In this document: positions 1 through 64,000 of the stretch, piece after piece
Position numbering within the stretch: position 1 is the first letter of the stretch
How the letters are laid out: every line of letters starts with the position of its first letter
DNA from: Flavobacteriaceae bacterium
GTDB taxonomy: Bacteria > Bacteroidota > Bacteroidia > Flavobacteriales > Flavobacteriaceae
Direction: 5' to 3'
Assembly (NCBI GenBank): GCA_049791475.1
Contig: JBAQZZ010000016.1
Span: 8,395-72,394, forward strand
Length of the DNA stretch: 64,000 bases
Notes under the pieces: generated by a model
Told to the model about the DNA's origin: nothing
The model's database searches: none
The model's input: the letters and a program-made list of their open reading frames with translations, nothing else
Translations under genes and position numbers: made by a program

Positions 1-13
1 ACATAAAATTAAT

Positions 14-364
14 TTAATTATACCAGACAGCATAGCGTTGTCTTCGTAATTCTAAGGCTAGTGTTTCTTCCTTTTTAAGGGCTTCTTCTCGTGAATTAAT
101 TGCCCCGATATGGTTGTACAAACTGGGTCTTAAATAGGAACCATATTTCTGAACAATATTGGAAGATATTTTATACCCTTTTTTATTTCTGTAACCTGTT
201 TTATGTTGAATAAAGCGTTCTTTTGGTGTTTTACTTGTCATGCCCACATACAAACATTGTAACACGCCATTAAATTGCGGATTTGCAGCTCTAAACTTAG
301 CATTTTCAGTAAATACACGTTTAGATAATTCTATAACATAAATACGATATTGTGTTTTGGGCAT
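14..364 (-). CDS. conserved hypothetical protein, GIY-YIG-like (tentative)
   Basis: 116-aa ORF. 'IYVIEL', 'LYVGMTSKTPKERFIQHKTG' and 'EEALKKEETLALELR' resemble the GIY/YIG strands, Arg/His and Glu of GIY-YIG nucleases, but the spacing is atypical. Confidence 0.45.
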   Translation of the reverse strand: MPKTQYRIYVIELSKRVFTENAKFRAANPQFNGVLQCLYVGMTSKTPKERFIQHKTGYRNKKGYKISSNIVQKYGSYLRPSLYNHIGAINSREEALKKEETLALELRRQRYAVWYN

Positions 365-404
365 GTTTACTTACAGATTTAATGACTACTAATTTCGGTT
401 TTAT

Positions 405-747
405 TTATTTGTCATGGTCGTTAACAATCTCAGCATCAATATATTTACAACATGGATGTACCGTGGCATAAGCGTCATCTGTTGCTTTTAGAGTTTTTAT
501 ATCGTGACTAACAGCTGCTATATTGGGTTGTATAGAATCTAAATTTGTTTTGCATCCGTCAAAAATTAATTTCAATTCGTGAGTTTTTACATCCCAAATC
601 GCAGGTTTAATACCTTTTATATTTAAACTCGCTTTTTCTTATTCTTGTTTTACACATCATGCAAACACCATCAACTTCCAATGATGTTTTGGCATTTTTG
701 TATTGAGCAAAGGTAGTTGTTCCTAATAAAAAAAAATTTAAAACCAA
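405..747 (-). pseudogene. heavy-metal-associated (HMA) domain protein, frameshifted and N-terminally truncated
   Basis: My minus-strand translation gives ..FFLLGTTTFAQYKNAKTSLEVDGVCMMCKTRI then a stop. Shifting one frame near 636-645 continues EKASLNIKGIKPAIWDVKTHELKLIFDG...DDAYATVHPCCKYID*. A GxCxxC HMA motif and C-terminal PCC motif are present. There is no ATG; a TAG lies at 748-750. Confidence 0.6.
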
Positions 748-750
748 CTA

Positions 751-787
751 TCCTCGAGGCAGTTCCGATAGCTATCGGGATCGAGGA
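751..787. repeat. palindromic element (tcctcga..ccgatagctatcgg..tcgagga)
   Basis: 7-bp outer inverted repeat (751-757 / 781-787) enclosing the perfect 14-nt palindrome ccgatagctatcgg (765-778). It directly abuts the truncated 5' end of the HMA pseudogene. Confidence 0.6.
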
Positions 788-813
788 ATTCTTTTCGATT
801 AAATGGTTAACAA

Positions 814-1242
814 TTAGCTTTTTAATTTATGGTAGTAAAACGCTGGTAATAATAGAATTAAAATGATAGGCTGAATTAAAAATCTGCGAATATTAAAAAA
901 TAAATAATAATCTTCTTGTTTTGGATTTATAACAAAATACAAATACACTAAAATTAAAATAAAGTAAGCCACAGCATAAATTAAAACTGAAAACTTAATA
1001 ATGCTTTTATCTTTAAAAAATACATACAAAATACTTAACGAAATAACAGTATTTAAAACAAAACGCAATGTTGTAAACGCTGTTACTTTTAAAACTTCGC
1101 GTCTGGGGCTATCTATGTATAAATAGTCGTTTTCAAAAAACGTTAAATACGGGTCATAAAACAATTCGCTTTCAAAAAACCTTATTAAAACCAACAGGCT
1201 AAATAGAAAAAAAAGCAATATGTATTTAGCTGCTTTATGCAT
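814..1242 (-). CDS. exosortase F system-associated membrane protein
   Basis: 142-aa polytopic membrane ORF overlapping by 8 nt the end of the XrtF-like gene. Its size, position and 'LIRFFESELFYDPY' N-terminal region fit the XrtF partner family as I remember it. Confidence 0.55.
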   Translation of the reverse strand: MHKAAKYILLFFLFSLLVLIRFFESELFYDPYLTFFENDYLYIDSPRREVLKVTAFTTLRFVLNTVISLSILYVFFKDKSIIKFSVLIYAVAYFILILVYLYFVINPKQEDYYLFFNIRRFLIQPIILILLLPAFYYHKLKS

Positions 1243-1786
1243 CTTTCGTGTTTAATTTAGAAAAACGATTTACCCAAAAAATCCATAATAAAAATACCAT
1301 ACCATAAATAATGCCTGGGAATACTACTTTATGTAAAACCTCAGAATACTCTGGGTAGTGATACAAACCTAAACTCAAAAGAACAATACGAAACAGATTT
1401 ACTACATAAATTAAAACACTACCAGCAAGGATGTAAAAAAAAGTAGTTTTCAATTTTCCAGAAAAGGCTACAATAAAAGACAAAAATAATATGATAACAC
1501 TTATAGAATTACAGCCTTCAATAATTCGTGCTGTAAAGTTTCCGTTTAAAAAAAGTTTCATGGAAGGTTCATCGGAATGTGCTAAAACTTCAGCACTATA
1601 ACCCAAAACATTTAATATATTTTCGGTTTGTTTTGCGACTAAATTCGTTATATAATCTGGGTAAAACTTTGAGCCATCAGAGTATTGCAAGTAAAACTTA
1701 TATAATAAAGAACATACGGTATATACCAACAAAAATGTAAGTGTAAATTTTATTACCGCCTTGTATTTTACAAAAAGTGCCTTCAC
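1235..1786 (-). CDS. xrtF: exosortase family protein XrtF
   Basis: 183-aa membrane protein with 'ARIIEGCNSISVIILF..AFSGKLK....N..RI' , the Cys/Arg-containing exosortase core. The size is typical of the Bacteroidota XrtF subfamily. Confidence 0.65.
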   Translation of the reverse strand: MKALFVKYKAVIKFTLTFLLVYTVCSLLYKFYLQYSDGSKFYPDYITNLVAKQTENILNVLGYSAEVLAHSDEPSMKLFLNGNFTARIIEGCNSISVIILFLSFIVAFSGKLKTTFFYILAGSVLIYVVNLFRIVLLSLGLYHYPEYSEVLHKVVFPGIIYGMVFLLWIFWVNRFSKLNTKDA

Positions 1787-1858
1787 TCAAAAAATTAAAT
1801 AAAATCTGGATACCGAAATTACAGCTTTTTAAATACTTTTACCAAAACTTTTCATTTT

Positions 1859-2314
1859 ATGATTTTTGAAAACCTAAAACCACAAGTAGAATCTATTATT
1901 TCTAACACCAATATTGACAAAAAAGACCAACTTTTAAAAGTTTGTGAATTGCTTGAAACTCATATTAGCTATTATAATTGGGTTGGTTTTTATTTTAGAA
2001 ATGGGAACAAAGAAGAACTAATTTTAGGGCCTTATGTTGGCGCACCAACAGACCATACGGTTATTCCTTTTGGAAAAGGTATTTGCGGACAAGTGGCTTT
2101 AAGTAATCAAAACTTTGTTGTGCCAGATGTAACTGCACAAGACAATTATATTGCCTGTAGCCTTACTGTAAAAGCAGAAATAGTAGTTCCAATTTTTGTA
2201 GATGGTAAAAATATAGGGCAAATTGACATTGACTCTAATACTCCTGACCCATTTACCGAAGCTGACGAACGTTTTTTAGAGTTTGTTTGTGCTAAAGTTG
2301 CTGAAATTTTATAG
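1859..2314 (+). CDS. GAF domain protein (free methionine-(R)-sulfoxide reductase-like)
   Basis: 151 aa. 'GKGICGQVA..NQNFVVPDV....YIACS..VKAEIVVPIF.DGK.IGQIDIDS' is the fRMsr/YebR-type GAF signature. Confidence 0.75.
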   Translation: MIFENLKPQVESIISNTNIDKKDQLLKVCELLETHISYYNWVGFYFRNGNKEELILGPYVGAPTDHTVIPFGKGICGQVALSNQNFVVPDVTAQDNYIACSLTVKAEIVVPIFVDGKNIGQIDIDSNTPDPFTEADERFLEFVCAKVAEIL

Positions 2315-2394
2315 TTGTTAACAACTTCGCTTTTTAGTTGAAAAATCATCCGTTTTTCAAACTATTTCAACATACTAATTTTAAAGTAAATAAG

Positions 2395-2402
2395 TACTTT
2401 TG
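2395..2402 (+). promoter_or_regulatory. candidate Bacteroidota -7 promoter box (TACTTTTG) upstream of purH
   Basis: Exact match to TAnnTTTG, 57 nt upstream of the purH ATG. No clear -33 TTG was seen. Confidence 0.35.
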
Positions 2403-2458
2403 CCTTTTAGAATAAATCTGTGCAAAAGCATTCAAAAATTTAAATCAACACCACACTA

Positions 2459-3991
2459 ATGAGCAACAAAAAAACCATAAAATCTGCGTTAATATCAGTT
2501 TTCAGTAAAGACGGATTAGAACCTATTGTCAAAAAATTAAACGACCAAGGTGTAACCATATACTCTACTGGTGGAACTGAAAAATTTATAAAAGATTTAG
2601 GCATTGATGTTATCCCTGTTGAAGATGTGACATCTTACCCATCTATTCTTGGTGGTCGTGTAAAAACATTGCATCCAAAAGTATTTGGCGGTATTTTAAA
2701 CCGTCAAAATCACGAAGGTGATATTGCCGAATTAATTGAATATGAGATTCCGCAAATTGATGCCGTAATTGTTGATTTATATCCGTTTGAAAAAACAGTT
2801 GCTTCTGGCGCTAGCAATCAAGATATTATTGAAAAAATAGATATTGGTGGTATTTCATTAATTCGTGCGGCTGCTAAAAATTATGCTGATGTTATTTGTG
2901 TGTCTTCAGTTGATAATTATGTAGAATTTTTAGAATTAATATCTAAAAATAACGGCACTATTTCTGAGGAAGATAGAAAACGTTTCGCTGGAAAAGCTTT
3001 TAATGTTTCTTCGCATTACGATACTGCCATTTTTAATTACTTCAACAAAAATCATGAAGAAGCTGTTTTAAAAATTAGTGAAACCAACGGAAAGGTTTTA
3101 CGGTACGGAGAAAACCCACACCAAAAAGGTTTTTTCTTTGGAGATTTTGATGAATTATTCAATAAACTTCATGGAAAAGAATTAAGTTATAATAACCTTT
3201 TAGATGTTGATGCCGCAGTAAATTTAATGCTAGAGTTTAAAAATGACGCACCAACATTTGCTATTTTAAAACACAATAATGCTTGTGGTTTAGCGCAGCG
3301 TGAAACACTTCATCAAGCTTACGTTGATGCATTAGCTGGCGATCCAGTTTCTGCTTTTGGTGGTGTTTTAATTAGTAATAAAGAAATTGATTTAGCTACC
3401 GCCGAAGAGATTCATAAGTTATTTTGTGAAGTGGTTATTGCGCCTTCTTTCTCTAATGAAGCTTTAGAACTCTTGAAAGGCAAAAAAAATAGGATTTTAT
3501 TAATTCTTCACGATATTCCGTTTCCAGAAACAACTGTTAGAAGTTGTTTAAATGGAGTTTTAGTTCAAGATAGAAACAATATTACAGATTCTGTTGAAGG
3601 TTTAAAAAATGTAACTAATACTACACCTACAACTAACGAAATTGACGATTTAATTTTTGCTTCAAAAATTTGCAAGCACACAAAATCTAATACCATAGTT
3701 TTAGCAAAAAACAAACAGCTGTATGCTAGCGGAACTGGGCAAACCAGTCGTGTGGATGCTTTACAACAAGCTATTCATAAAGCGCAATCGTTTAATTTTG
3801 ATTTAAAAGGTGCTGCTATGGCGAGTGATGCCTTTTTTCCGTTTCCCGATTGTGTAGAGATTGCAAAAAATGCTGGTATAACAGCCGTAATTCAACCAGG
3901 CGGTTCAATAAAAGATCAATTGAGTATTGATTATTGTAATGAAAACAATGTAGCCATGGTAATGACGGGCACAAGACACTTTAAGCATTAA
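2459..3991 (+). CDS. purH: bifunctional AICAR transformylase / IMP cyclohydrolase
   Basis: 510 aa. N-terminal MGS-like domain 'ALISVFSKDGL..STGGT' and C-terminal AICARFT domain ending 'TGTRHFKH'. Confidence 0.97.
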   Translation: MSNKKTIKSALISVFSKDGLEPIVKKLNDQGVTIYSTGGTEKFIKDLGIDVIPVEDVTSYPSILGGRVKTLHPKVFGGILNRQNHEGDIAELIEYEIPQIDAVIVDLYPFEKTVASGASNQDIIEKIDIGGISLIRAAAKNYADVICVSSVDNYVEFLELISKNNGTISEEDRKRFAGKAFNVSSHYDTAIFNYFNKNHEEAVLKISETNGKVLRYGENPHQKGFFFGDFDELFNKLHGKELSYNNLLDVDAAVNLMLEFKNDAPTFAILKHNNACGLAQRETLHQAYVDALAGDPVSAFGGVLISNKEIDLATAEEIHKLFCEVVIAPSFSNEALELLKGKKNRILLILHDIPFPETTVRSCLNGVLVQDRNNITDSVEGLKNVTNTTPTTNEIDDLIFASKICKHTKSNTIVLAKNKQLYASGTGQTSRVDALQQAIHKAQSFNFDLKGAAMASDAFFPFPDCVEIAKNAGITAVIQPGGSIKDQLSIDYCNENNVAMVMTGTRHFKH

Positions 3992-4055
3992 CAGCACATT
4001 TAATACGTTAAACACCGATAAAAAGTTTAAAATAAAAAGATACTTTATTTTAATA

Positions 4056-4063
4056 TAATTTTG
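4056..4063 (+). promoter_or_regulatory. candidate -7 promoter box (TAATTTTG) upstream of mreB
   Basis: Match to TAnnTTTG, 85 nt upstream of the mreB ATG. Confidence 0.35.
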
Positions 4064-4147
4064 AACACCCATAAACCACATATATTTATTAACTTTTATT
4101 ACATTTACGGGATTCATTTTCAAACCAATTAAAATCATTAATAGCAC

Positions 4148-5176
4148 ATGGGATTTTTCGACTTCCTAACCGAAGAAATTGCAATAGATTTAGGTACTGC
4201 AAATACACTTATTATTCATAACGACAAGGTTGTTGTTGATGCACCTTCTATAGTCGCCCGAGATAGAATTTCTGGTAAAATTATTGCCGTTGGGCAAGAG
4301 GCTAGCTTAATGCAAGGAAAAACTCATGAGAATATTAAAACCATCCGCCCTTTAAAAGATGGTGTAATTGCTGATTTTGATGCATCTGAGCAGATGATAA
4401 GTATGTTTATTAAAAACATACCTGCGCTAAAAAAGAAGTTTTTTACACCAGCTTTACGTATGGTTATTTGTATTCCTTCAGGGATTACTGAAGTTGAAAT
4501 GCGTGCAGTAAAAGAAAGTGCTGAACGTGTAAATGGAAAAGAAGTTTACTTAATACATGAACCCATGGCTGCTGCTATTGGTATTGGTGTAGATATTATG
4601 CAACCAAAAGGGAATATGGTTGTTGATATAGGTGGAGGAACAACTGAAATTGCTGTTATAGCTTTAGGAGGTATTGTTTGCGACAAATCAGTTAAAATTG
4701 CAGGTGATGTTTTCACTAATGATATTGTGTACTACATGCGCACACAACACAACTTATATGTTGGCGAGCGAACAGCAGAAAAAATAAAAATACAAATTGG
4801 TGCTGCAACTGAAGATTTAGAATTGCCTCCAGAAGATATGAGCGTTCAAGGTAGAGATTTACTTACCGGAAAACCAAAACAGGTTTCTATATCGTATAGA
4901 GAAATAGCCAAAGCTTTAGACAAATCTATTTTGCGTATTGAAGATGCCGTTATGGAAACCCTAGGGCAAACACCTCCAGAATTAGCTGCCGATATTTATA
5001 ACACTGGAATTTATTTAGCAGGTGGCGGCTCTATGCTTCGTGGTTTAGATAAGCGTTTATCTCAAAAAACAGATTTACCTGTTTATATTGCTGAAGATCC
5101 TTTGCGTGCTGTAGTTAGAGGTACTGGCATTACACTTAAAAACTTACCAAAATACAAAAGTGTATTGATAAAGTAA
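4148..5176 (+). CDS. mreB: rod shape-determining protein MreB
   Basis: 342 aa actin-like ATPase: 'IAIDLGTANTLI', 'VVDIGGGTTEIAVI', 'GIYLAGGGSMLRGLD'. Confidence 0.97.
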   Translation: MGFFDFLTEEIAIDLGTANTLIIHNDKVVVDAPSIVARDRISGKIIAVGQEASLMQGKTHENIKTIRPLKDGVIADFDASEQMISMFIKNIPALKKKFFTPALRMVICIPSGITEVEMRAVKESAERVNGKEVYLIHEPMAAAIGIGVDIMQPKGNMVVDIGGGTTEIAVIALGGIVCDKSVKIAGDVFTNDIVYYMRTQHNLYVGERTAEKIKIQIGAATEDLELPPEDMSVQGRDLLTGKPKQVSISYREIAKALDKSILRIEDAVMETLGQTPPELAADIYNTGIYLAGGGSMLRGLDKRLSQKTDLPVYIAEDPLRAVVRGTGITLKNLPKYKSVLIK

Positions 5177-5200
5177 AAGGACAAATTAGGTAAATAACCC

Positions 5201-6016
5201 ATGCAACAAATTATTAATTTTATAATAAGAAACAAAACGTTTTTGTTATTCTTGTTGCTGTTTTCTATTTCTATAATTTTCACTATTCAATCGCATTCGT
5301 ATCATAAAAGTAAGTTTATAAATTCGGCTAATTTTTTAACAGGCGGAATTTACAATACGGTAAATAATGTTTCTGGGTATTTCGATTTGAAATCTCAGAA
5401 TCAAATTCTATCTGAAGAAAATAATCGATTAAAATCACTTTTATATAACGCTGAAAACAATAACGATTCTACTTATATTGATAGTGTAACTTTCATAAAC
5501 CAGTATAGATTTACATCAGCTAATATAATACGGAATTCGTTTTCGGCAACAGACAACATGCTACTAATAAATAAAGGCAAAAATGATAGTATAAAAGAAG
5601 ATTTTGGAGTTATTACAAGTAAGGGGCTTTTAGGTATTATTAATAAAACAAGTAATAATTATGCAACTGTAATTTCTATTTTAAATACCACGAGCAATAT
5701 TAGTGCTAAGTTGAAAAAATCAAATCATTACGGCTCACTAACTTGGAATGGCAAAGACCCTAACATAACGCAACTTGTTGATATACCAAAGGTTGCAAAT
5801 GTTAAAATTGGAGACACTATAGTAACCTCTGGCTTATCTTCAATTTTCCCCAAAGGTATTTATGTAGGAACCATTGAAAATTTTAAACTTGATGATGCTG
5901 AAAATTATTATGAAATTAATGTGAAATTATTTAACGATATGACCAGCGTTGAACATGTTTATATTATAGAAAATATTGATGCTAAAGAAATCAATAATTT
6001 GTTAATACCAAACTAA
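5201..6016 (+). CDS. mreC: rod shape-determining protein MreC
   Basis: 271 aa with an N-terminal TM segment, a coiled segment (ENNRLKSLL) and 'GDTIVTSGLSSIFPKGIYVG'. Positioned between mreB and mreD. Confidence 0.85.
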   Translation: MQQIINFIIRNKTFLLFLLLFSISIIFTIQSHSYHKSKFINSANFLTGGIYNTVNNVSGYFDLKSQNQILSEENNRLKSLLYNAENNNDSTYIDSVTFINQYRFTSANIIRNSFSATDNMLLINKGKNDSIKEDFGVITSKGLLGIINKTSNNYATVISILNTTSNISAKLKKSNHYGSLTWNGKDPNITQLVDIPKVANVKIGDTIVTSGLSSIFPKGIYVGTIENFKLDDAENYYEINVKLFNDMTSVEHVYIIENIDAKEINNLLIPN

Positions 6017-6523
6017 ATGAATACTGCTATTTCTATAAATATCATACGTTTTTTAGTTTTAGTGCTATTTCAAGTATTGATAGGTAATCATATTAACTTT
6101 TTAGGGTACATTAACCCATATATTTACATTCTTTTTATTATTCTTTATCCAACAAAAAACAATAGAGCTTTATTTATTTTTCTTAGTTTTCTATTGGGTT
6201 TATCAATTGATTTATTTTCTGATTCTGGTGGTATTCATGCCGCTGCTTCGGTATTTATTGCATTTATAAGACCATTATTACTCAGGTCTTCTTTTGGTGT
6301 TCAATATGAAAATTATGCAATTAAATTTGATAATGTAGAATTTGGTGCAAAACTAAGTTACATCACATTTTTAACTTTAATCCATCACATAATTCTATTT
6401 TATTTAGAAATATTTAGCATTTCTAAGATACTTTTAGTGCTTCAAAAAACGTTATTCTCAAGTATATTTACTATTTTATTGTGCGTATTAATAACTATAA
6501 TTTTTAGTAGAAAAACCAAATGA
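6017..6523 (+). CDS. mreD: rod shape-determining protein MreD
   Basis: 168-aa polytopic membrane protein directly following mreC and overlapping mrdA by 4 nt. Confidence 0.7.
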   Translation: MNTAISINIIRFLVLVLFQVLIGNHINFLGYINPYIYILFIILYPTKNNRALFIFLSFLLGLSIDLFSDSGGIHAAASVFIAFIRPLLLRSSFGVQYENYAIKFDNVEFGAKLSYITFLTLIHHIILFYLEIFSISKILLVLQKTLFSSIFTILLCVLITIIFSRKTK

Positions 6524-8457
6524 GACAATTTTTACTTTTTTTTTCAATAATCCTTGTAGGTCTAGTTTTTTTATCAAGACTCTTTTATCTGCAAGTTTAC
6601 GATACAAACAACTACAGTTTATTAGAAGATAATGCCATCAGAAAAGTTTATGATTACCCCAAAAGAGGCTTTGTTTACGATAGAAACGGGGAACTTCTAG
6701 TTGCCAATCAACCATCATATGATGTCATGGTAATTCCTAGAGAAGTAAAGCCATTAGATACCATAGAATTTTGTAAATTGTTAAAAATCAGCAAAGATCA
6801 ATTTATTAGTAAATTAAATAAAGCTTATCATTATTCTCCTAGATTGCCATCGCCATTTGTACCGCAGCTTTCAAAAAAAGACTACGCTGTTTTACAAGAA
6901 AAAATGCGAAAGTTTGAGGGCTTTTACATTCAAAAACGTTCATTAAGATATTACCAAACAACAATAGGGGCAAATGTTTTAGGCGATATTGGCGAGGTAA
7001 ACAATGGTGATATAAGTAAAGACCCCTATTACAAAATGGGTGATTTAAAAGGCAAACAAGGTATTGAGGCTTCTTACGAAAAAACGTTACGCGGTGTAAA
7101 AGGCATTAAGCGTATTCTTAGAGATCGATTTAATCGAAATATTGGCTCTTTCAAAGAAGGTAAATATGACACCATACCTGAACAAGGCAAAGATATTACC
7201 ATAACCATTGATGCAAAATTGCAAGCCTATGGTGAATTGCTAATGAAAAACAAACGTGGTGGTATTATCGCTATCGAGCCTTCAACAGGAGAAATATTAG
7301 CTATGATTTCTGCACCAACTTACGACCCAAATATTTTGGTAGGAAGAGACCGCTCAAAAAATTTTACAACACTTTATTATGACACCATAGCTAAACCATT
7401 ATTTGATAGAAGTTTGAAAGCGCAATATCCACCAGGATCACCTTTTAAAGTTTTGAATGCACTTATAGGGTTACAGGAAAACGTTGTGACCACCGATGAA
7501 AAATTTGGTTGTCGAATGGGATATTATTTAGGCAGTAGAAAGCTTACAGGTTGTCATCATCATAAGACCCCGCTAAGCATGAATGGTGGTATTGCACTAT
7601 CGTGTAATGCTTATTTTGTAAATGTTTATAGAAGAATTATTGAAAAATATGACAAGCCTCATGACGGTATGGATGTGTGGAGTAATCATATTAAAAGTTT
7701 CGGTTTAGGAAATTATTTGGGCTACGATTTAAAAATTGGAAACAAAGGACGTATTCCTGATGGTGATTTTTACGATAAGTGGTATGGAAAAAATAAGTGG
7801 GCTTCAACCTATAACATCTCTAATGCTATTGGGCAAGGCGAAGTAGAAGCTACTCCTATTCAATTAGCAAATATGGTTGCAGCGATAGGAAATAGGGGTT
7901 ATTTTTATACACCTCATATTATAAAATCTATTGAAGGCGAGACTATTGATGAAAATTATACAACGCCAAAATATACCACGATTGACAAAGAACATTTTGA
8001 ACCTGTAGTACAAGGCATGTTTGATGTTTTCAACAATGGTACAGCTGCATCATTGAGAGTAAAAGATATCGAAATATGTGGTAAAACAGGAACTGCGGAA
8101 AATTTTATGAAAATTGATAGCTTAACAACACAATTAACAGACCACTCTATATTTGTTGCTTTTGCTCCAAAAGATAACCCTAAAATTGCCGTTGCAGTTT
8201 TTGTAGAAAACGGCTATTGGGGTAGTCGATTTGCTGGTAAAATTACCAGTTTAATAATTGAAAAATACCTAAAAGGAACAATAACAAGAACAGATTTAGA
8301 AGATTGGCTTTTAAAACACAGTTTGGAAAATGAATACGCAAAACCTTATTCTGGCGAACCCTTTTATATTAATGATAAAACCACTTTACAAACTGTTGAA
8401 GACAAAGAATATTTACAATTAAAAGCGCTCTTAAACAAAATGAATACTGAAAATTAA
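6520..8457 (+). CDS. mrdA: penicillin-binding protein 2 (elongasome transpeptidase)
   Basis: 645 aa with the SxxK 'GSPFKV', SxN 'SCN' and 'KTGTAE' transpeptidase motifs, in mre operon context. Confidence 0.93.
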   Translation: MRQFLLFFSIILVGLVFLSRLFYLQVYDTNNYSLLEDNAIRKVYDYPKRGFVYDRNGELLVANQPSYDVMVIPREVKPLDTIEFCKLLKISKDQFISKLNKAYHYSPRLPSPFVPQLSKKDYAVLQEKMRKFEGFYIQKRSLRYYQTTIGANVLGDIGEVNNGDISKDPYYKMGDLKGKQGIEASYEKTLRGVKGIKRILRDRFNRNIGSFKEGKYDTIPEQGKDITITIDAKLQAYGELLMKNKRGGIIAIEPSTGEILAMISAPTYDPNILVGRDRSKNFTTLYYDTIAKPLFDRSLKAQYPPGSPFKVLNALIGLQENVVTTDEKFGCRMGYYLGSRKLTGCHHHKTPLSMNGGIALSCNAYFVNVYRRIIEKYDKPHDGMDVWSNHIKSFGLGNYLGYDLKIGNKGRIPDGDFYDKWYGKNKWASTYNISNAIGQGEVEATPIQLANMVAAIGNRGYFYTPHIIKSIEGETIDENYTTPKYTTIDKEHFEPVVQGMFDVFNNGTAASLRVKDIEICGKTGTAENFMKIDSLTTQLTDHSIFVAFAPKDNPKIAVAVFVENGYWGSRFAGKITSLIIEKYLKGTITRTDLEDWLLKHSLENEYAKPYSGEPFYINDKTTLQTVEDKEYLQLKALLNKMNTEN

Positions 8458-9734
8458 TGTTAAGAGAGTCACACAAACATTTTCGGTTTGATTGGATAAC
8501 TATTGTTCTTTTTCTTCTTATAGTTGGTTTTGGGTGGTTAAATATTTTATCGGCTTCTCATTCTGGTTATGATATAAATTATTTTGATTTATCACAACCT
8601 TTTGGAAAACAACTTGTTTTTATTTTTTTAACCTTTGGTTTAATTATAGTGTTATTAGCTATAGATACCAAATTTTATGAACGCTTTTCTAGTGTTATTT
8701 ACATCGTATCTATGCTATCGCTTTTGGGCCTTTTTATATTCGGTAAAAACGTAAATGGTGCTACATCTTGGTATGCTATTGGCGGTATGACTTTACAACC
8801 CAGTGAGTTTGCTAAAGCTGCGACTGCACTGGCGGTAGCCAAAAACATAAGCGACTTAAATACGAATATTAAAAACTTTAAAGATCAAATACAAACGTTC
8901 ATCATCATCATTCTACCAGCTATTTTGGTATTACTCCAAAATGACACTGGTAGTACAATAGTTTACGGCGCATTCTTTTTTGTTTTGTACAGAGAAGGGC
9001 TACCAAAATATTATCTATATATTGGAGTTTCCGTTATTTTATTATCTGGTTTGTCTTTAAAATTTGGAGTCATAATCACATCTATACTTGCGATTTTAAT
9101 CATGACTGCATTTCATTTTTTGAGCAAGAAAAAACTAAAAATTTTCCAATCTATATTTATCTTAATAGTAGCCATTGGAATTACTTTTACAGTAAAAATA
9201 TTTTATGAAAGTATATTACAACCACACCAACAAGATAGGATAAGTCTATGGTTGCGTTTAGAAAAAAATCCTGAAAAATTAGAGCAAATGAAAAAAACAT
9301 TTGCCTATAATTTAAACGAATCTGAAAAGGCAATAAGCTCTGGTGGTTTTACAGGAAAAGGCTTTATGGAAGGCACCCGTACTACAGGGAAATTTGTACC
9401 AGCACAACACACTGATTATATTTTTAGTACCGTGGGCGAAGAGTGGGGCTTTTTGGGAAGCGCTTTTGTAATAGTTCTTTTTGTGCTGCTTTTACTTAGA
9501 ATATTACATTTAGCCGAATTGCAAAAATCGCAATTTAGTCGAGTTTATGGCTACAGTGTTGCCGCTATTATATTTATTCATTTTTTAATAAATATTGGTA
9601 TGGTAATGGGCTTAATTCCAACCATCGGTATTCCTTTACCATTATTTAGCTATGGCGGCTCTGGACTATGGGCATTCACTATTTTAATCTTTATTTTCAT
9701 TAAATTAGATTCAAATCGAATCAACGAATGGTAG
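8457..9734 (+). CDS. rodA: rod shape-determining protein RodA (SEDS glycosyltransferase)
   Basis: 425-aa FtsW/RodA/SpoVE family protein: 'QPSEFAK', 'HTDYIFS..GEEWGF', 'PLPLFSYGGS'. Confidence 0.93.
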   Translation: MLRESHKHFRFDWITIVLFLLIVGFGWLNILSASHSGYDINYFDLSQPFGKQLVFIFLTFGLIIVLLAIDTKFYERFSSVIYIVSMLSLLGLFIFGKNVNGATSWYAIGGMTLQPSEFAKAATALAVAKNISDLNTNIKNFKDQIQTFIIIILPAILVLLQNDTGSTIVYGAFFFVLYREGLPKYYLYIGVSVILLSGLSLKFGVIITSILAILIMTAFHFLSKKKLKIFQSIFILIVAIGITFTVKIFYESILQPHQQDRISLWLRLEKNPEKLEQMKKTFAYNLNESEKAISSGGFTGKGFMEGTRTTGKFVPAQHTDYIFSTVGEEWGFLGSAFVIVLFVLLLLRILHLAELQKSQFSRVYGYSVAAIIFIHFLINIGMVMGLIPTIGIPLPLFSYGGSGLWAFTILIFIFIKLDSNRINEW

Positions 9735-9765
9735 TACATAACGAGCTTTTAATTATTTCTCTCAG

Positions 9766-10392
9766 ATGAAAAAAACAGTTCTTATCATTTTTGCTTCTTT
9801 TATAATTTCAAACTGTTCTAGTACAAAAAACATCCGTAATAGTTCATTTTCAAAAGAAGAGAGCCAATTAGTTTTAAGTGCTAATAGTCTAGTGCCTATG
9901 CGCGTTTTTAAAATTACCAACAAAAAAGATTCACTTGTATTACGAACAAAAAGCAGTTATGTAAAAGCAAACCCAAATGATGTGGTTTTACAACAATTTG
10001 TTAAACGGCTTTATGCTACAGTTAGAGATAGTATGTCTTTGGGTGTTGGTATTGCAGCACCTCAAGTTGGTGTTTTAAAAAATATTATTTGGGTACAACG
10101 TTTTGATAAAGAAAACGTACCCTTTGAAGTGTACTTAAACCCAAAAATTGTAAAATACTCAAAAGAAAAACAAACTGTTAAAGAAGGTTGTTTATCTATA
10201 CCCAATAGATCTGACACCTTAAATAGTAGAGCGTTTACTATTAACATAGAATATGACACCATGCTAGCTGAACATAAAACTGAAACTATTGAAGGATTTA
10301 CATCAGTTATATTTCAGCATGAAATAGATCATTTAAATGGTATTTTATATTTAGATCATTTAAAAAAAGAGGTTCGTGATGCTAAAAAGTAA
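9766..10392 (+). CDS. def: peptide deformylase homologue with N-terminal signal/lipoprotein-like peptide
   Basis: All three PDF motifs are present: 'GVGIAAPQVG', 'EGCLSIP', 'QHEIDHLNG'. The N-terminus 'MKKTVLIIFASFIISNCSST' looks like an export signal ending in Cys. Confidence 0.85.
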   Translation: MKKTVLIIFASFIISNCSSTKNIRNSSFSKEESQLVLSANSLVPMRVFKITNKKDSLVLRTKSSYVKANPNDVVLQQFVKRLYATVRDSMSLGVGIAAPQVGVLKNIIWVQRFDKENVPFEVYLNPKIVKYSKEKQTVKEGCLSIPNRSDTLNSRAFTINIEYDTMLAEHKTETIEGFTSVIFQHEIDHLNGILYLDHLKKEVRDAKK

Positions 10393-10398
10393 ATAGTC

Positions 10399-11088
10399 TT
10401 AAAAAAACTCTCGATACTGCATCACCCTAAAATCAAACGTGTTAAATTTTGGGCTTTTAGCTTTAAGTTGCTGGTAAAGCGGTATTCTACTTATTGAAAT
10501 ATTGGCAGCTCCAGAGCTTGAAGTTAGTGATACGGTTTTTATTGTTCTTTTCACCTCATGAGATTGTATAATTTTACTCGCAATTACAGGTAATTGGAAT
10601 TGATGAATTCTTGGAACTTCGTTTGAAACCAAATCCAATTTTAAATTATAGGTTTTTAAATGTTTTCTAAAAAAATATTCAGGGCCGTTTTTACTATTTC
10701 CGCCTGTAAATAATAAAGTATTTATATTCGGGAACTGGTTTAAATAATCTATGATATCTCTAAGTTTTACGTTATTCATTCCTAAATCGGAGGCATCAAT
10801 TTTACTACGCTCACAACTTGCTACAATATCGCAAACACCCATTTTACTTTGAATTAAAAACTGCTTTCTTTCTTCAATGGCTTCTTCTGAATTATCATAG
10901 CGGAAGTTCAAACCATGAATTTTATCTATAAATAACCAAAGCGAATTATAATAACTTCCATAACAAAAATTAACATCCTTTTCTAAAAGTTCTCCAATTG
11001 AAAAACGTGGTGGTGGCAATGTGCCTACAATTAATTTTGTAGTTTCTTTTGTAATAAATGGTTTATATGGATGTTTATGTTTAAACAT
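10399..11088 (-). CDS. uracil-DNA glycosylase superfamily-like protein (tentative)
   Basis: 229 aa. 'KLIVGTLPPPRFS....YYNS.N.LW' resembles motif A of family-6/HDG-like UDGs. The assignment is from memory only. Confidence 0.4.
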   Translation of the reverse strand: MFKHKHPYKPFITKETTKLIVGTLPPPRFSIGELLEKDVNFCYGSYYNSLWLFIDKIHGLNFRYDNSEEAIEERKQFLIQSKMGVCDIVASCERSKIDASDLGMNNVKLRDIIDYLNQFPNINTLLFTGGNSKNGPEYFFRKHLKTYNLKLDLVSNEVPRIHQFQLPVIASKIIQSHEVKRTIKTVSLTSSSGAANISISRIPLYQQLKAKSPKFNTFDFRVMQYREFF

Positions 11089-11153
11089 GTTTTACTTGAT
11101 TTTTAAGCTAAAATTCAGTATTTTAACTGAAAGATAAAAGTAAATTATTTATT

Positions 11154-11291
11154 ATGGGAAAAGGAGATAAAAAAACAAAACGAGGAAAAATAAATAGAGG
11201 TACTTTTGGAGCACGACGCCCTAGAATTAAAAAGAAACCATCTATAGAAAGCAAAATAAGTATAGGCAACAAGGCCAAAGCGAAGCAGTAG
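11154..11291 (+). CDS. 30S ribosomal protein THX
   Basis: 45-codon ORF not in the supplied track: MGKGDKKTKRGKINRGTFGARRPRIKKKPSIESKISIGNKAKAKQ*. The 'MGKGDKK..RGK...G..G.RRPR' N-terminus is the THX signature. Confidence 0.75.
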   Translation: MGKGDKKTKRGKINRGTFGARRPRIKKKPSIESKISIGNKAKAKQ

Positions 11292-11293
11292 AT

Positions 11294-12019
11294 TTATTTA
11301 TTTTCAGATAATAATTTTTCAGCTTCAATAAAAGTTAAACGATACAAACGTCTATTTGGTTTTGTCATGTGCTCATATTCATCACAAATATCTTGTAATA
11401 TTTCTGTGCCATCTGCTTTATTTTCTCTGCTCGACAAAAACTTAGCCAATACTAGGCGCTCTTCGTAAAAAGAATAACGTGTATCTATTTGTCTTAAATT
11501 AATTTCGGCAGCTTCAAAATCACCTAACTTCTCTAAAGCTAATCCATATAAAAACTGTGTTTTAGATTTTTTAAATTCTGGTTTATCTTTTACTTTTTCA
11601 GCATACAAAATAGAATTCTTATAATCTTCAAGAGCAGAATATGTTTCTACCAACTTACTAATTACATAAAAGTTATTTTGCGATACATCATCCAAAGCTT
11701 CTAAATAATGTATTAATGCATTATTATAATCTTTAATTTCAAGATAAGCATCTGCTAAATTAACTCTGTTTTGATAAGATTCTGAAAACTGAAGTTGCTT
11801 TTCTAAATCGGTAATTTTTTTCGTTGGATTTATAATGTGATTGAATTCATTAGTTATTTTTTCAGCATCTTGTTTATTATACACTTGAGTTACCAAATAA
11901 ATAATACAACCAATTAGAGGAACAAAAAATATTAAAAACGCCCAATAATAGGAGTTTCTGTTTTTATACATGTGGTATAAACAATAGGCTTGAAAAGCTA
12001 TGATGAGATAGTAATACAT
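11294..12019 (-). CDS. membrane-anchored TPR repeat protein with PLD-N-like N-terminal segment
   Basis: 241 aa. Two N-terminal TM helices ('YYWAFLIFFVPLIGCIIYLV') are followed by TPR-like repeats (ADAYLEIKDYNNAL.., ALEDYKNSILYAEK.., ALEKLGDFEAAE). Confidence 0.5.
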   Translation of the reverse strand: MYYYLIIAFQAYCLYHMYKNRNSYYWAFLIFFVPLIGCIIYLVTQVYNKQDAEKITNEFNHIINPTKKITDLEKQLQFSESYQNRVNLADAYLEIKDYNNALIHYLEALDDVSQNNFYVISKLVETYSALEDYKNSILYAEKVKDKPEFKKSKTQFLYGLALEKLGDFEAAEINLRQIDTRYSFYEERLVLAKFLSSRENKADGTEILQDICDEYEHMTKPNRRLYRLTFIEAEKLLSENK

Positions 12020-12021
12020 AA

Positions 12022-12780
12022 TTACCTTATAAAAACTAAATCGTTGGGTTTTGACATGGGTTCGCTAAAGTTATACCCGCCGTAATTAAAACCTTTTAAA
12101 TCGTCCATAGATTTGGCATTTGTATCAACAACATATCGTGCCATTAAACCGCGAGCTTCTTTGGCAAAAAATGAAATTATTTTATATTTACCGTTTTTAA
12201 AATCTTTAAAATTTGCAGTAATTACTGGTACTTTTAATGCTTTAGTATCAACTGCTTTAAAATACTCGTTACTAGCTAAGTTTAAAAATAACTCATCATC
12301 TTCTAATTCTTCATTTAAAGCTATTGTGATGTCTTTTTTCCAGAATTCATAAAGATTTTTTTTTCTACCAACGGGTAATTTCGTTCCCATTTCTAAACGA
12401 TACGGCTGAATTAAATCGGTTGGTTTTAACACACCGTATAAACCCGATAAAATACGAACGGTATTTTGCAATGTTTCAATTTTTTCCTGTGGAATGGTGT
12501 AAGCATCCAAGCCTCTGTATACATCGCCATTAAACGCATAAACAGCTGGTCGTGCATTTTCTGGAGTAAAAGGCACTTCCCAATCTTGATTGCGTTGATG
12601 ATTTAATTGTCCTAAAGCATCAGAAATACTCATGAGTTTTGATAAGCCTTTTGCTGATTTTGTTTTAAGCAGTTTATTTAAACGTTCCGATTGTTTTAAA
12701 AACTGTGCTTCTGTATATTGAGCCGTTGGTAATGGGCTTTCAAAATTGAGTGACTTTGCTGGTGATAATACTAATTTCAT
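12022..12780 (-). CDS. yaaA: peroxide stress protein YaaA (UPF0246)
   Basis: 252 aa. 'MKLVLSPAKSL' N-terminus plus 'YRGLDA', 'LSGLYGVLKP.D.IQPYRLEM' and 'FFAK.ARG.MARY'. Confidence 0.88.
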   Translation of the reverse strand: MKLVLSPAKSLNFESPLPTAQYTEAQFLKQSERLNKLLKTKSAKGLSKLMSISDALGQLNHQRNQDWEVPFTPENARPAVYAFNGDVYRGLDAYTIPQEKIETLQNTVRILSGLYGVLKPTDLIQPYRLEMGTKLPVGRKKNLYEFWKKDITIALNEELEDDELFLNLASNEYFKAVDTKALKVPVITANFKDFKNGKYKIISFFAKEARGLMARYVVDTNAKSMDDLKGFNYGGYNFSEPMSKPNDLVFIR

Positions 12781-12797
12781 GAATAATACTATTTTTT

Positions 12798-12823
12798 GTC
12801 ATTCCCGCGAAGGCGGAAATCTC
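12798..12823. repeat. small 'gtcattcc..ggaaatc' hairpin repeat
   Basis: gtcattcccgcgaaggcggaaatctc forms a 7/8-bp stem with a GAAG loop. Similar units are at 16982, 50859 and 60681. Confidence 0.5.
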
Positions 12824-12930
12824 ATATTTCTTTTATTTTCAAATTTACGATTACTAATTTACTTTAGAAATTTAAGATTAGAATTATTTGTGATGAGATT
12901 ATAAATGGAATTGATGTTGAAATTTAAAAA

Positions 12931-13013
12931 ACTTGACTTTGTAAAAAATTTCACCTAATTTCGTTTAACAGCTGATATAAAATATTAAAACGATTTCATG
13001 TCATTAAGGCATT
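12931..13013 (+). promoter_or_regulatory. conserved 83-nt 5' cassette block (promoter-like TTG..TAATTTCG plus hairpin), copy 1
   Basis: An ungapped hand alignment to 31057-31139 gives 65/83 identities. It contains TTG (12933), a near-consensus -7 box TAATTTCG (12956-12963), and the hairpin tcgtttaa-N16-ttaaaacga. Confidence 0.5.
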
Positions 13014-13027
13014 ACCTTTAATTGAAA

Positions 13028-13444
13028 ATGAGTATAGTTAAACTTCTTTATAAAATCTTAGGAATCAAACCAAATATGGGAAATGGGTCAGAATTAGACT
13101 TATTGTCTATAGGGCAGTTATGCTCAGTTTGCAGCAGACCTGCTGCAAAAATTGAAATTATTAGAGATAAAAACACTTCTGAACAAAGATGGAATCTAAT
13201 ATATTCAGGACCTGGTGGTAGTAATGGAAACGGTGATTTAATTAGTGAAGAAAGGAAAGAAAACCTCCTAACTCTATTCAAAAAGCCTTACAATTTACAA
13301 GAAATAAAAAAAGAGTTTTATGATATGGCTGGTTGTTGTTTGAAATGCGAAAAATTCTATTGTTCAACTCATTGGAATATTAGTGCAACAGGATACGGAA
13401 AATGTCCTGAAGGGCATGGACAATCATTAGACCCTCATTATTGA
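13028..13444 (+). CDS. hypothetical Cys/His-rich protein (putative zinc-binding)
   Basis: ATG at 13028; the track ORF starts 2 codons earlier at a TTG. It has 'CSVC' plus 'CCLKCEKFYCSTH....GYGKCPEGH' and resembles no family I recognise. Confidence 0.5.
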   Translation: MSIVKLLYKILGIKPNMGNGSELDLLSIGQLCSVCSRPAAKIEIIRDKNTSEQRWNLIYSGPGGSNGNGDLISEERKENLLTLFKKPYNLQEIKKEFYDMAGCCLKCEKFYCSTHWNISATGYGKCPEGHGQSLDPHY

Positions 13445-13470
13445 AGCAGGAAAAAATAGAAACTAAAGGT

Positions 13471-13599
13471 AACACGGTGTCTATAATTAATTGCTTGAGG
13501 CTGTGTGTACTCGGAAAATCCTTCGGATTTCCCTAACGTTCGGTTTCCTTTTACTAAATTAACCTGTAGCCATATTTCAGGACAAGACACTTCTAAAAA
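13471..13599 (+). repeat. 3' cassette block with ccTTCgg hairpin, copy 1
   Basis: ctataattaattgct (13481-13495) matches 31745-31759 at 13/15. The hairpin ggaaaatcc-ttc-ggatttcc is at 13513-13532. The block ends ..ttctaaaaa directly against the rluD stop. Confidence 0.4.
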
Positions 13600-14655
13600 T
13601 CACTCCAATTCCTGATGCTTCGAATAGGTTTTCCACTTTTCAATACACTGTTTCATATCATCTGGAACTGGCGTTTCAAAACTCATAAACTTTCCCGTTT
13701 TTGGGTGTACAAAGCCTAAGGTTTTAGCGTGTAAGGCTTGCCGTGGTAAAACTTTAAAACAATTATCTACAAACTGTTTATATTTAGTAAATGTGGTACC
13801 TTTTAAAACACGTTCGCCACCGTAGCGCTCATCGTTAAACAAGGTATGCCCTATATGTTTCATGTGCACGCGTATTTGGTGCGTGCGACCTGTTTCAAGT
13901 TTACAAGACACTAAAGTGACGTAACCCAAACGCTCTAAAACTTTGTAATGCGTAACGGCAGGTTTACCTTTATCGGCGGCGTCATCTAAAAAAACAGTGT
14001 TTTGTAATCGGTTTTTAGGATGACGACCAATGTTACCTTCAATAGTGCCTTCGTCTTCTTCCATATTTCCCCAAACAATAGCCACATATTCGCGTTCGCT
14101 AGTTTTATTGGCAAACTGCAACGATAAATGGGCCATAGCTTGTTCGGTTTTTGCAACCACTAAAAGTCCGCTAGTATCTTTATCAATTCTATGTACTAAA
14201 CCTGGACGCTCGCTAGAGTTGTTAGGTAAATTATCAAACCTGTAAATTAAGGCATTAATAAGCGTTCCTGAATAGTTTCCGTGACCTGGATGCACAACCA
14301 TTCCTGGAGGTTTATTTACTACTAAAAGCGTATCGTCTTCATAAACCACATCAATATCAATATCCTCACCAACCAATAAATTTTCAAATGGCGGATGCGC
14401 AAATAATACACGAATAGAATCAAAGGGTTTTACTTTATAGTTTGATTTTACAGCAACGTCATTTACAAAAATACTTCCATCTTTTGCTGCAGCCTGAATT
14501 TTATTTCGGGTGGCATTTTCAATAAAATTCATTAAATATTTATCGATTCGAAGTGGTGTTTGCCCTTTATCTACCGTAAATGCATGATGCTCGTAAAGGT
14601 TGTCTTGGTCTGGTAATTGCGGTGTATAATCGTCCATATTATGGTCGGTTACCAT
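13600..14655 (-). CDS. rluD: RluA-family 23S rRNA pseudouridine synthase (RluD-like)
   Basis: 351 aa with an S4 domain followed by 'HRIDKDTSGLLVVAKT' and 'GRTHQIRVH'. Confidence 0.9.
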   Translation of the reverse strand: MVTDHNMDDYTPQLPDQDNLYEHHAFTVDKGQTPLRIDKYLMNFIENATRNKIQAAAKDGSIFVNDVAVKSNYKVKPFDSIRVLFAHPPFENLLVGEDIDIDVVYEDDTLLVVNKPPGMVVHPGHGNYSGTLINALIYRFDNLPNNSSERPGLVHRIDKDTSGLLVVAKTEQAMAHLSLQFANKTSEREYVAIVWGNMEEDEGTIEGNIGRHPKNRLQNTVFLDDAADKGKPAVTHYKVLERLGYVTLVSCKLETGRTHQIRVHMKHIGHTLFNDERYGGERVLKGTTFTKYKQFVDNCFKVLPRQALHAKTLGFVHPKTGKFMSFETPVPDDMKQCIEKWKTYSKHQELE

Positions 14656-15193
14656 TACCTAAAACTAAATCTATAACTGATGTTTTAGCCAACTCATCAC
14701 CTTCGTTTATCGTTTTTCCTTTATGAGTCATTTTAAGTACTAAATCTTTACCAATATTGTTTACGTAAGTCAGTTTTCCTACTTTAAAGCCTAAAGCTTC
14801 CAAAGTTGGTTTCGCTTGTCTGAATGTTTTTTCTTTTAAATCGGGAACACCAATTTTTCGATAACCAGACGGATTAAGCGTAATGTATATTTTTCTATTC
14901 TCTTTAACTTTTTCTCCTGCTGGTGGCTCTTGTTCAATAACCGAAAACTTTGGATAATCTGGATTATAATTTGCAGAATCTTGTATTTGCATTACCAACT
15001 TATTCTCTTTTAATGCTATTTGAGCAACACTTATAGATTTTCCAGTTAAATCTGGAACAGTTTCAAATTCACCATGATTTGTTGATATATTTAACCATTT
15101 TAGCATAATAAAACTCAATACAACAATGGCTACAATTGCTAATAAAATTTGTTTCAAAAAGGTTTTACTGCTTAAAAATTTTATGATGCTCAT
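14639..15193 (-). CDS. PASTA domain-containing membrane protein
   Basis: 184 aa with an N-terminal TM helix and two PASTA-like repeats ('VPDLTGKS...A...L', 'VPDLKEKTFRQAKPTLEALG'). Overlaps rluD by 17 nt. Confidence 0.6.
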   Translation of the reverse strand: MSIIKFLSSKTFLKQILLAIVAIVVLSFIMLKWLNISTNHGEFETVPDLTGKSISVAQIALKENKLVMQIQDSANYNPDYPKFSVIEQEPPAGEKVKENRKIYITLNPSGYRKIGVPDLKEKTFRQAKPTLEALGFKVGKLTYVNNIGKDLVLKMTHKGKTINEGDELAKTSVIDLVLGNGNRP

Positions 15194-15331
15194 GTATAGA
15201 ATTTTGATTACGCAAATATATAAAAACAGAACTGTTTTTTCTTTTGCAATATATATGATATTTTAGCTTAACTAATAATAGGTACGTTTTATTGTAGGTT
15301 TTTAGATTGATATTTAATTAATTCATTTTTG

Positions 15332-16306
15332 ATGAAAAAAAATATTGCCATTATTATGGGTGGATATTCAAGCGAATATCAAATTTCTTTAAAAAGCGGG
15401 CAGGTTGTTTTTGAAACACTAGACCCCTCAAAATACAATGCTTTTAGAATTCATATTTTTAAAGATAAATGGGTGTATGTTGATGAGAGTGACACTGAAT
15501 ATCCCATTGATAGAAATGATTTCTCCATTAATATAGATAGTTATAAAGTTACTTTTGATTGTGTGTTTAACGCCATACACGGCTCTCCCGGTGAAGATGG
15601 TTTTATGCAAGCCTACCTTAAATTATTAAATATACCACAAACTAGCTGCAATATGTATCAAGCCAGTTTAACGTTTAATAAACGAGATTGCTTAAGTGTT
15701 TTGAAACCTTATGGTATAAAAACTGCTGAATCGTTTTATTTAAATTTAGGTGATAACATAAATGAAAATAGTATAATAGAGAAAGTGGGCTTACCCTGTT
15801 TTGTTAAAGCTAATAAGGCTGGAAGTAGTTTTGGAATAACTAAAGTACATAAAAAAGAAGATTTACAAAACGCTATAAATGTGGCTTTTAAAGAAGATGA
15901 CGAGATTATAATTGAATCATTTTTAGATGGCACCGAAGTGTCTGTAGGTGTTATAAAATACAAAGGAGAAACTAAAGTACTACCCATCACAGAAATTGTT
16001 TCTGAAAATGATTTCTTCGATTATGAAGCAAAATACTTAGGAAAATCTCAAGAAATAACACCTGCACGGTTAACAAAAGAGCAAGAAAGTAAAGTTAATA
16101 CTATGGCTCAAAAAATTTACGACGTTTTAAAAATGACGGGGTTTAGTAGAAGTGAGTTTATTTTTAAAGATGGCGAACCACATTTATTAGAAATGAATAC
16201 CGTACCTGGTTTAACCCGAGAAAGTATTTTACCGCAACAAGCTGCTGCTGCAGGAATTAGCATGAGTGACTTATTTGATAATGCGATTGAAGAGGTGCTT
16301 AAATAG
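15332..16306 (+). CDS. ddl: D-alanine--D-alanine ligase
   Basis: ATG at 15332 (the track begins one codon earlier at a TTG). 'IAIIMGGYSSEYQISL.SG', 'HG..GEDG..Q', 'E.N..PGLT..S..P'. Confidence 0.93.
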   Translation: MKKNIAIIMGGYSSEYQISLKSGQVVFETLDPSKYNAFRIHIFKDKWVYVDESDTEYPIDRNDFSINIDSYKVTFDCVFNAIHGSPGEDGFMQAYLKLLNIPQTSCNMYQASLTFNKRDCLSVLKPYGIKTAESFYLNLGDNINENSIIEKVGLPCFVKANKAGSSFGITKVHKKEDLQNAINVAFKEDDEIIIESFLDGTEVSVGVIKYKGETKVLPITEIVSENDFFDYEAKYLGKSQEITPARLTKEQESKVNTMAQKIYDVLKMTGFSRSEFIFKDGEPHLLEMNTVPGLTRESILPQQAAAAGISMSDLFDNAIEEVLK

Positions 16307-16370
16307 CCGTAGTTATCAATTCCAGTATTTAATAAACACTTATTTTTAAACACAAACTAAACCAAAACTT

Positions 16371-16976
16371 ATGATTTTTTACGGCACAAATTCCTCTAGA
16401 TTAAAAAATGGACAACTACCAAATGTAACTTGCCCTAGTTGTGAAAACCAAACCTCAATGACATATAACGTTTTTGGAAAATATGCTTACATTTATTGGA
16501 TTCCACTTTTTCCAATGGGAAAAGTAAACGTTTTAGAATGCAACCATTGCAAGCGCACCTATAAACTAAAAGAACTACCAGAACAAATTCAACGTAAATT
16601 TCAAACCGAAAAACATACTGGTATTCCGTTTTTACATTTTAGTGGTTTAGCTATTATTTTATTGGTTATTGCCTATTTTTCATATTCGGGCTCTAAGCAT
16701 AAAGAAGATAAGGCAGAATTTATAAAAGCCCCTTCAGTTGGAGATATTTACTCCCTCCCTTCTTCATCAAAAGGACAATACACAACTATGAAAGTAACTA
16801 GTATAACTAACGATAGTGTTTACTTTATACTTAATGATTACGAAATTGCTAAAAAAAGTGCTATCTATAAAATAGATAAAGCAGCTAACTATACTAATTA
16901 CATTGAAGGTTATACTAAAGAAGAAATAGTATCTTTATATGATGATAAAACTATTTTTAATATAGATAGAGAGTAA
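16371..16976 (+). CDS. hypothetical zinc-ribbon membrane protein
   Basis: 201 aa with 'CPSC...CNHC' four-Cys N-terminal ribbon, one TM helix and a C-terminal soluble domain. Confidence 0.5.
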   Translation: MIFYGTNSSRLKNGQLPNVTCPSCENQTSMTYNVFGKYAYIYWIPLFPMGKVNVLECNHCKRTYKLKELPEQIQRKFQTEKHTGIPFLHFSGLAIILLVIAYFSYSGSKHKEDKAEFIKAPSVGDIYSLPSSSKGQYTTMKVTSITNDSVYFILNDYEIAKKSAIYKIDKAANYTNYIEGYTKEEIVSLYDDKTIFNIDRE

Positions 16977-16981
16977 AAAGA

Positions 16982-16999
16982 TTCCTGTCTTCGCAGGAA
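16982..16999. repeat. small hairpin ttcctg-tcttcg-caggaa
   Basis: 6-bp perfect stem, 17 nt upstream of the coaD ATG. Same type as 12798, 50859 and 60681. Confidence 0.45.
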
Positions 17000-17015
17000 A
17001 GCCAAAAATAAATCA

Positions 17016-17471
17016 ATGAAACGAGCTATTTTCCCAGGATCTTTTGATCCATTAACATTAGGACATTACGATATTATAAAACGTGGTGTTACCCTTTTTG
17101 ATGAAATTATTGTAGCTATTGGTGTAAATGCTGATAAAAAATATATGTTCTCGCTTGATGAGCGTAAACGTTTTATTGAAAAAGCTTTTGCTAATGAACC
17201 CAAAGTAAAAGTTATGACCTATAAAGGTTTAACCGTAGATTTTTGTAAAGAAATTGAAGCCGAATTCATATTAAGAGGCTTAAGAAACCCAGCCGATTTT
17301 GAGTTTGAAAAAGCCATTGCACATACCAACAGGCATTTATCAACCATTGAAACTGTTTTCCTTTTAACTGCTGCACGCACCTCTTTTATAGCGTCTTCCA
17401 TAGTGCGCGATGTGATTAGAAATAATGGTGATTACACAAAGTTGGTTCCAGATAGTGTACGCGTCAAATAA
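17016..17471 (+). CDS. coaD: phosphopantetheine adenylyltransferase
   Basis: 151 aa. 'AIFPGSFDPLTLGHYDII', 'RGLR...DFE.E', 'SSS.VR'. Confidence 0.93.
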   Translation: MKRAIFPGSFDPLTLGHYDIIKRGVTLFDEIIVAIGVNADKKYMFSLDERKRFIEKAFANEPKVKVMTYKGLTVDFCKEIEAEFILRGLRNPADFEFEKAIAHTNRHLSTIETVFLLTAARTSFIASSIVRDVIRNNGDYTKLVPDSVRVK

Positions 17472-17481
17472 TTATTAATAC

Positions 17482-19020
17482 ATGTATTTTAGGTTAAAAC
17501 TAAAAATTTATTTTATCGTTGCTTTTTTGATGTTGTTATCCTGCAACAAAAATAAAACTGTAGAAACTGAAACTAAATTATTCAAAAACATGCACAGAAA
17601 TGATAGTATAACACTCTCTAAAGAACTTAAAGACTTAGAGCCTTTAATGCTTGATAAAACAGGTGTTTATGTGCTTGAAGATGGAAGCGGATCTATGGTT
17701 GCAAGAGCTTGGTTAACGGAGTATTCTGAAAAAACTATTGATATTCAATACTTTATTTTTTCAACAGACAATATTGGACTTATCGCCTGTGATTATTTGG
17801 TTAGAGCAGCAGATAGAGGTGTAAACGTGCGTATTCTTGTTGATGATATTATGGTTGATGCTGATGTTGAGGATATTTTAACGTTTAGTTCTCATGAGAA
17901 TATTACGGTTAAAATATATAATCCAGGTGTTAATTTAGGGAAAAATATTTTTCAGAAAATTGGCAAATTTGCAACCGATTTTAAATCTGCAAACCAACGC
18001 ATGCACAACAAAACCTTTATTGTTGATGACAAAGTAGTCATTACTGGTGGCAGAAATATAGCCAATGAATACTTTGATTACAGCCATGAATATAATTTTA
18101 GAGACCGAGATGTCCTTTTAATAGGCAAGGAAGTAGAAAATGTAAAAAAATCGTTTGATGAATTTTGGACTAGTTCACTAAGTCAAGATGTAAACACTTT
18201 GGTTGATATAGAAGGCAAAAACACAAATGCTAAAAATCGATTTGACAAATTACATGCCTATGCTAATGATCCAGAAAATTTCTGGCCACAAGTAAGAAAA
18301 CGTATTGAAAAGTTGCCAGAAACATTCGATAATATTAAAAAATCTGGAAATTTAGTTTGGTTGGAAGATGTTCGTTTTATTTCTGATAAACCAGGTAAAA
18401 ATGATGAGGATACTAGTTTAATTGGTGGTGGTCTTTCAACTTTTTCGCTTATTAAATTAGTAAAAAATGCTAAATCTTCTATTGAGATACAAACACCATA
18501 TTTAATCACCTCAATACTTAGTAGAACGCTTTTTAAAGAAGCTGTTGATCGTGGCGTAAAAATTAGAATTCTCACCAACAGTTTAGCCTCAACAGATAAT
18601 GTTGAAGCCTTTAGCAGTTACCAAACAGATAGAGAAGCCTTGTTAAAAACTGGAGTTAAAATATTCGAATTTAGGCCAGATGCTGAAGAACGCACAAAAG
18701 TGATGACTGGAGAATTACAAGAAGAGTTAGACTACAAACCTACGTTTGGACTCCATGCAAAGTCAATGATTGTGGATAATAAAATTACTGTTATTGGCAC
18801 ATTTAATTTAGACCCAAGAAGCGCTAATTTAAATACAGAATGTATTGTTATTTTAGAATCTGAAAAAATATCAAAAGGTGTTTTAGAAGGTATGGAAATA
18901 GAGTTTAAACCTGAAAACTCTTGGGAAACAACATTAGATTTTAATCCAGATTCTGAAGTTAGTAACTACAAGCGTTTAAAAACCTGGACAAGAAAAATAA
19001 TTCCGAAAGAGATTTTATAA
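17482..19020 (+). CDS. phospholipase D family lipoprotein (two HKD motifs)
   Basis: 512 aa. Signal 'FLMLLSCNKN'. HKD motifs 'RMHNKTFIVDDKVVITGGRNI' and 'GLHAKSMIVDNKITVIGTFNLDPRS'. Confidence 0.85.
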   Translation: MYFRLKLKIYFIVAFLMLLSCNKNKTVETETKLFKNMHRNDSITLSKELKDLEPLMLDKTGVYVLEDGSGSMVARAWLTEYSEKTIDIQYFIFSTDNIGLIACDYLVRAADRGVNVRILVDDIMVDADVEDILTFSSHENITVKIYNPGVNLGKNIFQKIGKFATDFKSANQRMHNKTFIVDDKVVITGGRNIANEYFDYSHEYNFRDRDVLLIGKEVENVKKSFDEFWTSSLSQDVNTLVDIEGKNTNAKNRFDKLHAYANDPENFWPQVRKRIEKLPETFDNIKKSGNLVWLEDVRFISDKPGKNDEDTSLIGGGLSTFSLIKLVKNAKSSIEIQTPYLITSILSRTLFKEAVDRGVKIRILTNSLASTDNVEAFSSYQTDREALLKTGVKIFEFRPDAEERTKVMTGELQEELDYKPTFGLHAKSMIVDNKITVIGTFNLDPRSANLNTECIVILESEKISKGVLEGMEIEFKPENSWETTLDFNPDSEVSNYKRLKTWTRKIIPKEIL

Positions 19021-19142
19021 ATCAGTAGTATTTTCAGATTAATTCGTAACATTTCTTAAATATTTTATACTAATAAAGTAAACCAACTATTTAAGAATTC
19101 ATGTTACATTCTATTACATATTTACTTTTTAAACTTAATTTA

Positions 19143-19547
19143 ATGCAGCCATCTGAGAGAACAATTCACTTTTGGATGTATGATTTACAGGTTGAAAAGT
19201 TAGAGTATGCTTTAGAACACGGAAACTATAAAACTAGAAAATTAGCTGCAGAAGCTTTAGAGCGCGTAGGCAAACCATCTTCAATCCCTGCACTTTTGAA
19301 AGCGATAAGCGATAAAGTTCAAAACGTATCTATTGCTGCATTAAATGCTTTAGAAAAAATTGGTGGAGAAGATAGCTTAGTTAAAACTATTATTAAAAAA
19401 CGATTTAATTGGACTAAAGATGTTCGTGCTAAAAATGCTAAATATGAAGCTAATAAAGATAAGAAGTATAAAATTTATCGTTGGGAACGTGCTAGTAAAA
19501 AATCTTTTGAACGTGTAAAAGAACAGCTAAAAAAACCGATGAGATAG
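19143..19547 (+). CDS. HEAT repeat domain protein
   Basis: ATG at 19143 is preferred over the upstream track start. 'RKLAAEALERVGKPSSIPALLKAISDK...VSIAALNALEKIGGEDS' are PBS-lyase/HEAT-like repeats. Confidence 0.55.
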   Translation: MQPSERTIHFWMYDLQVEKLEYALEHGNYKTRKLAAEALERVGKPSSIPALLKAISDKVQNVSIAALNALEKIGGEDSLVKTIIKKRFNWTKDVRAKNAKYEANKDKKYKIYRWERASKKSFERVKEQLKKPMR

Positions 19548-19584
19548 GTGTTGGGTGTTAAAAAGTATAACTTCTAACTTCTAA

Positions 19585-21198
19585 CTAAAATTTATATTCT
19601 GAAAGCCCTTTGGTGAATGCCTCAGGGTTTTCGGCTAAATGATAACGAGGGTCGTCAATATCTTCAACAATAACCTCTCTAAACTTAGGACTTGATTTGT
19701 AGAGTAATATTTTACAATCTTCACTTAAATGTTTTAGTTTGATTGTTTTTCCTTCCGCTTCATATTTATTCACTAAATTAAAAATGGCTTCTAATGCAGA
19801 ATGATCGCTTATTCGAGATTCAACAAAGTCAATTTCCACATGTTCAGGATCATTTTTCACATCAAACTTATCGTTAAAAGCTAAAATTGACCCAAAAAAT
19901 AAAGGTCCCCAAATTTCGTAAACATTCGTACCATCTTCTTTCATGCGCTTGCGCGCACGAATACGTTTCGCATTTTCCCAAGAGAATACCAAAGCACTAA
20001 TAATTACACCTGCGATTACAGCTATGGCCAAATCGAAAATAACCGTTAATGCAGATACTGCTACTAAAACAATAACATCACTAAATGGAATTTTATTTAA
20101 AATACGGAAACTACTCCACGCAAATGTGCCAATTACAACCATAAACATAACGCCAACCAAAGCAGCAATAGGTACTTGCTCAATTAATCCGGAAGCAAAA
20201 AGAATAAATACTAATAATAAAACAGCGGCTACAATTCCAGAAAGCCTACCTCTACCGCCACCTTTTATATTAATAAGCGATTGTCCAATCATAGCGCAAC
20301 CACCCATACCGCCAAAAAGTCCAGTAACAATATTTGCTCCACCTTGAGCTAAACATTCTCTGTTAGTATTTCCTCTTGTTTCTGTTAATTCATCTACAAG
20401 GTTTAAAGTCATTAATGATTCTATTAATCCAATGGCAGCAAGAATTACTGCGTAAGGAAAAATAAATTTTAAAGTCTCTAAATTAAAAGGAACTTTACTA
20501 AAAATATCTGTTTGAAATTGTGGCAAACCACCTTTTAAACCTTCACCTCCACCATCACGAATAAAACTTCCAACAGTAGCCACATCTAAATTACCGAATA
20601 TTACAATTGCTGAAACTACTAAAATAGCAACCAAAGCTTCAGGTAATTTTTTGGTGAGTTTTGGCAAACCGAACATAATTCCCATGGTTAAAGCAACTAG
20701 ACCAACCATGATCCATAATTGAGTTCCTGAAAACCAATCACCTGTTGCGTTTTTAAACATTCCTAATTGGGATAGAAAAATAACAATGGCTAAACCATTT
20801 ACAAACCCCATCATTACTGGGTGCGGAATCAATCTTACAAACTTACCAAGCTTAAAAACACCCGCTAACATTTGTATAATTCCCATTAAAATAACCGTTG
20901 CAAATAAATAGTAAAGACCTAAATTTTCGCTGGCTTCACCCATAGCGTTTCCTTCTGCAACTAAACTTACCATAACTACAGCTAAAGCCCCAGTTGCACC
21001 ACTAATCATTCCTGGTCGACCTCCAAATATTGAGGTAATTAATCCAATCATGAATGCAGCGTAAAGCCCGACTAAAGGATCTACACCAGCTACAAAAGCA
21101 AAAGCTACAGCTTCTGGAACTAAGGCTAAAGCGACTGTAATTCCACTTAAAATGTCATTTTTAGCATTTGCAGCACGCTTTCTAATAAACTCGGTCAT
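19585..21198 (-). CDS. SulP family inorganic anion transporter with C-terminal STAS domain
   Basis: 537 aa with a polytopic core ('GGRPGMISGATGA', 'AQGGANIVTGLFGGMGGCAMIGQS') and a STAS-like C-terminus. Confidence 0.9.
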   Translation of the reverse strand: MTEFIRKRAANAKNDILSGITVALALVPEAVAFAFVAGVDPLVGLYAAFMIGLITSIFGGRPGMISGATGALAVVMVSLVAEGNAMGEASENLGLYYLFATVILMGIIQMLAGVFKLGKFVRLIPHPVMMGFVNGLAIVIFLSQLGMFKNATGDWFSGTQLWIMVGLVALTMGIMFGLPKLTKKLPEALVAILVVSAIVIFGNLDVATVGSFIRDGGGEGLKGGLPQFQTDIFSKVPFNLETLKFIFPYAVILAAIGLIESLMTLNLVDELTETRGNTNRECLAQGGANIVTGLFGGMGGCAMIGQSLINIKGGGRGRLSGIVAAVLLLVFILFASGLIEQVPIAALVGVMFMVVIGTFAWSSFRILNKIPFSDVIVLVAVSALTVIFDLAIAVIAGVIISALVFSWENAKRIRARKRMKEDGTNVYEIWGPLFFGSILAFNDKFDVKNDPEHVEIDFVESRISDHSALEAIFNLVNKYEAEGKTIKLKHLSEDCKILLYKSSPKFREVIVEDIDDPRYHLAENPEAFTKGLSEYKF

Positions 21199-21294
21199 GA
21201 TTATTTTTTTGAAGCCACAAATTTAAGCTTAATAAATTGACTAGCAAGAGAAGCATTCTATTTTACTTTTTATACAAACTATAACGTTTGAATA

Positions 21295-21672
21295 TTATTT
21301 AAGCACATCAATTTCATTTAGCCAAGCCAAAGCATCTTCACGTTTATTAAACCAACTTATTTCCCAATTTAAATTGGCGTTTAAGCTTAATAAAGTTTCA
21401 CTAGACATGAGCCCGCCATGGGTACTTAAAAGAACAGCTAATTTTTTAATTTTATCAAAATTAACAATAGCCTTTTGTGCTTCAAAAGTATATGTGTAAG
21501 CGTGTTTTCTGTTTACAAGTAAATAAAATGGAGCCTTGAGATTATTCAGAAGAAAATTGTGATACTCTTTAACTTGAGTTACGTTCATTTCAATACCATC
21601 ATCAACAACAATTTCAGCTAAATTATTGTTGAGCTTTATTATAGTTCCAAACGACATCTTATAATTTTTCAT
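21295..21672 (-). CDS. hypothetical protein
   Basis: 125-aa ORF with compact spacing and no motif I recognise. A possible STAS/SpoIIAA-like fold is a guess only. Confidence 0.4.
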   Translation of the reverse strand: MKNYKMSFGTIIKLNNNLAEIVVDDGIEMNVTQVKEYHNFLLNNLKAPFYLLVNRKHAYTYTFEAQKAIVNFDKIKKLAVLLSTHGGLMSSETLLSLNANLNWEISWFNKREDALAWLNEIDVLK

Positions 21673-21825
21673 ATCAATCTATTTTGACAGATTTCTATAA
21701 AATTATAAACACACAAACACGAATAATAGCAACAACCGATACAAGTTAATCATTTTCATTAAGTTTTTCACTTAGAAAAAGGTATTTTGTTTAGAAATTG
21801 TAGATTTATAAAAATAAATTAGAAA

Positions 21826-23562
21826 ATGAAAAAAATTCTTGGGCTATTACTTTTAATATTTTCGTGTAATACTTCGAATGAAAAACCTTCTTTTGATTTT
21901 GAAACACATTTTGAAAAATCGAATGGAATTGAAACTGCAACATACAAACAAACTATAGCGTTTTATGAAGCCTTAGCCGAGAACTATTCTGAAATATCTA
22001 TTGTTAGTATTGGAGAAACCGATTCTGGAAAACCATTACATATAATCACATTAAATACAGATGCAGAATTCAATTTTAAAACTATTAGAAAGAATAAGCG
22101 AATTATGCTTATTAATAACGGCATTCATCCAGGAGAGTCTGATGGTATTGATGCAACTATGATGCTTTTTAGAGATTTGGTTAATGGAAAAATTAAAGCT
22201 CCAAAAAATACTGTTTTAGTTACTATACCAATTTATAATATTGGTGGTAGTTTAAACAGAAACTCATCCACAAGAACTAATCAAAACGGACCAAAAGAAT
22301 ATGGTTTTAGAGGAAATGCAAGGAATTATGATTTGAATCGCGATTTTATTAAGTGTGACACCAAAAACGCTAAAACATTTACTGAAATTTTTCATTTAAT
22401 AAAACCAGATGTTTTTATAGACAATCATGTAAGTAATGGCGCTGATTATCAATATACACTCACACATTTATTTACACAACATAATAAATTAGGCGGCGAT
22501 TTAGGTTATTATATCAACACTAAAATGATGCCTAATTTGGAACAAAAATTAGTCGAAAAAGCTTGGGATATTACACCCTATGTGAATGTATTTAACCAGG
22601 TTCCAGAAGAAGGGTTTTCGCAATTTATGGATTACCCAAGATATTCAACAGGCTACACAACACTATTTAATACTCTAGGAATGATGGTTGAAACCCACAT
22701 GCTAAAGCCCTACAAAATGCGTGTTGAAGGTACTTACCAACTTATGAAAAGTATGATTGAAATTACTGAAGAAGATGGCGAAAAGATTTCTAAGCTCCGA
22801 AACAATGCTTTAATTGAAATTCAAAATCAGAAAAGCTACACTCTGGATTGGGAAATTGATACCACAAAAAGTTCTTCTTTAAATTTTAAAGGTTTTGAAG
22901 CTGAATTAATTCCTAGTAAAATAACTGGTGCTAACAGATTAAAATATGACCGTTCGAAACCATTTACAAAAGAAGTTAACTATCAAAATTATTTCAAATC
23001 TAGTCTTGAAGTACAAATTCCAAAAGCATACATTATTCCGAAAGGTTGGCATCATGTGATCAATCTATTAAAATTGAACCAAGTTGAAATGTCTTCTTTT
23101 GAAAAAGATACCATTATAAATGTTGAATCTTATAGAATTTCAGATTATAAAACACGTCAAGCACCATACGAAGGTCATTATCAGCATTACAATACTGCAA
23201 TTGATAAAACATTAAAAAACATCGGTTTTCTTAAAGGTGATTTTATTATAAACACCCATCAAAATGCCATACGTTATTTAATAGAAACTTTAGAACCGCA
23301 GGCTCCAGATTCGTTTTTTAATTGGAATTTCTTCGATACTATTTTACAGCAAAAAGAAGGTTTTTCACCTTACGTTTGGGAAGATAAAGCTGAAGAATTA
23401 TTAAATAATAATGAAGAATTAAGAATTGAATTTGAAACTAAAAAACAAACCGATAAAGCGTTTAATGATAGCTGGTACGTGCAACTAGATTGGCTACATA
23501 AACAAAGCGAAAACTATGAAAAAGCCCATTTAGAATATCCTGTTTATAGAATAACTAATTAA
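21826..23562 (+). CDS. M14 family zinc carboxypeptidase lipoprotein
   Basis: 578 aa. Signal 'LLLIFSCNTS'. 'NNGIHPGESDG' is the HxxE zinc motif, followed by 'NRDF'. Confidence 0.8.
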   Translation: MKKILGLLLLIFSCNTSNEKPSFDFETHFEKSNGIETATYKQTIAFYEALAENYSEISIVSIGETDSGKPLHIITLNTDAEFNFKTIRKNKRIMLINNGIHPGESDGIDATMMLFRDLVNGKIKAPKNTVLVTIPIYNIGGSLNRNSSTRTNQNGPKEYGFRGNARNYDLNRDFIKCDTKNAKTFTEIFHLIKPDVFIDNHVSNGADYQYTLTHLFTQHNKLGGDLGYYINTKMMPNLEQKLVEKAWDITPYVNVFNQVPEEGFSQFMDYPRYSTGYTTLFNTLGMMVETHMLKPYKMRVEGTYQLMKSMIEITEEDGEKISKLRNNALIEIQNQKSYTLDWEIDTTKSSSLNFKGFEAELIPSKITGANRLKYDRSKPFTKEVNYQNYFKSSLEVQIPKAYIIPKGWHHVINLLKLNQVEMSSFEKDTIINVESYRISDYKTRQAPYEGHYQHYNTAIDKTLKNIGFLKGDFIINTHQNAIRYLIETLEPQAPDSFFNWNFFDTILQQKEGFSPYVWEDKAEELLNNNEELRIEFETKKQTDKAFNDSWYVQLDWLHKQSENYEKAHLEYPVYRITN

Positions 23563-23573
23563 ACTTTTATAAT

Positions 23574-24155
23574 TTACACTAACAATTTAATGTTGGCGTA
23601 AGAGTTTTCAAGAGCTTCTTTAATCTGCTTATTATTTAACCATTCAACTTTAGTTATTCCTTCATTTTCTTGTGCATATAAATTTCCTGTAAAGCTGGTC
23701 TTCATCTCAAACCAATAGGTCACCTTAATTTTAAAACGTCCATTACGTTTAAATATATGATATGTAGTATCTAAAGGTTTAGTTATTTCTAATCCGGCAA
23801 CACCAGTTTCTTCGCTAACTTCACGTATAGCAGTTTGTTCAATAGTTTCTCTACCTTCTACTTTTCCTTTTGGCAAATCCCATTTATCATTTCTATAAAT
23901 AAATAAAATCTCATTTTTTTCGTTATAAACTTTACCTCCGCCAGCAATAACATTTGGTAGTTTTTTCAAAAATTTTTTGATTAATTTATTTTCGTTTTTA
24001 TGGATTAGGCGAATTTCATTCAAAGCCGTAGAATTAAGCTCTCTAATTACTTTTCTGATATTTACGCTATTTAGTAAATAATTTTTAAAGCTAGTTTCCT
24101 GCTCTACTAATGTAGTTAAGATTATAGGCTTGTCTCCAACAAAAACTTTATACAT
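23574..24155 (-). CDS. NUDIX hydrolase
   Basis: 193 aa with the Nudix box 'GKVEGRETIEQTAIREVSEETG'. Confidence 0.8.
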   Translation of the reverse strand: MYKVFVGDKPIILTTLVEQETSFKNYLLNSVNIRKVIRELNSTALNEIRLIHKNENKLIKKFLKKLPNVIAGGGKVYNEKNEILFIYRNDKWDLPKGKVEGRETIEQTAIREVSEETGVAGLEITKPLDTTYHIFKRNGRFKIKVTYWFEMKTSFTGNLYAQENEGITKVEWLNNKQIKEALENSYANIKLLV

Positions 24156-24283
24156 ACTTATTTTAAGAATTTTGTTTTGGTAAAAATATCATTTTTAATA
24201 ACAAAGTAGTAAATGTTGAAAAAATATTTTTATTGATAAAAATAAGCGTCCTTTAAAACCAAATTTATGTTTAATTTTACCTC

Positions 24284-24928
24284 ATGATTTTTGACAAGCA
24301 AACCGCCAAAGAAACCGCCGAAGTATTATTACAAGTTAATGCTATAAAACTCAGTCCTACAAAACCATTTACTTGGGCTTCAGGATGGAAATCGCCTATT
24401 TATTGCGATAATCGCATTATTTTATCGTTCCCGCCTATACGAAACCATATTCGTGAAACTATGGCGAAAGAAATTGAAAAAATGTATGGAAAACCAGACG
24501 CCATTGCAGGCGTAGCAACTGGTGCCATTGGCATTGGCATATTAGTTGCCGAATATTTAGGACTTCCTTTTATATATGTTAGACCAGAAGCTAAAGGTCA
24601 TGGCAGACAAAATCAAATTGAAGGATATATTGAAAGCGGTCAAAGTGTTGTGGTGGTTGAAGATTTAATAAGTACAGGAAAAAGTAGCTTAAATGCTGTA
24701 AAAGCTTTAAAAGAAGCTGATGTTAAAGTTAAAGGAATGGTTGCTATTTTTACTTATGGTTTTGAAATTGCCAATAAAAACTTTAAAAAAGGTGGCGTTA
24801 CTTTAAATACATTAAGCAACTATGAAAACCTATTGGAACAAGCTTTAGACACCAAGTATATTTCTGAAAAGGAATTAAAAACCTTATCTGAATGGAATTC
24901 CAATCCTAGTGAATGGAACGCTAATTGA
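24284..24928 (+). CDS. pyrE: orotate phosphoribosyltransferase
   Basis: 214 aa. 'F.WASGWKSPIYCDNR' and the PRPP loop 'VVVVEDLISTGKSS'. Confidence 0.92.
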   Translation: MIFDKQTAKETAEVLLQVNAIKLSPTKPFTWASGWKSPIYCDNRIILSFPPIRNHIRETMAKEIEKMYGKPDAIAGVATGAIGIGILVAEYLGLPFIYVRPEAKGHGRQNQIEGYIESGQSVVVVEDLISTGKSSLNAVKALKEADVKVKGMVAIFTYGFEIANKNFKKGGVTLNTLSNYENLLEQALDTKYISEKELKTLSEWNSNPSEWNAN

Positions 24929-25020
24929 TATATAAATGTAAAGCAATTGAATCGTTTAGACGCTAAGTCGATACAAAGTCAATCAGCTTGACAACTTAAT
25001 GACAAACAAATAACAAAAAA

Positions 25021-25416
25021 ATGAATTTAGAATCCCCAAAAATTAACGTTGAAAAATCACCTCAAGACGTTTTTGACTTTTTAGCCGATATTAAAAATTT
25101 TGAAGCTTTAATGCCAGAAAACATAAGCAAGTTTGAAGTTTTAGACGATGACAAATTTTTATTCGCTCTAAAAGGCATGCCTGAAATTATTCTTAAAAAG
25201 AAAGAAGTTATACCTCCAAACAAAATTGTGCTGGGTGCTGCTGGTGGTAAAATAGATTTTGCTTTGGTAGCCAATATTGTTGAAGTTAACCCAGAATCAA
25301 GTGAAGTGCAATTAGATTTTACTGGCGACTTCAACCCGATGATGGCGATGATGATAAAAAAGCCCATTACAAAATTTATTGAAACTTTAGTTACAAGTAT
25401 TCCTAAAGCTATTTAG
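25021..25416 (+). CDS. SRPBCC-like small protein (tentative)
   Basis: 131 aa. The size, pattern and position downstream of pyrE recall SRPBCC/START-like proteins. Weak, from memory. Confidence 0.45.
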   Translation: MNLESPKINVEKSPQDVFDFLADIKNFEALMPENISKFEVLDDDKFLFALKGMPEIILKKKEVIPPNKIVLGAAGGKIDFALVANIVEVNPESSEVQLDFTGDFNPMMAMMIKKPITKFIETLVTSIPKAI

Positions 25417-26141
25417 TACATTAACGTAATTTCTTTAAGATCAAATTTTTTCACAATTTCGTCTTCCAAAGTCACTTGTAGCTTACCATATTTAGTAACA
25501 CCTTTTATAAAACCAGAAAATAAAACACCTTCATCATCTTTAAATGTTGAAGGTTTGTTTTTTCTGAACAAATTGGTTTCATATTCATTTTTAACAAAAT
25601 CATACTTTTCTTGCTGCAATAGTTTCGAATATTCTTTAGTGTAATTTACTATGAGTTGCAAAATTTCATCCACATTGTAATGAATTCCTGTAATATTCTT
25701 TAAAGATGACGCTTTTGGAAGATTCTTAAAATCTGTTTGATTGACGTTAATCCCAATTCCGATAATTGTAGAATTTAGCTTGTTTTTTATGACATTTTCT
25801 ATCAAAATACCGCAAATCTTTTTATCTGCTGACAAAATGTCGTTAGGCCATTTAATATGTAAATCAGGAATATTTAAAGTTTTAAAAGCCTTAAGAATTG
25901 CCAAAGAAATGGCCATACTAATGTAAAAAGGAAATTCAACATCATGAAGCCGCAAATCTTTAAACACACTAAACATAAGGTTCTTTCCTTTATCAGAATC
26001 CCAAACCGTACCCATTTGCCCTCTGCCTTGTGTCTGCTTTTTCGCCATTACAATAGTATAATCGCCAACATCTTGTTCACTAATAAGTCTACGCATGTAG
26101 CTATTTGTAGAATCGGTGGCATCAAGTTTGATTATAGGCAT
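25413..26141 (-). CDS. birA: biotin--[acetyl-CoA-carboxylase] ligase
   Basis: 242 aa. 'QTQGRGQMGTVWDS' (GRGRxGRxW-type) and 'KWPNDI....KICGILIE'. No N-terminal HTH, so group I. Confidence 0.85.
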   Translation of the reverse strand: MPIIKLDATDSTNSYMRRLISEQDVGDYTIVMAKKQTQGRGQMGTVWDSDKGKNLMFSVFKDLRLHDVEFPFYISMAISLAILKAFKTLNIPDLHIKWPNDILSADKKICGILIENVIKNKLNSTIIGIGINVNQTDFKNLPKASSLKNITGIHYNVDEILQLIVNYTKEYSKLLQQEKYDFVKNEYETNLFRKNKPSTFKDDEGVLFSGFIKGVTKYGKLQVTLEDEIVKKFDLKEITLMY

Positions 26142-26206
26142 GTGAGAGTTATTTTAATACTTTAAAATCTTATGATTGTTTAAAGTATAAAGAACTAAAA
26201 AAATAA

Positions 26207-26214
26207 TAACTTTG
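26207..26214 (+). promoter_or_regulatory. candidate -7 promoter box (TAACTTTG) for rsfS-ftsH
   Basis: Exact TAnnTTTG match, 20 nt upstream of the rsfS ATG. Confidence 0.45.
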
Positions 26215-26233
26215 CACAAATTAAATAAATTTA

Positions 26234-26605
26234 ATGGCGAAACAAAAAATAAGCGCAGATCAACTAATATCTACCATAATAAGTGGCATTGAAGATGTTA
26301 AAGGAAAAGATATAAATATTTTAGATTTAAGAGCGATTGAAAACACGGTTTGTGATTATTTTATAGTTTGCGAAGGCACTTCAAATACGCAGGTAAATGC
26401 CATAGTTAATTCAATACAAAAAAAAGTTAGCAAAGAACTTAAAGATAAGCCTTGGCATACTGAAGGTTTAGAAAATTCTGAATGGGTTTTAATGGATTAC
26501 GTAAACATTGTTGTACACGTTTTTCAAAAACACATTAGAGAATATTATGATATTGAAAGTCTTTGGGGCGATGCAAAAACAACCGTTATAGAAACAAGTT
26601 ACTAA
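26234..26605 (+). CDS. rsfS: ribosome silencing factor RsfS
   Basis: 123 aa. 'KG.DI.ILD......CDYFIVC.G.S..QV.AI', 'W.L.DY..IVVH.F....R..Y..E.LW'. Confidence 0.88.
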   Translation: MAKQKISADQLISTIISGIEDVKGKDINILDLRAIENTVCDYFIVCEGTSNTQVNAIVNSIQKKVSKELKDKPWHTEGLENSEWVLMDYVNIVVHVFQKHIREYYDIESLWGDAKTTVIETSY

Positions 26606-26614
26606 AAAAGAGAA

Positions 26615-28582
26615 ATGGCAAACGAGAAAAAAAATATAAAAGATAAAAAACCAAAATTTAGTCCCTATTGGATTTACGGTATACTAATAGCCCTTTTTTT
26701 AGGATTTCAAGTATTTAACAGTGGTGGTTATCAAGATGGAAGCCTAACAACGCCATCAGATTTTTTTAGATATTTAGAAGATGGCGACGTTGAGCGTGTA
26801 GATATTGTTAAAAACACACGTGTTGCTAAAGTTTATTTAACAAAAGATGCACAGGCCAAAGAGATTCATAAAAACTCTAAACCCCAAACGTTTATACCTT
26901 CAGCTACTAAATTACCAAATTATAAATTTGAGTTTGGAGATCTTCAAAATTTCGAAAATGAACTTAATGAAGCCACTGCAAATTTAACGACTAAACCTAT
27001 TGTAAAATTTAATACAGAAACCAACGATTGGGGAAACCTTTTAATGGGCATTTTGCCATTTATTTTACTAATAGGTGTTTGGATTTTTATTATGCGTCGC
27101 ATGTCTGGTGGTGCTGGCGGAGGTGCTGGCGGTCAGATTTTCAATATCGGAAAATCTAAAGCAAAACTTTTTGATCAAAACACTGAAGTTAAAACAACCT
27201 TTAAAGATGTTGCTGGTTTAGAAGGTGCAAAAGAAGAGGTTCAAGAAATTGTAGATTTTTTAAAATTTCCTGAGAAATATACCACTCTTGGTGGTAAAAT
27301 TCCAAAAGGCGCTTTGCTAGTAGGGCCTCCAGGAACAGGTAAAACCTTATTAGCTAGAGCTGTTGCCGGTGAAGCTAAAGTGCCTTTCTTTTCACTTTCA
27401 GGTTCAGATTTTGTTGAGATGTTTGTTGGTGTTGGAGCCTCTCGAGTTAGAGATTTATTTAAACAAGCAAAAGAAAAATCACCTTCAATTATTTTTATTG
27501 ATGAAATAGATGCTATTGGTCGTGCCAGAGGTAAAAATGCCATGTCTGGAAGTAATGATGAGCGTGAAAATACGTTAAATCAATTATTAACAGAAATGGA
27601 TGGTTTTGGTACTAATGCAAATGTAATTGTAATAGCTGCAACTAACAGAGCAGATATTTTAGACAAAGCATTAATGCGAGCTGGTCGTTTTGACAGACAA
27701 ATTTATGTTGATTTACCAGACGTCCGTGAACGTAAAGAAATTTTTGAAGTGCATTTACGCCCGCTTAAAAAAGCTAAAAATTTAGATTTAGATTTTCTTT
27801 CAAAACAAACACCAGGTTTCTCTGGAGCAGATATTGCAAATGTTTGTAACGAAGCCGCATTAATTGCAGCCAGAAATGGAAAAAAAGCAGTTGACAAACA
27901 AGATTTCCTTGATGCTGTTGATAGAATAATCGGTGGTTTAGAAAAGAAAAATAAAATAATAACACCAAGTGAAAAACGTGCTGTAGCCTTTCACGAGGCA
28001 GGACACGCCGTTACTAGTTGGATGTTAGAACATGCTGCGCCATTGGTAAAAGTAACAATTGTACCACGTGGGCGCTCTTTAGGAGCTGCTTGGTATTTGC
28101 CTGAAGAAAGACTTATAGTTAGACCAGAACAAATGCTTGACGAAATGTGTGCTGCATTAGGCGGTCGTGCTGCTGAAAAGGTGATTTTTAATAAAATATC
28201 AACGGGGGCTTTAAGTGATTTAGAAAAGGTAACCAAACAAGCCAGAGCCATGGTTACTATTTATGGTTTAAGTGAAAAAATTGGTAACTTAACATATTAC
28301 GATTCCTCAGGACAAAATGAATATGGCTTTTCTAAACCTTACAGTGAGCAAACGGCCGAATTAATCGATAAAGAAATTTCAGAAATAATTGAGAAACAAT
28401 ATGCCCGTGCCATTGCCTTATTAGAGGAAAATAAAGATAAGCTCACACAACTGGCTGAAGTGCTTTTAGAAAAAGAAGTTATTTTTAAAGATAATTTAGA
28501 GAAAATATTTGGTAAACGGCCCTTTGAAAAAGAAGAGCAAGAAGCACCAAAACAGGAAGAAACAGAATCGCCCAAAGAGTAG
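26615..28582 (+). CDS. ftsH: ATP-dependent zinc metalloprotease FtsH
   Basis: 655 aa. Walker A 'GPPGTGKT', Walker B 'IIFIDEID', SRH '[16 protein letters not shown]', zinc site 'HEAGHA'. Confidence 0.97.
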
Positions 28583-28613
28583 ATTTTATCATATTCTGTT
28601 AAGCTTTTAGTAA

Positions 28614-28652
28614 AAATCTTAAATTAATCGTATGGTTAATTTAAGATTTTTT
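28614..28652 (+). terminator. rho-independent terminator after ftsH
   Basis: Perfect 14-bp stem aaatcttaaattaa / ttaatttaagattt (28614-28627 / 28636-28649) followed by a T run. Confidence 0.7.
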
Positions 28653-28698
28653 ATATTTGATAAATTCCTCAAAAAAATAGTTAATAGCGCCTAACTAA

Positions 28699-29307
28699 AT
28701 GAGTCTTTTTAGAAAAATTTTTGGTTCAAAATCTGATCAATCAGGTGAAGAGCTAAAGTCTAGTGATAGGGGCAAATATATGCCCGAAATAAAGTTGCCA
28801 ATAGACGAGAGGTTTACTATAAACTTTAAAGCTAATGGTGGCAAGTTTTTGTATTGCGAAAACCTAAATGAAGTATTTGAGAACTTAGACCATATTATTG
28901 AGGAAAATAAATGGCAAGAAAAGAAAGTTTTATTACTAGATAAAAATTTAGAGGATAAGTTTAAAAATACGAAACTAAAAAAAGCTTCAAAAATTAGTGA
29001 TTCAAGTTTTTTCTTAACTACTTGCGAAAACCTAATTGCAAATGATGGTTCTTTGCTTATTTCTTCAAAACAAATCTACGAGAAAAAATTACCCGAATTA
29101 CCTTTGAATTTCATCGTTTTTGCTACCACAAGCCAAATTGTTGAAAATATAGGAGAAGGTTTAAGAGGTATAAAATCTAAAAATCGAGAAAAAATTCCAA
29201 CAAATATTACCACTATAAAACACTTCAAATCTGGTGATGATAAAGATTTTTTAAGTTATGGCAGTAGCGCCAAAGACTTATATCTATTACTTTTAGAAGA
29301 TTTATAG
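28699..29307 (+). CDS. LUD (LutC/YkgG-like) domain protein (tentative)
   Basis: 202 aa. The position after ftsH and the overall pattern recall LUD-domain proteins of Flavobacteriia. No decisive motif. Confidence 0.45.
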   Translation: MSLFRKIFGSKSDQSGEELKSSDRGKYMPEIKLPIDERFTINFKANGGKFLYCENLNEVFENLDHIIEENKWQEKKVLLLDKNLEDKFKNTKLKKASKISDSSFFLTTCENLIANDGSLLISSKQIYEKKLPELPLNFIVFATTSQIVENIGEGLRGIKSKNREKIPTNITTIKHFKSGDDKDFLSYGSSAKDLYLLLLEDL

Positions 29308-29308
29308 A

Positions 29309-30130
29309 ATGAAAGAAATTCATATCCGATTACTTTCAGGCTTGCTCTATATTTTATTATTAATATTTTCTTTATTTAATGAGCATGCAGTAATAATACT
29401 CTTTTTTGTATTTGGGTTAATTTGTATGGGAGAATTCAAAAAATTAATTCAGCTATCAAGTAATATTCCATACTTCATTTTTATAATACTTTATACTGTT
29501 TTTGCATATTGGCAATTGGCTTTAAACACAGACAATGGTTTAAATGAAATTACTCAAATACTTATGGTACTTACCATATTTGTTGAGTTGTTTTTAATTA
29601 AAGATTTGTTTTCAGGAAAAACCATTCCGTTATTTAGCACCAAACGTTTTATACTTACAACATTCTATTTATCAAGTAGTTTTGTGTTTTTAGTTTTAAT
29701 TTCAAACTATTACAAAGTGTATAACCCGAGTATATTATTAGGGGCATTTATATTGGTTTGGGTAAACGATTCTTTTGCGTATTTAGTTGGTAAAAACTTT
29801 GGAAAACAAAAACTTTTTGAAAGAATTTCACCAAAAAAAACGGTTGAAGGTTTTATGGGCGGCTTATTCTTTTCCTGTATTGCAAGTTATTTTATCGCTA
29901 CCTTTACAGAGACATTAACATTTACAAATTGGCTAATTTTAGGAATAATTATTAGTGTATTTGGAACTTTAGGAGACTTAATAGAATCGAAATTTAAACG
30001 TCAAGCCAATGTTAAAGACAGTGGTGTTATTATGCCTGGTCATGGAGGTTTGTTAGACCGTTTAGATAGTATTATTTTTGCAGCTCCTTTTATATATTTA
30101 TTTTTAAGAATTTTACCCTATGTTTCATAA
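29309..30130 (+). CDS. cdsA: phosphatidate cytidylyltransferase
   Basis: 273-aa membrane protein with the CTP-transferase signature 'SKFKRQANVKDSGVIMPGHGGLLDRLDS'. Confidence 0.88.
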   Translation: MKEIHIRLLSGLLYILLLIFSLFNEHAVIILFFVFGLICMGEFKKLIQLSSNIPYFIFIILYTVFAYWQLALNTDNGLNEITQILMVLTIFVELFLIKDLFSGKTIPLFSTKRFILTTFYLSSSFVFLVLISNYYKVYNPSILLGAFILVWVNDSFAYLVGKNFGKQKLFERISPKKTVEGFMGGLFFSCIASYFIATFTETLTFTNWLILGIIISVFGTLGDLIESKFKRQANVKDSGVIMPGHGGLLDRLDSIIFAAPFIYLFLRILPYVS

Positions 30131-30776
30131 AGAAGGACATAAAATTATAGTAATAACACTTGTTATTGTTGTTGCATGTTTTTTACTAATTGATAGTTTT
30201 ATTAACATCACTTGGTTAAGAACCTTCATCATGATTACGTTATTAGTATTCTTAATATTAATTCTTCAATTTTTTAGAAATCCAAAACGTCATACTTCAA
30301 TAAATGAAAAACAAGTGGTATCGCCAGTTGATGGCAAAGTTGTTGTAATTGAAGAAGTTTTTGAAAAGGAATATTTTAAAGAAAAACGATTGCAAGTTAG
30401 CGTATTTATGTCGCCAATAAATGTTCACGTAACGCGTTACCCTATTAGCGGAAATGTTATATACAGTAAATATCATGCTGGTAAATATCTAGTAGCATGG
30501 CACCCTAAAGCTAGTGAAGAAAATGAGCGTACAACCATAGTTGTTGAAAACGAAAGTTACGGAAAAGTACTTTACCGACAGATTGCTGGTGCACTCGCAA
30601 AACGCATCGTAAATTATGCGAAACAAAATGACAAAGTTATACAAGGAAGCGATTCAGGATTTATTAAATTTGGTTCGAGAGTCGATTTATTTTTACCTTT
30701 AGATACTAAAATTAAAGTAACACTTAATCAAAAAGTTCGTGGAGGCGAAAGTGTTATTGCTGAAATTAATGAATAA
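30120..30776 (+). CDS. psd: phosphatidylserine decarboxylase proenzyme
   Basis: 218 aa. 'SPVDGKV', 'F.S..NVH..R.P..G' and the self-cleavage region 'IKFGSRVDLFLP'. Overlaps cdsA by 11 nt. Confidence 0.9.
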   Translation: MFHKEGHKIIVITLVIVVACFLLIDSFINITWLRTFIMITLLVFLILILQFFRNPKRHTSINEKQVVSPVDGKVVVIEEVFEKEYFKEKRLQVSVFMSPINVHVTRYPISGNVIYSKYHAGKYLVAWHPKASEENERTTIVVENESYGKVLYRQIAGALAKRIVNYAKQNDKVIQGSDSGFIKFGSRVDLFLPLDTKIKVTLNQKVRGGESVIAEINE

Positions 30777-31035
30777 CGAAAAATTAGACATAGAATTTCA
30801 AGATGCTGTAAATCGGGTAAATGCACACACCGAACCGTTTCCAGCAGATACACTTTTAAAGCTTTATGCGTACTTCAAAAAAGCGACTAACAATTACGAC
30901 AGACCAAGCAGTAAAAAACCCATAATTAATGCGTTTAAGACTAATGCTTTATTTCAGATAGAAAATATTACTGAAGACGAAGCTAAACGCACCTATATTG
31001 AACTTGTTACTAATTACTTTTTGTATAGAGAGTAA
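30769..31035 (+). CDS. acyl-CoA-binding protein
   Basis: ATG at 30769 overlaps the psd stop; the track start at 30739 lies inside psd. 'F..AV..V.......P....LLKLYAYFKKAT.N' is an ACBP-like helix pattern. Confidence 0.7.
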   Translation: MNNEKLDIEFQDAVNRVNAHTEPFPADTLLKLYAYFKKATNNYDRPSSKKPIINAFKTNALFQIENITEDEAKRTYIELVTNYFLYRE

Positions 31036-31056
31036 TTTTTACTACTTATTTTATAT

Positions 31057-31139
31057 ACTTGATTTTGTAAAAATTTTCAACTGACTTCGTTTAACGTTGG
31101 ATATAAGTGATTAAAACGGACTCATATCATGAAAGCATT
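31057..31139 (+). promoter_or_regulatory. conserved 83-nt 5' cassette block, copy 2
   Basis: 65/83 identical to 12931-13013 without gaps. Same hairpin: cgtttaa-N16-ttaaaacg. Confidence 0.5.
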
Positions 31140-31167
31140 GTAGCACATTAAACCAAACCGAAAACCA

Positions 31168-31731
31168 ATGAACAAAACCATAGTATTATTATTACTATTG
31201 ACAATCGGATTTGTATCCTGTAAAAACTCAAAAAAGGAAATTGAAAGAGTTGAAATTGCTAAACAATATTTTAAGGTTCTTGACAATTCAGACTACTCTA
31301 AAATGTCTGATTGGTTTGCGGATAGTCTAACTACAATTGAAGGAGAATATAAACAAACATATTCCAAAAGCGATTATTTGGAGTTTTTAAAATGGGATTC
31401 TGTTTTTGACCCTAACTATGAAATACTTGAAATTGAGCAAGAGAACGGAATTGTAAAAGCAAAAATTTCAAAGATGGACAAAAGAATCTCTTTTCTTCAC
31501 GAAGAACCATTTATAACAAATCAGACTATAAAGTTCAAAAACGACAAAATAATTAGTGTAGATACGGAATACGTGGATTTTAATGAATCGACTTGGGAAA
31601 AGAATAAAAACGGACTTTTAAGTTGGATTGATGAAAATCATCCCGAATTAAACGGATTTATATACGACCAAAAAGAATCCGGAGGAATAAAATACTTAAA
31701 AGCAATTGAACTGTATAAAAACAAAAAATAA
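31168..31731 (+). CDS. hypothetical lipoprotein (NTF2/SnoaL-like guess)
   Basis: 187 aa. Signal 'LLLLTIGFVSCKNS'. No catalytic motif recognised. Confidence 0.5.
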   Translation: MNKTIVLLLLLTIGFVSCKNSKKEIERVEIAKQYFKVLDNSDYSKMSDWFADSLTTIEGEYKQTYSKSDYLEFLKWDSVFDPNYEILEIEQENGIVKAKISKMDKRISFLHEEPFITNQTIKFKNDKIISVDTEYVDFNESTWEKNKNGLLSWIDENHPELNGFIYDQKESGGIKYLKAIELYKNKK

Positions 31732-31734
31732 CGT

Positions 31735-31880
31735 GCTATAACACCTAAAAATAATTGCTAAATTAGTGCTTAACCAAAGGTCTTTGCAGTTTTTCTGCGT
31801 CTGATTTTCCTTCGGAAAATCCTCGCACAAAAACCCGCAACTATTCTGATACAGAAGCGTTAAACGAACTTTTTTAAAAA
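31735..31880 (+). repeat. 3' cassette block with ccTTCgg hairpin, copy 2
   Basis: ctaaaaataattgct (31745-31759) and the 8-bp hairpin gattttcc-ttc-ggaaaatc (31803-31821). The block ends ..ttttaaaaa directly against the valS stop. Confidence 0.4.
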
Positions 31881-34601
31881 CTACTCCAAACTAGCCAAAC
31901 TAGCCTTCAATGTTTCAATTTTCGCCAAAGCATCGGCTTCCTTTTTCTTTTCGCTAGCTACTACCTGCTCTGGAGCACCAGCCACAAAACGTTCATTTGA
32001 AAGCTTCTTTTGAACCGATTTTAGGAAACCTTCTGTATAATTAAGCTCTTCAGTAAGTTTTATAATTTCAGCTTCAACATCAATAGCACCAGCCATAGGA
32101 ATAAAATACTCATTAGATTTTACCCTAAATGTTAATGCACCCTCAACGGTTTGTGATACAGAATCCATGCTTTCTAAGTTTCCTAATTTAGCAATTACCG
32201 AGTCAAAAGTGGTATTGTATTTTTCATTATTAATTACTGAAAAAGGAATAGCATCTTTAAAAGCAATGTTTTTTTGTTTCCTAATGTTTCTAATTCCTGA
32301 AATAACTTCTGAAGCAAAATCAAATTCAGAAATTAAAGTGCCATTTACAGCTTTTGTTTCTGGCCATTTAGAAACTATTAAAGCCTCTTCTGGTGTACGC
32401 TCAGAAATATATTGCCAAATATCCTCTGATAAAAATGGCATAAACGGATGCAAAACTTTTAAATTATTCTCAAAAGCTTCAATTGCCGCTTTGTAAGTTA
32501 TAGCATCAACTGGTTTCTGATATGCTGGTTTTATAATTTCTAATAACCAAGACGAAAAATCATCCATAATCAATTTATAGATGGTCATTAAAGCATCACT
32601 TAATCTATATTTGCTAAACTGATCTTCAATTTCTGCTAAAGCTTTTTGAAATTTAGCTTCGTACCATTCTAAACCAACTTTTGCAGTTTCTGGTTGTGGG
32701 ATACTTTCATGAATTTCCCAACCTTGAATTAACCTGAATGCATTCCAAATTTTATTCCCAAACGCTTTTCCTTGTTGGCAGAGGGCTTCATCAAACATTA
32801 AATCGTTTCCTGCGGCACTACTTAATAGTAATCCAACACGTACACCATCAGCACTGTATTGCTCAATAAGTTTTAAAGCATCTGGAGAATTCCCCAAGCT
32901 TTTACTCATTTTACGGCGTTGTTTATCGCGAACCAAACCTGTTAAATATACGTTTTGAAAAGGTTTTTCATCTTTATACTCGTAACCAGCAATAATCATT
33001 CGTGCTACCCAAAAGAATAAAATATCTGGAGCGGTTACTAAATCATTGGTTGGATAATAGTATTTTATATCCTCGTTTTCTGGGTTTCTTATGCCATCAA
33101 ATACGCTCATTGGCCATAACCATGATGAGAACCAAGTATCTAAAGCATCCGTATCTTGTTTTAAGTCTGAGGCTTGAAGTTGGGCGTTTGAAGTCGCCAC
33201 TCTTGCTTTTTTAATCGCTTCTTCTTTGTTTTCGGCTACTACAAAGTCTTCTTTTCCATCACCATAGAAATACGCTGGAATTTGTTGTCCCCAAAGTAAT
33301 TGACGTGAAATATTCCAATCGCGAATATTTTCCATCCAATGGCGATAGGTGTTTTCAAACTTTTTTGGAAATAAATTTATTTCAGAATCTGCTCCTAAAA
33401 CCGCTTTAATTGCTGGTTTTACTAAGTCTTCCATTTTCAAAAACCACTGATCGCTTAATCTTGGTTCAATTACGGCTTTGGTTCTTTCAGAAGTTCCTAC
33501 TTTATTTATATGTGTTTCCGTTTTTACTAAAACACCAGAATCTTCAAGCTCTTTTGCAACTGCTTTTCTAGCCACAAAACGATCTTGACCTTCAAAATGT
33601 AATCCGAAACTATTTAAAGTCGCATCGTCATTAAAAATATCAATAACTTCAAGATTGTGTTTATCACCTAAAACCTTATCGTTTTCATCATGTGCAGGCG
33701 TTACTTTTAAGCATCCTGTACCAAACTCAACATCAACGTATTCATCTTCAATAATGGGAATTACGCGATTACAAATTGGCACTATGGCTTTTTTTCCACG
33801 TAAGTGCGCAAAACGTTCATCATTAGGATTAATACAAATTGCTGTATCTCCAAAAATAGTTTCAGGGCGTGTAGTTGCGATGATTAGGTATTCCTCCCCT
33901 AAATCCTCCCCTAGCCTCTCCGAAGGAGGAGAACCAGCAAGTTTGCTTTCATAAACTTGATCAATTCCCCCTTTGGGGATTAGGGGGACTATTTTATACT
34001 TAATATAATACAAATTCCCTTGTCGCTCCTCATGAATTACTTCTTCATCAGACAGTGTTGTTTTTGCTTCAGGATCCCAATTTACCATGCGGTAACCTCT
34101 ATAAATTAGTCCTTTTTCATATAAATCAACAAAAACCTTAATTACAGCTTCTGACATATCGTCATCCATCGTAAACTTGGTTCTATCCCAATCACAAGAA
34201 CATCCTAGTTTTTTTAATTGTTCAAGGATTACACCTCCATATTCATCAGTCCAATCCCAAGCATATTTTAAAAATTCTTCACGAGACAAATCATTTTTAT
34301 CAATACCCACCTCCTTTAATTTGGCAACCACTTTGGCTTCGGTAGCAATAGATGCATGATCTGTACCAGGAACCCAACACGCATTTTTACCTTGTAAACG
34401 GGCACGACGTATTAAAACATCTTGTATAGTAACGTTAAGCATGTGCCCCATATGCAACACACCGGTAACGTTAGGAGGCGGAATTACTATGGTATAAGGC
34501 TCTCTATCATCTGGTGTTGAATGAAAATAATTATGAGTCATCCAGTAATCGTACCACTTGCTTTCTACCTGACTTGCATCATATTTTGATGGAATTTGCA
34601 T
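31881..34601 (-). CDS. valS: valine--tRNA ligase
   Basis: HIGH motif 'VLHMGHMLN', 'ATTRPETIFGDTAI', KMSKS motif 'RKMSKSLGN', and a C-terminal coiled coil. The ATG at 34601 (MQIPSKYD..) is preferred over the upstream TTG at 34634. Confidence 0.97.
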   Translation of the reverse strand: MQIPSKYDASQVESKWYDYWMTHNYFHSTPDDREPYTIVIPPPNVTGVLHMGHMLNVTIQDVLIRRARLQGKNACWVPGTDHASIATEAKVVAKLKEVGIDKNDLSREEFLKYAWDWTDEYGGVILEQLKKLGCSCDWDRTKFTMDDDMSEAVIKVFVDLYEKGLIYRGYRMVNWDPEAKTTLSDEEVIHEERQGNLYYIKYKIVPLIPKGGIDQVYESKLAGSPPSERLGEDLGEEYLIIATTRPETIFGDTAICINPNDERFAHLRGKKAIVPICNRVIPIIEDEYVDVEFGTGCLKVTPAHDENDKVLGDKHNLEVIDIFNDDATLNSFGLHFEGQDRFVARKAVAKELEDSGVLVKTETHINKVGTSERTKAVIEPRLSDQWFLKMEDLVKPAIKAVLGADSEINLFPKKFENTYRHWMENIRDWNISRQLLWGQQIPAYFYGDGKEDFVVAENKEEAIKKARVATSNAQLQASDLKQDTDALDTWFSSWLWPMSVFDGIRNPENEDIKYYYPTNDLVTAPDILFFWVARMIIAGYEYKDEKPFQNVYLTGLVRDKQRRKMSKSLGNSPDALKLIEQYSADGVRVGLLLSSAAGNDLMFDEALCQQGKAFGNKIWNAFRLIQGWEIHESIPQPETAKVGLEWYEAKFQKALAEIEDQFSKYRLSDALMTIYKLIMDDFSSWLLEIIKPAYQKPVDAITYKAAIEAFENNLKVLHPFMPFLSEDIWQYISERTPEEALIVSKWPETKAVNGTLISEFDFASEVISGIRNIRKQKNIAFKDAIPFSVINNEKYNTTFDSVIAKLGNLESMDSVSQTVEGALTFRVKSNEYFIPMAGAIDVEAEIIKLTEELNYTEGFLKSVQKKLSNERFVAGAPEQVVASEKKKEADALAKIETLKASLASLE
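33894..33989 (-). repeat. GC-rich multi-hairpin element apparently inserted in frame in valS
   Basis: Encodes VPLIPKGGIDQVYESKLAGSPPSERLGEDLGE. The mRNA-sense DNA has terminal inverted repeats cccctaa/ttagggg and internal hairpins tcccc-aaa-gggga, caagttt-N8-aaacttg and ctcc-ttc-ggag. Length is a multiple of 3. Confidence 0.55.
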
Positions 34602-34631
34602 GCTTTGGAATAGTTTTTGAATATTGATGTG

Positions 34632-34639
34632 CAAAAGTA
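34632..34639 (-). promoter_or_regulatory. candidate -7 promoter box (TACTTTTG) for valS
   Basis: Minus-strand TACTTTTG, 31 nt upstream of the 34601 ATG. Confidence 0.45.
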
Positions 34640-34910
34640 CTTATATTTCTTTTTCTGTGAAAGTTATATAACTCATGATAAAACTGAATTAACTAATATT
34701 TTAACAATCTTTAAATATAAACACCGAGAAGTTATATGTACTTTTAACCCAGTTGAATATGTTAACAAACATGCATTTCGTCTATTTTTTTTGTAGATTA
34801 TAGTAAAAGTGAGTATGTTTGATTTGAATTATGAAATAAGAATAAACAACATTTTGCCACTAATTAACGATTTAGGCAAGACAAAAATTTTAAAAATAAA
34901 AATAAAAAAT

Positions 34911-35336
34911 ATGAAACAATTAATTACTATTTTATTTATTGGATTACTAAGTTTTTCAGTAAATGCACAGGAAAAAGTTGCCAAAATAGACTTTAAAACT
35001 GATACCATTGATTATGGAACCATTGAAAAAGGAGCTGATGGCGTAAGAGTTTTTGAATTTACTAATACAGGTGATGCACCCTTAATAGTATCAAAAGTAA
35101 CGTCTAGTTGTGGTTGTACCGTACCAAAATGGTCTAAAGAACCTATTTTACCGGGAAAAACTGGAGAAATTCAAGTGAAGTATGATACCAATAGAGTTAA
35201 CCCAATCAGAAAAACGATAACTGTAATTTCTAATGCGGATACACCAACAGTTGCCTTAAAAATAAAAGGTTTGGTTGTAGATTCTAGTAAAGAAAATGTA
35301 CTTGAAAAAAAAGATAAAAGTATCGTACAACAATAA
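34911..35336 (+). CDS. DUF1573 domain-containing secreted protein
   Basis: ATG at 34911 gives the signal peptide 'MKQLITILFIGLLSFSVNAQ'. 'F.FTNTGDAPL.I..V..SCGCTVP.W...P..PG..G.I.V.Y' is the DUF1573 pattern. Confidence 0.7.
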   Translation: MKQLITILFIGLLSFSVNAQEKVAKIDFKTDTIDYGTIEKGADGVRVFEFTNTGDAPLIVSKVTSSCGCTVPKWSKEPILPGKTGEIQVKYDTNRVNPIRKTITVISNADTPTVALKIKGLVVDSSKENVLEKKDKSIVQQ

Positions 35337-35355
35337 AAAACTTAATTCAGATACC

Positions 35356-35387
35356 AAAAAGCCTAAACATAATGTTTAGGCTTTTTT
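35356..35387. terminator. bidirectional rho-independent terminator
   Basis: aaaaa-gcctaaaca-taa-tgtttaggc-tttttt sits between two convergent genes, with A/T runs on both sides. Confidence 0.7.
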
Positions 35388-36732
35388 AGTTTAACATATT
35401 TTCTAATATGAAACTGAAAGTTAAAACTTGGTCTTCTCTATCAACAACAAGCGTTATCTTGTTTCCAGAATTTCCATAAAAAAATTGTATTAACTTCTGT
35501 AATGTAAATTGATAGGTTGGTTTATTATTAATATTCAAAATGGCATCACCAATTTTTAAACCCGCTTTTTGAGCTGGAGAATCGTCTCTTAATTCTACTA
35601 TCACATAAGCTGGTTTTAAAGATATTTTATAATTATTATTCTGGATAATTTTTGTAATACTCACTGCTTCACTATTAACTTTATCGCCATAATTACTTGA
35701 TAATATAATATTATTGTCCTTTTCTCTCACTAATCTAAAACCATTGTGTGCTAGTTCTATCCCACTTTTATTATAACTAAACTTATCTCTAAAATAACCG
35801 TTTCTTTTAAGTGTGATAATGGCTCTTTTGTAATCTACAATAACATTAAAACGTTTTAATATGTTACCTGCTAAACTCCCATTTCGATCTCTAAATCTTT
35901 TAGCATGAAATATATGAGAAGAATCTGGGAAAGCTACATTCGCATTTTTAAGCGTAAAACTTTTTAAAGAAAACGCTTCTACTTTTGAACGTTTTCCATA
36001 AACGCTACCACTTAAACCATGGCCTAAAAAATCTTGAAAATGATTATTACTTGATTTGATTCCTAAAGAATCATCCTCAAACAACCATAAAGCATCACTA
36101 CCTCCAGAATCAATTAATAATTTTACAGGAATATTTTTTTTATTAATAGTAACCTCACCATTAATGTATGGTTTATTTTTATAAAACTCTAAACTCAACC
36201 GTTCGCATTTTTTGCAACTTTTATAAACATAGGAATAAGGTTCTGATAGTCTTATAAACTTATGCGAATAATTAATTTCAACTACAAAGTCTTTAAATAA
36301 ATCATATCCAATAATTCCATGAACAGGAATCCCTAATCTGGGAGCGAAATTTAAATTTGCATCGTAAATAGCAAATAAATCTTGGTTTAAATTTATGGCA
36401 TCACCTATTTTAACAACATTATTATTAGATTTTAATGCTTCAATAGATTCTCCTTCGCCTAAACCTCTCAAAAATATTTTCTCAGTATTCTTTATTTTTA
36501 AAGTGTCTGATACATTTAAAAAATTAAAAATTATAGGTTTAGTAACTCCAGTATCTAATAAAAAAGAAAGTGTTACACCATTAATTTCAACAGGAATGAC
36601 AATTAAATTATTAATTAGTTTAAATTTAATTTTATCTGCTTGCTTTTTATTTTGAATGATAAATTCGCCTTGAGAAAAGCTAAAATTGAAAAAGCTAAAG
36701 GATAGTAATATTAGTAAAATTTCTTTTTTCAT
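35386..36732 (-). CDS. secreted retropepsin-like aspartyl protease with C-terminal PDZ domain
   Basis: 448 aa with a signal peptide, two 'D(T/S)G' sites ('FLLDTGVT', 'LLIDSGGSDA') and a PDZ-like 'PAQKAGLKIGDAILNINN'. Confidence 0.6.
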   Translation of the reverse strand: MKKEILLILLSFSFFNFSFSQGEFIIQNKKQADKIKFKLINNLIVIPVEINGVTLSFLLDTGVTKPIIFNFLNVSDTLKIKNTEKIFLRGLGEGESIEALKSNNNVVKIGDAINLNQDLFAIYDANLNFAPRLGIPVHGIIGYDLFKDFVVEINYSHKFIRLSEPYSYVYKSCKKCERLSLEFYKNKPYINGEVTINKKNIPVKLLIDSGGSDALWLFEDDSLGIKSSNNHFQDFLGHGLSGSVYGKRSKVEAFSLKSFTLKNANVAFPDSSHIFHAKRFRDRNGSLAGNILKRFNVIVDYKRAIITLKRNGYFRDKFSYNKSGIELAHNGFRLVREKDNNIILSSNYGDKVNSEAVSITKIIQNNNYKISLKPAYVIVELRDDSPAQKAGLKIGDAILNINNKPTYQFTLQKLIQFFYGNSGNKITLVVDREDQVLTFSFILENMLN

Positions 36733-36855
36733 TAAATAATACCTAATTGTATATAGCTTAATTTACGAATGTTTAAATTAGTTTAATGAATAAGGGTTCA
36801 TTTTTAAAAAAACTTTAAGATAATTTTCTCAACTTTGTATTCTAAATCAATTTAA

Positions 36856-38046
36856 ATGCCATCAATTTCAAAAAAAGGGCTGTTAATGCCTCAATCTCCA
36901 ATACGTAAATTAGTGCCTTTTGCAGAACAAGCTGTTAAAGACGGAAAATCTATTTATTATTTAAATATTGGACAACCAGACATAAAAACACCCAAAATTG
37001 CCTTACAAGCAGTAAAAGATAGCAATATTGAAGTTTTAGCATATTCAAGATCTGAAGGTTCTGAAACTTACAGACAAAAAATTGCAACTTATTATCTTAA
37101 ACATGATATTACTGTTAAACATGACGATATTATTGTAACAACTGGCGGTAGCGAAGCACTTCTTTTTGCTTTTGGAAGTATTATGGATGTTGATGACGAA
37201 ATTATTATTCCAGAACCTTTTTATGCTAATTATAATGGGTTTTCAACGGCATCTGGAGTAAATATTATACCTGTAATTTCAAAAATTGAACACAATTTTG
37301 CTTTACCTCCTATTGAAGCTTTTGAAAAATTAATTACCCCAAAAACAAAAGCTATTTTAATTTGCAACCCTGGCAACCCTACTGGTTATTTATATTCAAA
37401 AGAAGAAATACAAAAATTAGCAGTCATTGTAAAAAAACATGATTTGTTTTTAATTGCAGATGAAGTATATCGCGAATTTGCTTACGATGGAAACACGCAT
37501 TATTCCATTATGCAAGAATCTGGTTTGGAGGAACATGCGATAATGATTGACTCGGTTTCAAAACGATACAGTATGTGTGGTGCACGAGTTGGTTGTCTAG
37601 TTTCAAAAAATAAAAACGTAATACAAACGGCTCTAAAATTTGCACAAGCTCGTTTAAGTCCGCCAACATTAGCACAAATAGCTAGTGAAGCAGCACTAGA
37701 AACACCACAAAGTTATTTTGATGATGTTATTGAAGAATACGTAGAAAGAAGAAATACGTTAATTGAAGAACTGCAAAAAATAGACGGTGTGAAAGTTGCA
37801 AAACCTAAAGGTGCTTTTTATTGTATTGCAGAATTACCAATAAAAAATTCAGATAAATTTGCCCAATGGCTTTTAGAAGATTTTAATGTGAATGGCGAAA
37901 CTATAATGGTTGCTCCCGCCGGTGGTTTTTATTCAACTCCTGGGGTTGGTTTAAACCAAATACGAATTGCTTACGTACTTAAAAAGGAAAGCTTAATTAA
38001 AGCTGTAAATATTTTAAAAGAAGCTCTAAAAGTTTATAAAAATTAG
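36856..38046 (+). CDS. pyridoxal phosphate-dependent aminotransferase (class I, AspC-like)
   Basis: 396 aa. 'NPGNPTG' and the PLP-lysine region 'DSVSKRYSMCGARVG'. Confidence 0.88.
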   Translation: MPSISKKGLLMPQSPIRKLVPFAEQAVKDGKSIYYLNIGQPDIKTPKIALQAVKDSNIEVLAYSRSEGSETYRQKIATYYLKHDITVKHDDIIVTTGGSEALLFAFGSIMDVDDEIIIPEPFYANYNGFSTASGVNIIPVISKIEHNFALPPIEAFEKLITPKTKAILICNPGNPTGYLYSKEEIQKLAVIVKKHDLFLIADEVYREFAYDGNTHYSIMQESGLEEHAIMIDSVSKRYSMCGARVGCLVSKNKNVIQTALKFAQARLSPPTLAQIASEAALETPQSYFDDVIEEYVERRNTLIEELQKIDGVKVAKPKGAFYCIAELPIKNSDKFAQWLLEDFNVNGETIMVAPAGGFYSTPGVGLNQIRIAYVLKKESLIKAVNILKEALKVYKN

Positions 38047-39059
38047 TGCAAATACTTCATAACATATCTTTAAAACCATACAATACTTTCGGAATTGATG
38101 CGATTGCAAAACACTTTGTATGCGTTTCTAGTGTTGACGATTTAAAAACTGTTTTAGGGCTTAAGGACTACCCAGAAAAGTTGATTTTGGGTGGTGGTAG
38201 TAATATGCTTTTAACTAAAAATCAAGATACTTTAGTAACGCATATTAACCTAAAGGGTATTTCTATAATTTCTGAAGATGATGATTTTGCAGTAGTTAAA
38301 GCAAATGCTGGTGAAAACTGGCACGAATTTGTTTTATGGTGTTTAAAACACAATTTTGGTGGTATTGAAAACATGTCGTTAATTCCTGGAAATGTTGGCA
38401 CCGCCCCTATTCAAAATATTGGTGCTTACGGCGTTGAGTTGAAAGATGCATTTTTGGCTTGTGAAGCTTTATCTTTAGAATCACATACCCTAAAATCATT
38501 CCAAAAAGAAGATTGTAATTTTGGTTACAGGAATTCTATTTTCAAACAAGACGCAAAAGGTAAATTTATTATCACTAGCGTCACGTTTAAACTTACAAAA
38601 CGCAATCATAAATTAAATATTAACTATGGCACTATTGCATTAGAATTAGAAACTAATGGTATTAAAAATCCAACAATTCAAGATATTTCAAAAGCTGTTA
38701 TAGCCATACGAGAAAGTAAATTACCAAACCCTAAAGAGATTGGTAATAGTGGTAGCTTTTTTAAAAACCCCGTAATTTCAAAAAAAGACTATACTGCTTT
38801 GGTTAAAAATTTTGAAGATGCGCCTAGTTATCCCGTTTCAGATACCGAAGTAAAAGTTCCTGCGGGTTGGCTTATTGAAAAAGCTGGGTTTAAAGGAAAG
38901 CGATTTGACAATTATGGTGTGCATGAAAAACAAGCTTTAGTACTTGTAAATTATGGAGATGCCAAAGGTGAAGATATCCTAAAACTATCTCAGTTAATTC
39001 AAAAAACAGTTAAACGCCTATTTAATATTTCTATTGAAGCTGAAGTAAATATCTTATAA
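38046..39059 (+). CDS. murB: UDP-N-acetylenolpyruvoylglucosamine reductase
   Basis: 337 aa. FAD-binding 'LGGGSNML', 'IPG.VG.APIQNIGAYG', 'GSFFKNP', 'SAGWLIE.AG.KG'. Confidence 0.92.
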   Translation: MQILHNISLKPYNTFGIDAIAKHFVCVSSVDDLKTVLGLKDYPEKLILGGGSNMLLTKNQDTLVTHINLKGISIISEDDDFAVVKANAGENWHEFVLWCLKHNFGGIENMSLIPGNVGTAPIQNIGAYGVELKDAFLACEALSLESHTLKSFQKEDCNFGYRNSIFKQDAKGKFIITSVTFKLTKRNHKLNINYGTIALELETNGIKNPTIQDISKAVIAIRESKLPNPKEIGNSGSFFKNPVISKKDYTALVKNFEDAPSYPVSDTEVKVPAGWLIEKAGFKGKRFDNYGVHEKQALVLVNYGDAKGEDILKLSQLIQKTVKRLFNISIEAEVNIL

Positions 39060-39116
39060 TACAAAAGAAATTTCTAACTTTGATTTCATTAACAATAAAA
39101 CTAAACCAATAAAATA

Positions 39117-39647
39117 TTGATTTCAGCTATAGAAAAAGAAATAGTTAGTTTACTAGAACGTGGCGATAAAAAAGCCATTAATCTGCTATACGAATACTAC
39201 GCTGATTCTTTATATGGCGTGATTCAAAAAATAATAAAAGATGAAGATACCGCCCAAGATGTACTTCAAGAAAGTTTTGTGAAAATTTGGAGATACGCCA
39301 AAAAATATGATTCTAGTAAAGCCAAACTTTTTACTTGGTTATATAGAATTGCTTACAACACTGCTATTGATAAAGTTAGATCGCAAAAAAATAAGTCTGG
39401 TAAAGAAGTCCAAATTGAAACTTCATCCGTATATAAAATAACATCAAACGAGTTAAACCAAGATGTTTTAGATATCAAAAAACACTTGTCTAGCTTGGAT
39501 GAAAAATATCAAATTGTAATAAATGCGCTCTTTTTTGAGGGCATGACCCAACAAGAAGCTAGTGAAGAATTAGATATTCCGCTAGGTACTATAAAATCGA
39601 GATTAAAAATTGGATTACGCGAATTGAAAAAAATTTATAATCCTTAA
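39117..39647 (+). CDS. ECF-type RNA polymerase sigma-70 factor
   Basis: 176 aa with an apparent TTG start. Region 2 'AQDVLQESFVKIW....YD......FTWLYRIAYNTAID', region 4 'QQEASEELDIPLGTIKSRL..GLREL'. Confidence 0.85.
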   Translation: MISAIEKEIVSLLERGDKKAINLLYEYYADSLYGVIQKIIKDEDTAQDVLQESFVKIWRYAKKYDSSKAKLFTWLYRIAYNTAIDKVRSQKNKSGKEVQIETSSVYKITSNELNQDVLDIKKHLSSLDEKYQIVINALFFEGMTQQEASEELDIPLGTIKSRLKIGLRELKKIYNP

Positions 39648-39658
39648 TAAACAAAGTC

Positions 39659-40447
39659 ATGAATGAGAAAATAACTACTTTTTTAAATTCTGGCCTATTA
39701 GAAAAATATCTATTAGGTGATATCACTTCTGTTGAAACAGAAATGGTTGAATCTTATATTTCAAAATACCCAGAAGCACAAAATGCATACAACACATTAC
39801 AACACAACTTAGAAATAGTTGCAAAAAGTAACGCTGTTGAAGCACCGAAACATATTCTAAATAGCATTTTAGAAGAACTTGATGAAAAACCTGTTGTTAA
39901 GATGAACACCTCTTACAAATATAAAAAATGGTATAAATTTAGTGTTGCAGCCAGTGTAGCAGCATTAATTTTTGCAGGAACATCCATTTATTTTTACAAT
40001 CAAAATCAAATATTAAATAGTGAATCTTTGGTTGTAGATAATGAAATTAATGATTTACGAAGTGATATTGAGAAGAACAATATGATGCTTGATAATGTAA
40101 TGAGGCAACTTTTAAAGCTTAATAACCCTGAAACTGAAAAATATATTATTTCAGGAAATGAAAGAGCTAAAGATTTAAAAACAGTTGCATATATAAACGC
40201 TAAAGAAAAAACATCCATGATAGATGTTGTTTCCTTGCCTAAATTACCCGAAGAACAATGTTACCAAATTTGGGCAGAATTACAAGGTAAAATGGTAAGC
40301 TTAGGTGTTTTAAGTGAAACAGACAGAAAACTAATAAACCTGCCTTACGCTGAAAATGCTTTAGCCTTAAATATTACTATAGAGCCTAAAGGTGGTAATA
40401 CAGTAGCTTCTTTAAAAAATACAGTTGCAGAAATAGACTTACAGTAA
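39659..40447 (+). CDS. anti-sigma factor (RskA-like, single TM)
   Basis: 262 aa directly after the ECF sigma gene, with one central TM helix and the C-terminal 'YQIWAE...G..VSLGVL.......L........AL.IT.EP.GG' anti-sigma-K pattern. Confidence 0.65.
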   Translation: MNEKITTFLNSGLLEKYLLGDITSVETEMVESYISKYPEAQNAYNTLQHNLEIVAKSNAVEAPKHILNSILEELDEKPVVKMNTSYKYKKWYKFSVAASVAALIFAGTSIYFYNQNQILNSESLVVDNEINDLRSDIEKNNMMLDNVMRQLLKLNNPETEKYIISGNERAKDLKTVAYINAKEKTSMIDVVSLPKLPEEQCYQIWAELQGKMVSLGVLSETDRKLINLPYAENALALNITIEPKGGNTVASLKNTVAEIDLQ

Positions 40448-40469
40448 ATTAATAGCAGAATTCCTAATT

Positions 40470-40507
40470 AAAAAGCCTTATTTTCAATTGAAAATAAGGC
40501 TTTTTTT
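40470..40507 (+). terminator. rho-independent terminator after the anti-sigma gene
   Basis: 11-bp perfect stem gccttattttc-aatt-gaaaataaggc followed by 7 T. Confidence 0.75.
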
Positions 40508-40559
40508 ATGTTTTAAAACCAAATAAGAATACTAATGGTAATTTTTTCATCAAAAGTTT

Positions 40560-40567
40560 TATCTTTG
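40560..40567 (+). promoter_or_regulatory. candidate -7 promoter box (TATCTTTG)
   Basis: Exact TAnnTTTG, 16 nt upstream of the ATG at 40583. Confidence 0.5.
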
Positions 40568-40582
40568 TACAAAATATTTAAA

Positions 40583-40786
40583 ATGAAACTCCTTTTAATC
40601 ACAATTGTTTTGCTAGGTTTAGGTATTGTTGGAATAGCCATTAAAATTTGGGCGAAAAAAGATGGGAAGTTTGCCGGAACTTGCGCTAGCCAAAACCCAA
40701 TGTTAAATAAAGATGGTGATGCTTGTGGCTTTTGTGGAAAAACTCCAGATCAATTTTCAGATTGTGATGAACCTCAACATTCTTAA
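40583..40786 (+). CDS. small Cys-rich membrane protein, hypothetical
   Basis: 67 aa from the ATG at 40583. One TM helix followed by 'GTCASQNP....GDACGFCGK.PDQFSDCDE'. Confidence 0.4.
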   Translation: MKLLLITIVLLGLGIVGIAIKIWAKKDGKFAGTCASQNPMLNKDGDACGFCGKTPDQFSDCDEPQHS

Positions 40787-40793
40787 TCTTTAA

Positions 40794-41906
40794 ATGGAAA
40801 TATTTGATTTCTTCTTCTATGCATTTATTGTTGTAGTTATTATTCAAGCGTTGTTTTATTTAATCATTTTTCAAAAATTCGCTTTTCTAAAACCTAAAAA
40901 AAAAAGAAAAAAAAATATTCCAGTTTCAATTATAATTTGCGCCAAAAATGAAGCTAAAAATTTACAGAACTTTTTACCTTCACTAATATCACAAGATTAC
41001 AAAGATTTTGAAATTGTTTTAATAAATGATGCTTCAAGCGATAATACCCTTGAGGTTATGGAAGGTTTTTCCAAAAAACATGAACACATCAAAATTGTAG
41101 ATGTTAAAAACAATGAGACCTTTTGGGGAAATAAAAAATACGCTATAACTTTAGGTATTAAAACGTCAAAATATGATCATCTTTTATTTACCGACGCCGA
41201 TTGCAAACCCTTATCTAATCTATGGATTAAGGAGATGACATCTCATTTTACTGATGAGCATAGTATTGTTTTAGGCTACAGTGGTTATTCAAAAATTAAA
41301 AAATCATTTTTAAACAAACTTATTCGTTTTGAAACTTTAATTACAGCTATTCAATATCTTTCATTTGCTAAAATAGGCTTGACATACATGGGTGTGGGCA
41401 GAAATTTGGCATATACTAAAAAGACTTTTTTTGATGCTAATGGTTTTGTAAACCATATGAAATTACCGTCTGGAGATGACGATTTATTTATAAACCAAAT
41501 AGCTTCAAACGAAAATACAGCTATTTGTTTTTCGAAAGAAAGTTTTACCGAATCTGTACCAAAAACATCTTTTAAAAGCTGGATTAAACAAAAAAGGCGA
41601 CATATTACAACCGCAAAATATTATAAACTAAAACATAAGCTCTTATTGGGGTTATTTTATTCTACCAACCTTTTATTTTGGATTTTAGCCATACTTCTTT
41701 TTGTTACAACATACCAGTGGCGCTATGTAATCGGAATTTTTATTTTCCGTCTTGTAATTCAATATGCTATTTTAAGTAATTCGTCAAAAAAACTTGATGA
41801 GAAAGATCTTTTAATTTGGTTTCCTGCTTTAGAAATTTCCTTAATTCTTTTACAATTAACTATCTTTATAAATAATCTTATCTCAAAACCAAATTTTTGG
41901 AAATAG
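40794..41906 (+). CDS. family 2 glycosyltransferase, membrane-bound
   Basis: 370 aa. 'VSIIICAKNE', 'NDASSDNT', 'FTDADC' (DxD), 'GDDDLF', 'QKRRH' and C-terminal TM helices. Confidence 0.8.
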   Translation: MEIFDFFFYAFIVVVIIQALFYLIIFQKFAFLKPKKKRKKNIPVSIIICAKNEAKNLQNFLPSLISQDYKDFEIVLINDASSDNTLEVMEGFSKKHEHIKIVDVKNNETFWGNKKYAITLGIKTSKYDHLLFTDADCKPLSNLWIKEMTSHFTDEHSIVLGYSGYSKIKKSFLNKLIRFETLITAIQYLSFAKIGLTYMGVGRNLAYTKKTFFDANGFVNHMKLPSGDDDLFINQIASNENTAICFSKESFTESVPKTSFKSWIKQKRRHITTAKYYKLKHKLLLGLFYSTNLLFWILAILLFVTTYQWRYVIGIFIFRLVIQYAILSNSSKKLDEKDLLIWFPALEISLILLQLTIFINNLISKPNFWK

Positions 41907-42442
41907 AAGACGCTATAAAACGTGCTAAAACTCACGACCAAAAAGCATTTAATTATTTATTAGATACTTTTTGGGACGATGTTTATGGCTTTCAATTAAA
42001 GCGAATTCAAAATGAAAATGATGCCGAAGATGTAACCATACAAACCTTTTCTAAAGCTTTTGACAGGATTGAAACTTTTGATGACAATTACAAGTTTAAA
42101 ACCTGGTTGATTACTATTTCGAAGAATATTCATATTGATTTATTGCGAAAAGAGAAAAATTCGATCTCTCAAGTTATTTCTAAAGACAATAAACATGTGC
42201 TTCACGTTGTAGATGAATCACCTTCAGCAGAAGATAAGTTGATAACAGAGCAACATTTAGCAAAACTTTTGCGTGATATAAAAAAGTTAAAACCTCATTA
42301 TCAAGAAGTTATAAACTTACGTTATTTTCAAGAGTTGAGTTATAAAGAAATTTCTAAACAACTAAACGAACCCATGAATAATGTAAAAGTTAAATTGCTT
42401 CGTGCAAAAAAACTACTTGCAGAAATTATTCAAGACAAGTAA
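41897..42442 (+). CDS. sigma-70 family RNA polymerase sigma factor (ECF-like)
   Basis: 181 aa with an apparent TTG start overlapping the GT2 stop. 'AEDVTIQTFSKAF......D....FKTWLITISKN..IDLLR', 'SYKEISKQLNEPMNNVKVKLLRAKKLL'. Confidence 0.8.
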   Translation: MEIEDAIKRAKTHDQKAFNYLLDTFWDDVYGFQLKRIQNENDAEDVTIQTFSKAFDRIETFDDNYKFKTWLITISKNIHIDLLRKEKNSISQVISKDNKHVLHVVDESPSAEDKLITEQHLAKLLRDIKKLKPHYQEVINLRYFQELSYKEISKQLNEPMNNVKVKLLRAKKLLAEIIQDK

Positions 42443-43666
42443 ATGCTTTCTAAACTAAAAAATCTTGGCCCTGGCTTATTATTTGCTGGTGCAGCCATTG
42501 GTGTATCGCATTTAGTACAATCTACTCGTGCTGGGGCCGATTTTGGCTTGGGCTTACTTTGGGCTTTGCTTTTAGTGAATTTGTTTAAGTATCCTTTTTT
42601 TCAATTTGGCCCAAGGTATGCCACTGCAACTGGCGAGAGCTTACTAGATGGCTATAAAAAGCTTGGAAAAGGCATCTTATTAATATATTACATTTTAAGT
42701 TTTGCAACCATGTTTACTATTCAAACTGCTGTAACTATTGTTACGGCAGGTATAGCAGCTTCATTATTTGGAGATTTTATTAGTTTAAAATTATGGACCG
42801 TAATCATCATCATTATATGTTTAGGTATCTTAATTTTAGGCAAGTATAAGTTGTTGGATAAATTGATGAAAGTCATCATTATAACGCTAACAATAAGTAC
42901 CATTATTGCGGTAAGCATGGCTTTAATTAATAATTCTGATCCTATTTTATTCAAACAAATAGTACCAGAAAATAGTATTGAAATAGCCTTTTTAATTGCC
43001 TTTATGGGATGGATGCCTGCGCCTTTAGATATCTCGGTTTGGCAATCATTATGGGCACTAGAAAAAACTAAAGAAACAAAAAAGTATACCACAAAATCTG
43101 CTTTATTCGATTTTAATGTAGGCTATTTAAGTACTATTGTTTTGGGTGTTGGCTTTTTATTGTTAGGCGCTTTAGTGATGTTTAATAGTGGCGAAACGTT
43201 TAGTGATTCTGCAAGTATTTTTTCTGGTCAGTTCATAAATATGTACACTGTTAGTTTAGGAAATTGGGCATATGTTATAATAGGAATTGCCGCGTTTACA
43301 ACCATGTTTAGCACGACATTAACCACATTAGATGCTTCTCCCAGAGCCATGGAAAGAACAACCCAATTATTATTTAAAAAAACTTCAAAATTTAATTATA
43401 CTTTCTGGATTGTTTTATTAGCTATTGGCACTATTAGCATCTTTATTTTCCTAGCTTCAGAAATGGGATTATTGATTAAAGTGGCGACTATTCTATCGTT
43501 TATTACAGCACCTTTTTATGCCATAATAAGTTACATCCTTATTTCTAGTAAACACACACCAAAAGCGTGGCGCCCTTCTAAAAAACTTCATGTTTTAAGC
43601 ATTTTAGGAATTATCTTTTTAATCGGATTTAGCATCTGGTATCTTACTACTTTGTCAAATTTTTAA
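42443..43666 (+). CDS. NRAMP family divalent metal cation transporter
   Basis: 407-aa polytopic protein. '[28 protein letters not shown]' is an NRAMP-like N-terminal motif. It starts 1 nt after the sigma factor stop. Confidence 0.75.
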
Positions 43667-43678
43667 AAGAATACTTCG

Positions 43679-43686
43679 TATATTTG
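43679..43686 (+). promoter_or_regulatory. candidate -7 promoter box (TATATTTG) for lipA
   Basis: Exact TAnnTTTG, 19 nt upstream of the ATG at 43705. Confidence 0.5.
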
Positions 43687-43704
43687 CTACATTATTTTAA
43701 TGGC

Positions 43705-44583
43705 ATGAATACAGAAACAACTTCTAATATATTACCAGAACGTCAAGCTAAACCTAAATGGCTTCGTGTAAAACTTCCAACAGGAAAAAAGTACACCGAA
43801 TTGCGTGGTTTAGTTGATAAATACAAACTAAACACCATTTGTACTTCGGGCAGTTGCCCAAATATGGGAGAATGTTGGGGTGAAGGTACGGCAACGTTCA
43901 TGATTTTAGGAAATGTATGTACCCGCTCTTGCGGATTTTGTGGTGTAAAAACTGGGCGGCCAGAAACGGTTGATTGGGATGAACCCGAAAAAGTAGCGCG
44001 TTCTATTAAAATAATGCAGATTAAACACGCCGTTTTAACCAGTGTTGATAGAGATGATTTAAAAGACATGGGAAGTATTATGTGGGCAGAAACTATTAAA
44101 GCTGTTCGTAGAATGAATCCTGATACAACTTTAGAAACTCTAATACCAGATTTCCAAGGTATTGAACAACATATAGATCGTATTATTGAAGTTGCTCCAG
44201 AAGTCGTATCGCACAATATTGAAACTGTAAGACGGTTAACTCGTGAGGTTCGTATTCAAGCTAAATACGACAGAAGTATGGGTGTTTTAAACTATTTAAA
44301 ACAACAAGGACAACGCAGAACAAAATCTGGCATTATGCTCGGTTTAGGCGAAACTAGAGAGGAAGTTATTGAAACACTTCATCATTTAAGAGAAAACCGT
44401 GTTGATGTGGTTACTATTGGTCAATATCTTCAACCAAGTAAAAAACACTTACCAGTAAAACAGTTTATAACGCCAGATCAATTTAAAGAATACGAAGAAA
44501 TAGGTTTAGATTTAGGTTTTCGCCATGTAGAAAGTAGCGCTTTGGTGCGTTCTTCTTACAAAGCGCAAAAACATATTAATTAA
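43705..44583 (+). CDS. lipA: lipoyl synthase
   Basis: Radical-SAM '[10 protein letters not shown]' plus the auxiliary cluster '[13 protein letters not shown]'. The ATG at 43705 is preferred over the upstream TTG. Confidence 0.95.
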
Positions 44584-44585
44584 TC

Positions 44586-45602
44586 ATGATTCGTGTTGCA
44601 ATTAATGGTTTCGGAAGAATAGGCCGGCGCGTTTTTAGGCTCATTGAAAATCATAAAAACATTCAAATTGTTGCGATAAACGACTTAGCAGATTCTAAAA
44701 CCTTAAGTCATTTATTAAAATACGATAGCATACACGGTATTTTTAATGGTACTATTTCAAATGATGAAAATCACATTATTGTTAACCGAAGACCTATTTC
44801 TTTACTAAATAAGACGCACCCAAAAGACATCAATTGGAAACCTTTTAATGTTGATTTCGTAATTGAATCTTCTGGAAAATTTAAAACAACTCCAGATTTA
44901 AAATATCATATTAAAAATGGTGCAAAACAAGTTATATTAAGCGTTCCACCAATTGAAGACGCTATTAAAACCATTGTTTTTGGCGTGAATGAACATAGTA
45001 TTGATGGCTCAGAAACTATCATTTCTAATGCATCGTGTACTACAAACAATGCGGCACCAATGATTGATATCATAAATAAACTTTGTGGCATTAATGAAGC
45101 TTATATAACGACGGTTCACTCCTATACAACGGACCAAAGTTTGCACGATCAACCACATCGTGATTTACGACGGTCCCGTGCTGCAAGTCAATCCATTGTA
45201 CCTACTACAACGGGTGCTGCAAAAGCGTTGACTAAAATTTTTCCAGAATTATCTGATGCTATTGGAGGCTGTGGTATTAGAGTTCCGGTGATAAATGGCT
45301 CTTTAACAGATATTACGTTTAACGTAAAAAAAACAGTATCTATTGAAGATATTAATAAGGCCTTTAAAAAAGCGTCACAATCCCACTACAAAGGTATTTT
45401 GGAATATACTGAAGATCCTATTGTTTCTATTGATATTGTTGGGAATTCACACTCTTGTATTTTTGATTCTGGCATGACCTCTGTAATTGGTAATATGGTG
45501 AAAATAATAGGTTGGTATGATAATGAAACTGGATATTCTTCAAGAATAATAGATCTTATATGCGATTTATCGGAAAAAAGAGGTCTTTTGTCGGCTAAAT
45601 AA
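44586..45602 (+). CDS. gap: type I glyceraldehyde-3-phosphate dehydrogenase
   Basis: 338 aa. 'INGFGRIGRRVFR', active site 'SNASCTTNNAAP', 'WYDNETGYS'. Confidence 0.9.
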   Translation: MIRVAINGFGRIGRRVFRLIENHKNIQIVAINDLADSKTLSHLLKYDSIHGIFNGTISNDENHIIVNRRPISLLNKTHPKDINWKPFNVDFVIESSGKFKTTPDLKYHIKNGAKQVILSVPPIEDAIKTIVFGVNEHSIDGSETIISNASCTTNNAAPMIDIINKLCGINEAYITTVHSYTTDQSLHDQPHRDLRRSRAASQSIVPTTTGAAKALTKIFPELSDAIGGCGIRVPVINGSLTDITFNVKKTVSIEDINKAFKKASQSHYKGILEYTEDPIVSIDIVGNSHSCIFDSGMTSVIGNMVKIIGWYDNETGYSSRIIDLICDLSEKRGLLSAK

Positions 45603-45603
45603 T

Positions 45604-45611
45604 TATATTTG
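45604..45611 (+). promoter_or_regulatory. candidate -7 promoter box (TATATTTG) for the hybrid kinase gene
   Basis: Exact TAnnTTTG, 19 nt upstream of the ATG at 45630. Confidence 0.45.
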
Positions 45612-45629
45612 TTTGTAATATTTATTAAA

Positions 45630-47882
45630 ATGTCCCAAATAAAACACTACACTTTTGTATTGCTAATGCTTTTAAGTATTAGTGTTTCTTCTCAAAAAAC
45701 CATTGACGAAGATCCTGAAATATTACAAAATAGTATAAATAACCGTATCTCTCAATCGCATACAGCTCTTGAAAACTACGACTACTATGAAGCTCAAAAT
45801 AATCTTGATGAAGCACTAGTTTTTGCCGAAAAATTAGATAACAAAAAGAGTTTGGGTATTATTTATGCTTTAAAAGGGAAATTACAGTTAATTACTGAAG
45901 AAAAGGATAAAGCTATCATTTCGTTAAATAAAGCCATTGAAATTCAGCGCATTATAAACGATAATAAAAATCTAGCTAGTTCATACAAGACTTTTGGTGA
46001 TGTATTTTTAGCAAAGAAAGATTACTCTAATGCACTTGACTCTTACACTGCTGCAAAATCTAAATTTCAGGAAGAAGGATTAACAGAAGGTTTGGCAGAA
46101 ACGCTTCTAGCGGAAGGAAAAACATACTTACATATAGAAAATTACAGAAAGGCAAGATCTATTATAGAACAAGCTTTAGCAGAGGCTAAAAAAATTGGCT
46201 ATAAGAAAATTCAAAGTGATGGTTCTATTACTCAAGGTTTGGTTTACAGTAAATTAGGTGATTATTACAAAGCATTAATTTATACGACTGAAGGACTTGA
46301 AATCGCTAAAGAAAACAAATTTATCGACATCTTAAGTGAGGGTTATTTAATAGTAAGTGATATTCATAAATCTCTTGGAAATACAAATCAGAATATTAAT
46401 AATTATAAATTATCTGCTGAATATCTTGGATTACATATATCACTTTCAGATTCTTTAAGAAACCTAAAAACTGCACATTCGTCTAAAAATCAAGAAACAC
46501 AGCATTTATTAAAAGAAATGGATGCTAAAAATAAAGAAGTTGCTGAACGATTAGAAACTTTTGAAGATGATAAAAACTTAAATACATTAACTTCAATTTT
46601 AAGTGTTGCTTTAATTACTATTTTATCGCTTTTAACACTATCGCTTTACAAGAATAATAACATAAGATTGAAAACCAATAATATGCTTCATAAAAAAAAT
46701 GGAGAGCTTATTATTGCTAAAGAAAAAGCGGAGTTAGCATCAAAAACTAAAGCAAATTTTCTATCAACTGTAACACACGAACTTAGAACACCACTGTATG
46801 CGGTTACTGGTTTGAGTAATATGTTGTTAGAAGAAAACCCAAGACCAGAACAAGTTCAACACTTAAAATCGCTTAAGTTTTCTGGAGATTATCTATTAAC
46901 ATTCATCAACGACATTCTTCAAATTAATAAAATAGAAGCTAATAAAGTGGATATTGAACCAGAGTCATTCAACTTAAAAAAGAAAATTAACAACATTATT
47001 CTAGCTTTAAATAATTCGGCAAATGATAATAATGTTAAACTTCATTTTGAATACGATAAAGATTTACCAGAATACTTCATTGCTGATCAATTAAAGATAT
47101 CTCAAATACTAATTAACCTAGTTGGTAACTCTATTAAATTTACAAAAAATGGAGATATTTGGATTAGAGCTTATAAAATTGAACAAAAAGACAATATGTA
47201 CACCTTGCGTTTTGAAGTGGAAGATAATGGGATTGGTATAAGTCAAGAAAAACAGGATAATATGTTTGAAAGCTTCTCACAAGGCTCTATTCAAATAAAC
47301 AGGAAATATGGTGGAACAGGACTTGGATTATCTATTGTAAAAGGATTGATTGATATTTTAAAAGGGAAAATTTACGTGAAAAGTGAATTACAAAAAGGAA
47401 CCACTTTTTACTTTGAAATCCCTTTAGAATATACATCTGTGCGAGCTAGCAAGAAAAAAGAAGTTACTTATTTTACTGGTAATAAAGAAGATTTAGATTT
47501 AACCAAAGTTAGAATTTTAGTGGTTGAGGACAACAAAATAAATCAAATGATTACTAAAAAAATTCTAACTAAAATGAATCTTAATTGTGATATTATTGAT
47601 AATGGTGAAGATGCTGTAGAAATGATTAAGACCAATAATTACAACATCATTTTAATGGATATTCACATGCCAGGAATTAGCGGGATTGAAGCCACAAAAC
47701 GTGTTAGAGCTTTTAATAAAGAGTTAACCATTTTTGCATTAACCGCAGTTACTATTGAAGATAAAATGCATGAATTTGATGAAGCTGGTTTTACTGACAT
47801 TATTCCGAAACCATTTAAGCAAGAAGAGTTTGAGAAAAAACTTTATAATGCGCTTGCTGGAAAAACCAATAAATCGGCTTAA
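45630..47882 (+). CDS. hybrid sensor histidine kinase / response regulator with N-terminal TPR repeats
   Basis: Signal peptide, TPR region, TM helix, HisKA 'THELRTPLY', HATPase 'GGTGLGLSIV', and a receiver domain 'ILVVEDN..N......L....DIIDNG..A......YNIILMDIHMPG'. Confidence 0.88.
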   Translation: MSQIKHYTFVLLMLLSISVSSQKTIDEDPEILQNSINNRISQSHTALENYDYYEAQNNLDEALVFAEKLDNKKSLGIIYALKGKLQLITEEKDKAIISLNKAIEIQRIINDNKNLASSYKTFGDVFLAKKDYSNALDSYTAAKSKFQEEGLTEGLAETLLAEGKTYLHIENYRKARSIIEQALAEAKKIGYKKIQSDGSITQGLVYSKLGDYYKALIYTTEGLEIAKENKFIDILSEGYLIVSDIHKSLGNTNQNINNYKLSAEYLGLHISLSDSLRNLKTAHSSKNQETQHLLKEMDAKNKEVAERLETFEDDKNLNTLTSILSVALITILSLLTLSLYKNNNIRLKTNNMLHKKNGELIIAKEKAELASKTKANFLSTVTHELRTPLYAVTGLSNMLLEENPRPEQVQHLKSLKFSGDYLLTFINDILQINKIEANKVDIEPESFNLKKKINNIILALNNSANDNNVKLHFEYDKDLPEYFIADQLKISQILINLVGNSIKFTKNGDIWIRAYKIEQKDNMYTLRFEVEDNGIGISQEKQDNMFESFSQGSIQINRKYGGTGLGLSIVKGLIDILKGKIYVKSELQKGTTFYFEIPLEYTSVRASKKKEVTYFTGNKEDLDLTKVRILVVEDNKINQMITKKILTKMNLNCDIIDNGEDAVEMIKTNNYNIILMDIHMPGISGIEATKRVRAFNKELTIFALTAVTIEDKMHEFDEAGFTDIIPKPFKQEEFEKKLYNALAGKTNKSA

Positions 47883-48886
47883 TTAGTAACGAATTCTTCA
47901 ATACGTTTATTAAACTTTTCTTCGTTTTCAATAACCACTTTTATTGGTAAATAAAACAACTTATCTTTTAAAGATTTGTAGTGCTTTAAGCGCATAAAAT
48001 CTTTTTCGGTTGTAATAATTAATGTTTTAGTTTTTAAAATTTCAATATCTTTTTGAGAAAAACCGTGATGATCTTTAAAGTTTAAATGCTCAAAATTTAA
48101 GTGTTTACTATTTAAAAAATCAACCAAAGGTTTTGCATTTGCAATACCAGTTACCAAGGTGACATTAGATAACTCTTTTAACTCAATAGTTGAATGTTCT
48201 GAAATTACATTATCGGAATATCTTATAGAACTAAAAAATACATTTTGATTTTCACTTGGACGTATTCGTTTTATAAAACCAGCTTTAGTAGATTCATTTA
48301 ATTCATCCGGACATTTAGTTACCACTATTATATCAGCTCGATTTGCACCATGTTTTGGCTCTCGTAAATTTCCGGTTGGCAAAACGAAGTCTGAAAAATA
48401 AGGATTTGCATAAGTTGTTAATAAAATATTCAATCCGGCTTTTACTTTTCTATGTTGGTAAGCATCATCTAAAAGAATAATTTCTGGCTTACTTTTTTGT
48501 TTTTGCAGTTCAGAAATCCCGTTCTGTCTATCGGCATCAACGGCAACCAAAATATCTTTTTTAAATTTGTTATAAAACTGAAAAGGTTCATCACCAATAG
48601 TTTCCGCTGTAGCTGTTTCATCTGCTAAATAAAATCCTTTGGTCTGCCTTTTATATCCTCTACTTAGCGTCGCAACTTTATAATCTTTTTTTAAAAGCGT
48701 AATTAAATACTCAATCATTGGTGTTTTTCCAGTTCCGCCAGCACTTAAATTACCAACACAAATTACAGGAAAGTCATAAAATTTAGATTTTTTAATTCCT
48801 AAATCATATAATTTATTGCGCAACCAAGTCACTAAATAGTAAATTGGTACAAAAGGAAATAATATGTATCGCAACATTTTCATCAT
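47879..48886 (-). CDS. lpxK: tetraacyldisaccharide 4'-kinase
   Basis: 335 aa. 'VICVGNLSAGGTGKTP', 'LSRGYKR', 'LDDAYQH'. Confidence 0.88.
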   Translation of the reverse strand: MMKMLRYILFPFVPIYYLVTWLRNKLYDLGIKKSKFYDFPVICVGNLSAGGTGKTPMIEYLITLLKKDYKVATLSRGYKRQTKGFYLADETATAETIGDEPFQFYNKFKKDILVAVDADRQNGISELQKQKSKPEIILLDDAYQHRKVKAGLNILLTTYANPYFSDFVLPTGNLREPKHGANRADIIVVTKCPDELNESTKAGFIKRIRPSENQNVFFSSIRYSDNVISEHSTIELKELSNVTLVTGIANAKPLVDFLNSKHLNFEHLNFKDHHGFSQKDIEILKTKTLIITTEKDFMRLKHYKSLKDKLFYLPIKVVIENEEKFNKRIEEFVTN

Positions 48887-48936
48887 AGCAAAGTAAATAT
48901 TTTATATTTGTTTAATAATCAAATCATGAAAATATT

Positions 48937-50031
48937 ATGATTATTCAAGATGTCATTAATTATTTAGAAGAACTTGCGCCTTTAGCTTACGCTGAAGATT
49001 TTGATAACGTCGGACTTTTAGTTGGCCATAAAAACACAGAAGTAACCGGTGTTTTGGTTACACTAGACACACTTGAAAACGTTGTAGATGAAGCCATTGC
49101 AAAAAAATGCAACCTCATTGTTAGCTTCCACCCTATTATATTTAACGGTTTAAAAAAACTAACTGGTAAGAATTATGTGGAGCGCGTGGTTATGAAAGCC
49201 ATAAAACATGATATTGCTATTTATGCTATTCACACCGCATTAGATAATGCAATTCAAGGCGTTAATGATATGATTTGTAATCAATTAAAATTGACAAACA
49301 AACGTATTTTAATTCCGCAAAGTGAAACTATAAAAAAACTAACCACTTACGTTCCTAAAAATGAAGCTGAACAATTAAGAACAGCCTTATTTGGTATTGG
49401 TGCGGGAAGTATTGGAAATTATAAGCATTGTAGTTTTAATGTTGAGGGTTATGGTACATTTAATGCCAATGAAGATTCAAATCCTGTAAAAGGTAAAAAA
49501 GGTGAAACACATATCGAAGATGAAACAAAAATTTCAATAACGTTTCCAAAACATATCGAATCTCAAGTTATTAAAACACTTTTTAAAACACATTCTTACG
49601 AAGAAGTTGCCTATGAAATTACAACTTTAGAGAATAAAAATCAGAATATAGGCATGGGAATGGTTGGCGAATTAAGCGAACCGATGGACGAAAGATCATT
49701 TTTAAAGTATTTAAAAGCAAAAATGAATACAGAATGCATTAAACATTCTTCCTTTTTAAATAAAAACATAAAGCGTGTTGCTGTTTTAGGAGGCTCAGGT
49801 AGTTTTGCTATTCAAGCGGCTAAAGCTACTGATGCTGATGCATTTATAACTGCCGATTTAAAATATCATGATTTTTTTACCGCAGAAAATAACATTCTTT
49901 TGGCAGATATTGGACATTATGAAAGTGAGCAATTCACAAAAAATCTTTTAGTGGCATATCTTACAAAAAAAATTACTAATTTTGCAATCATTTTATCGAA
50001 CACAAATACCAATCCTGTTAAGTATTTTTAA
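48937..50031 (+). CDS. Nif3-like dinuclear metal center protein
   Basis: 364 aa. 'A..A..DNVGLLVG', 'HHP(I)IF', 'AIHT..D', a C-terminal 'GSG' region, and an inserted PII-like middle domain. Confidence 0.85.
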   Translation: MIIQDVINYLEELAPLAYAEDFDNVGLLVGHKNTEVTGVLVTLDTLENVVDEAIAKKCNLIVSFHPIIFNGLKKLTGKNYVERVVMKAIKHDIAIYAIHTALDNAIQGVNDMICNQLKLTNKRILIPQSETIKKLTTYVPKNEAEQLRTALFGIGAGSIGNYKHCSFNVEGYGTFNANEDSNPVKGKKGETHIEDETKISITFPKHIESQVIKTLFKTHSYEEVAYEITTLENKNQNIGMGMVGELSEPMDERSFLKYLKAKMNTECIKHSSFLNKNIKRVAVLGGSGSFAIQAAKATDADAFITADLKYHDFFTAENNILLADIGHYESEQFTKNLLVAYLTKKITNFAIILSNTNTNPVKYF

Positions 50032-50033
50032 AT

Positions 50034-50813
50034 ATGGCAAAAAAGAAAGAAGTAACTGTTGAAGAGCGCTTAAGAGCATTATACGATTTACAACTTATAG
50101 ATTCTCGTATAGATGAAATAAGAAATGTTCGTGGAGAACTTCCTTTAGAAGTTCGCGATTTAGAAGATGAAGTTGCTGGTTTAAATATTAGATTAGAAAA
50201 ACTTATTTCTAATTTAGAAGTAATAGAGAATGATATTACTGGAAAGAAAAATTTAATTGAAGAGTCTAAATCTTTAATGAAAAAATACAGCGAACAGCAA
50301 AAAAATGTTAGAAATAACAGAGAATTTAATTCGCTAACAAAAGAAGTTGAATTTCAAGAACTTGAAATTGAATTGGCTGAAAAGCATATTAAAGAATTTA
50401 AAGTTCAAATAGAGCAGAAAAAAGAAGTTATTGCTGAAACTAAAGAGCGTTTAAAAGAGCGTGAAACGCATTTAAAACACAAAAAGAGTGAATTGGATGC
50501 TATTTTAGCTGAAACTGAAAAAGAAGAGCAAGCTTTAATTGGTAAATCGGAAGATTATAAAACTCAAATTGAAGACCGTTTAGTTGCTGCTTATACCAGA
50601 ATAAGAAAGAATGTTAAAAATGGCTTAGCCGTTGTACCTATTGAAAGAGGCGCAGCAGGAGGATCATTCTTTACTATTCCACCACAAGTACAAGTTGAAA
50701 TTGCTTCAAGAAAAAAAGTAATTACAGATGAGCATAGTGGACGTATTTTAGTTGATGCCGCTTTAGCTGATGAACAGAAAGCTAAAATGAAAAAAATGAT
50801 GGCGAAACTTTAA
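50034..50813 (+). CDS. COG1579-like coiled-coil protein (zinc-ribbon family relative)
   Basis: 259 aa. 'LY.LQ.IDS.IDEI...RGELP.EV.DLE' N-terminus and long coiled coils, in the usual position after nif3. The terminal Cys pairs are absent here. Confidence 0.55.
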   Translation: MAKKKEVTVEERLRALYDLQLIDSRIDEIRNVRGELPLEVRDLEDEVAGLNIRLEKLISNLEVIENDITGKKNLIEESKSLMKKYSEQQKNVRNNREFNSLTKEVEFQELEIELAEKHIKEFKVQIEQKKEVIAETKERLKERETHLKHKKSELDAILAETEKEEQALIGKSEDYKTQIEDRLVAAYTRIRKNVKNGLAVVPIERGAAGGSFFTIPPQVQVEIASRKKVITDEHSGRILVDAALADEQKAKMKKMMAKL

Positions 50814-50858
50814 TTTAAAAAGCCTCTTTAGGTTTTGCCTAAAGTTTACTCTAAAATT

Positions 50859-50883
50859 GTCATTCCTGTGAAAATGGGAATCC
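50859..50883. repeat. small 'gtcattcc..ggaatcc' hairpin repeat
   Basis: gtcattcctgtgaaaatgggaatcc, same type as 12798-12823. Confidence 0.45.
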
Positions 50884-50897
50884 TTAAAATATATTTC

Positions 50898-50926
50898 AAA
50901 GCCTTTCATAAATGAAAGGCTTTTTT
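50898..50926 (+). terminator. rho-independent terminator
   Basis: aaa-gcctttcat-aa-atgaaaggc-tttttt. A second weaker hairpin, ctttagg-ttttg-cctaaag, is at 50826-50844. Confidence 0.6.
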
Positions 50927-51002
50927 ATTTTAATAAAACTTTCACAGCATAAACTATTAGGTTTTGTATTTTTATACGTCTATTGAAAAAGAAAAATGTA
51001 CT

Positions 51003-51659
51003 ATGAAAAGAATAATCCTTTTATTAACAATCGCTTTATTATTTAGTTGCCAGAATTCTGCACAAACAAATAAAGCGCAAGAAGCAGTTATAAACGCAGA
51101 ACCAGTTGAAGTTCCTTTAAAAAAAGGAAAAGCAAGAGCCTATTTTGCAAGTGGTTGTTTTTGGTGTGTTGAAGCTATTTACGAAAGTGTAAAAGGTGTT
51201 GATGAATCTATATCTGGGTATTCTGGCGGACATTCAAATAATCCAACCTATGAAGCAAGTAACACAGGAAGAACAGGACATGCCGAAGCTGTAGAAATTA
51301 TTTACGACCCAAAAGTAGTTAGCTTTGAAACTTTAGTAGATGTATATTTTGGATCGCAAAATGTTACTCAAGTAAACGGACAAGGAAATGATAGAGGTTC
51401 TCAATACCGCTCTATTATTTTTTATCAAAACGATGCTCAAAAAGATATTATTTTAAAGAAGAAGAAAGCATTAGCTAAAAAGATGGGCGTTAAAATTGCT
51501 GCTGAAGTCTATCCATTTCAAAAATTTTGGCTTGCCGAAGATTATCATCAAGATTACGAAAAACTTCATCCTAACAACAGTTATATAAGAAATGTATCTA
51601 TACCTAGATTAAAAAGGTTTAAAGCTAAATTTCCAGACTTAATTAAAGAAAGCCATTAA
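51003..51659 (+). CDS. msrA: peptide-methionine (S)-S-oxide reductase, lipoprotein form
   Basis: The ATG at 51003 gives 'MKRIILLLTIALLFSCQN'. Active site 'ASGCFWCVEA'; 'GHAEAV.I.YDP', 'QGNDRGSQYRS'. Confidence 0.92.
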   Translation: MKRIILLLTIALLFSCQNSAQTNKAQEAVINAEPVEVPLKKGKARAYFASGCFWCVEAIYESVKGVDESISGYSGGHSNNPTYEASNTGRTGHAEAVEIIYDPKVVSFETLVDVYFGSQNVTQVNGQGNDRGSQYRSIIFYQNDAQKDIILKKKKALAKKMGVKIAAEVYPFQKFWLAEDYHQDYEKLHPNNSYIRNVSIPRLKRFKAKFPDLIKESH

Positions 51660-51757
51660 TCATTTAAGTCGTTAAAATTGACTTTACGGGATAACGACAA
51701 AAAAATCATTATTTAACGAGTTGTGTGTAATGCAAAAAACCATTCTAACATCAAATT

Positions 51758-52135
51758 ATGAATTTAAATCAAATAACAATTCCCTCATTAGATTTGACTA
51801 AATCCATTCCGTTCTATGAAAAATTAGGATTGAGATTGATAGTTAAAGCATTACCACATTACGCAAGATTTGAATGTCCAGATGGAAACTCAACATTCTC
51901 AATCCATCAAACTCAAGTTTTACCTAAAGGAGATGGGATTTACGTGTATTTTGAGTGCGAAAATCTGGACGAATTTGTAAATGAACTTTCCAAAAAAGGA
52001 ATAGAATTTTACGAACAGCCAAATGACAAAAGTTGGTTATGGCGTGAAGCGAGATTAAAAGATGTTGACGGGAATCAGTTGATATTGTATTATGGGGGCG
52101 AAAACAGGTTAAATCCACCTTGGAGAATTGATTAA
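51758..52135 (+). CDS. VOC (glyoxalase/bleomycin-resistance) family protein
   Basis: 125 aa. 'I...L..S..FYEKLGL.L', '..D.DGN.L.LY' is the paired beta-alpha-beta-beta-beta pattern. Confidence 0.7.
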   Translation: MNLNQITIPSLDLTKSIPFYEKLGLRLIVKALPHYARFECPDGNSTFSIHQTQVLPKGDGIYVYFECENLDEFVNELSKKGIEFYEQPNDKSWLWREARLKDVDGNQLILYYGGENRLNPPWRID

Positions 52136-52246
52136 TTTAAACCAGTCAGAAAATAATAATTATAGCGGAACTAAAAAAAGATTGCGAAAAGCACTACACA
52201 CAACACGATTATATAACAAAAAAAACTAATTTCAAAAAACTCAACT

Positions 52247-53053
52247 CTAAACCTTAGTAGCTTTCAAAGTGAAAATCAAAGGATATAATTTATCCTTAGT
52301 CACATACATTCCAGAATCTGTTTTTTCCAAATTGGGTAATACATCATAAGGGCTTTCGCCATATTCTTTTAAATACTCAATATGTAAACCTGCTTGGGTT
52401 AACGCATTTACTACTTCACTCAAACCATGATTCCAACCATATTCTTTACTAAGCATTTTTGAATCTTGGTTAGCATAAGTACCTTCATATTCTTCATAAA
52501 TAACAGCGTCCTGCATATAGCCATATTTCATAATGGACTTGTCATCTAAATAATCGAACATCCAAACAATGGGATGAAATTCAGCCATAAAAAAAGTTCC
52601 TCCTTTTTTTAAACGCTCAGCAATCATTTTGCCCCAAGGTTTTAAATCGGGCAACCAACCAATTACGCCGTAACTTGTAAAAACAATATCAAAAGTTTCT
52701 TCAACAAATTTTGAAGTATCTAACACATTACAACAAACAAAATTGGCATCTAATTTTAGTTCTTTGTTTAATGATTTAGCTAGTTTTATGCCTTCATCAC
52801 TTAAATCTACACCTGTACACTTCGCGCCCATGCTACTCCAACTTAACGTGTCTTGTCCAAAGTGGCACTGTAAATGCAACAATGATTTATCCGAAACATT
52901 ACCTAAAGCATCAAGTTCATAAGGCATTAAAGATGATTTACCATTTTTAAAAGCTTCCATATTATACATAGCGCTTTTAGCATGCACTTTCACCTTAGTA
53001 TTCCATGTTGCTTTATTGGTTTCAAAATATTTGTCGTTAATTTTCATATTCAA
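52247..53053 (-). CDS. class I SAM-dependent methyltransferase
   Basis: 268 aa. Motif I 'LLHLQCHFGQDT', acidic loop 'GVDLSDEGI', motif 'FDIVFTSYGV'. Confidence 0.7.
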   Translation of the reverse strand: MNMKINDKYFETNKATWNTKVKVHAKSAMYNMEAFKNGKSSLMPYELDALGNVSDKSLLHLQCHFGQDTLSWSSMGAKCTGVDLSDEGIKLAKSLNKELKLDANFVCCNVLDTSKFVEETFDIVFTSYGVIGWLPDLKPWGKMIAERLKKGGTFFMAEFHPIVWMFDYLDDKSIMKYGYMQDAVIYEEYEGTYANQDSKMLSKEYGWNHGLSEVVNALTQAGLHIEYLKEYGESPYDVLPNLEKTDSGMYVTKDKLYPLIFTLKATKV

Positions 53054-53080
53054 GTTATATCTTTACAAAAAATCTAAATT

Positions 53081-53731
53081 ATGCAAAAATTAATTTACAT
53101 CTGCTTTATCGCATTATTTTCAATGGCTTGCAAACAAAATACAGAAACCAAAACTGTTGAACCCGAAGTTTCTGTAGCCGAAAAAATAGCTAACGCTCAT
53201 GGTTTTGAAAACTGGAAAAATGTATCTGAAATTTCATTTACGTTTTTCGGAAAAAGAAGTTGGACTTGGCAACCAAAAAGTAACGATGTAAAATTAATTA
53301 CAGAAACGGATACCATTACATATAATAGAAAAAACATGGATTCTATAGCCACAAAATATGACCGTGGTTTTGTAAACGATAAATTTTGGTTACTTATCCC
53401 GTTTCAATTGATTTGGGATACTGGAACAACAATATCAGAACCTATTCAATCTGAAGCACCAATTAGTAAAACAGTAATGAATAAAATTACGCTAACGTAT
53501 TCTTCTGAAGGTGGTTACACGCCAGGTGATGCTTATGATATTTATTTTGACAACCAATATATTATTAAAGAATGGGCCTTTAGAAAAGGAAATGCACCAG
53601 AGGCTGGACTTGTAAATACTTTTGAAAACTACAAAGATTATAATGGTATAAAAATAGCCTTAGACCATAAAAAAGGTGAAGACGATTGGAATCTTTCTTT
53701 TTCTAATGTTGAAGTTGTTTTAGAAAACTAA
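53081..53731 (+). CDS. hypothetical lipoprotein
   Basis: 216 aa. Signal 'FIALFSMACKQN'. No recognised domain. Confidence 0.45.
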   Translation: MQKLIYICFIALFSMACKQNTETKTVEPEVSVAEKIANAHGFENWKNVSEISFTFFGKRSWTWQPKSNDVKLITETDTITYNRKNMDSIATKYDRGFVNDKFWLLIPFQLIWDTGTTISEPIQSEAPISKTVMNKITLTYSSEGGYTPGDAYDIYFDNQYIIKEWAFRKGNAPEAGLVNTFENYKDYNGIKIALDHKKGEDDWNLSFSNVEVVLEN

Positions 53732-53749
53732 CTGTAATCTGATTTAAAA

Positions 53750-53782
53750 AAAAGGACTTCAAATAACTTGAAGCCCTTTTTT
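53750..53782. terminator. bidirectional terminator-like hairpin
   Basis: aaaaaaaa-ggacttcaa-ataa-cttgaagccc-tttttttt sits between convergent genes. The stem has one mismatch or bulge. Confidence 0.55.
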
Positions 53783-53790
53783 TTATATTA

Positions 53791-54210
53791 CTAGCCTTTA
53801 AAATTATTTTTTACATGAGTGCCATCGCAATAAGGTTTGTTTTCTGAAGCACCACAACGACAAAAAGCAGTTGTTTTATTTTTTAGCTCGGTTGATCCAT
53901 CTTTGTTAGTCACCTTCAAAGTACCATAGATTAAAAGTGGTCCGTTTTCTAAAACTTCAACTTTCGTATTTAAACTTTCAGCTGTTTCATCTTCTACATC
54001 ATTCATGTAAAAACTTAACGCTCCCGATGGGCATTGCTTTACTTGATTCACAAGTTCTTCAGTGGAAGCGCCATCAATTCGCAGCCATGGTCTTACTTTA
54101 GGTCTGAATACATTGGGTAATCCTCTAACACATATTCCAGAATGAATACATTTATCAGGCTGCCAAATAATGGTAACCTCGCCGTTTGTATATTCTTTTT
54201 TTTTAGACAT
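53791..54210 (-). CDS. divergent 4Fe-4S mono-cluster domain + CDGSH iron-sulfur domain protein
   Basis: 139 aa. 'W.PDKCIHSGICV..LP.VF....RPW........E....V..CPSGALS' followed by the CDGSH motif 'FCRCGASENKPYCDGTH'. Confidence 0.7.
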   Translation of the reverse strand: MSKKKEYTNGEVTIIWQPDKCIHSGICVRGLPNVFRPKVRPWLRIDGASTEELVNQVKQCPSGALSFYMNDVEDETAESLNTKVEVLENGPLLIYGTLKVTNKDGSTELKNKTTAFCRCGASENKPYCDGTHVKNNFKG

Positions 54211-54292
54211 TTTCAGAAGTTTTTACTAAATATAAAAAAAATAGTCTTCTTAAACTTCTATTTTTTGAGATACTTTCTACGTTTTTAATTCT

Positions 54293-54300
54293 TATTTTTG
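54293..54300 (+). promoter_or_regulatory. candidate -7 promoter box (TATTTTTG) for the kynurenine cluster
   Basis: Exact TAnnTTTG, 26 nt upstream of the kynU start (TTG at 54326). Confidence 0.45.
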
Positions 54301-54325
54301 TTAGAAACCGAAAAACAACACAACC

Positions 54326-55594
54326 TTGTCCGACTATAAATTAGGTCTAGAATATGCTTTAGAACAAGACCAAAATGATATTTTAAAATCTTATAGAAAT
54401 CAATTTCATATCCCAAAAGACGAACATGGAAATGACTTGATTTACATGACGGGAAATTCACTCGGACTTCAGCCAAAATCAACAAAAAAATACGTAAATC
54501 AAGAACTTGAAGATTGGGCAAATTTAGGAGTTGAAGGGCATACACATGGAAAAACACCATGGCTTGCTTACCATGAGTTTTTAACAGAAAGCATGGCAAA
54601 AGTAGTTGGTGCAAAACCAATTGAGGTTATTGTAATGAACACGCTTACCGCAAACCTTCATTTTATGATGGTATCGTTTTATAAACCAACAAAAAAACGT
54701 TATAAAATACTTATTGAAAGTGATGCATTTCCATCTGATAAATATGCCGTTGAATCACAATTACGTCATCATGGATTTGATGATAAAGACGGATTGGTTT
54801 TATGGAAACCACGAGAAGGTGAATCGATATTAAATTATGAAGACTTAGAAAATCTTTTAGAAACACAAGGTGATGACATCGCATTAATAATGATTGGTGG
54901 TGTTAATTATTATACTGGTCAATTTCTCGATTTGAAACGCATTACCAAACTCGGTCATAAATACGGATGTAAAGTAGGTTTTGATTGCGCGCATGGCGCA
55001 GGTAATGTAGCTCTAAATTTACATGCTTCAGGAGCCGATTTTGCAGTTTGGTGTACCTACAAATACTTGAATTCTGGCCCAGGAAGTTTGGCAGGTTGCT
55101 TTGTACATGAGCGTCATGCACACAATAAAGATTTAAACCGATTTACAGGTTGGTGGAGTCACAATAAAAAAACGAGGTTTAATATGCGTGGTGACTTTGA
55201 CCAACTTCCGGGTGCAGAGGGCTGGCAACTTAGCAATCCGCCTATTTTATCAATGGCTGCCATAAAAGCATCTTTAGACATGTTTCATGAAGTTGGTATA
55301 GAAAAATTGGTGAAAAAATCTAAAAAACTAACAGGATATTTTGAGTTTTTAATAAATCAATTAGGAAAAGAAACCATTTCTATAATTACACCAAAAATTC
55401 CTAATGAACGTGGTTGCCAATTATCAATTCAAGTAAAAAATGCAGATAAATCGTTACATAATAAATTAACAGAAAGTGGTGTAATTAGCGACTGGAGAGA
55501 ACCTGATGTGATACGTTGTGCGCCTGTACCACTTTATAATTCTTTTGAAGATGTATACAGGTTGGTTGAAAATTTGAAAGTTATATTAAACTAA
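54326..55594 (+). CDS. kynU: kynureninase
   Basis: 422 aa with an apparent TTG start. 'IY..GNSLG.QPK', 'FPSD.YA..SQ', 'GFDCAHGAGNV.L.LH..G.DFAVWC.YKYLN.GPG', 'W.L.NPP'. Confidence 0.9.
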   Translation: MSDYKLGLEYALEQDQNDILKSYRNQFHIPKDEHGNDLIYMTGNSLGLQPKSTKKYVNQELEDWANLGVEGHTHGKTPWLAYHEFLTESMAKVVGAKPIEVIVMNTLTANLHFMMVSFYKPTKKRYKILIESDAFPSDKYAVESQLRHHGFDDKDGLVLWKPREGESILNYEDLENLLETQGDDIALIMIGGVNYYTGQFLDLKRITKLGHKYGCKVGFDCAHGAGNVALNLHASGADFAVWCTYKYLNSGPGSLAGCFVHERHAHNKDLNRFTGWWSHNKKTRFNMRGDFDQLPGAEGWQLSNPPILSMAAIKASLDMFHEVGIEKLVKKSKKLTGYFEFLINQLGKETISIITPKIPNERGCQLSIQVKNADKSLHNKLTESGVISDWREPDVIRCAPVPLYNSFEDVYRLVENLKVILN

Positions 55595-55602
55595 AATACT
55601 GA

Positions 55603-55662
55603 TGTCTCCTCGAGCGCAGTCGAGAGGTTTTTAAAGGTCTCGACTGCGCTCGACCAGACAAA
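55603..55662. repeat. 'empty' palindromic repeat (family C), solo hairpin
   Basis: The left arm tgtctcctcgagcgcagtcgagaggttt (55603-55630) and right arm ggtctcgactgcgctcgaccagacaa (55636-55661/2) are separated by ttaaa. The arms are identical to those flanking the GIY-YIG ORF at 61793/62144. Confidence 0.85.
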
Positions 55663-55667
55663 ATAAT

Positions 55668-57065
55668 ATGAATAAAAAACAAAACATACTTATTATTGGC
55701 GCAGGACTATGCGGTTCTCTACTAGCATTACGTTTAGGACAAAGAGGTTACAACGTCTCGGTTTACGAAATGCGACCTGATTTGCGTAAAGTAGATATTT
55801 CGGCAGGACGCTCTATAAATCTAGCTTTTTCAAACCGCGGCAATAAAGCCATAAAACTTGTTGGCTTAGAAGACAAAGTAAAATCACTTTGTATTCCCAT
55901 GAATGGGCGAATGATTCATGATGAACATGGCAATACATTTCAATCAAATTATAGTGGTAGAGACCATGAATACATCAATTCTATTTCTCGTGGCGATTTA
56001 AACGCCTTACTTTTAGATGAAGCTGAAAAACATAAAAACGTCAATATTTATTTCGATAAGAAATGTAAATCTGTCGATTTTGAAAAAACCACAGTTTTAT
56101 TTGAAGATTATAAAAGTAAAGATCAGTTTGTAGAAGATGCCGATATTATAATTGCTACCGATGGCGCTGGTTCTGCTATGCGAAAGAGTTACTATTTAGG
56201 CAAAAAATTCTTGTTTAGTTTTTCTCAGTCCTATTTAACCCATGGTTACAAAGAATTAAGTATTTACCCTAAACCAAATGGCGATTATAAAATTCATAAA
56301 AATGCTTTACATATTTGGCCTCGTGGTAGTTTTATGCTCATTGCGTTACCAAATTTAGATGGCAGTTTTACGGTAACGCTCTTTTTAAGTTATGAAGAAG
56401 GCCAATACAATTTTAATAACCTAACAACCGAAGAACGTATTTTAGCATTTTTTAGTGATGAATTTCCCGACGCATTAGCATTAATGCCTAATTTAATTGA
56501 CGCCTTTTTTGAAAACCCTACGGCACCTTTAGGTACCATAAAATGCTCGCCTTGGCATTATAAAGGTAATACACTTTTAATGGGCGATGCCGCCCATGCT
56601 ATTGTGCCGTTTTACGGACAAGGGATGAATGCTTCTTTTGAAGATGTTGTAGAATTTGATAAAGTGCTAGATAAAAACTTAAACAATTGGGAAGATGTAT
56701 TTAAAACCTATGAACATAATAGAAAAAAAGATACTGATGCTATTGCAGATTTAGCTATTGATAATTTCCATGAAATGAAAGACCATGTGGCAAATCCTAT
56801 TTTTCAAGAAAAACGCAAATTAGAAATGGCTTTAGAAAAGACGTTTCCCAATGACTATTCTTCAAAGTATTCTCTTGTAACTTTTAATGAACATATTGGT
56901 TACAGAGAAGCCATGTTAAAAGGACGTGCCCAAGATAAAGCTATTTTAAATTTGCTTACAGATCAGAAAATTGATGTGAATGGCGATTTAAAAGCTATTT
57001 TAGAAAAAGTAAAACAAGAAACTGCAGCTATTCTTGAAGACGATAGAATTGCTGGATTAAAATAA
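55668..57065 (+). CDS. kmo: kynurenine 3-monooxygenase
   Basis: 465 aa. FAD fingerprint 'ILIIGAGLCGSLLA', 'ATDGA.S..R', 'LMGDAAHAIVPFYGQGMN..FED'. Follows kynU. Confidence 0.85.
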   Translation: MNKKQNILIIGAGLCGSLLALRLGQRGYNVSVYEMRPDLRKVDISAGRSINLAFSNRGNKAIKLVGLEDKVKSLCIPMNGRMIHDEHGNTFQSNYSGRDHEYINSISRGDLNALLLDEAEKHKNVNIYFDKKCKSVDFEKTTVLFEDYKSKDQFVEDADIIIATDGAGSAMRKSYYLGKKFLFSFSQSYLTHGYKELSIYPKPNGDYKIHKNALHIWPRGSFMLIALPNLDGSFTVTLFLSYEEGQYNFNNLTTEERILAFFSDEFPDALALMPNLIDAFFENPTAPLGTIKCSPWHYKGNTLLMGDAAHAIVPFYGQGMNASFEDVVEFDKVLDKNLNNWEDVFKTYEHNRKKDTDAIADLAIDNFHEMKDHVANPIFQEKRKLEMALEKTFPNDYSSKYSLVTFNEHIGYREAMLKGRAQDKAILNLLTDQKIDVNGDLKAILEKVKQETAAILEDDRIAGLK

Positions 57066-57075
57066 TAAAACGTCT

Positions 57076-57167
57076 TTACGAGGAACGAAGTGACGTGGTA
57101 ATCTGTAAAATTGAAGTTACAAATAAAAAAGATTGCCACAGCAAATAAAAATTTGCTTCGCAATGAC
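57076..57167. repeat. two-module hairpin repeat (family B), copy 1
   Basis: ttacgaggaacgaagtgacgtggtaatct (57076-57104) and agattgccacagcaaataaaaatttgcttcgcaatgac (57130-57167). Both modules recur at 59927-59955 and 59969-60006. Confidence 0.8.
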
Positions 57168-57183
57168 AAATAAAAAGTAAGTT

Positions 57184-57591
57184 ATGAGTAAAGAACAGAA
57201 AGTAACACCAAGAGGCGCATACCCACACACCAAATGCGTAGGCGATTTTATATTTGTTTCTGGCACCAGTTCACGGCGTGCCGACAATACCATTGCTGGT
57301 GTTGATATTATTGACGAAATGGGGACCAAACGCTTAAATATTGAAACTCAAACGCGAGAGGTTCTAAAAAACATTGAAAAGAATTTAAGCAATGAAAACG
57401 CAACTTTAAAAGATGTGGTTGATGTTACGTCTTTTTTAGTAAATATGAATGATTTTGCAGGTTATAATAAAGCATATGCTGAGTTTTTTGATAAAGAAAC
57501 CGGACCAACTAGAACTACTGTAGCAGTCCATCAATTACCACACCCAGATTTGGTGGTAGAAATTAAGGTTATGGCTTATAAGAAATTATAA
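57184..57591 (+). CDS. RidA/YjgF family deaminase (probable 2-aminomuconate deaminase)
   Basis: 135 aa. 'F.FVSGT', 'Q....L.N....L', 'P.RT.V.V..LP....VEI...A'. The specific function is inferred from cluster context only. Confidence 0.75.
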
Positions 57592-59030
57592 TGAACATCC
57601 AAAACTACATAAACGGCAAATTTGAAAATCCAATCTCAAACGAATGGATAAATAATTTCAATCCAGCAAACGGTGTAGTTTACGGACAAATACCAAACTC
57701 ATCAAAAAAAGATGTCGAAAACGCTTATAAAAGTGCCAAATCTGCTTTTAAACAGTGGTCACAAAGCACCTTGGAAGAAAGAAGCAGGATTTTAATTAAA
57801 ATTTCTGAACTATTAGAAGCTAATTTACAGCGTTTTGCAGAAGCTGAAAGTAAAGACAATGGTAAACCTTTAAGTTTAGCTAAAGCAGTTGATATTCCTA
57901 GAGCAGCCAGTAATTTTAGGTTTTTCGGGAACGCTATAACTCAATTTGCAAGTGAAAGTCATGAAAGTGTTGGTCAAAATGCTATAAATTATACCTTGCG
58001 TCAACCTATTGGCGTTGTAGGTTGTATTTCACCATGGAACCTTCCGCTCTATTTATTTACCTGGAAAATTGCACCAGCCATTGCCGCAGGAAATTGCGTG
58101 GTTGCAAAGCCAAGTGAAGTTACACCAATGACAGCATATTTATTAGGAGAGATACTAATAAAGGCTGGCCTCCCAAAAGGAGTTTTAAATATAGTCCATG
58201 GACTAGGTTCAACTACTGGGCAAGCTATAATTGACCACCCAGACATAAAAGCCATTAGTTTTACTGGAGGAACAGAAACAGGTGCTCATATTGCAAAAGT
58301 AGCAGCGCCAATGTTTAAAAAATTATCTTTGGAATTAGGTGGAAAAAACCCAAATATCATATTCGCAGATTGCGATTATAATGATATGTTGGAAACCACC
58401 GTTCGTTCATCATTTTCAAATCAAGGCCAAATATGCCTATGCGGAAGTCGCATATTTGTAGAGAAATCAATTTACAAAACATTTAAAACTGATTTTGTTA
58501 AAAAAGTAAGCGCATTAAAAGTCGGCCATCCGTCTGATAATAAAACAAATATTGGTGCTTTAGTCTCAAAATCGCATTTAAATAAAATTATTAACTATAT
58601 TGAAATTGCAAAAAAGGAGGATGGCAACATACTTTGCGGAGGAAATAAAGTAGTTGTTAAAAATTATGAAAATGGGTATTATTTCGAGCCAACAGTCATT
58701 GAGGTTAAAACTGATGATTGTAGAATAAACCAAGAAGAAATTTTTGGCCCCATAGTAACCATTATGCCTTTTGAAAATGAAGATGAGGTTTTAGAAATGG
58801 CAAACAAGGTTAAGTATGGGCTATCGGCAACCCTTTGGACAAATGATTTAAAACGCACAATGCGAATGAGTCATCAATTACAAGCTGGAATAATTTGGGT
58901 AAACACATGGATGCTTCGTGATTTGCGAACGCCTTTTGGAGGCATCAAAGCTAGTGGTGTTGGTCGAGAAGGTGGTTTTGAAGCTTTACGCTTTTTTACA
59001 GAAGCTAAAAATGTTTGTATAAAGTATTAA
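57591..59030 (+). CDS. NAD-dependent aldehyde dehydrogenase (probable 2-aminomuconate-6-semialdehyde dehydrogenase)
   Basis: 479 aa. 'DIPRAASNFRFF', 'FTGGTETG', 'ELGGKNP', catalytic Cys 'GQICLCGSR', 'EEIFGPV'. ALDH8/HMSD-like and in a kynurenine context. Confidence 0.8.
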   Translation: MNIQNYINGKFENPISNEWINNFNPANGVVYGQIPNSSKKDVENAYKSAKSAFKQWSQSTLEERSRILIKISELLEANLQRFAEAESKDNGKPLSLAKAVDIPRAASNFRFFGNAITQFASESHESVGQNAINYTLRQPIGVVGCISPWNLPLYLFTWKIAPAIAAGNCVVAKPSEVTPMTAYLLGEILIKAGLPKGVLNIVHGLGSTTGQAIIDHPDIKAISFTGGTETGAHIAKVAAPMFKKLSLELGGKNPNIIFADCDYNDMLETTVRSSFSNQGQICLCGSRIFVEKSIYKTFKTDFVKKVSALKVGHPSDNKTNIGALVSKSHLNKIINYIEIAKKEDGNILCGGNKVVVKNYENGYYFEPTVIEVKTDDCRINQEEIFGPIVTIMPFENEDEVLEMANKVKYGLSATLWTNDLKRTMRMSHQLQAGIIWVNTWMLRDLRTPFGGIKASGVGREGGFEALRFFTEAKNVCIKY

Positions 59031-59038
59031 AAGGAACC

Positions 59039-59102
59039 AAGACAAAAGAACCAAGAATAAAGACAAAACAATAAATGTCTTGCATCTTGATTCTTGTGTC
59101 TT
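59039..59102. repeat. imperfect 26-nt inverted repeat (aagacaaaagaaccaagaataaagac / gtcttgcatcttgattcttgtgtctt)
   Basis: 21/26 positions are complementary by hand count, with a 12-nt loop. It fills the ALDH-SDR spacer. Confidence 0.5.
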
Positions 59103-59115
59103 TAATCTAAAATAA

Positions 59116-59898
59116 ATGGATTTAAAACTAAACGATAAAAATGCATTGGTTTGTGGAAGCACGCAAGGTATAGGAAAAGCAACTGCCATGGCATTAGCTG
59201 AAGAAGGTGTTAATGTTACGCTTGTAGCCAGAAATAGAGAGAAATTAAAAGCTGTTTTAGAGGAATTACCAAATAGCGAAAACCACAGCTACATTGTAGC
59301 TGATTTTTCTAATCCAAGAGAATTACAAGAGCAGGTTATTAAATTTATTGAGAAAAAGCATGGCTTTCATATTCTAATAAATAATACTGGTGGCCCAAGA
59401 AGTGGTGCTATTTTAAGTGCTAGTTTAGATGAGTTTGATAATGCTTTTACCATGCATTTAAAATGCAACCATGTTTTAGCTCAAGCAACGATTCCATTTA
59501 TGAAAGCAGAAGGTTTTGGTAGGATTGTTAATGTGATTTCAACTTCGGTAAAAGAACCCATTCCTGGGCTTGGTGTTAGTAATACAACCCGAGGTGCTGT
59601 TGGTAATTGGAGTAAAACTTTGTCCGAAGAAGTAGCTTCTTTTGGCATCACAGTAAACAACGTATTACCTGGTTTTACTGACACTGAACGTTTAACCGAA
59701 ATTATTAAAATAAAAGCTGCTGGTGCTGAAACCTCTATTGAAGACATGACCGAAATCATGAAAAACTACACACCTGCAAAGCGTTTTGCTAAACCAGAAG
59801 AAACAGCAAATGTTATTACATTTTTAGCAAGCGAATGCTCAAGTTACATCAACGGAATTAACGTTCCTGTTGATGGTGGTCGAACAAAAAGTTTGTAA
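59116..59898 (+). CDS. SDR family oxidoreductase, atypical active-site segment
   Basis: 260 aa. Cofactor motif 'CGSTQGIGKA', 'NNTGG'. Where classical SDRs have YxxxK, this reads 'SNTTRGAVGNWSKTL' by my eye alignment. Confidence 0.8.
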   Translation: MDLKLNDKNALVCGSTQGIGKATAMALAEEGVNVTLVARNREKLKAVLEELPNSENHSYIVADFSNPRELQEQVIKFIEKKHGFHILINNTGGPRSGAILSASLDEFDNAFTMHLKCNHVLAQATIPFMKAEGFGRIVNVISTSVKEPIPGLGVSNTTRGAVGNWSKTLSEEVASFGITVNNVLPGFTDTERLTEIIKIKAAGAETSIEDMTEIMKNYTPAKRFAKPEETANVITFLASECSSYINGINVPVDGGRTKSL

Positions 59899-59922
59899 CT
59901 TTATAACAATATTAAACTGTCT

Positions 59923-60006
59923 GTCATTACGAGGAGCGAAGTGACGTGGTAATCTTAGCGAAAGGAACAGATTGCCACAGCAAATAAAAATTTGCTTCGC
60001 AATGAC
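59923..60006. repeat. two-module hairpin repeat (family B), copy 2
   Basis: gtcattacgaggagcgaagtgacgtggtaatct + agattgccacagcaaataaaaatttgcttcgcaatgac. The second module is identical to 57130-57167. Confidence 0.8.
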
Positions 60007-60023
60007 GGTAAAAATATAAAACC

Positions 60024-60557
60024 ATGAGTAATTTAACTTCCCCTATAAATTTTAAAGCTTGGATTGAAGAAAACAGACATCTTTTAAAACCACCAGTTGG
60101 AAATAAAGTCGTTTGGAAAGATGGCGATTTTATTGTTATGGTTGTAGGTGGACCCAATAACAGAAAAGATTACCATTATAATGAAACTCCTGAGTTTTTC
60201 TATCAAGTTGAGGGTGATATTATTTTAAAAATAATAGACAAAGGCACACCTAAAAATGTTCATATTAAAGAAGGTGATATTTATTTATTGCCTCCTAAAG
60301 TACCGCATTCACCTCAACGCGGTGCAAATACAGTTGGTTTAGTTATTGAATACAAACGACCAGAAGGCATGCGCGATGCACTACTTTGGTTTTGCGAAAA
60401 CTGTGTAACTAAATTATATGAAGAAGACTTTACAGTAGAAAATATTGAAACAGATATGCCTAAAATATTTGACAAATATTATAACGATAAAGATAAACGA
60501 AGCTGTCCAAATTGTGGAGAAATTATGCAACCACCAAAAAAAGTGCAGATAGATTAA
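60024..60557 (+). CDS. nbaC: 3-hydroxyanthranilate 3,4-dioxygenase
   Basis: 177-aa cupin. 'R.DYHYNETPEFFYQVEGD', 'EGDIYLLPP.VPHSPQR', and a C-terminal rubredoxin-like 'CENC...CPNC'. Confidence 0.88.
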   Translation: MSNLTSPINFKAWIEENRHLLKPPVGNKVVWKDGDFIVMVVGGPNNRKDYHYNETPEFFYQVEGDIILKIIDKGTPKNVHIKEGDIYLLPPKVPHSPQRGANTVGLVIEYKRPEGMRDALLWFCENCVTKLYEEDFTVENIETDMPKIFDKYYNDKDKRSCPNCGEIMQPPKKVQID

Positions 60558-60579
60558 AAGCCCCATTGTCCTGTGGATA

Positions 60580-60596
60580 TTTCCCCAAAGGGGAAA
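60580..60596. repeat. hairpin tttcccc-aaa-ggggaaa
   Basis: Perfect 7-bp stem. The core tccccaaagggg(g)a is shared with the element inside valS. Confidence 0.5.
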
Positions 60597-60680
60597 CAAA
60601 AATGCTTTTAAGAATTTGAAAGATAAGCACAAGTTTCTGAAACAAATTCAGGATACAAAATAAAAAATTAATTTAAAGAT

Positions 60681-60696
60681 TCCTGACCTCTCAGGA
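60681..60696. repeat. small hairpin tcctga-cctc-tcagga
   Basis: 6-bp perfect stem ending 8 nt upstream of the ATG at 60704. Confidence 0.45.
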
Positions 60697-60703
60697 TTTT
60701 AAC

Positions 60704-61786
60704 ATGAAGCGAAAATTAAGAATTAACGGTCATTCACACTTACTACCTTATCCTGAGGAAATACCAGATTTCATGCAAGAAAAAGGTATCTTTTGGGTAG
60801 ATAAAGACCGTAAATTTATGCTTCAAAAAGATTGGAGCAGACCAGTAACCGATTCTAGTTTTTTTTTACACGAAAAACTAGAATGGATGGAACGCAACAA
60901 AATAGATCACGCTGTTGTATTAAATCTATCTCAATTATATGGCAACGGCTTGCGTGTTGAAGAAATGAAACAAGCATTGCGTTTTCAAAATGATTTTAAT
61001 GCTAAAATTCAACATGAAAACCCAAGTAAATTCACTTGTGGCTTTGTGGTTCATCCTGGTTTTGTAAGAAGTGCTTGTTGGGAAATAGAGCGTTGTGTTG
61101 AAACTCATGGTATGCAATTACTCTGCTTACCAACACATTACATGGATACTATTGGGACGTGGCGTTGTATTTTTGATGAAGAAAACGAACCTATTTTTGA
61201 ATTGGCTAGCAAATACAATCTGGCTGTTGAGATTCATCCTTACGATGGTGAAAAATTCATAAAGCTAGAAAACACCTCATGGCGTTTTCACCTTATTTGG
61301 ATGCTAGCACAATGTGCTGATGCCTATCATTTTTTAACCTTAAATGGTTATCAAGAAAAGTATCCAAATATGCGTACTTGTTTTGCTCATGGCGGACAAT
61401 TAGCTCAAATTAATTTAGGAAGACGTATTCAAGGATTTGATGGTAGACCGGATTTATTTGAAGGTAAACATCATCCAAGAAAGGCAGTAGGGCACAAAAA
61501 CATCTTCTTTGATACACTTGTTCACGATACGGGCGGATTAGAATTATTAATAAAAAATCATGGCTCGAAACAGGTGATAATGGGATTAGATGACCCGTAC
61601 CCTTTAGGCGAAATGGAAAGCGCTAAACAATCCTCTTATCCTGGTAAGATTTTAGACTTAGCTATGGACAGAAAAATTATTAATGAAACTCAATATGACG
61701 CCATTTGGAAAGATAATGTCATACAATGGCTATGTGGAGAAGATGAAAATGCCAAAGAAAAATTGATTAATAGAATACTTAATTAA
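60704..61786 (+). CDS. amidohydrolase-2 family decarboxylase (probable ACMSD)
   Basis: 360 aa. Metal-binding 'INGHSHLLP', later 'EIHPYDG' and 'FAHGG'. The ACMSD assignment rests on family plus cluster context. Confidence 0.65.
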   Translation: MKRKLRINGHSHLLPYPEEIPDFMQEKGIFWVDKDRKFMLQKDWSRPVTDSSFFLHEKLEWMERNKIDHAVVLNLSQLYGNGLRVEEMKQALRFQNDFNAKIQHENPSKFTCGFVVHPGFVRSACWEIERCVETHGMQLLCLPTHYMDTIGTWRCIFDEENEPIFELASKYNLAVEIHPYDGEKFIKLENTSWRFHLIWMLAQCADAYHFLTLNGYQEKYPNMRTCFAHGGQLAQINLGRRIQGFDGRPDLFEGKHHPRKAVGHKNIFFDTLVHDTGGLELLIKNHGSKQVIMGLDDPYPLGEMESAKQSSYPGKILDLAMDRKIINETQYDAIWKDNVIQWLCGEDENAKEKLINRILN

Positions 61787-61792
61787 TATATG

Positions 61793-62169
61793 TGTCTCCT
61801 CGAGCGCAGTCGAGAGGTTTATAATGAAATCATATTACGTTTACATACTAAAATGTGCTGATGGATTAACGTATACGGGAATTATTAATAATATCTCAAG
61901 GAGATTTGAAGAACACCAAAAAGGATTAAATAAAAGTTGTTTTACTTTTCAAAGAAGACCTACGGAATTAATATTTCACCAAGAATTTAATAATATAGAA
62001 CAAGCTATATATTTCGAAAAGAAAATCAAAAATTGGAGTGCTAAAAAGAAACTCGCTTTAGCCAATGGAGAATTTGATATGCTACAAATTTTATCTGAAT
62101 GTAGAAACGCAACCCATTCAAAATACAATCCTAATAACAAATAGGTCTCGACTGCGCTCGACCAGACAA
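61793..62169 (+). mobile_element. palindromic repeat (family C) carrying a GIY-YIG nuclease ORF in its loop; putative autonomous element
   Basis: Left arm at 61793-61820 and right arm at 62144-62169, identical to the arms of the empty hairpin at 55603-55662. The ORF occupies the loop to the nucleotide: 3 nt before the ATG, and the TAG shares its G with the right arm. Confidence 0.5.
61824..62144 (+). CDS. GIY-YIG nuclease family protein (COG2827/URI-type)
   Basis: 106 aa. 'YYVYILKCADGLTYTGIINNISRRFEEHQKG' (GIY..YxG..R..EH) and 'FEKKIKNWSAKKK' (E..IK.W.R.KK). Confidence 0.88.
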   Translation: MKSYYVYILKCADGLTYTGIINNISRRFEEHQKGLNKSCFTFQRRPTELIFHQEFNNIEQAIYFEKKIKNWSAKKKLALANGEFDMLQILSECRNATHSKYNPNNK

Positions 62170-62191
62170 ACTACAATAACTTATATTTGAC

Positions 62192-62836
62192 ATGCATTTT
62201 ATACCAGAAAAATTAGATGATTATGTTGTAAAGCATTCTGAAGACGAACCAGAATTACTTCAACAATTAACACGAGAAACCTATCAAAAAATATTGCAAC
62301 CACGCATGTTAAGTGGGCATTATCAAGGTCGTGTTTTAAGTATGATTTCTAAGTTGGTAAATCCCAAAAATATATTAGAAATTGGCACATACACAGGTTA
62401 TTCTGCATTATGTTTAGTGGAAGGTATGCAAGACTCTGGCGAATTACATACCATTGATATTAATGAAGAATTAGTTGATTTTCAAAGAACTTATTTTGAT
62501 AAATCTAATTACGGCCACCAAATTCATCAACATTTGGGCAATGCTTTAGAAATTATTCCTAAACTTAATAAAACCTTTGATTTAGTTTTTATAGATGCTG
62601 ATAAAGAGAATTATTCCAACTACTTTAATTTGATTATTGAAAAATTAAATAAAGGAGGAATCATTTTATCTGATAATGTACTTTGGAGCGGCAAAGTTTT
62701 AGAAACTACCTTCAAAAAAGAAGATACTTCTACTCCTGCTCTTATTGAATATAACAAGCTTTTAAAAGCTGACAAACGTGTTGAAACTGTTGTTTTACCT
62801 ATTAGGGATGGATTGACAATTAGTAGAAAATTATAA
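62192..62836 (+). CDS. class I SAM-dependent O-methyltransferase (caffeoyl-CoA OMT-like)
   Basis: 214 aa. 'ILEIGTYTGYSALCL', 'TIDIN', 'FDLVFIDADKENY', 'GGII..DNVLW.G.V'. Confidence 0.78.
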   Translation: MHFIPEKLDDYVVKHSEDEPELLQQLTRETYQKILQPRMLSGHYQGRVLSMISKLVNPKNILEIGTYTGYSALCLVEGMQDSGELHTIDINEELVDFQRTYFDKSNYGHQIHQHLGNALEIIPKLNKTFDLVFIDADKENYSNYFNLIIEKLNKGGIILSDNVLWSGKVLETTFKKEDTSTPALIEYNKLLKADKRVETVVLPIRDGLTISRKL

Positions 62837-63118
62837 CTTTCTTTTTACTGATCCAGTAAAATCTTCTATATCGTCTTTTACTTTATTAAGTTCTTTTTTC
62901 ACATCTGAGGTAATACTGGTATCCAAACCGTTTTTCTCAGCTGTTTTAGTTATTTCGTGCTTAATATCGTTAGTGGCATCTTTAAGTGTACGCATGCCTT
63001 TACCTAAGCCTCGAGCAATTTCAGGTAACTTATCAGCACCAAAAACCATGATAACTATAAATAGTATAAATGCAATTTCTCCTCCTGAAATAAATAAAAA
63101 TGTAGCTTGCTGTATCAC
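62831..63118 (-). CDS. tatA: twin-arginine translocase TatA/TatE family subunit
   Basis: 'FISGGEIAFILFIVIMVFGADKLPEIARGLGKGMRTLKDA' is the TatA core. No ATG is nearby. A GTG at 63118 gives M-IQQATFLFISGGE, and the upstream part of the track ORF is probably not translated. Confidence 0.78.
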   Translation of the reverse strand: MIQQATFLFISGGEIAFILFIVIMVFGADKLPEIARGLGKGMRTLKDATNDIKHEITKTAEKNGLDTSITSDVKKELNKVKDDIEDFTGSVKRKL

Positions 63119-63228
63119 ATTACAAATATAGTGAGTTGTTTTAATACAATAAAGAAATATTATATTAACTATACCCAAGTTTTTTTAAGTAAAAGAAGCT
63201 GTCTTAAAAATACAATATTTAACTTACT

Positions 63229-63300
63229 GTCACATTGAGCGCAGTCGAAATGCATTGAAATTCAGTATTATAAGTTTTTCGACTGCGCGCATAATGACAC
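63229..63300. repeat. palindromic repeat related to family C (gagcgcagtcgaaa / tttcgactgcgcgc)
   Basis: Arms at 63237-63250 and 63277-63290 are complementary at 13/14. They share the gagcgcagtcga / tcgactgcgc core with 55603 and 61793. The element lies inside an outer 19-bp inverted repeat. Confidence 0.65.
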
Positions 63301-63348
63301 TTGACTTGTCTTTTAAGACAGCCTCTTTTATTTTAGCTAAACGGAAAT

Positions 63349-64000
63349 TTACCCTTTAACCTTATTCTTAAATTTATCAAAATCATTGCCTTTATCCTCT
63401 TTTGGCCATGAATTGTTTGATGTATCAATATCTGCTGTTTCTAAATCTGGATCTACAGAAATATTTACAATTTCTTTTTCAGATGCTATGGTTCTACTTA
63501 CTTCTTTATCATTTAGTCTCCATATTTGTGCAGGATATGTTTCTCTTGTTTTAGAGCCATCTGCATAAGTATATTCAACTATAATTGGCATTACTAAACC
63601 TCCTGGTTTATTAAACGTCACACTATAAAAATACTTAGGCTCTTTTATATTTTTACGTTGTTCTGGTGTAAAATTATCCATTAAATACTCATTCAACGTA
63701 GTCGAATTTTCTAATGGAGAACCATTTTTCATATCTTCTTCAAAACCTTCGCTACCTTCTTCTATTAGGTATACTAATTTATCAGCTTCTAAATTTAACC
63801 TTTCAGCTATTCTTTTACCGTAGTCATTTTGTTTGGATGTTACGTAATATTTTTTCACCTCTTTTACACCAATATCTACCCAATCTGTGGTATAAAACCA
63901 ACCTCTCCAATACCAGTCTAAATCAAATGCAGACGCATCCTCCATGGTTCTAAAAAAGTCTTCTGGTGTTGGGTGTTTAAACATCCAACGTTGTGCATAC
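63349..64000 (-). CDS. M1 family metallopeptidase, C-terminal part (5' end lies beyond the window)
   Basis: The frame stays open upstream of the M at 63984 to the window edge (..[40 protein letters not shown]..). That segment is typical of Bacteroidota M1 peptidases. Confidence 0.65.

Follow-up and report, generated by a model that had tools for sequence, protein, structure and literature searches.

What is the gene for an orphan Cys/His-rich protein doing between two core genes, and why does the DNA in front of it recur in front of an unrelated gene? The locus (unit 1) lies in the window, that is, the whole 64,000-nt stretch of DNA analysed here, from a member of the Flavobacteriaceae (genome G000). 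A first-pass annotation of the window read unit 1 as a gene cassette or miniature element with its own promoter and terminator, and compared it to a second unit (unit 2) elsewhere in the window. It is very likely, judging from the comparisons described below, that unit 1 is a single cassette that site-specific recombination placed between yaaA and rluD, in a hairpin docking site with a promoter. It seems to be a member of an integron-like gene-capture system of marine Flavobacteriaceae.

Organization of unit 1

The ORF list places unit 1 between yaaA and rluD, both on the minus strand, as the first-pass annotation had stated. The parts of the locus are:

12022..12780, minus strand: yaaA, left core neighbour (ORF list; orthologues in 27/31 relatives)
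12932..13011, plus strand: docking site (the 5' block of the first-pass annotation), a putative promoter and short hairpin recombination site (30 genomic copies; junction A13011|T13012)
12933..12963, plus strand: promoter-like elements of the Bacteroidota type, TTG at 12933-12935 (-33) and TAATTTCG at 12956-12963 (-7), spacing 20 nt
12960..12969, plus strand: R''0, the docking site's outer arm TTCGTTTAAC; shares bases with the -7 box and is complementary to the array end
12974..13002, plus strand: covarying hairpin with L'' GATATAAAAT (12974-12983), loop ATTAAAACG (12984-12992) and L' ATTTCATGTC (12993-13002)
13012..13024, plus strand: cassette start b' TTACCTTTAATTG, reverse complement of 13461-13473 (11/14 match)
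13028..13444, plus strand: cargo ORF, 138 aa, Cys/His-rich (ORF list, homologues)
13461..13473, plus strand: R''c arm AACTAAAGGTAAC, start of the cassette's own hairpin site (the 3' block); complementary to the cassette start
13482..13494, plus strand: L''c arm TATAATTAATTGC of the 3' site; its partner in intact copies is GCAACTATTCATATAC, 16 bp
13513..13555, plus strand: central hairpin GGAAAATCC-TTCG-GGATTTCC and a T-rich run, terminator-like; variable centre of the 3' site
13559..13589, plus strand: solo right end of an IS3-family insertion sequence (31/31 identity to the IS right terminus on contig C31 of G000)
13590..13599, plus strand: A-rich tail CTTCTAAAAA, the conserved tail after R'0 in docking sites
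13600..14655, minus strand: rluD, right core neighbour (ORF list; adjacent to yaaA in 13 other genera)

The 5' block and its copies

We found that the 5' block is widespread. The alignment that first drew attention to it, of 12931-13013 with 31057-31139, is ungapped and has exactly 65 identical positions in 83, and the ORFs behind the two blocks are unrelated (a 138-aa Cys/His-rich protein and a 187-aa lipoprotein). Iterated nhmmer searches found 30 copies in the 3.3-Mb genome. With a covariance model (R1), 30 of the 121 family genomes that were sampled had the block, as did 29 of 120 sampled Flavobacteriaceae genera, about a quarter. Because of these copy numbers and covariance-model matches, the similarity of the blocks is far beyond chance. 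They also reject the scenario, raised by the first-pass annotation against its own reading, that the similarity is confined to two loci that are each conserved in synteny.

Every copy of the block conserves the -33 TTG and -7 TAATTTCG elements, which we take to be a promoter from the -33/-7 consensus of Bacteroides. A sigma-70 promoter scan made no calls in unit 1; its model does not fit Bacteroidota.

The hairpin in the block is not the one that had been proposed. The element tcgtttaa does not covary with the nearby ttaaaacga 16 nt away (helix 1); its partner is the far end of the unit. The covarying hairpin is formed by GATATAAAAT with ATTTCATGTC around the conserved loop ATTAAAACG. In its core, 7 of 10 pairs change on both sides, and the score was reached by none of 500 shuffles. 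On the top strand, the stem has 58 A.C and 15 G.T pairs in 70 copies. A candidate pseudoknot, CGTTT with AAACG of the loop, showed no covariation and was rejected; the partner of CGTTTAAC is again the far end of the unit.

As a single sequence, the 5' hairpin of unit 1 is thermodynamically weak (z = -0.4), and single-sequence folding shows no distinction between the sites of unit 1 and shuffles. The structure of these sites is carried by the comparative data only. A search of Rfam 15 with positions 12700-13700 (E<=10) gave no relevant match.

Some docking sites are free of cargo (on C181, C318 (C318_50175) and C298 in G000, and at L038 in G077). In these empty sites, the hairpin is followed directly by R'0. 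The tail C(T/C)TCnAAAAA stands after TTAAACGAAC in both occupied and empty sites. Because copies without cargo exist, the promoter/hairpin block is a resident docking site and not part of the cassette. The original idea of a cassette therefore stands in part. Unit 1 is of a mobile kind and is not ordinary intergenic DNA, but the cassette proper begins at 13012, without the block, and the promoter that had been assigned to it sits in the docking site.

The 3' block

The 3' regions of both units contain the features that had been reported: cta(t/a)aa(t/a)taattgct, a ccTTCgg-centred hairpin, and an end in t(c/t)taaaaa that abuts the stop codon of the neighbouring gene. Iterated nhmmer searches found two overlapping types of 3' block, with 22 and 17 copies, for a total of ~25 in the genome.

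The 3' block is a hairpin site of ~125 nt, built like the 5' site. The hairpin that was first recognized there is terminator-like, as had been thought, but is just the centre of this ~125-nt putative recombination site. The central GGAAAATCC-TTCG-GGATTTCC hairpin is conserved in 3' blocks of the unit 1 type. A simple terminator scan, with a model that does not fit Bacteroidota, did not call it.

In intact copies, the 16-bp stem of the 3' site has 490 Watson-Crick, 111 A.C and 7 G.T pairs, a level of pairing reached by none of 1000 partner shuffles. These pairs were counted on named stems and not taken from RNAalifold because RNAalifold returned no consensus structure on the mixed alignment of 3' blocks. 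In the stems of both sites A.C exceeds G.T, which suggests folding of the bottom strand, as in the attC sites of integrons. This excess comes mainly from three or four fixed positions, and could reflect functional mismatches instead of wobble pairs on the bottom strand.

Complementarity across the cassette

We found that the two ends of a cassette match each other. Read as the reverse complement, the bases that open the cassette behind (A/G)|TT give the sequence with which its own 3' block begins. In unit 1, the cassette start TTACCTTTA and the 3' block start TAAAGGTAAC are complementary at 11 of 14 positions. We compared own with non-own pairs for 40 cassettes. A match of at least 11/14 was present in 20 of 40 own pairs, compared to 57 of 1560 non-own pairs, and none of 5000 permutations reached the observed excess. 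Half of the 40 cassettes were below 11/14. In a toxin-antitoxin cassette at the yaaA site of G002, complementarity of the two starts was not evident.

A second match connects the docking site to the far end. In ~25 units, TTCGTTTAAC in the 5' block has its reverse complement in the array end, G|TTAAACGAA. Variants are compensated in subfamilies: CGCTTATC occurs with GATAAGCG, and GTTTACC with GGTAAAC. Such compensating changes in R''0 and the array end were seen in L040, C259, C307 and L050.

Comparing empty to occupied sites and to array ends placed the breakpoint within the shared (A/G)TT. The exchange point would then be (A/G)|TT, with each cassette beginning TT. The 83-nt block defined by the first-pass annotation ends exactly at this junction in unit 1 (GCA|TT, 13011|13012). 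The complementarity of the cassette start with the 3' block start, and that of the array end with R''0, are the expected product of recombination between two hairpin sites. The first-pass annotation had described two hairpin blocks that frame the ORF. Based on the comparisons, both blocks are better read as recombination sites and not as expression signals alone.

Turnover at the yaaA-rluD junction and at other junctions

The gap between yaaA and rluD, which the first-pass annotation had singled out for comparison with relatives, is short and empty (65-392 nt) in 13 other genera and is 820 nt here. Relative to those genera, the entire 668-nt unit 1 is an insertion. In the congeners G001, G002 and G003, the gap contains different cargo in each; that is, cargo turns over at this junction. 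There was no clear or consistent target duplication around unit 1 or the other units.

In unit 1, the IS3-family end stands where one would expect L'c (the distal arm), the G|TT junction and R'0. Because these parts were lost to it, unit 1 is probably fixed in place and can no longer be excised. Unit 2 is intact:

31058..31880, plus strand: unit 2, with docking site 31058-31137 and junction A31137|T31138
31138-31149, plus strand: cassette start TTGTAGCACATT (sequence features)
31168-31731, plus strand: lipoprotein ORF, 187 aa (ORF list)
31733-31742 to G31859, plus strand: 3' site, beginning with GTGCTATAAC (sequence features)
31860-31869, plus strand: R'0 TTAAACGAAC, then the tail to 31880

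The 3' site of unit 2 folds well as a single sequence (z = -3.75). The orthologous junction has other cargo in G002 and a bare hairpin in G011. As at yaaA-rluD, the contents of the ACBP|valS junction differ between species.

Cargo and arrays

The first-pass annotation had proposed to list the ORFs that the blocks bracket. At least 15 places in G000, among the ~30 copies of the 5' block, have the order 5' block, ORF(s), 3' block, and the same order was found at 28 of 40 loci in other genera. The cargo is unrelated from unit to unit and has no functional coherence; it includes a CDF transporter, hydrolases, lipoproteins, small membrane proteins and the orphan Cys-rich protein of unit 1. Arrays behind a single docking site are present at C196 and L055, and there are runs of 3' blocks on C155.

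For the cargo of unit 1, the gene caller preferred a start at M17 (122 aa). Neither this cargo nor that of unit 2 had a hit in Pfam. We found no homologue of the unit 1 cargo in 300 other genera of Flavobacteriaceae, and six homologues on unrelated metagenome contigs that have no blocks. An AlphaFold model of it (pLDDT 75.8) had no match to known folds at E<0.1.

A recombinase linked to arrays

We found a gene for a 387-aa tyrosine recombinase on contig C115 of G000. The enzyme scored 218 bits against the XerA model and 210.7 bits against the integron integrase model TIGR02249, below the cut-off of 265; no IntI above that cut-off was found in 21 genomes. Its best solved relative is VchIntIA (2a3v). 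Residues 189-243 of the VchIntIA chain (55 residues) align to just 10 residues of the 387-aa enzyme. The array-linked recombinase lacks the additional domain specific to IntI. It has an extra N-terminal region of ~100 aa.

In G000 and in 13 of 15 other genomes, the recombinase gene has 1-4 tandem 3' blocks behind it on the same strand. A short hairpin (attI-like) site that ends ...ATATAAC(N)2-3G|TT closely follows the stop codon of the gene in 15 of 15. On C115, the start of the first cassette, TTGTGTACA, matches the start of its 3' block, ACTGTACACAAC; this one small cassette is followed by ArsR/Mer genes and then the end of the contig.

The recombinase family was present in 57 of 101 sampled genera of the class Bacteroidia, and the same site grammar was found in another family of Bacteroidia (L101). 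The recombinase leaves the patchy distribution of docking sites unexplained because its family also occurs in genera without the 5' block (G009, G010, G012 and G015). The 387-aa enzyme of C115 is likely the recombinase of this system, an assignment made by array adjacency only. The gene-capture system seems to use a Xer-type recombinase in place of a classical integron integrase.

A proposed model for gene capture

The architecture, complementarities, covariation, distribution, linkage of recombinase and arrays, and turnover at orthologous junctions are shown by the sequences. We propose the following model. A docking site would have the order promoter, R''0 (TTCGTTTAAC), 4 nt, L'', loop, L', spacer and (A/G)|TT, and before insertion R'0 (TTAAACGAAC) and the A-rich tail would come directly after (A/G)|TT. 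A circular cassette would contain one long hairpin site of the same design, in the order R''c, L''c, variable centre with the terminator-like hairpin, L'c, spacer, G|TT and R'c. A tyrosine recombinase of the Xer/IntI clade would exchange strands at (A/G)|TT, the boundary between arm and spacer. After the exchange, R'c of the cassette would lie directly behind the docking hairpin, and R'0 of the docking site would have moved to the distal end of the unit or array. The captured gene would be read from the promoter of the docking site, as Pc does in an integron. The 387-aa enzyme, which heads its own cassette array on C115, would act in trans on the ~30 dispersed docking sites.

In this model, the identity of the enzyme, the strand, the activity of the promoter and the circular intermediate are what we infer. 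We lean slightly toward a broader view, that marine Flavobacteriaceae have a 'distributed integron' in which one Xer-type enzyme without the IntI domain would serve, in trans, its own store and ~30 promoter-bearing pads that are themselves acquired modules. Each pad would have its own promoter, and captured genes would therefore be expressed individually at many places in the chromosome.

Alternative explanations

One alternative is that the blocks are only the signals of a regulon: a promoter, a 5'-UTR hairpin bound by a regulator and a conserved terminator, with no recombination. The 5' block always aims at an ORF that starts 18-200 nt downstream, its -33/-7 elements and loop are conserved, its stem covaries, and its sequence is kept across genera, all in keeping with such signals. 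But they would not explain a cassette-specific complementarity of leader and 3' block start across a whole ORF, nor that of the array end and R''0, a mostly untranscribed arm that shares bases with the -7 box, nor the empty sites and the tandem 3' blocks behind the recombinase. The A.C excess disfavours the transcribed strand, the cargo is functionally incoherent, and there was no Rfam match. We consider a pure regulon highly improbable, and keep the putative promoter and terminator roles as secondary functions within the main explanation. It is equally improbable that units move by homologous recombination with the blocks as portable homology arms, as in the minimal mobile elements of Neisseria, and with no dedicated enzyme. 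The blocks are 75-125 nt and alike between copies and genera, long and similar enough to invite the idea. However, every copy, the site after the recombinase gene included, has its breakpoint at the same (A/G)|TT step, and homology arms would not be expected to have covarying hairpins, nested complementarities or a linked recombinase.

The units might also be the debris of a classical integron, with attC cassettes scattered by a true IntI (SALIN/CALIN) and the integrase later lost. In attC sites, the inner stems are cassette-specific and the outer stems are conserved. The sites here are the reverse, with cassette-specific outer stems of 13-14 bp and conserved inner stems. A stretch of 55 residues in VchIntIA corresponds to 10 in the array-linked enzyme, recombinase and array are co-directional, and the 21 genomes had no IntI above the TIGR02249 cut-off. 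The resemblance lies in the AAC...G|TT ends, the R-spacer-L layout, the style of cargo and the solitary, attC-like insertions (Loot et al., bioRxiv 10.1101/2022.09.11.507474). In Bacteroidetes, IntegronFinder 2.0 reported only In0 and one complete integron, in Salinibacter (PMC9024848). We regard integron debris as very unlikely. The least probable of these explanations, and one to which we give hardly any credence, is an element of the transposon or MITE kind, bounded by terminal inverted repeats (TTCGTTTAAC ... GTTAAACGAA) and moved with its passenger ORF by a transposase. An inverted repeat of 10-13 nt is indeed present near both ends, the unit as a whole is inserted sequence compared to other genera, and IS ends are nearby. 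But the left repeat lies 28 nt inside the conserved block and not at its edge, the first inverted pair encloses a second, cassette-specific one, and empty sites retain both arms around one hairpin. A consistent target duplication is absent, and the ends of the IS3 element are unrelated. When the 5' HMM was compared to reversed 3' ends, just 13-15 nt aligned (E ~0.1), and a split hairpin explains this better than terminal inverted repeats do.

Comparison with known systems

If site-specific insertion of cassettes into hairpin docking sites is the mechanism, it would be a second implementation of integron-style capture, in which the enzyme is simpler and Xer-like and both partners bring hairpin sites; such gene capture would be common in Bacteroidia. 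Promoter-equipped landing pads across the core genome that switch on single genes in place would be a twist not known from integrons. The system would account for much of the small-scale variation in gene content between marine flavobacterial species, and searches for its sites would be a ready route to their accessory gene pool. An 80-nt pad, a 125-nt cassette site and one recombinase would also be compact parts for genetic tools in Bacteroidota. Current integron finders would probably miss such systems because they require the IntI domain and a proteobacterial attC model. In the literature we found papers on rAID-1 arrays and on integrons, and no description of the docking-site layer or of the site grammar.

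The rAID-1 arrays of Bacteroidales have a 5' gene for a XerD-like recombinase, at least two co-directional downstream genes, and repetitive intergenic sequences; they are defined by at least 44% identity to the recombinase BF9343_RS08045 of B. fragilis and by orphan immunity genes as cargo (Ross et al. 2019; bioRxiv 10.1101/471110). They are widespread in Bacteroidia, as is the recombinase family described here (57/101 sampled genera of the class). In contrast to our description, the available parts of that preprint describe enriched motifs and not a hairpin grammar, a junction or dispersed promoter-bearing docking sites (bioRxiv 10.1101/471110). The recombinase-linked arrays of the relatives of G000 have at least two co-directional genes and repetitive intergenic sequences; unit 1 is solitary.

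Attachment site attP(+) of CTX phage, IMEX, and pdif modules of Acinetobacter are similar in having gene modules bounded by sites for a Xer-type recombinase. As proposed here, the site in these elements is two ~10-11-bp arms around an unpaired centre, formed by a folded strand. The elements use the host XerC/D enzymes and chromosomal dif or plasmid pdif sites. In the system described here, the array has a dedicated recombinase paralogue at its head, and many promoter-linked hairpins serve as targets. The Correia elements of Neisseria and other MITEs are also short, intergenic and present in many copies, and may supply promoters and hairpins. Unlike the docking sites, they have terminal inverted repeats and target duplications and no cargo, whereas here the cargo splits a site at a fixed step.

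There is also similarity to integrons. In both, the recombinase gene adjoins a primary site and an array of cassettes that all face one way, and a cassette is a small ORF with one imperfect hairpin site that consists of an outer arm, an unpaired spacer, an inner arm and a variable centre. Both have AAC and G|TT ends with exchange at G|TT (here by comparison of sites), a platform promoter that reads the cargo (here putative), orphan ORFs and toxin-antitoxin pairs among the cargo, and hints that the bottom strand folds. The attC consensus is an imperfect hairpin, R''(RYYYAAC)-L''...L'-R'(GTTRRRY). Compared to it, the sites here have the layout and the AAC / G|TT ends, and their stems covary; their outer arms are long and cassette-specific. 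Solitary cassettes away from the recombinase occur in both; the closest parallels are sedentary chromosomal integrons and single cassettes at genomic sites (SALIN/attG, Loot et al., bioRxiv 10.1101/2022.09.11.507474). The differences are in the enzyme, which has an extra N-terminal region and not the IntI-specific domain; in the direction of its gene, which is that of the array, contrary to most integrons; and in the sites. In contrast to integrons, the primary site is a hairpin and so are the docking sites, the long outer stems and not the inner ones are specific to the cassette, and there are ~30 dispersed sites, each with its own promoter.

Distribution of the two blocks

We found that the blocks bracketing the ORF of unit 1 (window positions 12931-13599, between yaaA and rluD) are repeated many times in the genome that contains the window (G000). 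These are the 5' block, a promoter-like element with a hairpin that we read as a docking site, and the 3' block, the cassette's own hairpin site. The first-pass annotation had called unit 1 cassette-like from its resemblance to unit 2 (31058-31880, an intact sister encoding a lipoprotein), and that resemblance held. An ungapped alignment of 12931-13013 and 31057-31139 has 65 of 83 positions identical, the ORFs downstream of the two 5' blocks are unrelated, and both 3' regions contain ctaNaaNtaattgct, a hairpin centered on ccTTCgg, and an end, tYtaaaaa, that abuts the stop codon of the neighboring gene. The whole-genome search it had suggested extended the likeness well beyond two loci. Iterated nhmmer searches of the 326 contigs (3.3 Mb) found 30 copies of the 5' block and, for the 3' block, 22 and 17 copies of two types that overlap. 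The order 5' block, ORF(s), 3' block, on the same strand, occurs at at least 15 places in G000, and the two blocks have the same order in 28 of 40 loci from three other genomes.

The spread of the 5' block was tested with R1, a covariance model built from it. R1 matched 30 of the 121 genomes sampled from the family (29 of 120 genera), mostly with 5 to at least 35 copies per genome, and was essentially absent elsewhere in the class (2 of 201 matched, G000 itself included). One alternative to a cassette is that the similarity is unique to two loci, each conserved in synteny. This explanation fails, given the ~30 copies, their spread over genera, and the recurrent pairing of the blocks. G000 is a draft assembly (92% complete), and many blocks are a few hundred nt from contig ends (C13, C31, C50, C52, C137, C181, C213, C218). 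The repeats probably break up short-read assembly, so the copy counts are lower bounds.

Junctions in other genomes

Unit 1 is an insertion. The first pass had also proposed comparing the yaaA-rluD junction, and in 13 other genera the two genes are adjacent with no block, separated by 65-392 nt (mostly 65-160 nt). The nearest of these (locus L006) aligns with the window to ~12931 and then directly enters the rluD stop codon. Based on this break and the short, block-free gaps, the whole 668-nt unit was inserted. Among congeners, G003 has a 595-aa secreted protein and no blocks at this junction, G001 has other ORFs and a partial hairpin site, and G002 carries a toxin-antitoxin pair and another ORF at its yaaA junction, with two docking sites. 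At the unit 2 junction (ACBP/valS), the docking site of G002 has diverged and the lipoprotein behind it is a different one. Both G000 and G002 thus carry cassettes here; in G011 (L112) the junction is 70 nt long and filled by a promoter-less bare hairpin site, GTATATAAAATTGCAACTATTCTTATAC-GGAGCCA-CTAAACTAAC.

Ahead of each of the tandem docking sites of G002 (L003, 2340-2400 and 3325-3385) is an identical 22-nt sequence, GTTATAAGTTGAATTTATTTTG, which is also part of the conserved yaaA upstream region. Both sites have the loop AATATCAATACAA, unlike the usual ATTrAAACG. A palindrome, cattcccgcgaaggcggaaatc, is immediately upstream of yaaA (window 12797-12826), with related forms likewise placed in G003, G001, and G005 (L008); it belongs to a repeat family other than the blocks.

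Structure of the blocks

The 5' block opens with CTTGAC, and 20 nt further on has TAAnTTCG, a pair that we take to fit the Bacteroides -33/-7 promoter type. Next, CGTTTAAC is separated by 4 nt from a 10-bp stem, whose loop, ATTrAAACG, is conserved among 5' blocks; after the return stem, a spacer of 5-9 nt leads to (A/G)TT. The hairpin proposed in the first pass, pairing CGTTT with AAACG, had zero covariation. The covarying stem is instead the separate 10-bp helix, with two-sided changes at 7 of 10 pairs and a score matched by 0 of 500 shuffles. An Rfam search of window 12700-13700 gave no relevant match at E<=10.

The 3' block is ~125 nt. It starts with N3-C-N7-AAC, a 5-8-nt spacer, and GTATATAAATAATTGC; its variable center, of two subtypes, contains a terminator-like hairpin; and its distal part consists of GCAACTATTCATATAC, a 6-nt spacer, G|TT, AAACGAAC, and C(T/C)TCnAAAAA. 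The two conserved inner segments (GTATATAAATAATTGC and GCAACTATTCATATAC) pair as a covarying 16-bp stem (0 of 1000 partner shuffles equaled the observed pairing). Based on the common layout and covarying stems, the 5' hairpin is a miniature of the 3' site. We infer promoter activity for the 5' block and terminator activity for the 3' hairpin.

A ~22-nt mini-hairpin, TGCTGAACTTGTTTCAGT, is inserted at differing positions in three 5' blocks of G000 (C50:269-364, C201:8515-8611, C295:12147-12239) and likewise in the palindrome upstream of yaaA in G003 (L002, 2285-2310). It resembles an independent, very small mobile hairpin.

Nested complementarities

Two complementarities connect the ends of each unit. 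In the inner one, the 14 nt with which a cassette's 3' block begins recur as their reverse complement after the (A/G)|TT of the 5' block:

Unit 1: cassette start TTACCTTTAATTG (13012-13024); own 3' block start AACTAAAGGTAAC (13461-13473)
Unit 2: cassette start TTGTAGCAC; own 3' block start GTGCTATAAC
Contig C273: cassette start TTGTGTGC; own 3' block start GCACACAAC

Among 40 cassettes from four genomes, at least 11 of 14 positions matched in 20 of 40 own pairs, compared to 3.7% of 1560 non-own pairs, and none of 5000 permutations attained the observed mean of own-pair complementarity. In the outer one, the final 3' block in a unit or array closes with G|TTAAACGAA, the reverse complement of TTCGTTTAAC in the 5' block. 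Variants are compensated: units of the subfamily with CGCTTATC end with G|ATAAGCG (L040, C259, C307), and a copy with GTTTACC ends with GGTAAAC (L050).

The order of elements is thus a-hairpin5-|b' ... ORF ... b-hairpin3-|a'. It is the order expected if two hairpin sites, a-H5-a' and b-H3-b', exchanged strands once at the step preceding TT. In four copies (C181, C318_50175, and C298 in G000; L038 in G077) a' directly follows the 5' block with no cargo; these are empty docking sites. Two cassettes are behind one docking site on C196 and L055, and there are runs of 3' blocks on C155.

The stems are asymmetric. Top-strand pairs include 111 A.C versus 7 G.T in the 3' stem and 58 A.C versus 15 G.T in the 5' stem, and at position 10 of the cassette-specific outer stem an A invariably faces C. 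Top-strand A.C pairs would be G.T wobbles on the bottom strand. This speaks against mRNA structure and agrees with the non-transcribed strand being the one that folds, as it does in attC sites. Because the A.C excess is concentrated at a few fixed positions, this reading is suggestive rather than decisive.

Unit 1 is truncated

The 3' site of unit 1 is complete as far as ...TTTTACTAAA. From there, 31 nt (13559-13589) match the right end of an IS3-family element on contig C31 (~222-1517) at every position, and the remnant of the site is the tail CTTCTAAAAA (13590-13599). Since the site has lost its distal arm, its G|TT step, and a', the cassette is probably immobilized. At hairpin sites on C31 and in another genus (G130, L056), the same element or its ends follow G|TT at a distance of 13-15 nt, and an IS3-family end is at the valS junction in G003 (L108:1466-1490). 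By analogy with IS1111-attC elements, which target attC, this element may target these hairpin sites.

The ORF of unit 1 encodes a protein of 138 aa (122 aa if started at M17) that has the invariant motifs YSGPGGSNG and C..C..FYC..H....G.G.CP.GH. Its six homologues are all on unrelated metagenome contigs lacking blocks. A Pfam search gave no match, a search of 300 other genera in the family found no homologue, and the predicted model (pLDDT 75.8) had no fold match. Cargo of G000 units includes a CDF transporter, alpha/beta hydrolases, beta-lactamase-fold proteins, lipoproteins, small membrane proteins, and an AraC-type regulator.

A candidate recombinase

No protein in 21 genomes scored above the TIGR02249 cut-off for an integron integrase. 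The top-scoring protein in each was a tyrosine recombinase of ~390 aa. That of G000 falls short of both model cut-offs, with 218 bits against 220 for XerA and 211 against 265 for the integron integrase. Among proteins of solved structure its best relative is VchIntIA, whose residues 189-243, including the integron-specific domain, match only 10 residues of the recombinase. One to four tandem 3' blocks are downstream of the gene, on the same strand, in G000 and 13 of 15 other genomes; G130 has four within 2.4 kb. Just past the stop codon, a site ending ...ATATAAC(N)2-3G|TT-N7, frequently with a short palindrome ahead of it, is present in 15 of 15 genomes. In G000 this platform is on contig C115:

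794-4204: platform, with the recombinase gene (794-1957) at its head
1918-1937 and 1962-1981: two 20-nt direct repeats ahead of the attI-like site
1987-2010: attI-like site
First cassette: 330 nt without an obvious ORF, closing with the 3' block at 2324-2454; its start, TTGTGTACA, matches the 3' block start, ACTGTACACAAC
Following unit: begins with TTACCCACAAG; ArsR-like and MerT/MerP-like genes up to the contig end

Of 101 genera sampled across the class, 57 have a member of this recombinase family. L101, from a different family of Bacteroidia, has a homologous recombinase and, behind it, the hairpin CGGTTTTCA-TAC-TGAAAACCG and then CTCATATAAATGAG|TTAGGCCG (2680-2745), with a cassette end CGGCCTAA at 3820-3850; thus, the same grammar exists far outside Flavobacteriaceae. 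Adjacency makes this recombinase the candidate enzyme for the block system.

Relation to known systems

A literature search found no published description of the docking-site layer. Among Bacteroidetes, the IntegronFinder 2.0 survey lists only In0 elements and one complete integron, in Salinibacter (PMC9024848). By mechanism, the integron is the closest system. The recombinase here lacks the defining integrase domain, which places the system outside the integron class. In addition, unlike those of integrons, these sites have long, cassette-specific outer arms and conserved inner arms, and both partners are hairpins. Compared by description, rAID-1 of Bacteroidales is probably the nearest relative in the literature; it is reported to combine a XerD-like recombinase at the 5' end with co-directional genes and repeats resembling those of integrons (bioRxiv 10.1101/471110).

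Follow-up and report, generated by a model that had tools for sequence, protein, structure and literature searches.

The valS gene of the window, by which we mean the whole stretch of 64,000 nucleotides analysed here, carries in frame a short GC-rich palindromic insert that is probably the non-autonomous, endonuclease-less relic of a selfish element. The complete element would consist of a DUF559 gene (Vsr-like, PD-(D/E)xK) between terminal inverted repeats (TIRs) of 30-36 bp. We favour this reading because the arms of the insert match the repeats around DUF559 genes, and because complete elements and ORF-less forms share one loop of valine--tRNA ligase (ValRS), with patchy gain and loss. The copy in the window is best read, as far as its sequence tells, as inherited within an Algibacter-like clade and decaying.

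The palindromic insert of valS

The host gene valS (31881..34601, minus strand) encodes 906 aa from the ATG at 34601. Its identification is based on the ORF and on the match of its product to T. thermophilus ValRS 1GAX; the product is also an exact match to a protein on record, MGC1203444.1, 'MAG: valine--tRNA ligase [Flavobacteriaceae bacterium]'. Six contigs of independent Tara assemblies carry the same 906-aa protein, with one substitution outside the insert, and hence the insert is no assembly artefact.

Within the limits set by the sequence-only reading (33894..33989, minus strand), the insert comprises 96 nt or 32 codons, is in frame and stop-free, and encodes VPLIPKGGIDQVYESKLAGSPPSERLGEDLGE, as read from the sequence and the ORF. 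Its inverted repeats CCCCTAA/TTAGGGG, CAAGTTT/AAACTTG and TCCCCCT/AGGGGGA were each found, and the impression that it is richer in G+C than valS proved right: 96-nt windows over the insert reach the maximum of the gene (0.46-0.48 versus about 0.35), and its 3' half is one of just six 40-nt islands with a GC content of at least 0.6 in the window, which has 31.7% GC overall. The earlier transcription of the insert had lost 3 nt; the true text is ctcctccttcggagagg. Between the flanks ...AAAATA (5') and GAATAC... (3'), the insert replaces about four native loop codons. The claim of extra residues relative to other ValRS thus stands, while their number has to be corrected to a net 28 residues (84 nt) instead of 32.

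The suggested position, a surface loop at the entrance of the CP1 editing domain, agrees with the structure. The insert replaces the 3-residue turn 205-207 of 1GAX, and the insertion point is a beta-hairpin turn just ahead of the ATTRPET editing motif. It is predicted to be read through and translated as extra ValRS residues. AlphaFold2 modelling of a 232-aa query fragment gave a pLDDT below 50 for the insert residues 106-131, flanked by two strands. This is consistent with the proposal that the extra peptide is tolerated, and judging from the model the 28 extra residues probably form a disordered loop.

The insert consists of a left arm that forms a hairpin, a spacer containing an AT-rich hairpin, and a right arm in inverted orientation whose end is duplicated in tandem; this architecture recurs in the TARA locus L342. 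The left arm GTCCCCCTAATCCCCAAAGGGGGAATT (33963..33989, minus strand) consists of two C-runs followed by the hairpin TCCCC-AAA-GGGGA and encodes VPLIPKGG(I). It shows one mismatch to the widespread unit CCCCCTAACCCCCAAAGGGGGA, has an identical 22-mer in locus L172, and agrees in 24 of 30 nt with a solo unit located at the same valS site in L004. The spacer GATCAAGTTTATGAAAGCAAACTTGCTGGT (33933..33962, minus strand, approximately 30-33 nt) contains the AT-rich hairpin CAAGTTT/AAACTTG, with arms at 33938-33944 and 33953-33959; it is mostly missing from the nearest filled alleles, L306 having just GATACGAAT there. The right arm TCTCCTCCTTCGGAGAGGCTAGGGGAGG (33905..33932, minus strand) is inverted relative to the left one, forms the hairpin CTCC-TTC-GGAG, slightly decayed, with a G-run after it, encodes SPPSERLGE, and is orthologous to the right arm of L306, L240 and L340. 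Its end is tandemly duplicated over 12 nt (33894..33904, minus strand; TAGGGGAGGATT followed by TAGGGGAGGAAT), the duplicate encoding DLGE. Since L306, L240 and L340 have this duplication as well, it is older than the split of those lineages.

Three further interpretations of the insert found no sufficient support. A function of its RNA structure was dropped because the fold is of ordinary stability compared to shuffled sequences (z = -0.88). The spacer was considered as a remnant of a DUF559 C-terminus, but the resemblance is not significant, BLAST scores being no better than those of shuffles and an HMM match (p of about 0.04) owing most of its score to the arm. A chimeric element with two arm types was rejected, as the left arm can be aligned to the canonical L306 arm if 3 nt are taken as deleted symmetrically from either half of the stem, and as L342 is built alike. 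Rfam returned no family for the window, for a 501-nt region (E <= 10), or for 11 related loci.

DUF559 elements and their repeats

A TIR profile was built solely from 10 repeats of five DUF559 loci. The two best matches of this profile in the window are the two arms, inverted and with their outer ends outward: the right arm at 33905-33933 on the plus strand (E=2e-5, 21.3 bits) and, second, the left arm at 33987-33967 on the minus strand (E=0.71, weak when taken alone). Both arms are members of a widely distributed hairpin-unit family.

Complete elements occur in the very same loop. The valS genes of Paludibacter, Paludibacteraceae and Prolixibacteraceae contain a complete DUF559 gene together with the repeats, in frame. 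In MAGs of Paludibacter (L336) and Paludibacteraceae (L267), an uninterrupted valS ORF holds an insert of 504 nt and 465 nt, respectively, after ..YKI, ordered as left repeat, complete DUF559 domain (Pfam PF04480, E=1.2e-36) and right repeat; the two repeats of L267 agree at 31 of 32 nt. Pfam finds DUF559/MTES_1575 alone on the complete insert, and the domain matches PDB entry 3HRL (E=1e-22) and the homing endonuclease I-Bth0305I (3R3P, E=1e-3). Further ValRS::DUF559 proteins are P0141, P0142, P0157 and that of Draconibacterium halophilum (CP048409), where the insertion point is shifted by approximately four codons. The D. halophilum valS gene additionally has solo units and doublets at other positions. 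Among the loci examined, complete valS elements are confined to genomes of the Bacteroidales/Marinilabiliales type, and no DUF559 gene was found in the window or in the Flavobacteriaceae loci retrieved.

The association of endonuclease gene and repeats extends beyond valS. In all five loci examined, genes of this Vsr-like endonuclease are bracketed by inverted hairpin-unit repeats of 30-36 bp, each made up of C-runs and then a GC hairpin, and the orientation of the DUF559 ORF relative to the repeats is consistent wherever it is read through. Intergenic loci with repeats lie between gyrB and ctpB (L338) and between argG and argC (L421), where the ORF has a GC content of 0.35 versus 0.49 for the locus. 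DUF559 together with a unit also occurs as an in-frame fusion in IleRS, RecG (three proteins, all at one site), MazG and a GAF protein, and N-terminally in guanylate kinase and RNase H. Movement of one DUF559 protein between loci was considered and discarded, P0181 being found always in the argG-argC context.

The units themselves are far more numerous than DUF559 genes and could therefore be an independent repeat family. Approximately 230 matches to the unit pattern were counted in viral contigs of 0.35-0.72 GC (58, at least 133, and 42), with no DUF559 near them by tblastn over 2 Mb, and ORF-less doublets exist in intergenic DNA (L131, L073, L048). In the linkers of phage replication-initiator genes, the unit may in addition serve as a DNA signal. 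Accordingly, the arms might be independent GC-rich hairpin repeats of the REP/REPIN kind, by whatever means these spread, an inverted doublet of which landed in the valS loop; DUF559 genes would be secondary passengers or parasites, and the repeats around them a split target rather than element ends. REPs are 20-40-nt imperfect palindromes with a GTAG or CGTC tag at one end (PMC3733652), and their location inside genes is on record (PMC3733652, PMC3184786), tRNA synthetase genes among them (PMC3733652). Like a REPIN, the valS insert is a doublet of two inverted units and a spacer. Its arms, GTCCCCCTAATCCCC... and ...CTAGGGGAGG, however, carry neither of the tags that mark the described REP superfamilies. 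REPs are associated with RAYT transposases, whereas units of the valS type are associated with the DUF559 endonuclease: at the loci examined no RAYT (Y1) gene lies between inverted units, while DUF559 does in five of five, in consistent orientation where read through. Moreover, complete and ORF-less forms share the valS loop, for which decay of a single element is simpler than repeated nesting. We consider independent repeats of this kind rather unlikely.

As to copies elsewhere, neither arm has another one within the window, either with up to three mismatches or by the TIR profile. The earlier suggestion that the CCTTCGG loop is common to the 3' blocks of the cassettes did not hold, as the motif is absent from the repeat blocks at 55-63 kb; its three occurrences in the window compare with 1.75 expected. 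A tie between the insert and these blocks found no support and was given up. A word-indexed peptide search was empty, which is a false negative of the index, since P0122 holds an identical 40-mer. An exhaustive phmmer search with the 32-residue insert peptide gave no match, a weak negative given the very short query.

These results bear on the likeness to Rickettsia palindromic elements (RPEs), reportedly short palindromic sequences that lie within functional genes without disrupting the frame (Ogata et al., 2000). Under this explanation an RPE-like element, multicopy and mobile in the genome of the window, landed in valS. The insert is indeed an in-frame, stop-free palindromic segment within an essential gene, as RPEs are, and the additional units in D. 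halophilum valS would suit such mobility. RPEs and gene-internal REPs also resemble it in affecting tRNA synthetase genes and in being translated as loop peptides. Both, however, are multicopy in their genomes, RPEs as elements of approximately 100-150 nt that sit between genes as well as in frame within them, and the multicopy picture drawn by analogy fails in the window, where a second copy is lacking; the exhaustive peptide search was likewise empty. The copy is furthermore decayed and common to related lineages, and therefore old and inherited rather than recently transposed. An RPE-like origin is thus improbable. What persists of the original proposal of a mobile palindromic element in a surface loop is the foreign palindromic DNA and the loop site; in place of a free repeat, a derivative of a DUF559 element fits better.

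Filled and empty valS alleles

The loop from SDEEV to ATTRPET has 53 residues in the ValRS of the window. Of 109 close ValRS fragments, 105 have a loop of 25 residues, as do 71 among 80 metagenomic relatives. These two samples put the share of related ValRS that lack the insert at about 85-95%, so that the expected lineage-specific indel is confirmed. Confluentibacter, for instance, has an empty allele, ...TATAAAATTGAAGGCAGCAACGATACTTTAACC... A homologous segment of ordinary divergence in orthologues across the family had been named as an observation that would speak against a mobile insertion. Part of this was found, in that the Algibacter-like L306, L240 and L340, L322, L341 and TARA L342 share such a segment; therefore, the copy is inherited and not newly landed.

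In at least 20 valS genes of Flavobacteriia, this loop contains a doublet without an ORF or just a single arm; among the carriers are Flavobacterium undicola, Algibacter, Mariniflexile, Aequorivita, Capnocytophaga and Polaribacter. Filled alleles are thereby present in cultured relatives, namely Algibacter sp. 2305UL17-15, Mariniflexile fucanivorans DSM 18792, F. undicola, Aequorivita todarodis and Capnocytophaga catalasegens. A genome census keyed to inserts ending in GGGGAG gave at least 120 matches, mostly native GGGGAG codons of other phyla, and hence yields examples rather than frequencies. In a tree of 105 sequences, 28 alleles are filled and at least 15 state changes occur. The valS gene of the window falls into a filled clade that itself encloses an empty subclade, along with single-arm derivatives. 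Gain and loss of the insert are patchy. Four independent insertions, as proposed from a first small tree, had to be softened in favour of filled clades with nested losses in the larger one. Directly 3' of the insertion site, Y or F is found in 18 of 27 filled versus 33 of 160 empty alleles, counts that ignore kinship, and this bias hints at copying by cleavage and repair.

The same loop also hosts (CACCCAT)n heptamer arrays (L002, L405, L408) and three tandem 42-nt repeats (L294). Such arrays, together with the 12-nt tandem duplication at the right end and the restriction of the AT-rich central hairpin to this lineage, would fit an insert that grew out of the native codons of the loop through slippage or hairpin-templated duplication, with no DNA imported; this is very improbable, since the profile links the arms to repeats at unrelated loci of other orders, more than 100 unrelated contigs have a sequence that differs from the left-arm 22-mer by no more than one mismatch, and the GC content of the insert far exceeds that of the host gene. 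It is just as hard to believe that the 28 extra residues are a selected, adaptive ValRS insertion domain, kept in frame across several lineages of an essential gene, when the distribution is patchy with nested losses, length (+5 to +32 residues) and sequence vary by lineage, model confidence is low, and the DNA palindrome is conserved while the peptide is not.

For the relic of a DUF559 element, the following course may be envisaged. Complete elements in Bacteroidota would enter housekeeping genes in frame, recurrently at the one ValRS loop, and homing, in which a specific site is cut and then repaired, would carry them to that site again, possibly by action in trans. The ORF-less form would have arisen when the endonuclease gene was deleted. 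In the lineage of the window, the element would have been cut down to two inverted arms and a spacer and inherited vertically from then on, while the right hairpin weakened, the left arm shortened, the AT-rich hairpin was gained and the right end duplicated.

Relation to known mobile elements

A close parallel is given by Vsr-like homing endonucleases, where I-Bth0305I sits in a group I intron of phage recA and related enzymes belong to 'fractured genes' (PMC3239194, PMC2677866). The valS-borne DUF559 is of the same nuclease superfamily (3R3P, as above), and both systems are located at a conserved position in an essential gene and are sporadic in their phylogenetic distribution. As for homing elements, the orthologous site is the same in distant lineages and close relatives are empty, apart from the shift in D. 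halophilum. In contrast, the valS elements have neither intron nor intein, have the endonuclease read in frame with the host protein and end in hairpin-forming inverted repeats, and the window copy is entirely without an endonuclease ORF, which its complete relatives possess. Inteins differ further, as the inserts start with A, V, L or S and end in ..GE(A), with no HN-C/S/T junction.

ShiLan likewise is an insertion without splicing domains that leaves the host frame open and is thought to loop out of the protein; it encodes an HNH endonuclease out of frame, in contrast to DUF559 in frame, is described without terminal hairpin repeats, and resides in a phage rather than in a bacterial housekeeping gene. 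MITEs are non-autonomous deletion derivatives of TIR-bounded elements (PMC10969869). The valS insert resembles them in its two TIRs, its short non-coding core and the longer gene-bearing relatives with the same repeats (L267, L336), the DUF559-repeat profile matching both arms in inverted orientation. No direct repeat indicative of a target-site duplication was seen at its flanks. It differs from MITEs in that the partner protein is no known transposase and the copy seems to stay at a single orthologous site instead of being dispersed.

No published description of this element type was found. We tentatively propose that Bacteroidota may hold an undescribed class of 'naked' in-frame DUF559 selfish elements, which invade conserved sites of essential genes without intron or intein. 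Their targets would comprise valS, ileS, recG, gmk, mazG and others, and read-through as loop insertions is proposed to allow their survival. Invasion would be followed by loss of the endonuclease gene, hairpin decay and finally loss, the window copy representing a late stage.

If this is true, an endonuclease of the homing type persists in essential genes without splicing by means of permissive surface loops, and the ways for selfish DNA to colonise proteins are wider in range. The unexplained peptides of the 'SPPSEGLGE / PLTPKGG' type and the GC-rich hairpins in low-GC Bacteroidota would have an origin, lineage-specific indels of aminoacyl-tRNA synthetases a source, and the very large, uncharacterised DUF559 family a testable role as a mobile-element nuclease. 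On the practical side, the homopolymer-rich arms probably explain why genes in long-read assemblies can look frameshifted and be called in pieces, e.g., valS of D. halophilum, whose frame breaks lie at homopolymers.

The insert in valS

The valS gene (34601 to 31881, minus strand; 906 aa) contains at 33989-33894 (minus strand) a segment reading GTCCCCCTAATCCCCAAAGGGGGAATTGATCAAGTTTATGAAAGCAAACTTGCTGGTTCTCCTCCTTCGGAGAGGCTAGGGGAGGATTTAGGGGAG. As proposed by the sequence-only reading, this is an in-frame, stop-free insertion; all inverted repeats named there were found, and the 96-nt windows over the insert form the GC maximum of the gene. Six 40-nt islands in the window (GC 31.7%) reach a GC content of at least 0.6, and the 3' half of the insert is one of them. 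On the minus strand, the insert is composed of a left arm (33989-33963) with two C-runs and the hairpin TCCCC-AAA-GGGGA, a spacer (33962-33933) with the AT-rich hairpin CAAGTTT/AAACTTG, an inverted right arm (33932-33905) with the weakened hairpin CTCC-TTC-GGAG and a G-run, and a tandem copy of the right-arm end (33904-33894). The predicted RNA fold of the insert is no better than that of shuffled sequences (z = -0.88), and no Rfam family matches it. The exact ValRS protein is recorded for a Flavobacteriaceae MAG, and a version with one substitution outside the insert is present in Tara assemblies; thus, the insert is not an assembly artefact. P0122, a database representative, contains the exact 40-mer used as query.

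The stretch from SDEEV to ATTRPET comprises 25 residues in 105 of 109 close ValRS fragments and 53 in the window ValRS, and 71 of 80 metagenomic relatives are empty alleles, i.e., lack the insert. The expected indel is therefore confirmed, while its size of 32 residues has to be corrected: Compared to the closest empty allele (Confluentibacter, L005), 33 codons stand in place of five native ones (EGSND), a net gain of 28 residues. The presumed surface-loop position holds as well, since on T. thermophilus ValRS (1GAX) the insert replaces the three-residue turn 205-207, which joins two strands where the editing domain starts. In an AlphaFold2 model of a 232-aa query fragment, pLDDT is below 50 at insert residues 106-131, flanked by strands 87-101 and 133-139.

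Downstream, an AT-rich hairpin at 31795-31825, GATTTTCC-TTCG-GGAAAATC, lies between valS and the convergent ORF 31168-31731. It is probably a bidirectional terminator and represents one of the three CCTTCGG sites of the window.

Occupants of the same loop in relatives

In a first protein sample, inserts at the identical point were found in P0001/L001, P0051/L003, and P0115/L004 (protein/locus), where L004 holds a single 24-nt hairpin unit with 24/30 identity to the left arm of the window. Among the matches listed by a genome scan that used GGGGAG 5' of the ATTRPET codons as its anchor, ORF-less doublets (two inverted units) or lone arms occur in Flavobacterium undicola, F. sp. UMI-01, F. sp. 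PL11, two Algibacter genomes, Mariniflexile fucanivorans, Aequorivita todarodis, Maribacter, Polaribacter, Capnocytophaga catalasegens, and several MAGs.

Of 105 valS fragments placed on a neighbour-joining tree, 28 carry a filled allele, and the tree requires at least 15 state changes. The window clusters with L322, L341, and L306/L240/L340, all filled, with an empty subclade nested within; hence, the insert was ancestral in this group and was lost later in some lineages. Right arm and duplication are identical at 38 of 40 positions between the window and L306, the valS genes being ~82% identical; the left arms can be aligned, with both stem halves symmetrically shortened. The AT-rich hairpin is a novelty of the window lineage. 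The alleles of the "LNEDG + right arm" kind, and L341 too, resemble doublets from which the left hairpin was lost. L342 reveals the architecture of the window insert in a decayed state.

The loop also accommodates other sequences. L002:540-585, L405, and L408, from a Flavobacterium-like clade adjoining the doublet-bearing clades, carry a different in-frame insert, a (CACCCAT)n heptanucleotide array encoding THHPSPITHH. In L294 (Flavobacteriales MAG JAEUTB010000058.1, genome GC 0.59), a 42-nt unit is repeated three times in tandem, encoding LTPNPSPGERGEMH. An insert of ~45 residues in L296 (Pyrinomonadaceae MAG JBGTJP010000019.1, Acidobacteriota) starts with SPPYEGG, similar to a unit-coded peptide, and so loop occupation may extend outside Bacteroidota.

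Complete DUF559 elements

Two MAGs, L336 (Paludibacter) and L267 (Paludibacteraceae), have the complete element: after ..YKI, a single uninterrupted valS ORF reads through a left-hand repeat, an entire DUF559 domain (Vsr-like endonuclease; PF04480, E=1.2e-36), and a right-hand repeat into ..ATTRPET. The motif DFVC..KLIIEVDG.YH..GF.VIRFSNEEV is intact. The inserts are 504 nt (L336) and 465 nt (L267) long, each a multiple of three; inverted repeats form their ends and agree at 31 of 32 positions in L267. Relatives of the domain include PDB 3HRL and the homing endonuclease I-Bth0305I.

A search with the complete insert yielded further ValRS::DUF559 proteins (P0141, P0142, P0157), in-frame fusions of the same layout in an IleRS-like protein, MazG, a GAF protein, and three RecG proteins (all at one site), N-terminal fusions of this layout in guanylate kinase and RNase H, and, besides these, numerous stand-alone ORFs of 125-131 aa. 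Inverted repeats of 30-36 bp likewise bound the intergenic copies, one between gyrB and ctpB (L338) and one between argG and argC in Prevotella (L421; ORF GC 0.35 versus 0.49 for the locus). The complete genome of Draconibacterium halophilum (L339, CP048409.1) also carries the element in valS; every frame break there lies at G/C homopolymers of units, and these are probably long-read indel errors splitting the gene call. A second site in this valS (~2470-2640) holds two more solo hairpin units and reads ..IPVYYIE-APKSPEGGNWG-YVVAETEEEARKLAVAKHP-SLGGEGGG-FSLKQDEDALDTWF.

A profile built only from the ten repeats flanking these five DUF559 genes was searched against the whole window. Its top match is the right arm (33905-33933, plus strand, E=2e-5), its second the left arm (33987-33967, minus strand, E=0.71), both inverted with outer ends facing outward; no further match is listed except 60581-60593 (E=4.8), a simple CCCCAAAGGGG hairpin 3' of an ORF. 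Between same-strand ORFs at 55600-63300, GC-rich palindromic blocks are repeated (families D2, D5, D10, and D13; e.g., 55603-55665, 57072-57180, 59923-60019, 61793-61824, 62143-62173), which have no sequence relation to the valS insert and no match to this profile.

Origin of the insert and the hairpin unit family

We consider it reasonably probable that the insert is inherited and represents a relic, devoid of the endonuclease gene, of a DUF559 element with flanking repeats, a kind of element that occupies this valS loop time and again. The earlier idea of tolerated selfish palindromic DNA in a loop was right in spirit; a multicopy repeat akin to Rickettsia palindromic elements (RPEs) was the wrong kind, as neither arm has a second copy in the 64-kb window. 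In-frame REPs and RPEs are known, tRNA synthetase genes included (PMC3733652, PMC3184786). Homing endonucleases of the Vsr-like type have likewise been described (PMC3239194, PMC2677866), and so has one homing insert that is in frame and does not splice (PMC11855218). In the part of the full-text literature covered, no account of DUF559 elements with bounding repeats in housekeeping genes turned up, which is absence of evidence only.

While structure and distribution of these elements can be read from the loci themselves, we infer homing from the nuclease family, the same-site occupancy across orders, and the patchy pattern: empty valS alleles would be cut, and the element copied via repair. 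The residue directly 3' of the insert is Y/F in 18 of 27 filled and 33 of 160 empty alleles (raw counts, kinship ignored), compatible with target preference or co-conversion.

The main rival is an independent REP-like hairpin family into whose units DUF559 genes nest. It draws on the lack of a DUF559 gene in the Flavobacteriaceae loci fetched and in 2 Mb of viral contigs that carry the units, on the lack of a target duplication at the insert, and on a spacer that is not demonstrably the remnant of a DUF559 ORF; we regard it as rather unlikely.

The arms are members of a widespread family of hairpin units: When viral contigs were scanned for exact patterns, the counts were 58 copies of CTCCTTCGGAGNGGNNNGGGG, at least 133 of CCCCCTNANCCCCNNNGGGGGA, and 42 of GGAGNGGCTAGGGGAGG, some in inverted doublets.

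The 22-nt unit CCCCCT(A/T)ACCCCC-NNN-GGGGGA (viral loci L056-L175; contig GC 0.39-0.72) lies within long ORFs in ~95 of 133 viral-contig copies among the matches listed (e.g., L100:2997-4160, L069:3244-4038, L103:11869-13107, L074:9996-11030) and is read in all three frames (PLTPxGG, PLPPxGE, PPNPPRG). Ten such ORFs were tested: five encode phage replication initiators that are not homologous to one another (Phage_rep_O, Lin1244_N, DUF1376+DnaB_N, HTH_36), and the remaining five match no Pfam family. In the ORFs viewed, the unit is located mid-ORF, directly 3' of iteron-like repeats, and past the N-terminal initiator domain wherever one was identified. The unit has the appearance of a signal acting at the DNA level and may form part of an origin within the initiator gene.

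Follow-up and report, generated by a model that had tools for sequence, protein, structure and literature searches.

A predicted Ssn-like GIY-YIG nuclease gene between inverted GTC-tagged hairpins in a flavobacterial kynurenine operon

The locus described here raises the question of how a small nuclease gene is related to the palindromic repeat in whose loop it lies, and whether gene and repeat form one mobile unit. In the 64,000-nt stretch of Flavobacteriaceae DNA that we analysed (hereafter the window), a left arm that is a GTC-tagged hairpin, tgtctcctcgagcgcagtcgagaggttt (61793-61820, plus strand), is separated by only three nucleotides (ata) from the ATG of a 106-codon GIY-YIG open reading frame (ORF; 61824-62144, plus strand). 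The TAG stop of this ORF shares its G with the first base of a right arm of the same hairpin type, ggtctcgactgcgctcgaccagacaa (62144-62169, minus strand), so that the stop is supplied by the arm, and the whole filled unit measures 377 bp. An empty doublet stands 6.1 kb upstream, in the kynU-kmo spacer (plus strand; left arm 55603-55630, loop ttaaa 55631-55635, right arm 55636-55661). Its arms are letter-identical to those of the filled copy, in which the ORF takes the place of the 5-nt loop, and the polarity of both copies is the same, with the CCTC arm first and the GGTC arm second. This pair of a filled and an empty palindrome had been pointed out in a sequence-only reading of the window, and its coordinates and matches were confirmed when we read the letters again. 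A small correction concerns the right arm of the empty copy, which had been placed at 55636-55662: the string is indeed identical, and the 26-mer ends at 55661, though the next base matches too. A diverged third doublet, previously located at 63229-63300, is likewise present, with arms at 63228-63250 and 63277-63299 (plus strand), stems CATT/AATG and TTAT/AAAA and a 26-nt loop; a larger host palindrome (63187-63209 and 63311-63333) surrounds it.

The 12-nt core shared by the arms, GAGCGCAGTCGA, occurs six times in the window with at most one mismatch, against 0.01 copies expected, and none of 100 shuffled sequences reached six, so its recurrence is not due to chance. The five hairpin elements of the 64-kb window are all situated at or beyond 55.6 kb, in the region of the kynurenine operon, and both real repeat families of the window are confined to its last 9 kb. 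The window holds no second GIY-YIG gene. We found no target-site duplication at the three window copies, nor in the comparisons of junctions with other genomes. A scan for sigma-70-type promoters returned 36 sites against 32.9 expected by chance, in a model that does not cover Bacteroidota promoters. The nuclease gene is always co-oriented with the operon, in the window and in related loci, and it is therefore plausibly expressed by read-through of the operon.

Complementarity between the two arms is extensive (21 of 25 positions, in blocks of 5 and 16 separated by CC/CC and GG/GG mismatches), and they had been taken for the halves of one long palindrome. They are better read as two independent GTC-tagged hairpins. 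In the left arm, the TGTC tag (61793-61796) is followed after one base by a stem (CCTC, 61798-61801, with GAGG, 61814-61817) that encloses the core (61802-61813), all on the plus strand; in the right arm, the tag reads GACA on the plus strand (62165-62168) and the GGTC/GACC stem (62144-62147 and 62160-62163) encloses the core at 62148-62159. We scanned for such arms in 80 loci, taken from one-genome-per-species contigs fetched with the window protein, together with the window itself (1.5 Mb in all). These loci were picked by similarity to the query protein, which biases them toward the kynurenine operon, and the counts of solo, empty and filled forms given below are those of the fetched loci and not of whole genomes. 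The arms proved to be a dispersed repeat, as the sequence-only reading had supposed, and far from peculiar to this place, with 266 copies of the core (at most one mismatch) in these 1.5 Mb. Directly beside the core, four of four stem bases are paired in 236 of these copies, and TGTC stands five bases upstream of the stem in 232. The stems are of more than ten types, among them GGTC/GACC, CCTC/GAGG, TGCT/AGCA, GTTC/GAAC, GTCT/AGAC, and CATC/GATG. Across 34 diverse units, each of the four stem pairs is paired in 31-33 sequences and has undergone 11-23 double changes, and the stem covariation score is 0.884, compared with 0.308 in shuffled alignments (0 of 500 reached the observed value) and 0.11-0.19 in controls with a displaced partner column. 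Each arm is thus a hairpin of its own, made of TGTC, one base, a covarying 4-bp stem, the invariant 12-nt core and the closing stem. It is this covariation within the arm that appears as CC/GG mismatches when the two arms are compared (CCTC...GAGG on the left and, on its own strand, GGTC...GACC on the right). Since the mismatches between arms are compensated inside each arm, selection keeps the stem of the individual arm and not the pairing between arms.

As single-stranded DNA, a single arm folds weakly (-2 to -3 kcal/mol, with a z-score that is not significant), so that the case for the arm hairpin rests on covariation; the empty doublet as a whole forms a single long hairpin (-23.8 kcal/mol, z=-8.2). 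No Rfam family matches the arms at the gathering score, and a permissive search (E up to 10) of the window and of distant loci returned no relevant match. An Acido-Lenti-1 match in one locus (L075) is unrelated to the arms, and a hammerhead or other ribozyme, considered for variants of the form CTGAGC...GTCGAA, was dropped given the unfit core and the blank Rfam result. In some other genomes, a mini-palindrome is nested inside the hairpin core. Arms are approximately 90% identical between genera, and a check for concerted evolution gave nearly the same arm identity within loci as between them (0.92 vs 0.91). The base that follows TGTC is alike within loci in 0.95 of cases vs 0.38 between loci (n=20), which is weak evidence for concerted evolution of the arms.

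The 106-aa protein carries one Pfam GIY-YIG domain (PF01541, E=1.4e-15, residues 4-76); Pfam detects no other domain beside it, and no DDE domain, and searches of NCBIfam, PHROGs and PADLOC returned no match. Its sequence matches in the PDB (phmmer) are BH0048 (1zg2, E=1.2e-10) and EF2693 (1ywl, E=7.6e-7), which belong, as bacterial proteins, to the Slx1 family (PMC1564403). The predicted structure (pLDDT 78.5) consists of one GIY-YIG fold and a C-terminal helix, for which Foldseek ranks the same two UPF0213 proteins, BH0048 and EF2693, first and second, followed by Slx1 and then UvrC; I-TevI is a weak structural match (rank 49, E=2.6). Residues of motif or catalytic type that are invariant in the clade comprise Y4, Y7, Y17, G19, R26, R27, E30, H31, and E65. 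We therefore predict an Ssn-like, Slx1/UPF0213-like single-domain GIY-YIG nuclease, belonging to a large family, of which 7,247 cluster representatives (clusters at 50% identity) were matched at E <=0.001. The ratio dN/dS ranges from 0.06 to 0.25, and between genera from 0.06 to 0.09, where dS is about 1 or more and thus at or near saturation; together with the high identity of the arms between genera, these low values show that protein and arms are both under constraint by purifying selection.

To the sequence-only reading, no GIY-YIG-based repeat system of such a form was known, a statement that is now outdated. Chenal et al. (2025, Nat Commun 16:2388; PMC11893778) have described Ssn, single-domain GIY-YIG nucleases (CDD cd10448) that cleave single-stranded DNA (ssDNA) beside GTC-tagged hairpin repeats, the latter usually flanking the nuclease gene. 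The 94-aa SsnA of Neisseria meningitidis binds its hairpin repeat, the NTS CGTCATTCCCGCGMAVGCGGGAATCYRG, solely as ssDNA, places its cut 5' of the hairpin and its tag, at a distance of a few nucleotides upstream, and is inactive toward the reverse strand, double-stranded DNA, and RNA (PMC11893778). Among Ssn homologues, the motif is found nearby in 71% and on both sides in 42%; NTS repeats cluster around particular genes, and a role in Neisseria transformation has been proposed (PMC11893778). The same authors likened NTS-ssnA-NTS to an insertion sequence, to IS200/IS605 and to REP/RAYT, and proposed domestication; their main text does not mention Bacteroidota, and empty versus filled doublets or polymorphism at orthologous sites are not reported there (PMC11893778).

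How closely the window system resembles Ssn can be judged from the published definition, which asks for a single-domain protein of less than 150 aa, a BLASTP match to SsnA (E<1e-10) over no less than 75% of the query, cd10448 (GIY-YIG_unchar_3) as the best conserved-domain match, and a repeat that fits the SRM pattern HGTCWYN(0-2)YYVSBRHN(0-5)WNVSBRGN(0-2)RNCYNB (PMC11893778). The window protein, with one domain and 106 aa, lies within the size and domain limits. SsnA (CAX49033.1) was represented in this comparison by its 94-aa homologue from N. gonorrhoeae (L164, 398-682, on a chromosome that PLSDB lists among the plasmids). The window protein is 31% identical to this homologue over 75 aa with a pairwise E=6e-9, a value that falls short of the E<1e-10 cut-off for genome searches and would weaken further in a genome-sized search. 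With an Ssn-type paralogue it shares 35% identity by BLASTP, and hhalign against the Ssn-type profile gave 99.6% (E=2.9e-24, 90 columns). The profile of the window type scores an Ssn-type protein and UPF0213 BH0048 equally, at 62 bits each; the Ssn-type profile gives 61 bits to the window protein and 24-28 bits to UPF0213. On these scores, the window clade lies between Ssn and UPF0213. The SRM pattern has no match in the window and fits neither arm. The descriptive feature of Ssn, inverted GTC-tagged hairpins of 20-50 nt on both sides of the gene, is present. Tags point inward in Neisseria and outward in the window unit, so that arm geometry is not fixed across the family. We treat the window system as a variant with a presumably Ssn-like mode of action rather than as a proven member.

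Homologues of the protein are themselves bracketed by inverted repeats, as the sequence-only reading expected if gene and repeat belong together: in a blind test, an inverted repeat of at least 14 nt enclosed the ORF in 73 of 83 homologues, compared with 7 of 83 control positions shifted by about 1 kb. Close homologues (78-90% identical) occur in many Flavobacteriaceae genera and nearly always have the same arms in their flanks. The related loci contain the arrangement hairpin-gene-inverted hairpin 51 times, together with about 13 variants, as well as 21 simple empty doublets and 46 solo arms, and in their empty doublets the arms follow each other in the order of the filled units (CCTC, then GGTC) along the direction of the flanking genes. 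Distant homologues (47-56%), found in Ignavibacteria, Nitrospirae, a candidate-phyla-radiation bacterium, Ferruginibacter (Chitinophagaceae) and Chryseobacterium, are bracketed too, by a related hairpin of the form TGTCA-stem-TGAGCYTGTCGAA-stem whose right copy often lies within the last codons of the ORF. A second GIY-YIG clade, from metagenomes and about 35% identical, has another hairpin, the NTS-like TGTCATTCCTGCGAAGGCAGGAATCC, which encloses the gene in 64 of 74 cases; with 47% identity to the Neisseria SsnA homologue (E=7e-21), this clade is Ssn proper. Each clade has its own hairpin, and nuclease clade and hairpin type thus co-vary.

The kynurenine operon offers a fixed background against which the presence of the element can be compared. 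Its gene order is kynU, kmo, ridA-like, aldehyde dehydrogenase, SDR, 3-HAO, ACMSD and O-methyltransferase, and the same operon in the same order occurs in about 47 of the 80 loci. The GIY-YIG gene occupies four or five different spacers of this operon (kmo-ridA or kmo-sdr, ridA-aldh, aldh-sdr, and acmsd-omt). At the acmsd-omt junction, we observed four states: no element, with overlapping stop and start codons (L006, L007, L008, L015, and L077); a solo right arm (L003); an empty doublet (L039); and a filled unit (the window, L083, L013, L014, and L066). At the kynU-kmo junction, the genes abut or overlap with no element in at least 11 other genomes, and a doublet is present in seven other loci. 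In the closest genome, L083 (90% protein identity), acmsd-omt is filled and the kynU-kmo doublet is absent. Orthologous spacers, whose alignment the sequence-only reading had proposed, are therefore polymorphic among relatives, and the arms are not simply conserved terminators. Within the species we saw no polymorphism, the metagenome contigs that encode the exact protein, like the closest genome, all being filled.

Further signs of turnover come from the gene itself. In a tree of low resolution, paralogues of one genus fall together across different spacers; several gene copies are possible in one genome; frameshifted or truncated, pseudogenised copies occur in five loci (L066, L067, L069, L074, and L077); and tandem arrays and nested insertions are present in related loci. 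In one close pair (L024 and L056), the alternative content of the spacer is an unrelated ORF. ORF remnants were sought in empty doublets with long loops, where the apparent TAG turned out to belong to the arm itself. The comparison of junctions supports mobility of the element over evolutionary time. The degree of conservation of the GIY-YIG protein (median 79%) is similar to that of its neighbours (70-89%), and the position of the gene is stable within genera, for which slow, mostly vertical inheritance or domestication is a better fit than active jumping.

We consider it likely that the ORF encodes an Ssn-type single-domain GIY-YIG nuclease with the two arms as its cognate hairpins, in a new version of the motif. 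If it works as SsnA of Neisseria does, the protein would bind to an individual arm, and to this only in the ssDNA state, recognising the 5' GTC tag, the hairpin and the conserved 12-nt core, with a nick expected at a distance of a few bases, 5' of the tag. With tags that point outward, one on each strand, nicks are predicted at both outer edges of the 377-bp unit. The hairpin-gene-inverted hairpin unit could then act like a very small insertion-sequence-like element, with the ORF-less doublet as its non-autonomous partner, in the relation of REPIN to RAYT. Both forms have come and gone in compact intercistronic junctions over evolutionary time, co-oriented with the operon. Since GIY-YIG enzymes hydrolyse DNA and do not rejoin it, the event would need to be finished by the repair or replication machinery of the host. 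For this clade we infer the ssDNA specificity, the cut position, the spread driven by the nuclease and the route of integration; that the nuclease mobilises the repeats, as the sequence-only reading also held, is an inference here as it is in the literature.

A bolder version, in which the 377-bp unit is an autonomous mobile element whose sole protein, a 106-aa GIY-YIG single-strand nickase, would insert it and its gene-less doublets in ssDNA palindrome loops and compact intercistronic junctions, the host finishing the event by replication or repair, is one that we advance only tentatively. The nesting seen around the window copies, with a doublet inside a host palindrome and an ORF inside a doublet, fits it, as does the mini-palindrome inside the core in other genomes. 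Rather unlikely, in our view, is homing of the ORF alone, by which the nuclease would break a pre-existing empty doublet and repair would copy the ORF in through the arms of about 26 bp, the doublets themselves spreading by another route. It accounts well for the letter identity of the window arms, where the ORF replaces the 5-nt loop and nothing else, for movement mostly between spacers of one operon, for the clustering of same-genus paralogues from different spacers, and for the pseudogenised copies expected of a cycle of gain and decay. However, a cut placed by the Ssn analogy lies 5' of the tag, outside the doublet, and affects ssDNA only, and the arms, at 26 bp, come close to the minimum length that RecA-dependent recombination needs. 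Homing also leaves the solo arms and the arrival of doublets at new junctions unexplained, and the known selfish GIY-YIG enzymes derive from the UvrC lineage and not from Slx1-like proteins (PMC1564403).

A host system that is domesticated and no longer mobile, in which the gene has a cellular role and merely keeps its ancestral flanks, is possible, although we would not put it ahead of the Ssn-type reading. Such a role might be the cutting of incoming or exposed ssDNA that bears hairpins and thereby, as proposed for Neisseria transformation, the modulation of recombination around the kynurenine operon. Strong purifying selection (dN/dS 0.06-0.09), conservation equal to that of the neighbouring enzymes and stable position within genera all agree with it, as do the confinement of all five window hairpin elements to the operon region, which echoes the clustering of NTS, and the discussion of domestication in PMC11893778. 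Presence/absence and shifts between spacers, by contrast, indicate turnover; several copies are pseudogenes; and tandem arrays and nested insertions resemble proliferation. It is highly improbable that the arms act at the RNA level, whether to stabilise intercistronic RNA, to mark processing sites or to terminate transcription, with the GIY-YIG gene as an unrelated passenger. REP elements in E. coli do have such RNA roles, the elements here lie in operon spacers co-oriented with transcription, and in the empty copy a terminator-like pattern is matched by the left arm together with the TTTTT behind it. Yet hairpins that are specific to each clade bracket this gene family across phyla, which is unexpected for a passenger, no Rfam family matches, hairpins also lie between genes on the other strand, as in the third copy, and SsnA does not bind RNA (PMC11893778). 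To the notion that the arms are chance similarities or ordinary conserved terminators we give virtually no credence, since it has the terminator-like match of the empty copy in its favour and has to face the excess of cores in the window, the absence of the arms from orthologous junctions in many genomes and the 266 copies with covarying stems in related ones.

The Ssn-type reading, which we prefer, gives this clade a particular value. Mobility and repeat multiplication of Ssn-type gene-plus-hairpin units were left open by PMC11893778, and the clade provides a comparative handle on them, with one conserved operon that holds the element in different spacers and one junction found in four states. 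Both the published BLAST threshold and the SRM pattern miss this clade, so that nuclease-repeat pairs are probably underestimated, and the hairpin-associated lifestyle reaches a divergent clade of marine Flavobacteriaceae. Each new pair is a candidate site-specific ssDNA nuclease of new specificity, for which practical use has been proposed (PMC11893778). Should the unit be an autonomous element after all, bacteria would have in it their smallest class of autonomous DNA elements, and an Slx1-like GIY-YIG enzyme would for the first time be the basis of a mobile element.

Among known systems, pairs of MITEs and autonomous DDE elements likewise come in a long, gene-bearing and a short, gene-less form with identical inverted ends. 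They differ from the window unit in their DDE enzyme and target-site duplication, both absent here, whereas the ends described here are hairpins with covariation within each arm. GIY-YIG homing genes such as I-TevI and Seg also lie at the centre of a site that is found empty as well, but their enzymes, which are of UvrC-related lineage, cut double-stranded DNA and have DNA-binding domains apart from the nuclease domain, whereas the window protein has a single domain and its putative target is a multi-copy repeat. The minimal single domain is shared with the UPF0213/Slx1-like proteins BH0048 and EF2693, the closest solved structures by sequence and by fold; to our knowledge, no UPF0213 gene flanked by hairpins has been reported. 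In Firmicutes, UPF0213 genes are linked to a methyltransferase gene (PMC1564403).

The architecture had been compared from the outset with REP/RAYT systems or MITE pairs, and this comparison stands for the tagged hairpins and gene-less doublets but, as that reading itself noted, not for the enzyme, which is neither HUH nor DDE; the likeness to REP/RAYT had, moreover, already been drawn in PMC11893778. As in REP/REPIN-RAYT and IS200/IS605, inverted tagged hairpins flank a small nuclease gene, gene-less doublets occur in intergenic DNA, as REPINs do, target-site duplication is lacking and recognition presumably takes place on ssDNA. Unlike an HUH tyrosine (Y1) transposase, the GIY-YIG hydrolase predicted here would form no covalent intermediate and has no known way of rejoining DNA; in addition, the window unit is half the size of IS200, and its gene can be multicopy in a genome. 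The nearest counterpart is Ssn, with homologous proteins of about 100 aa that consist of a single GIY-YIG domain, inverted GTC-tagged hairpins of 20-50 nt on both sides of the gene, a repeat dispersed in intergenic DNA and clustered near particular genes, and co-variation of nuclease clade and repeat sequence. One difference lies in the hairpin, which in Ssn has a long stem and a short loop and in the window consists of a covarying 4-bp stem around a 12-nt core.

The window has five hairpin elements, three belonging to the GAGCGCAGTCGA family and two to a second family, and all of them lie within or just past the kynurenine operon (55600-63300). The 55 kb before it (1-55600) showed no real repeat family. 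The second family, which is unrelated to the hairpins flanking the GIY-YIG gene, consists of tagged doublets with the layout (T)GTC-ATTAC-GAGGAGCGAAGTGACGTG-GTAAT ... ATTGC-CACAGCAAATAAAAATTTGCTTC-GCAAT-GAC, located in the kmo-ridA spacer (57072-57168) and in the sdr-hao spacer (59922-60006). It also occurs in the kynurenine operon of other genera (L001, L007, and L009, among other related loci), and no ORF-filled copy was seen among the related loci examined. In the same operon of the closest genome, L083, ridA is separated from the aldehyde dehydrogenase gene by an insertion of four DUF6090 genes in tandem (2783-5758), which the window lacks.

The diverged third doublet of the window is located in the loop of a larger inverted repeat with 23-nt arms (63187-63209 and 63311-63333), which looks like a terminator. 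In the equivalent place of L083, the hairpin elements are enclosed by a different host palindrome, so that palindromes are nested in palindromes. In several genomes, the hairpin core is itself split between GAGC and GCAGT by a short inserted palindrome (ATTATCAAAATCAAAATATATTTTGATTGAAGATACGAAC or a related sequence; L001 about 9931-9996, L083 11390-11560, and also L056 and L063), which looks like a second-order element targeting the hairpin loop.

Hairpin units are also iterated in tandem. Just upstream of the GIY-YIG gene of a Dyadobacter locus (L070 8509-9909) lies a tandem array of 7.9 copies of a 178-nt unit that includes a hairpin doublet, with 94% matches. Maribacter (L040 9674-10520), Arenibacter (L050 9556-11397), and Flavobacterium (L053 4906-4967) carry tandem copies of the right arm with a period of 25 nt. 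In L050, entire units comprising the gene and its arms are duplicated at a spacing of ~765 bp.

A homologue of ssnA was found in Neisseria gonorrhoeae (L164, NZ_CP119140.1 1881878-1882950); this PLSDB entry and a second one, NZ_CP119142.1, both labelled as plasmids, are 2.17-Mb N. gonorrhoeae chromosomes. The hairpin tags of this homologue point inward, whereas the geometry in the window is the opposite.
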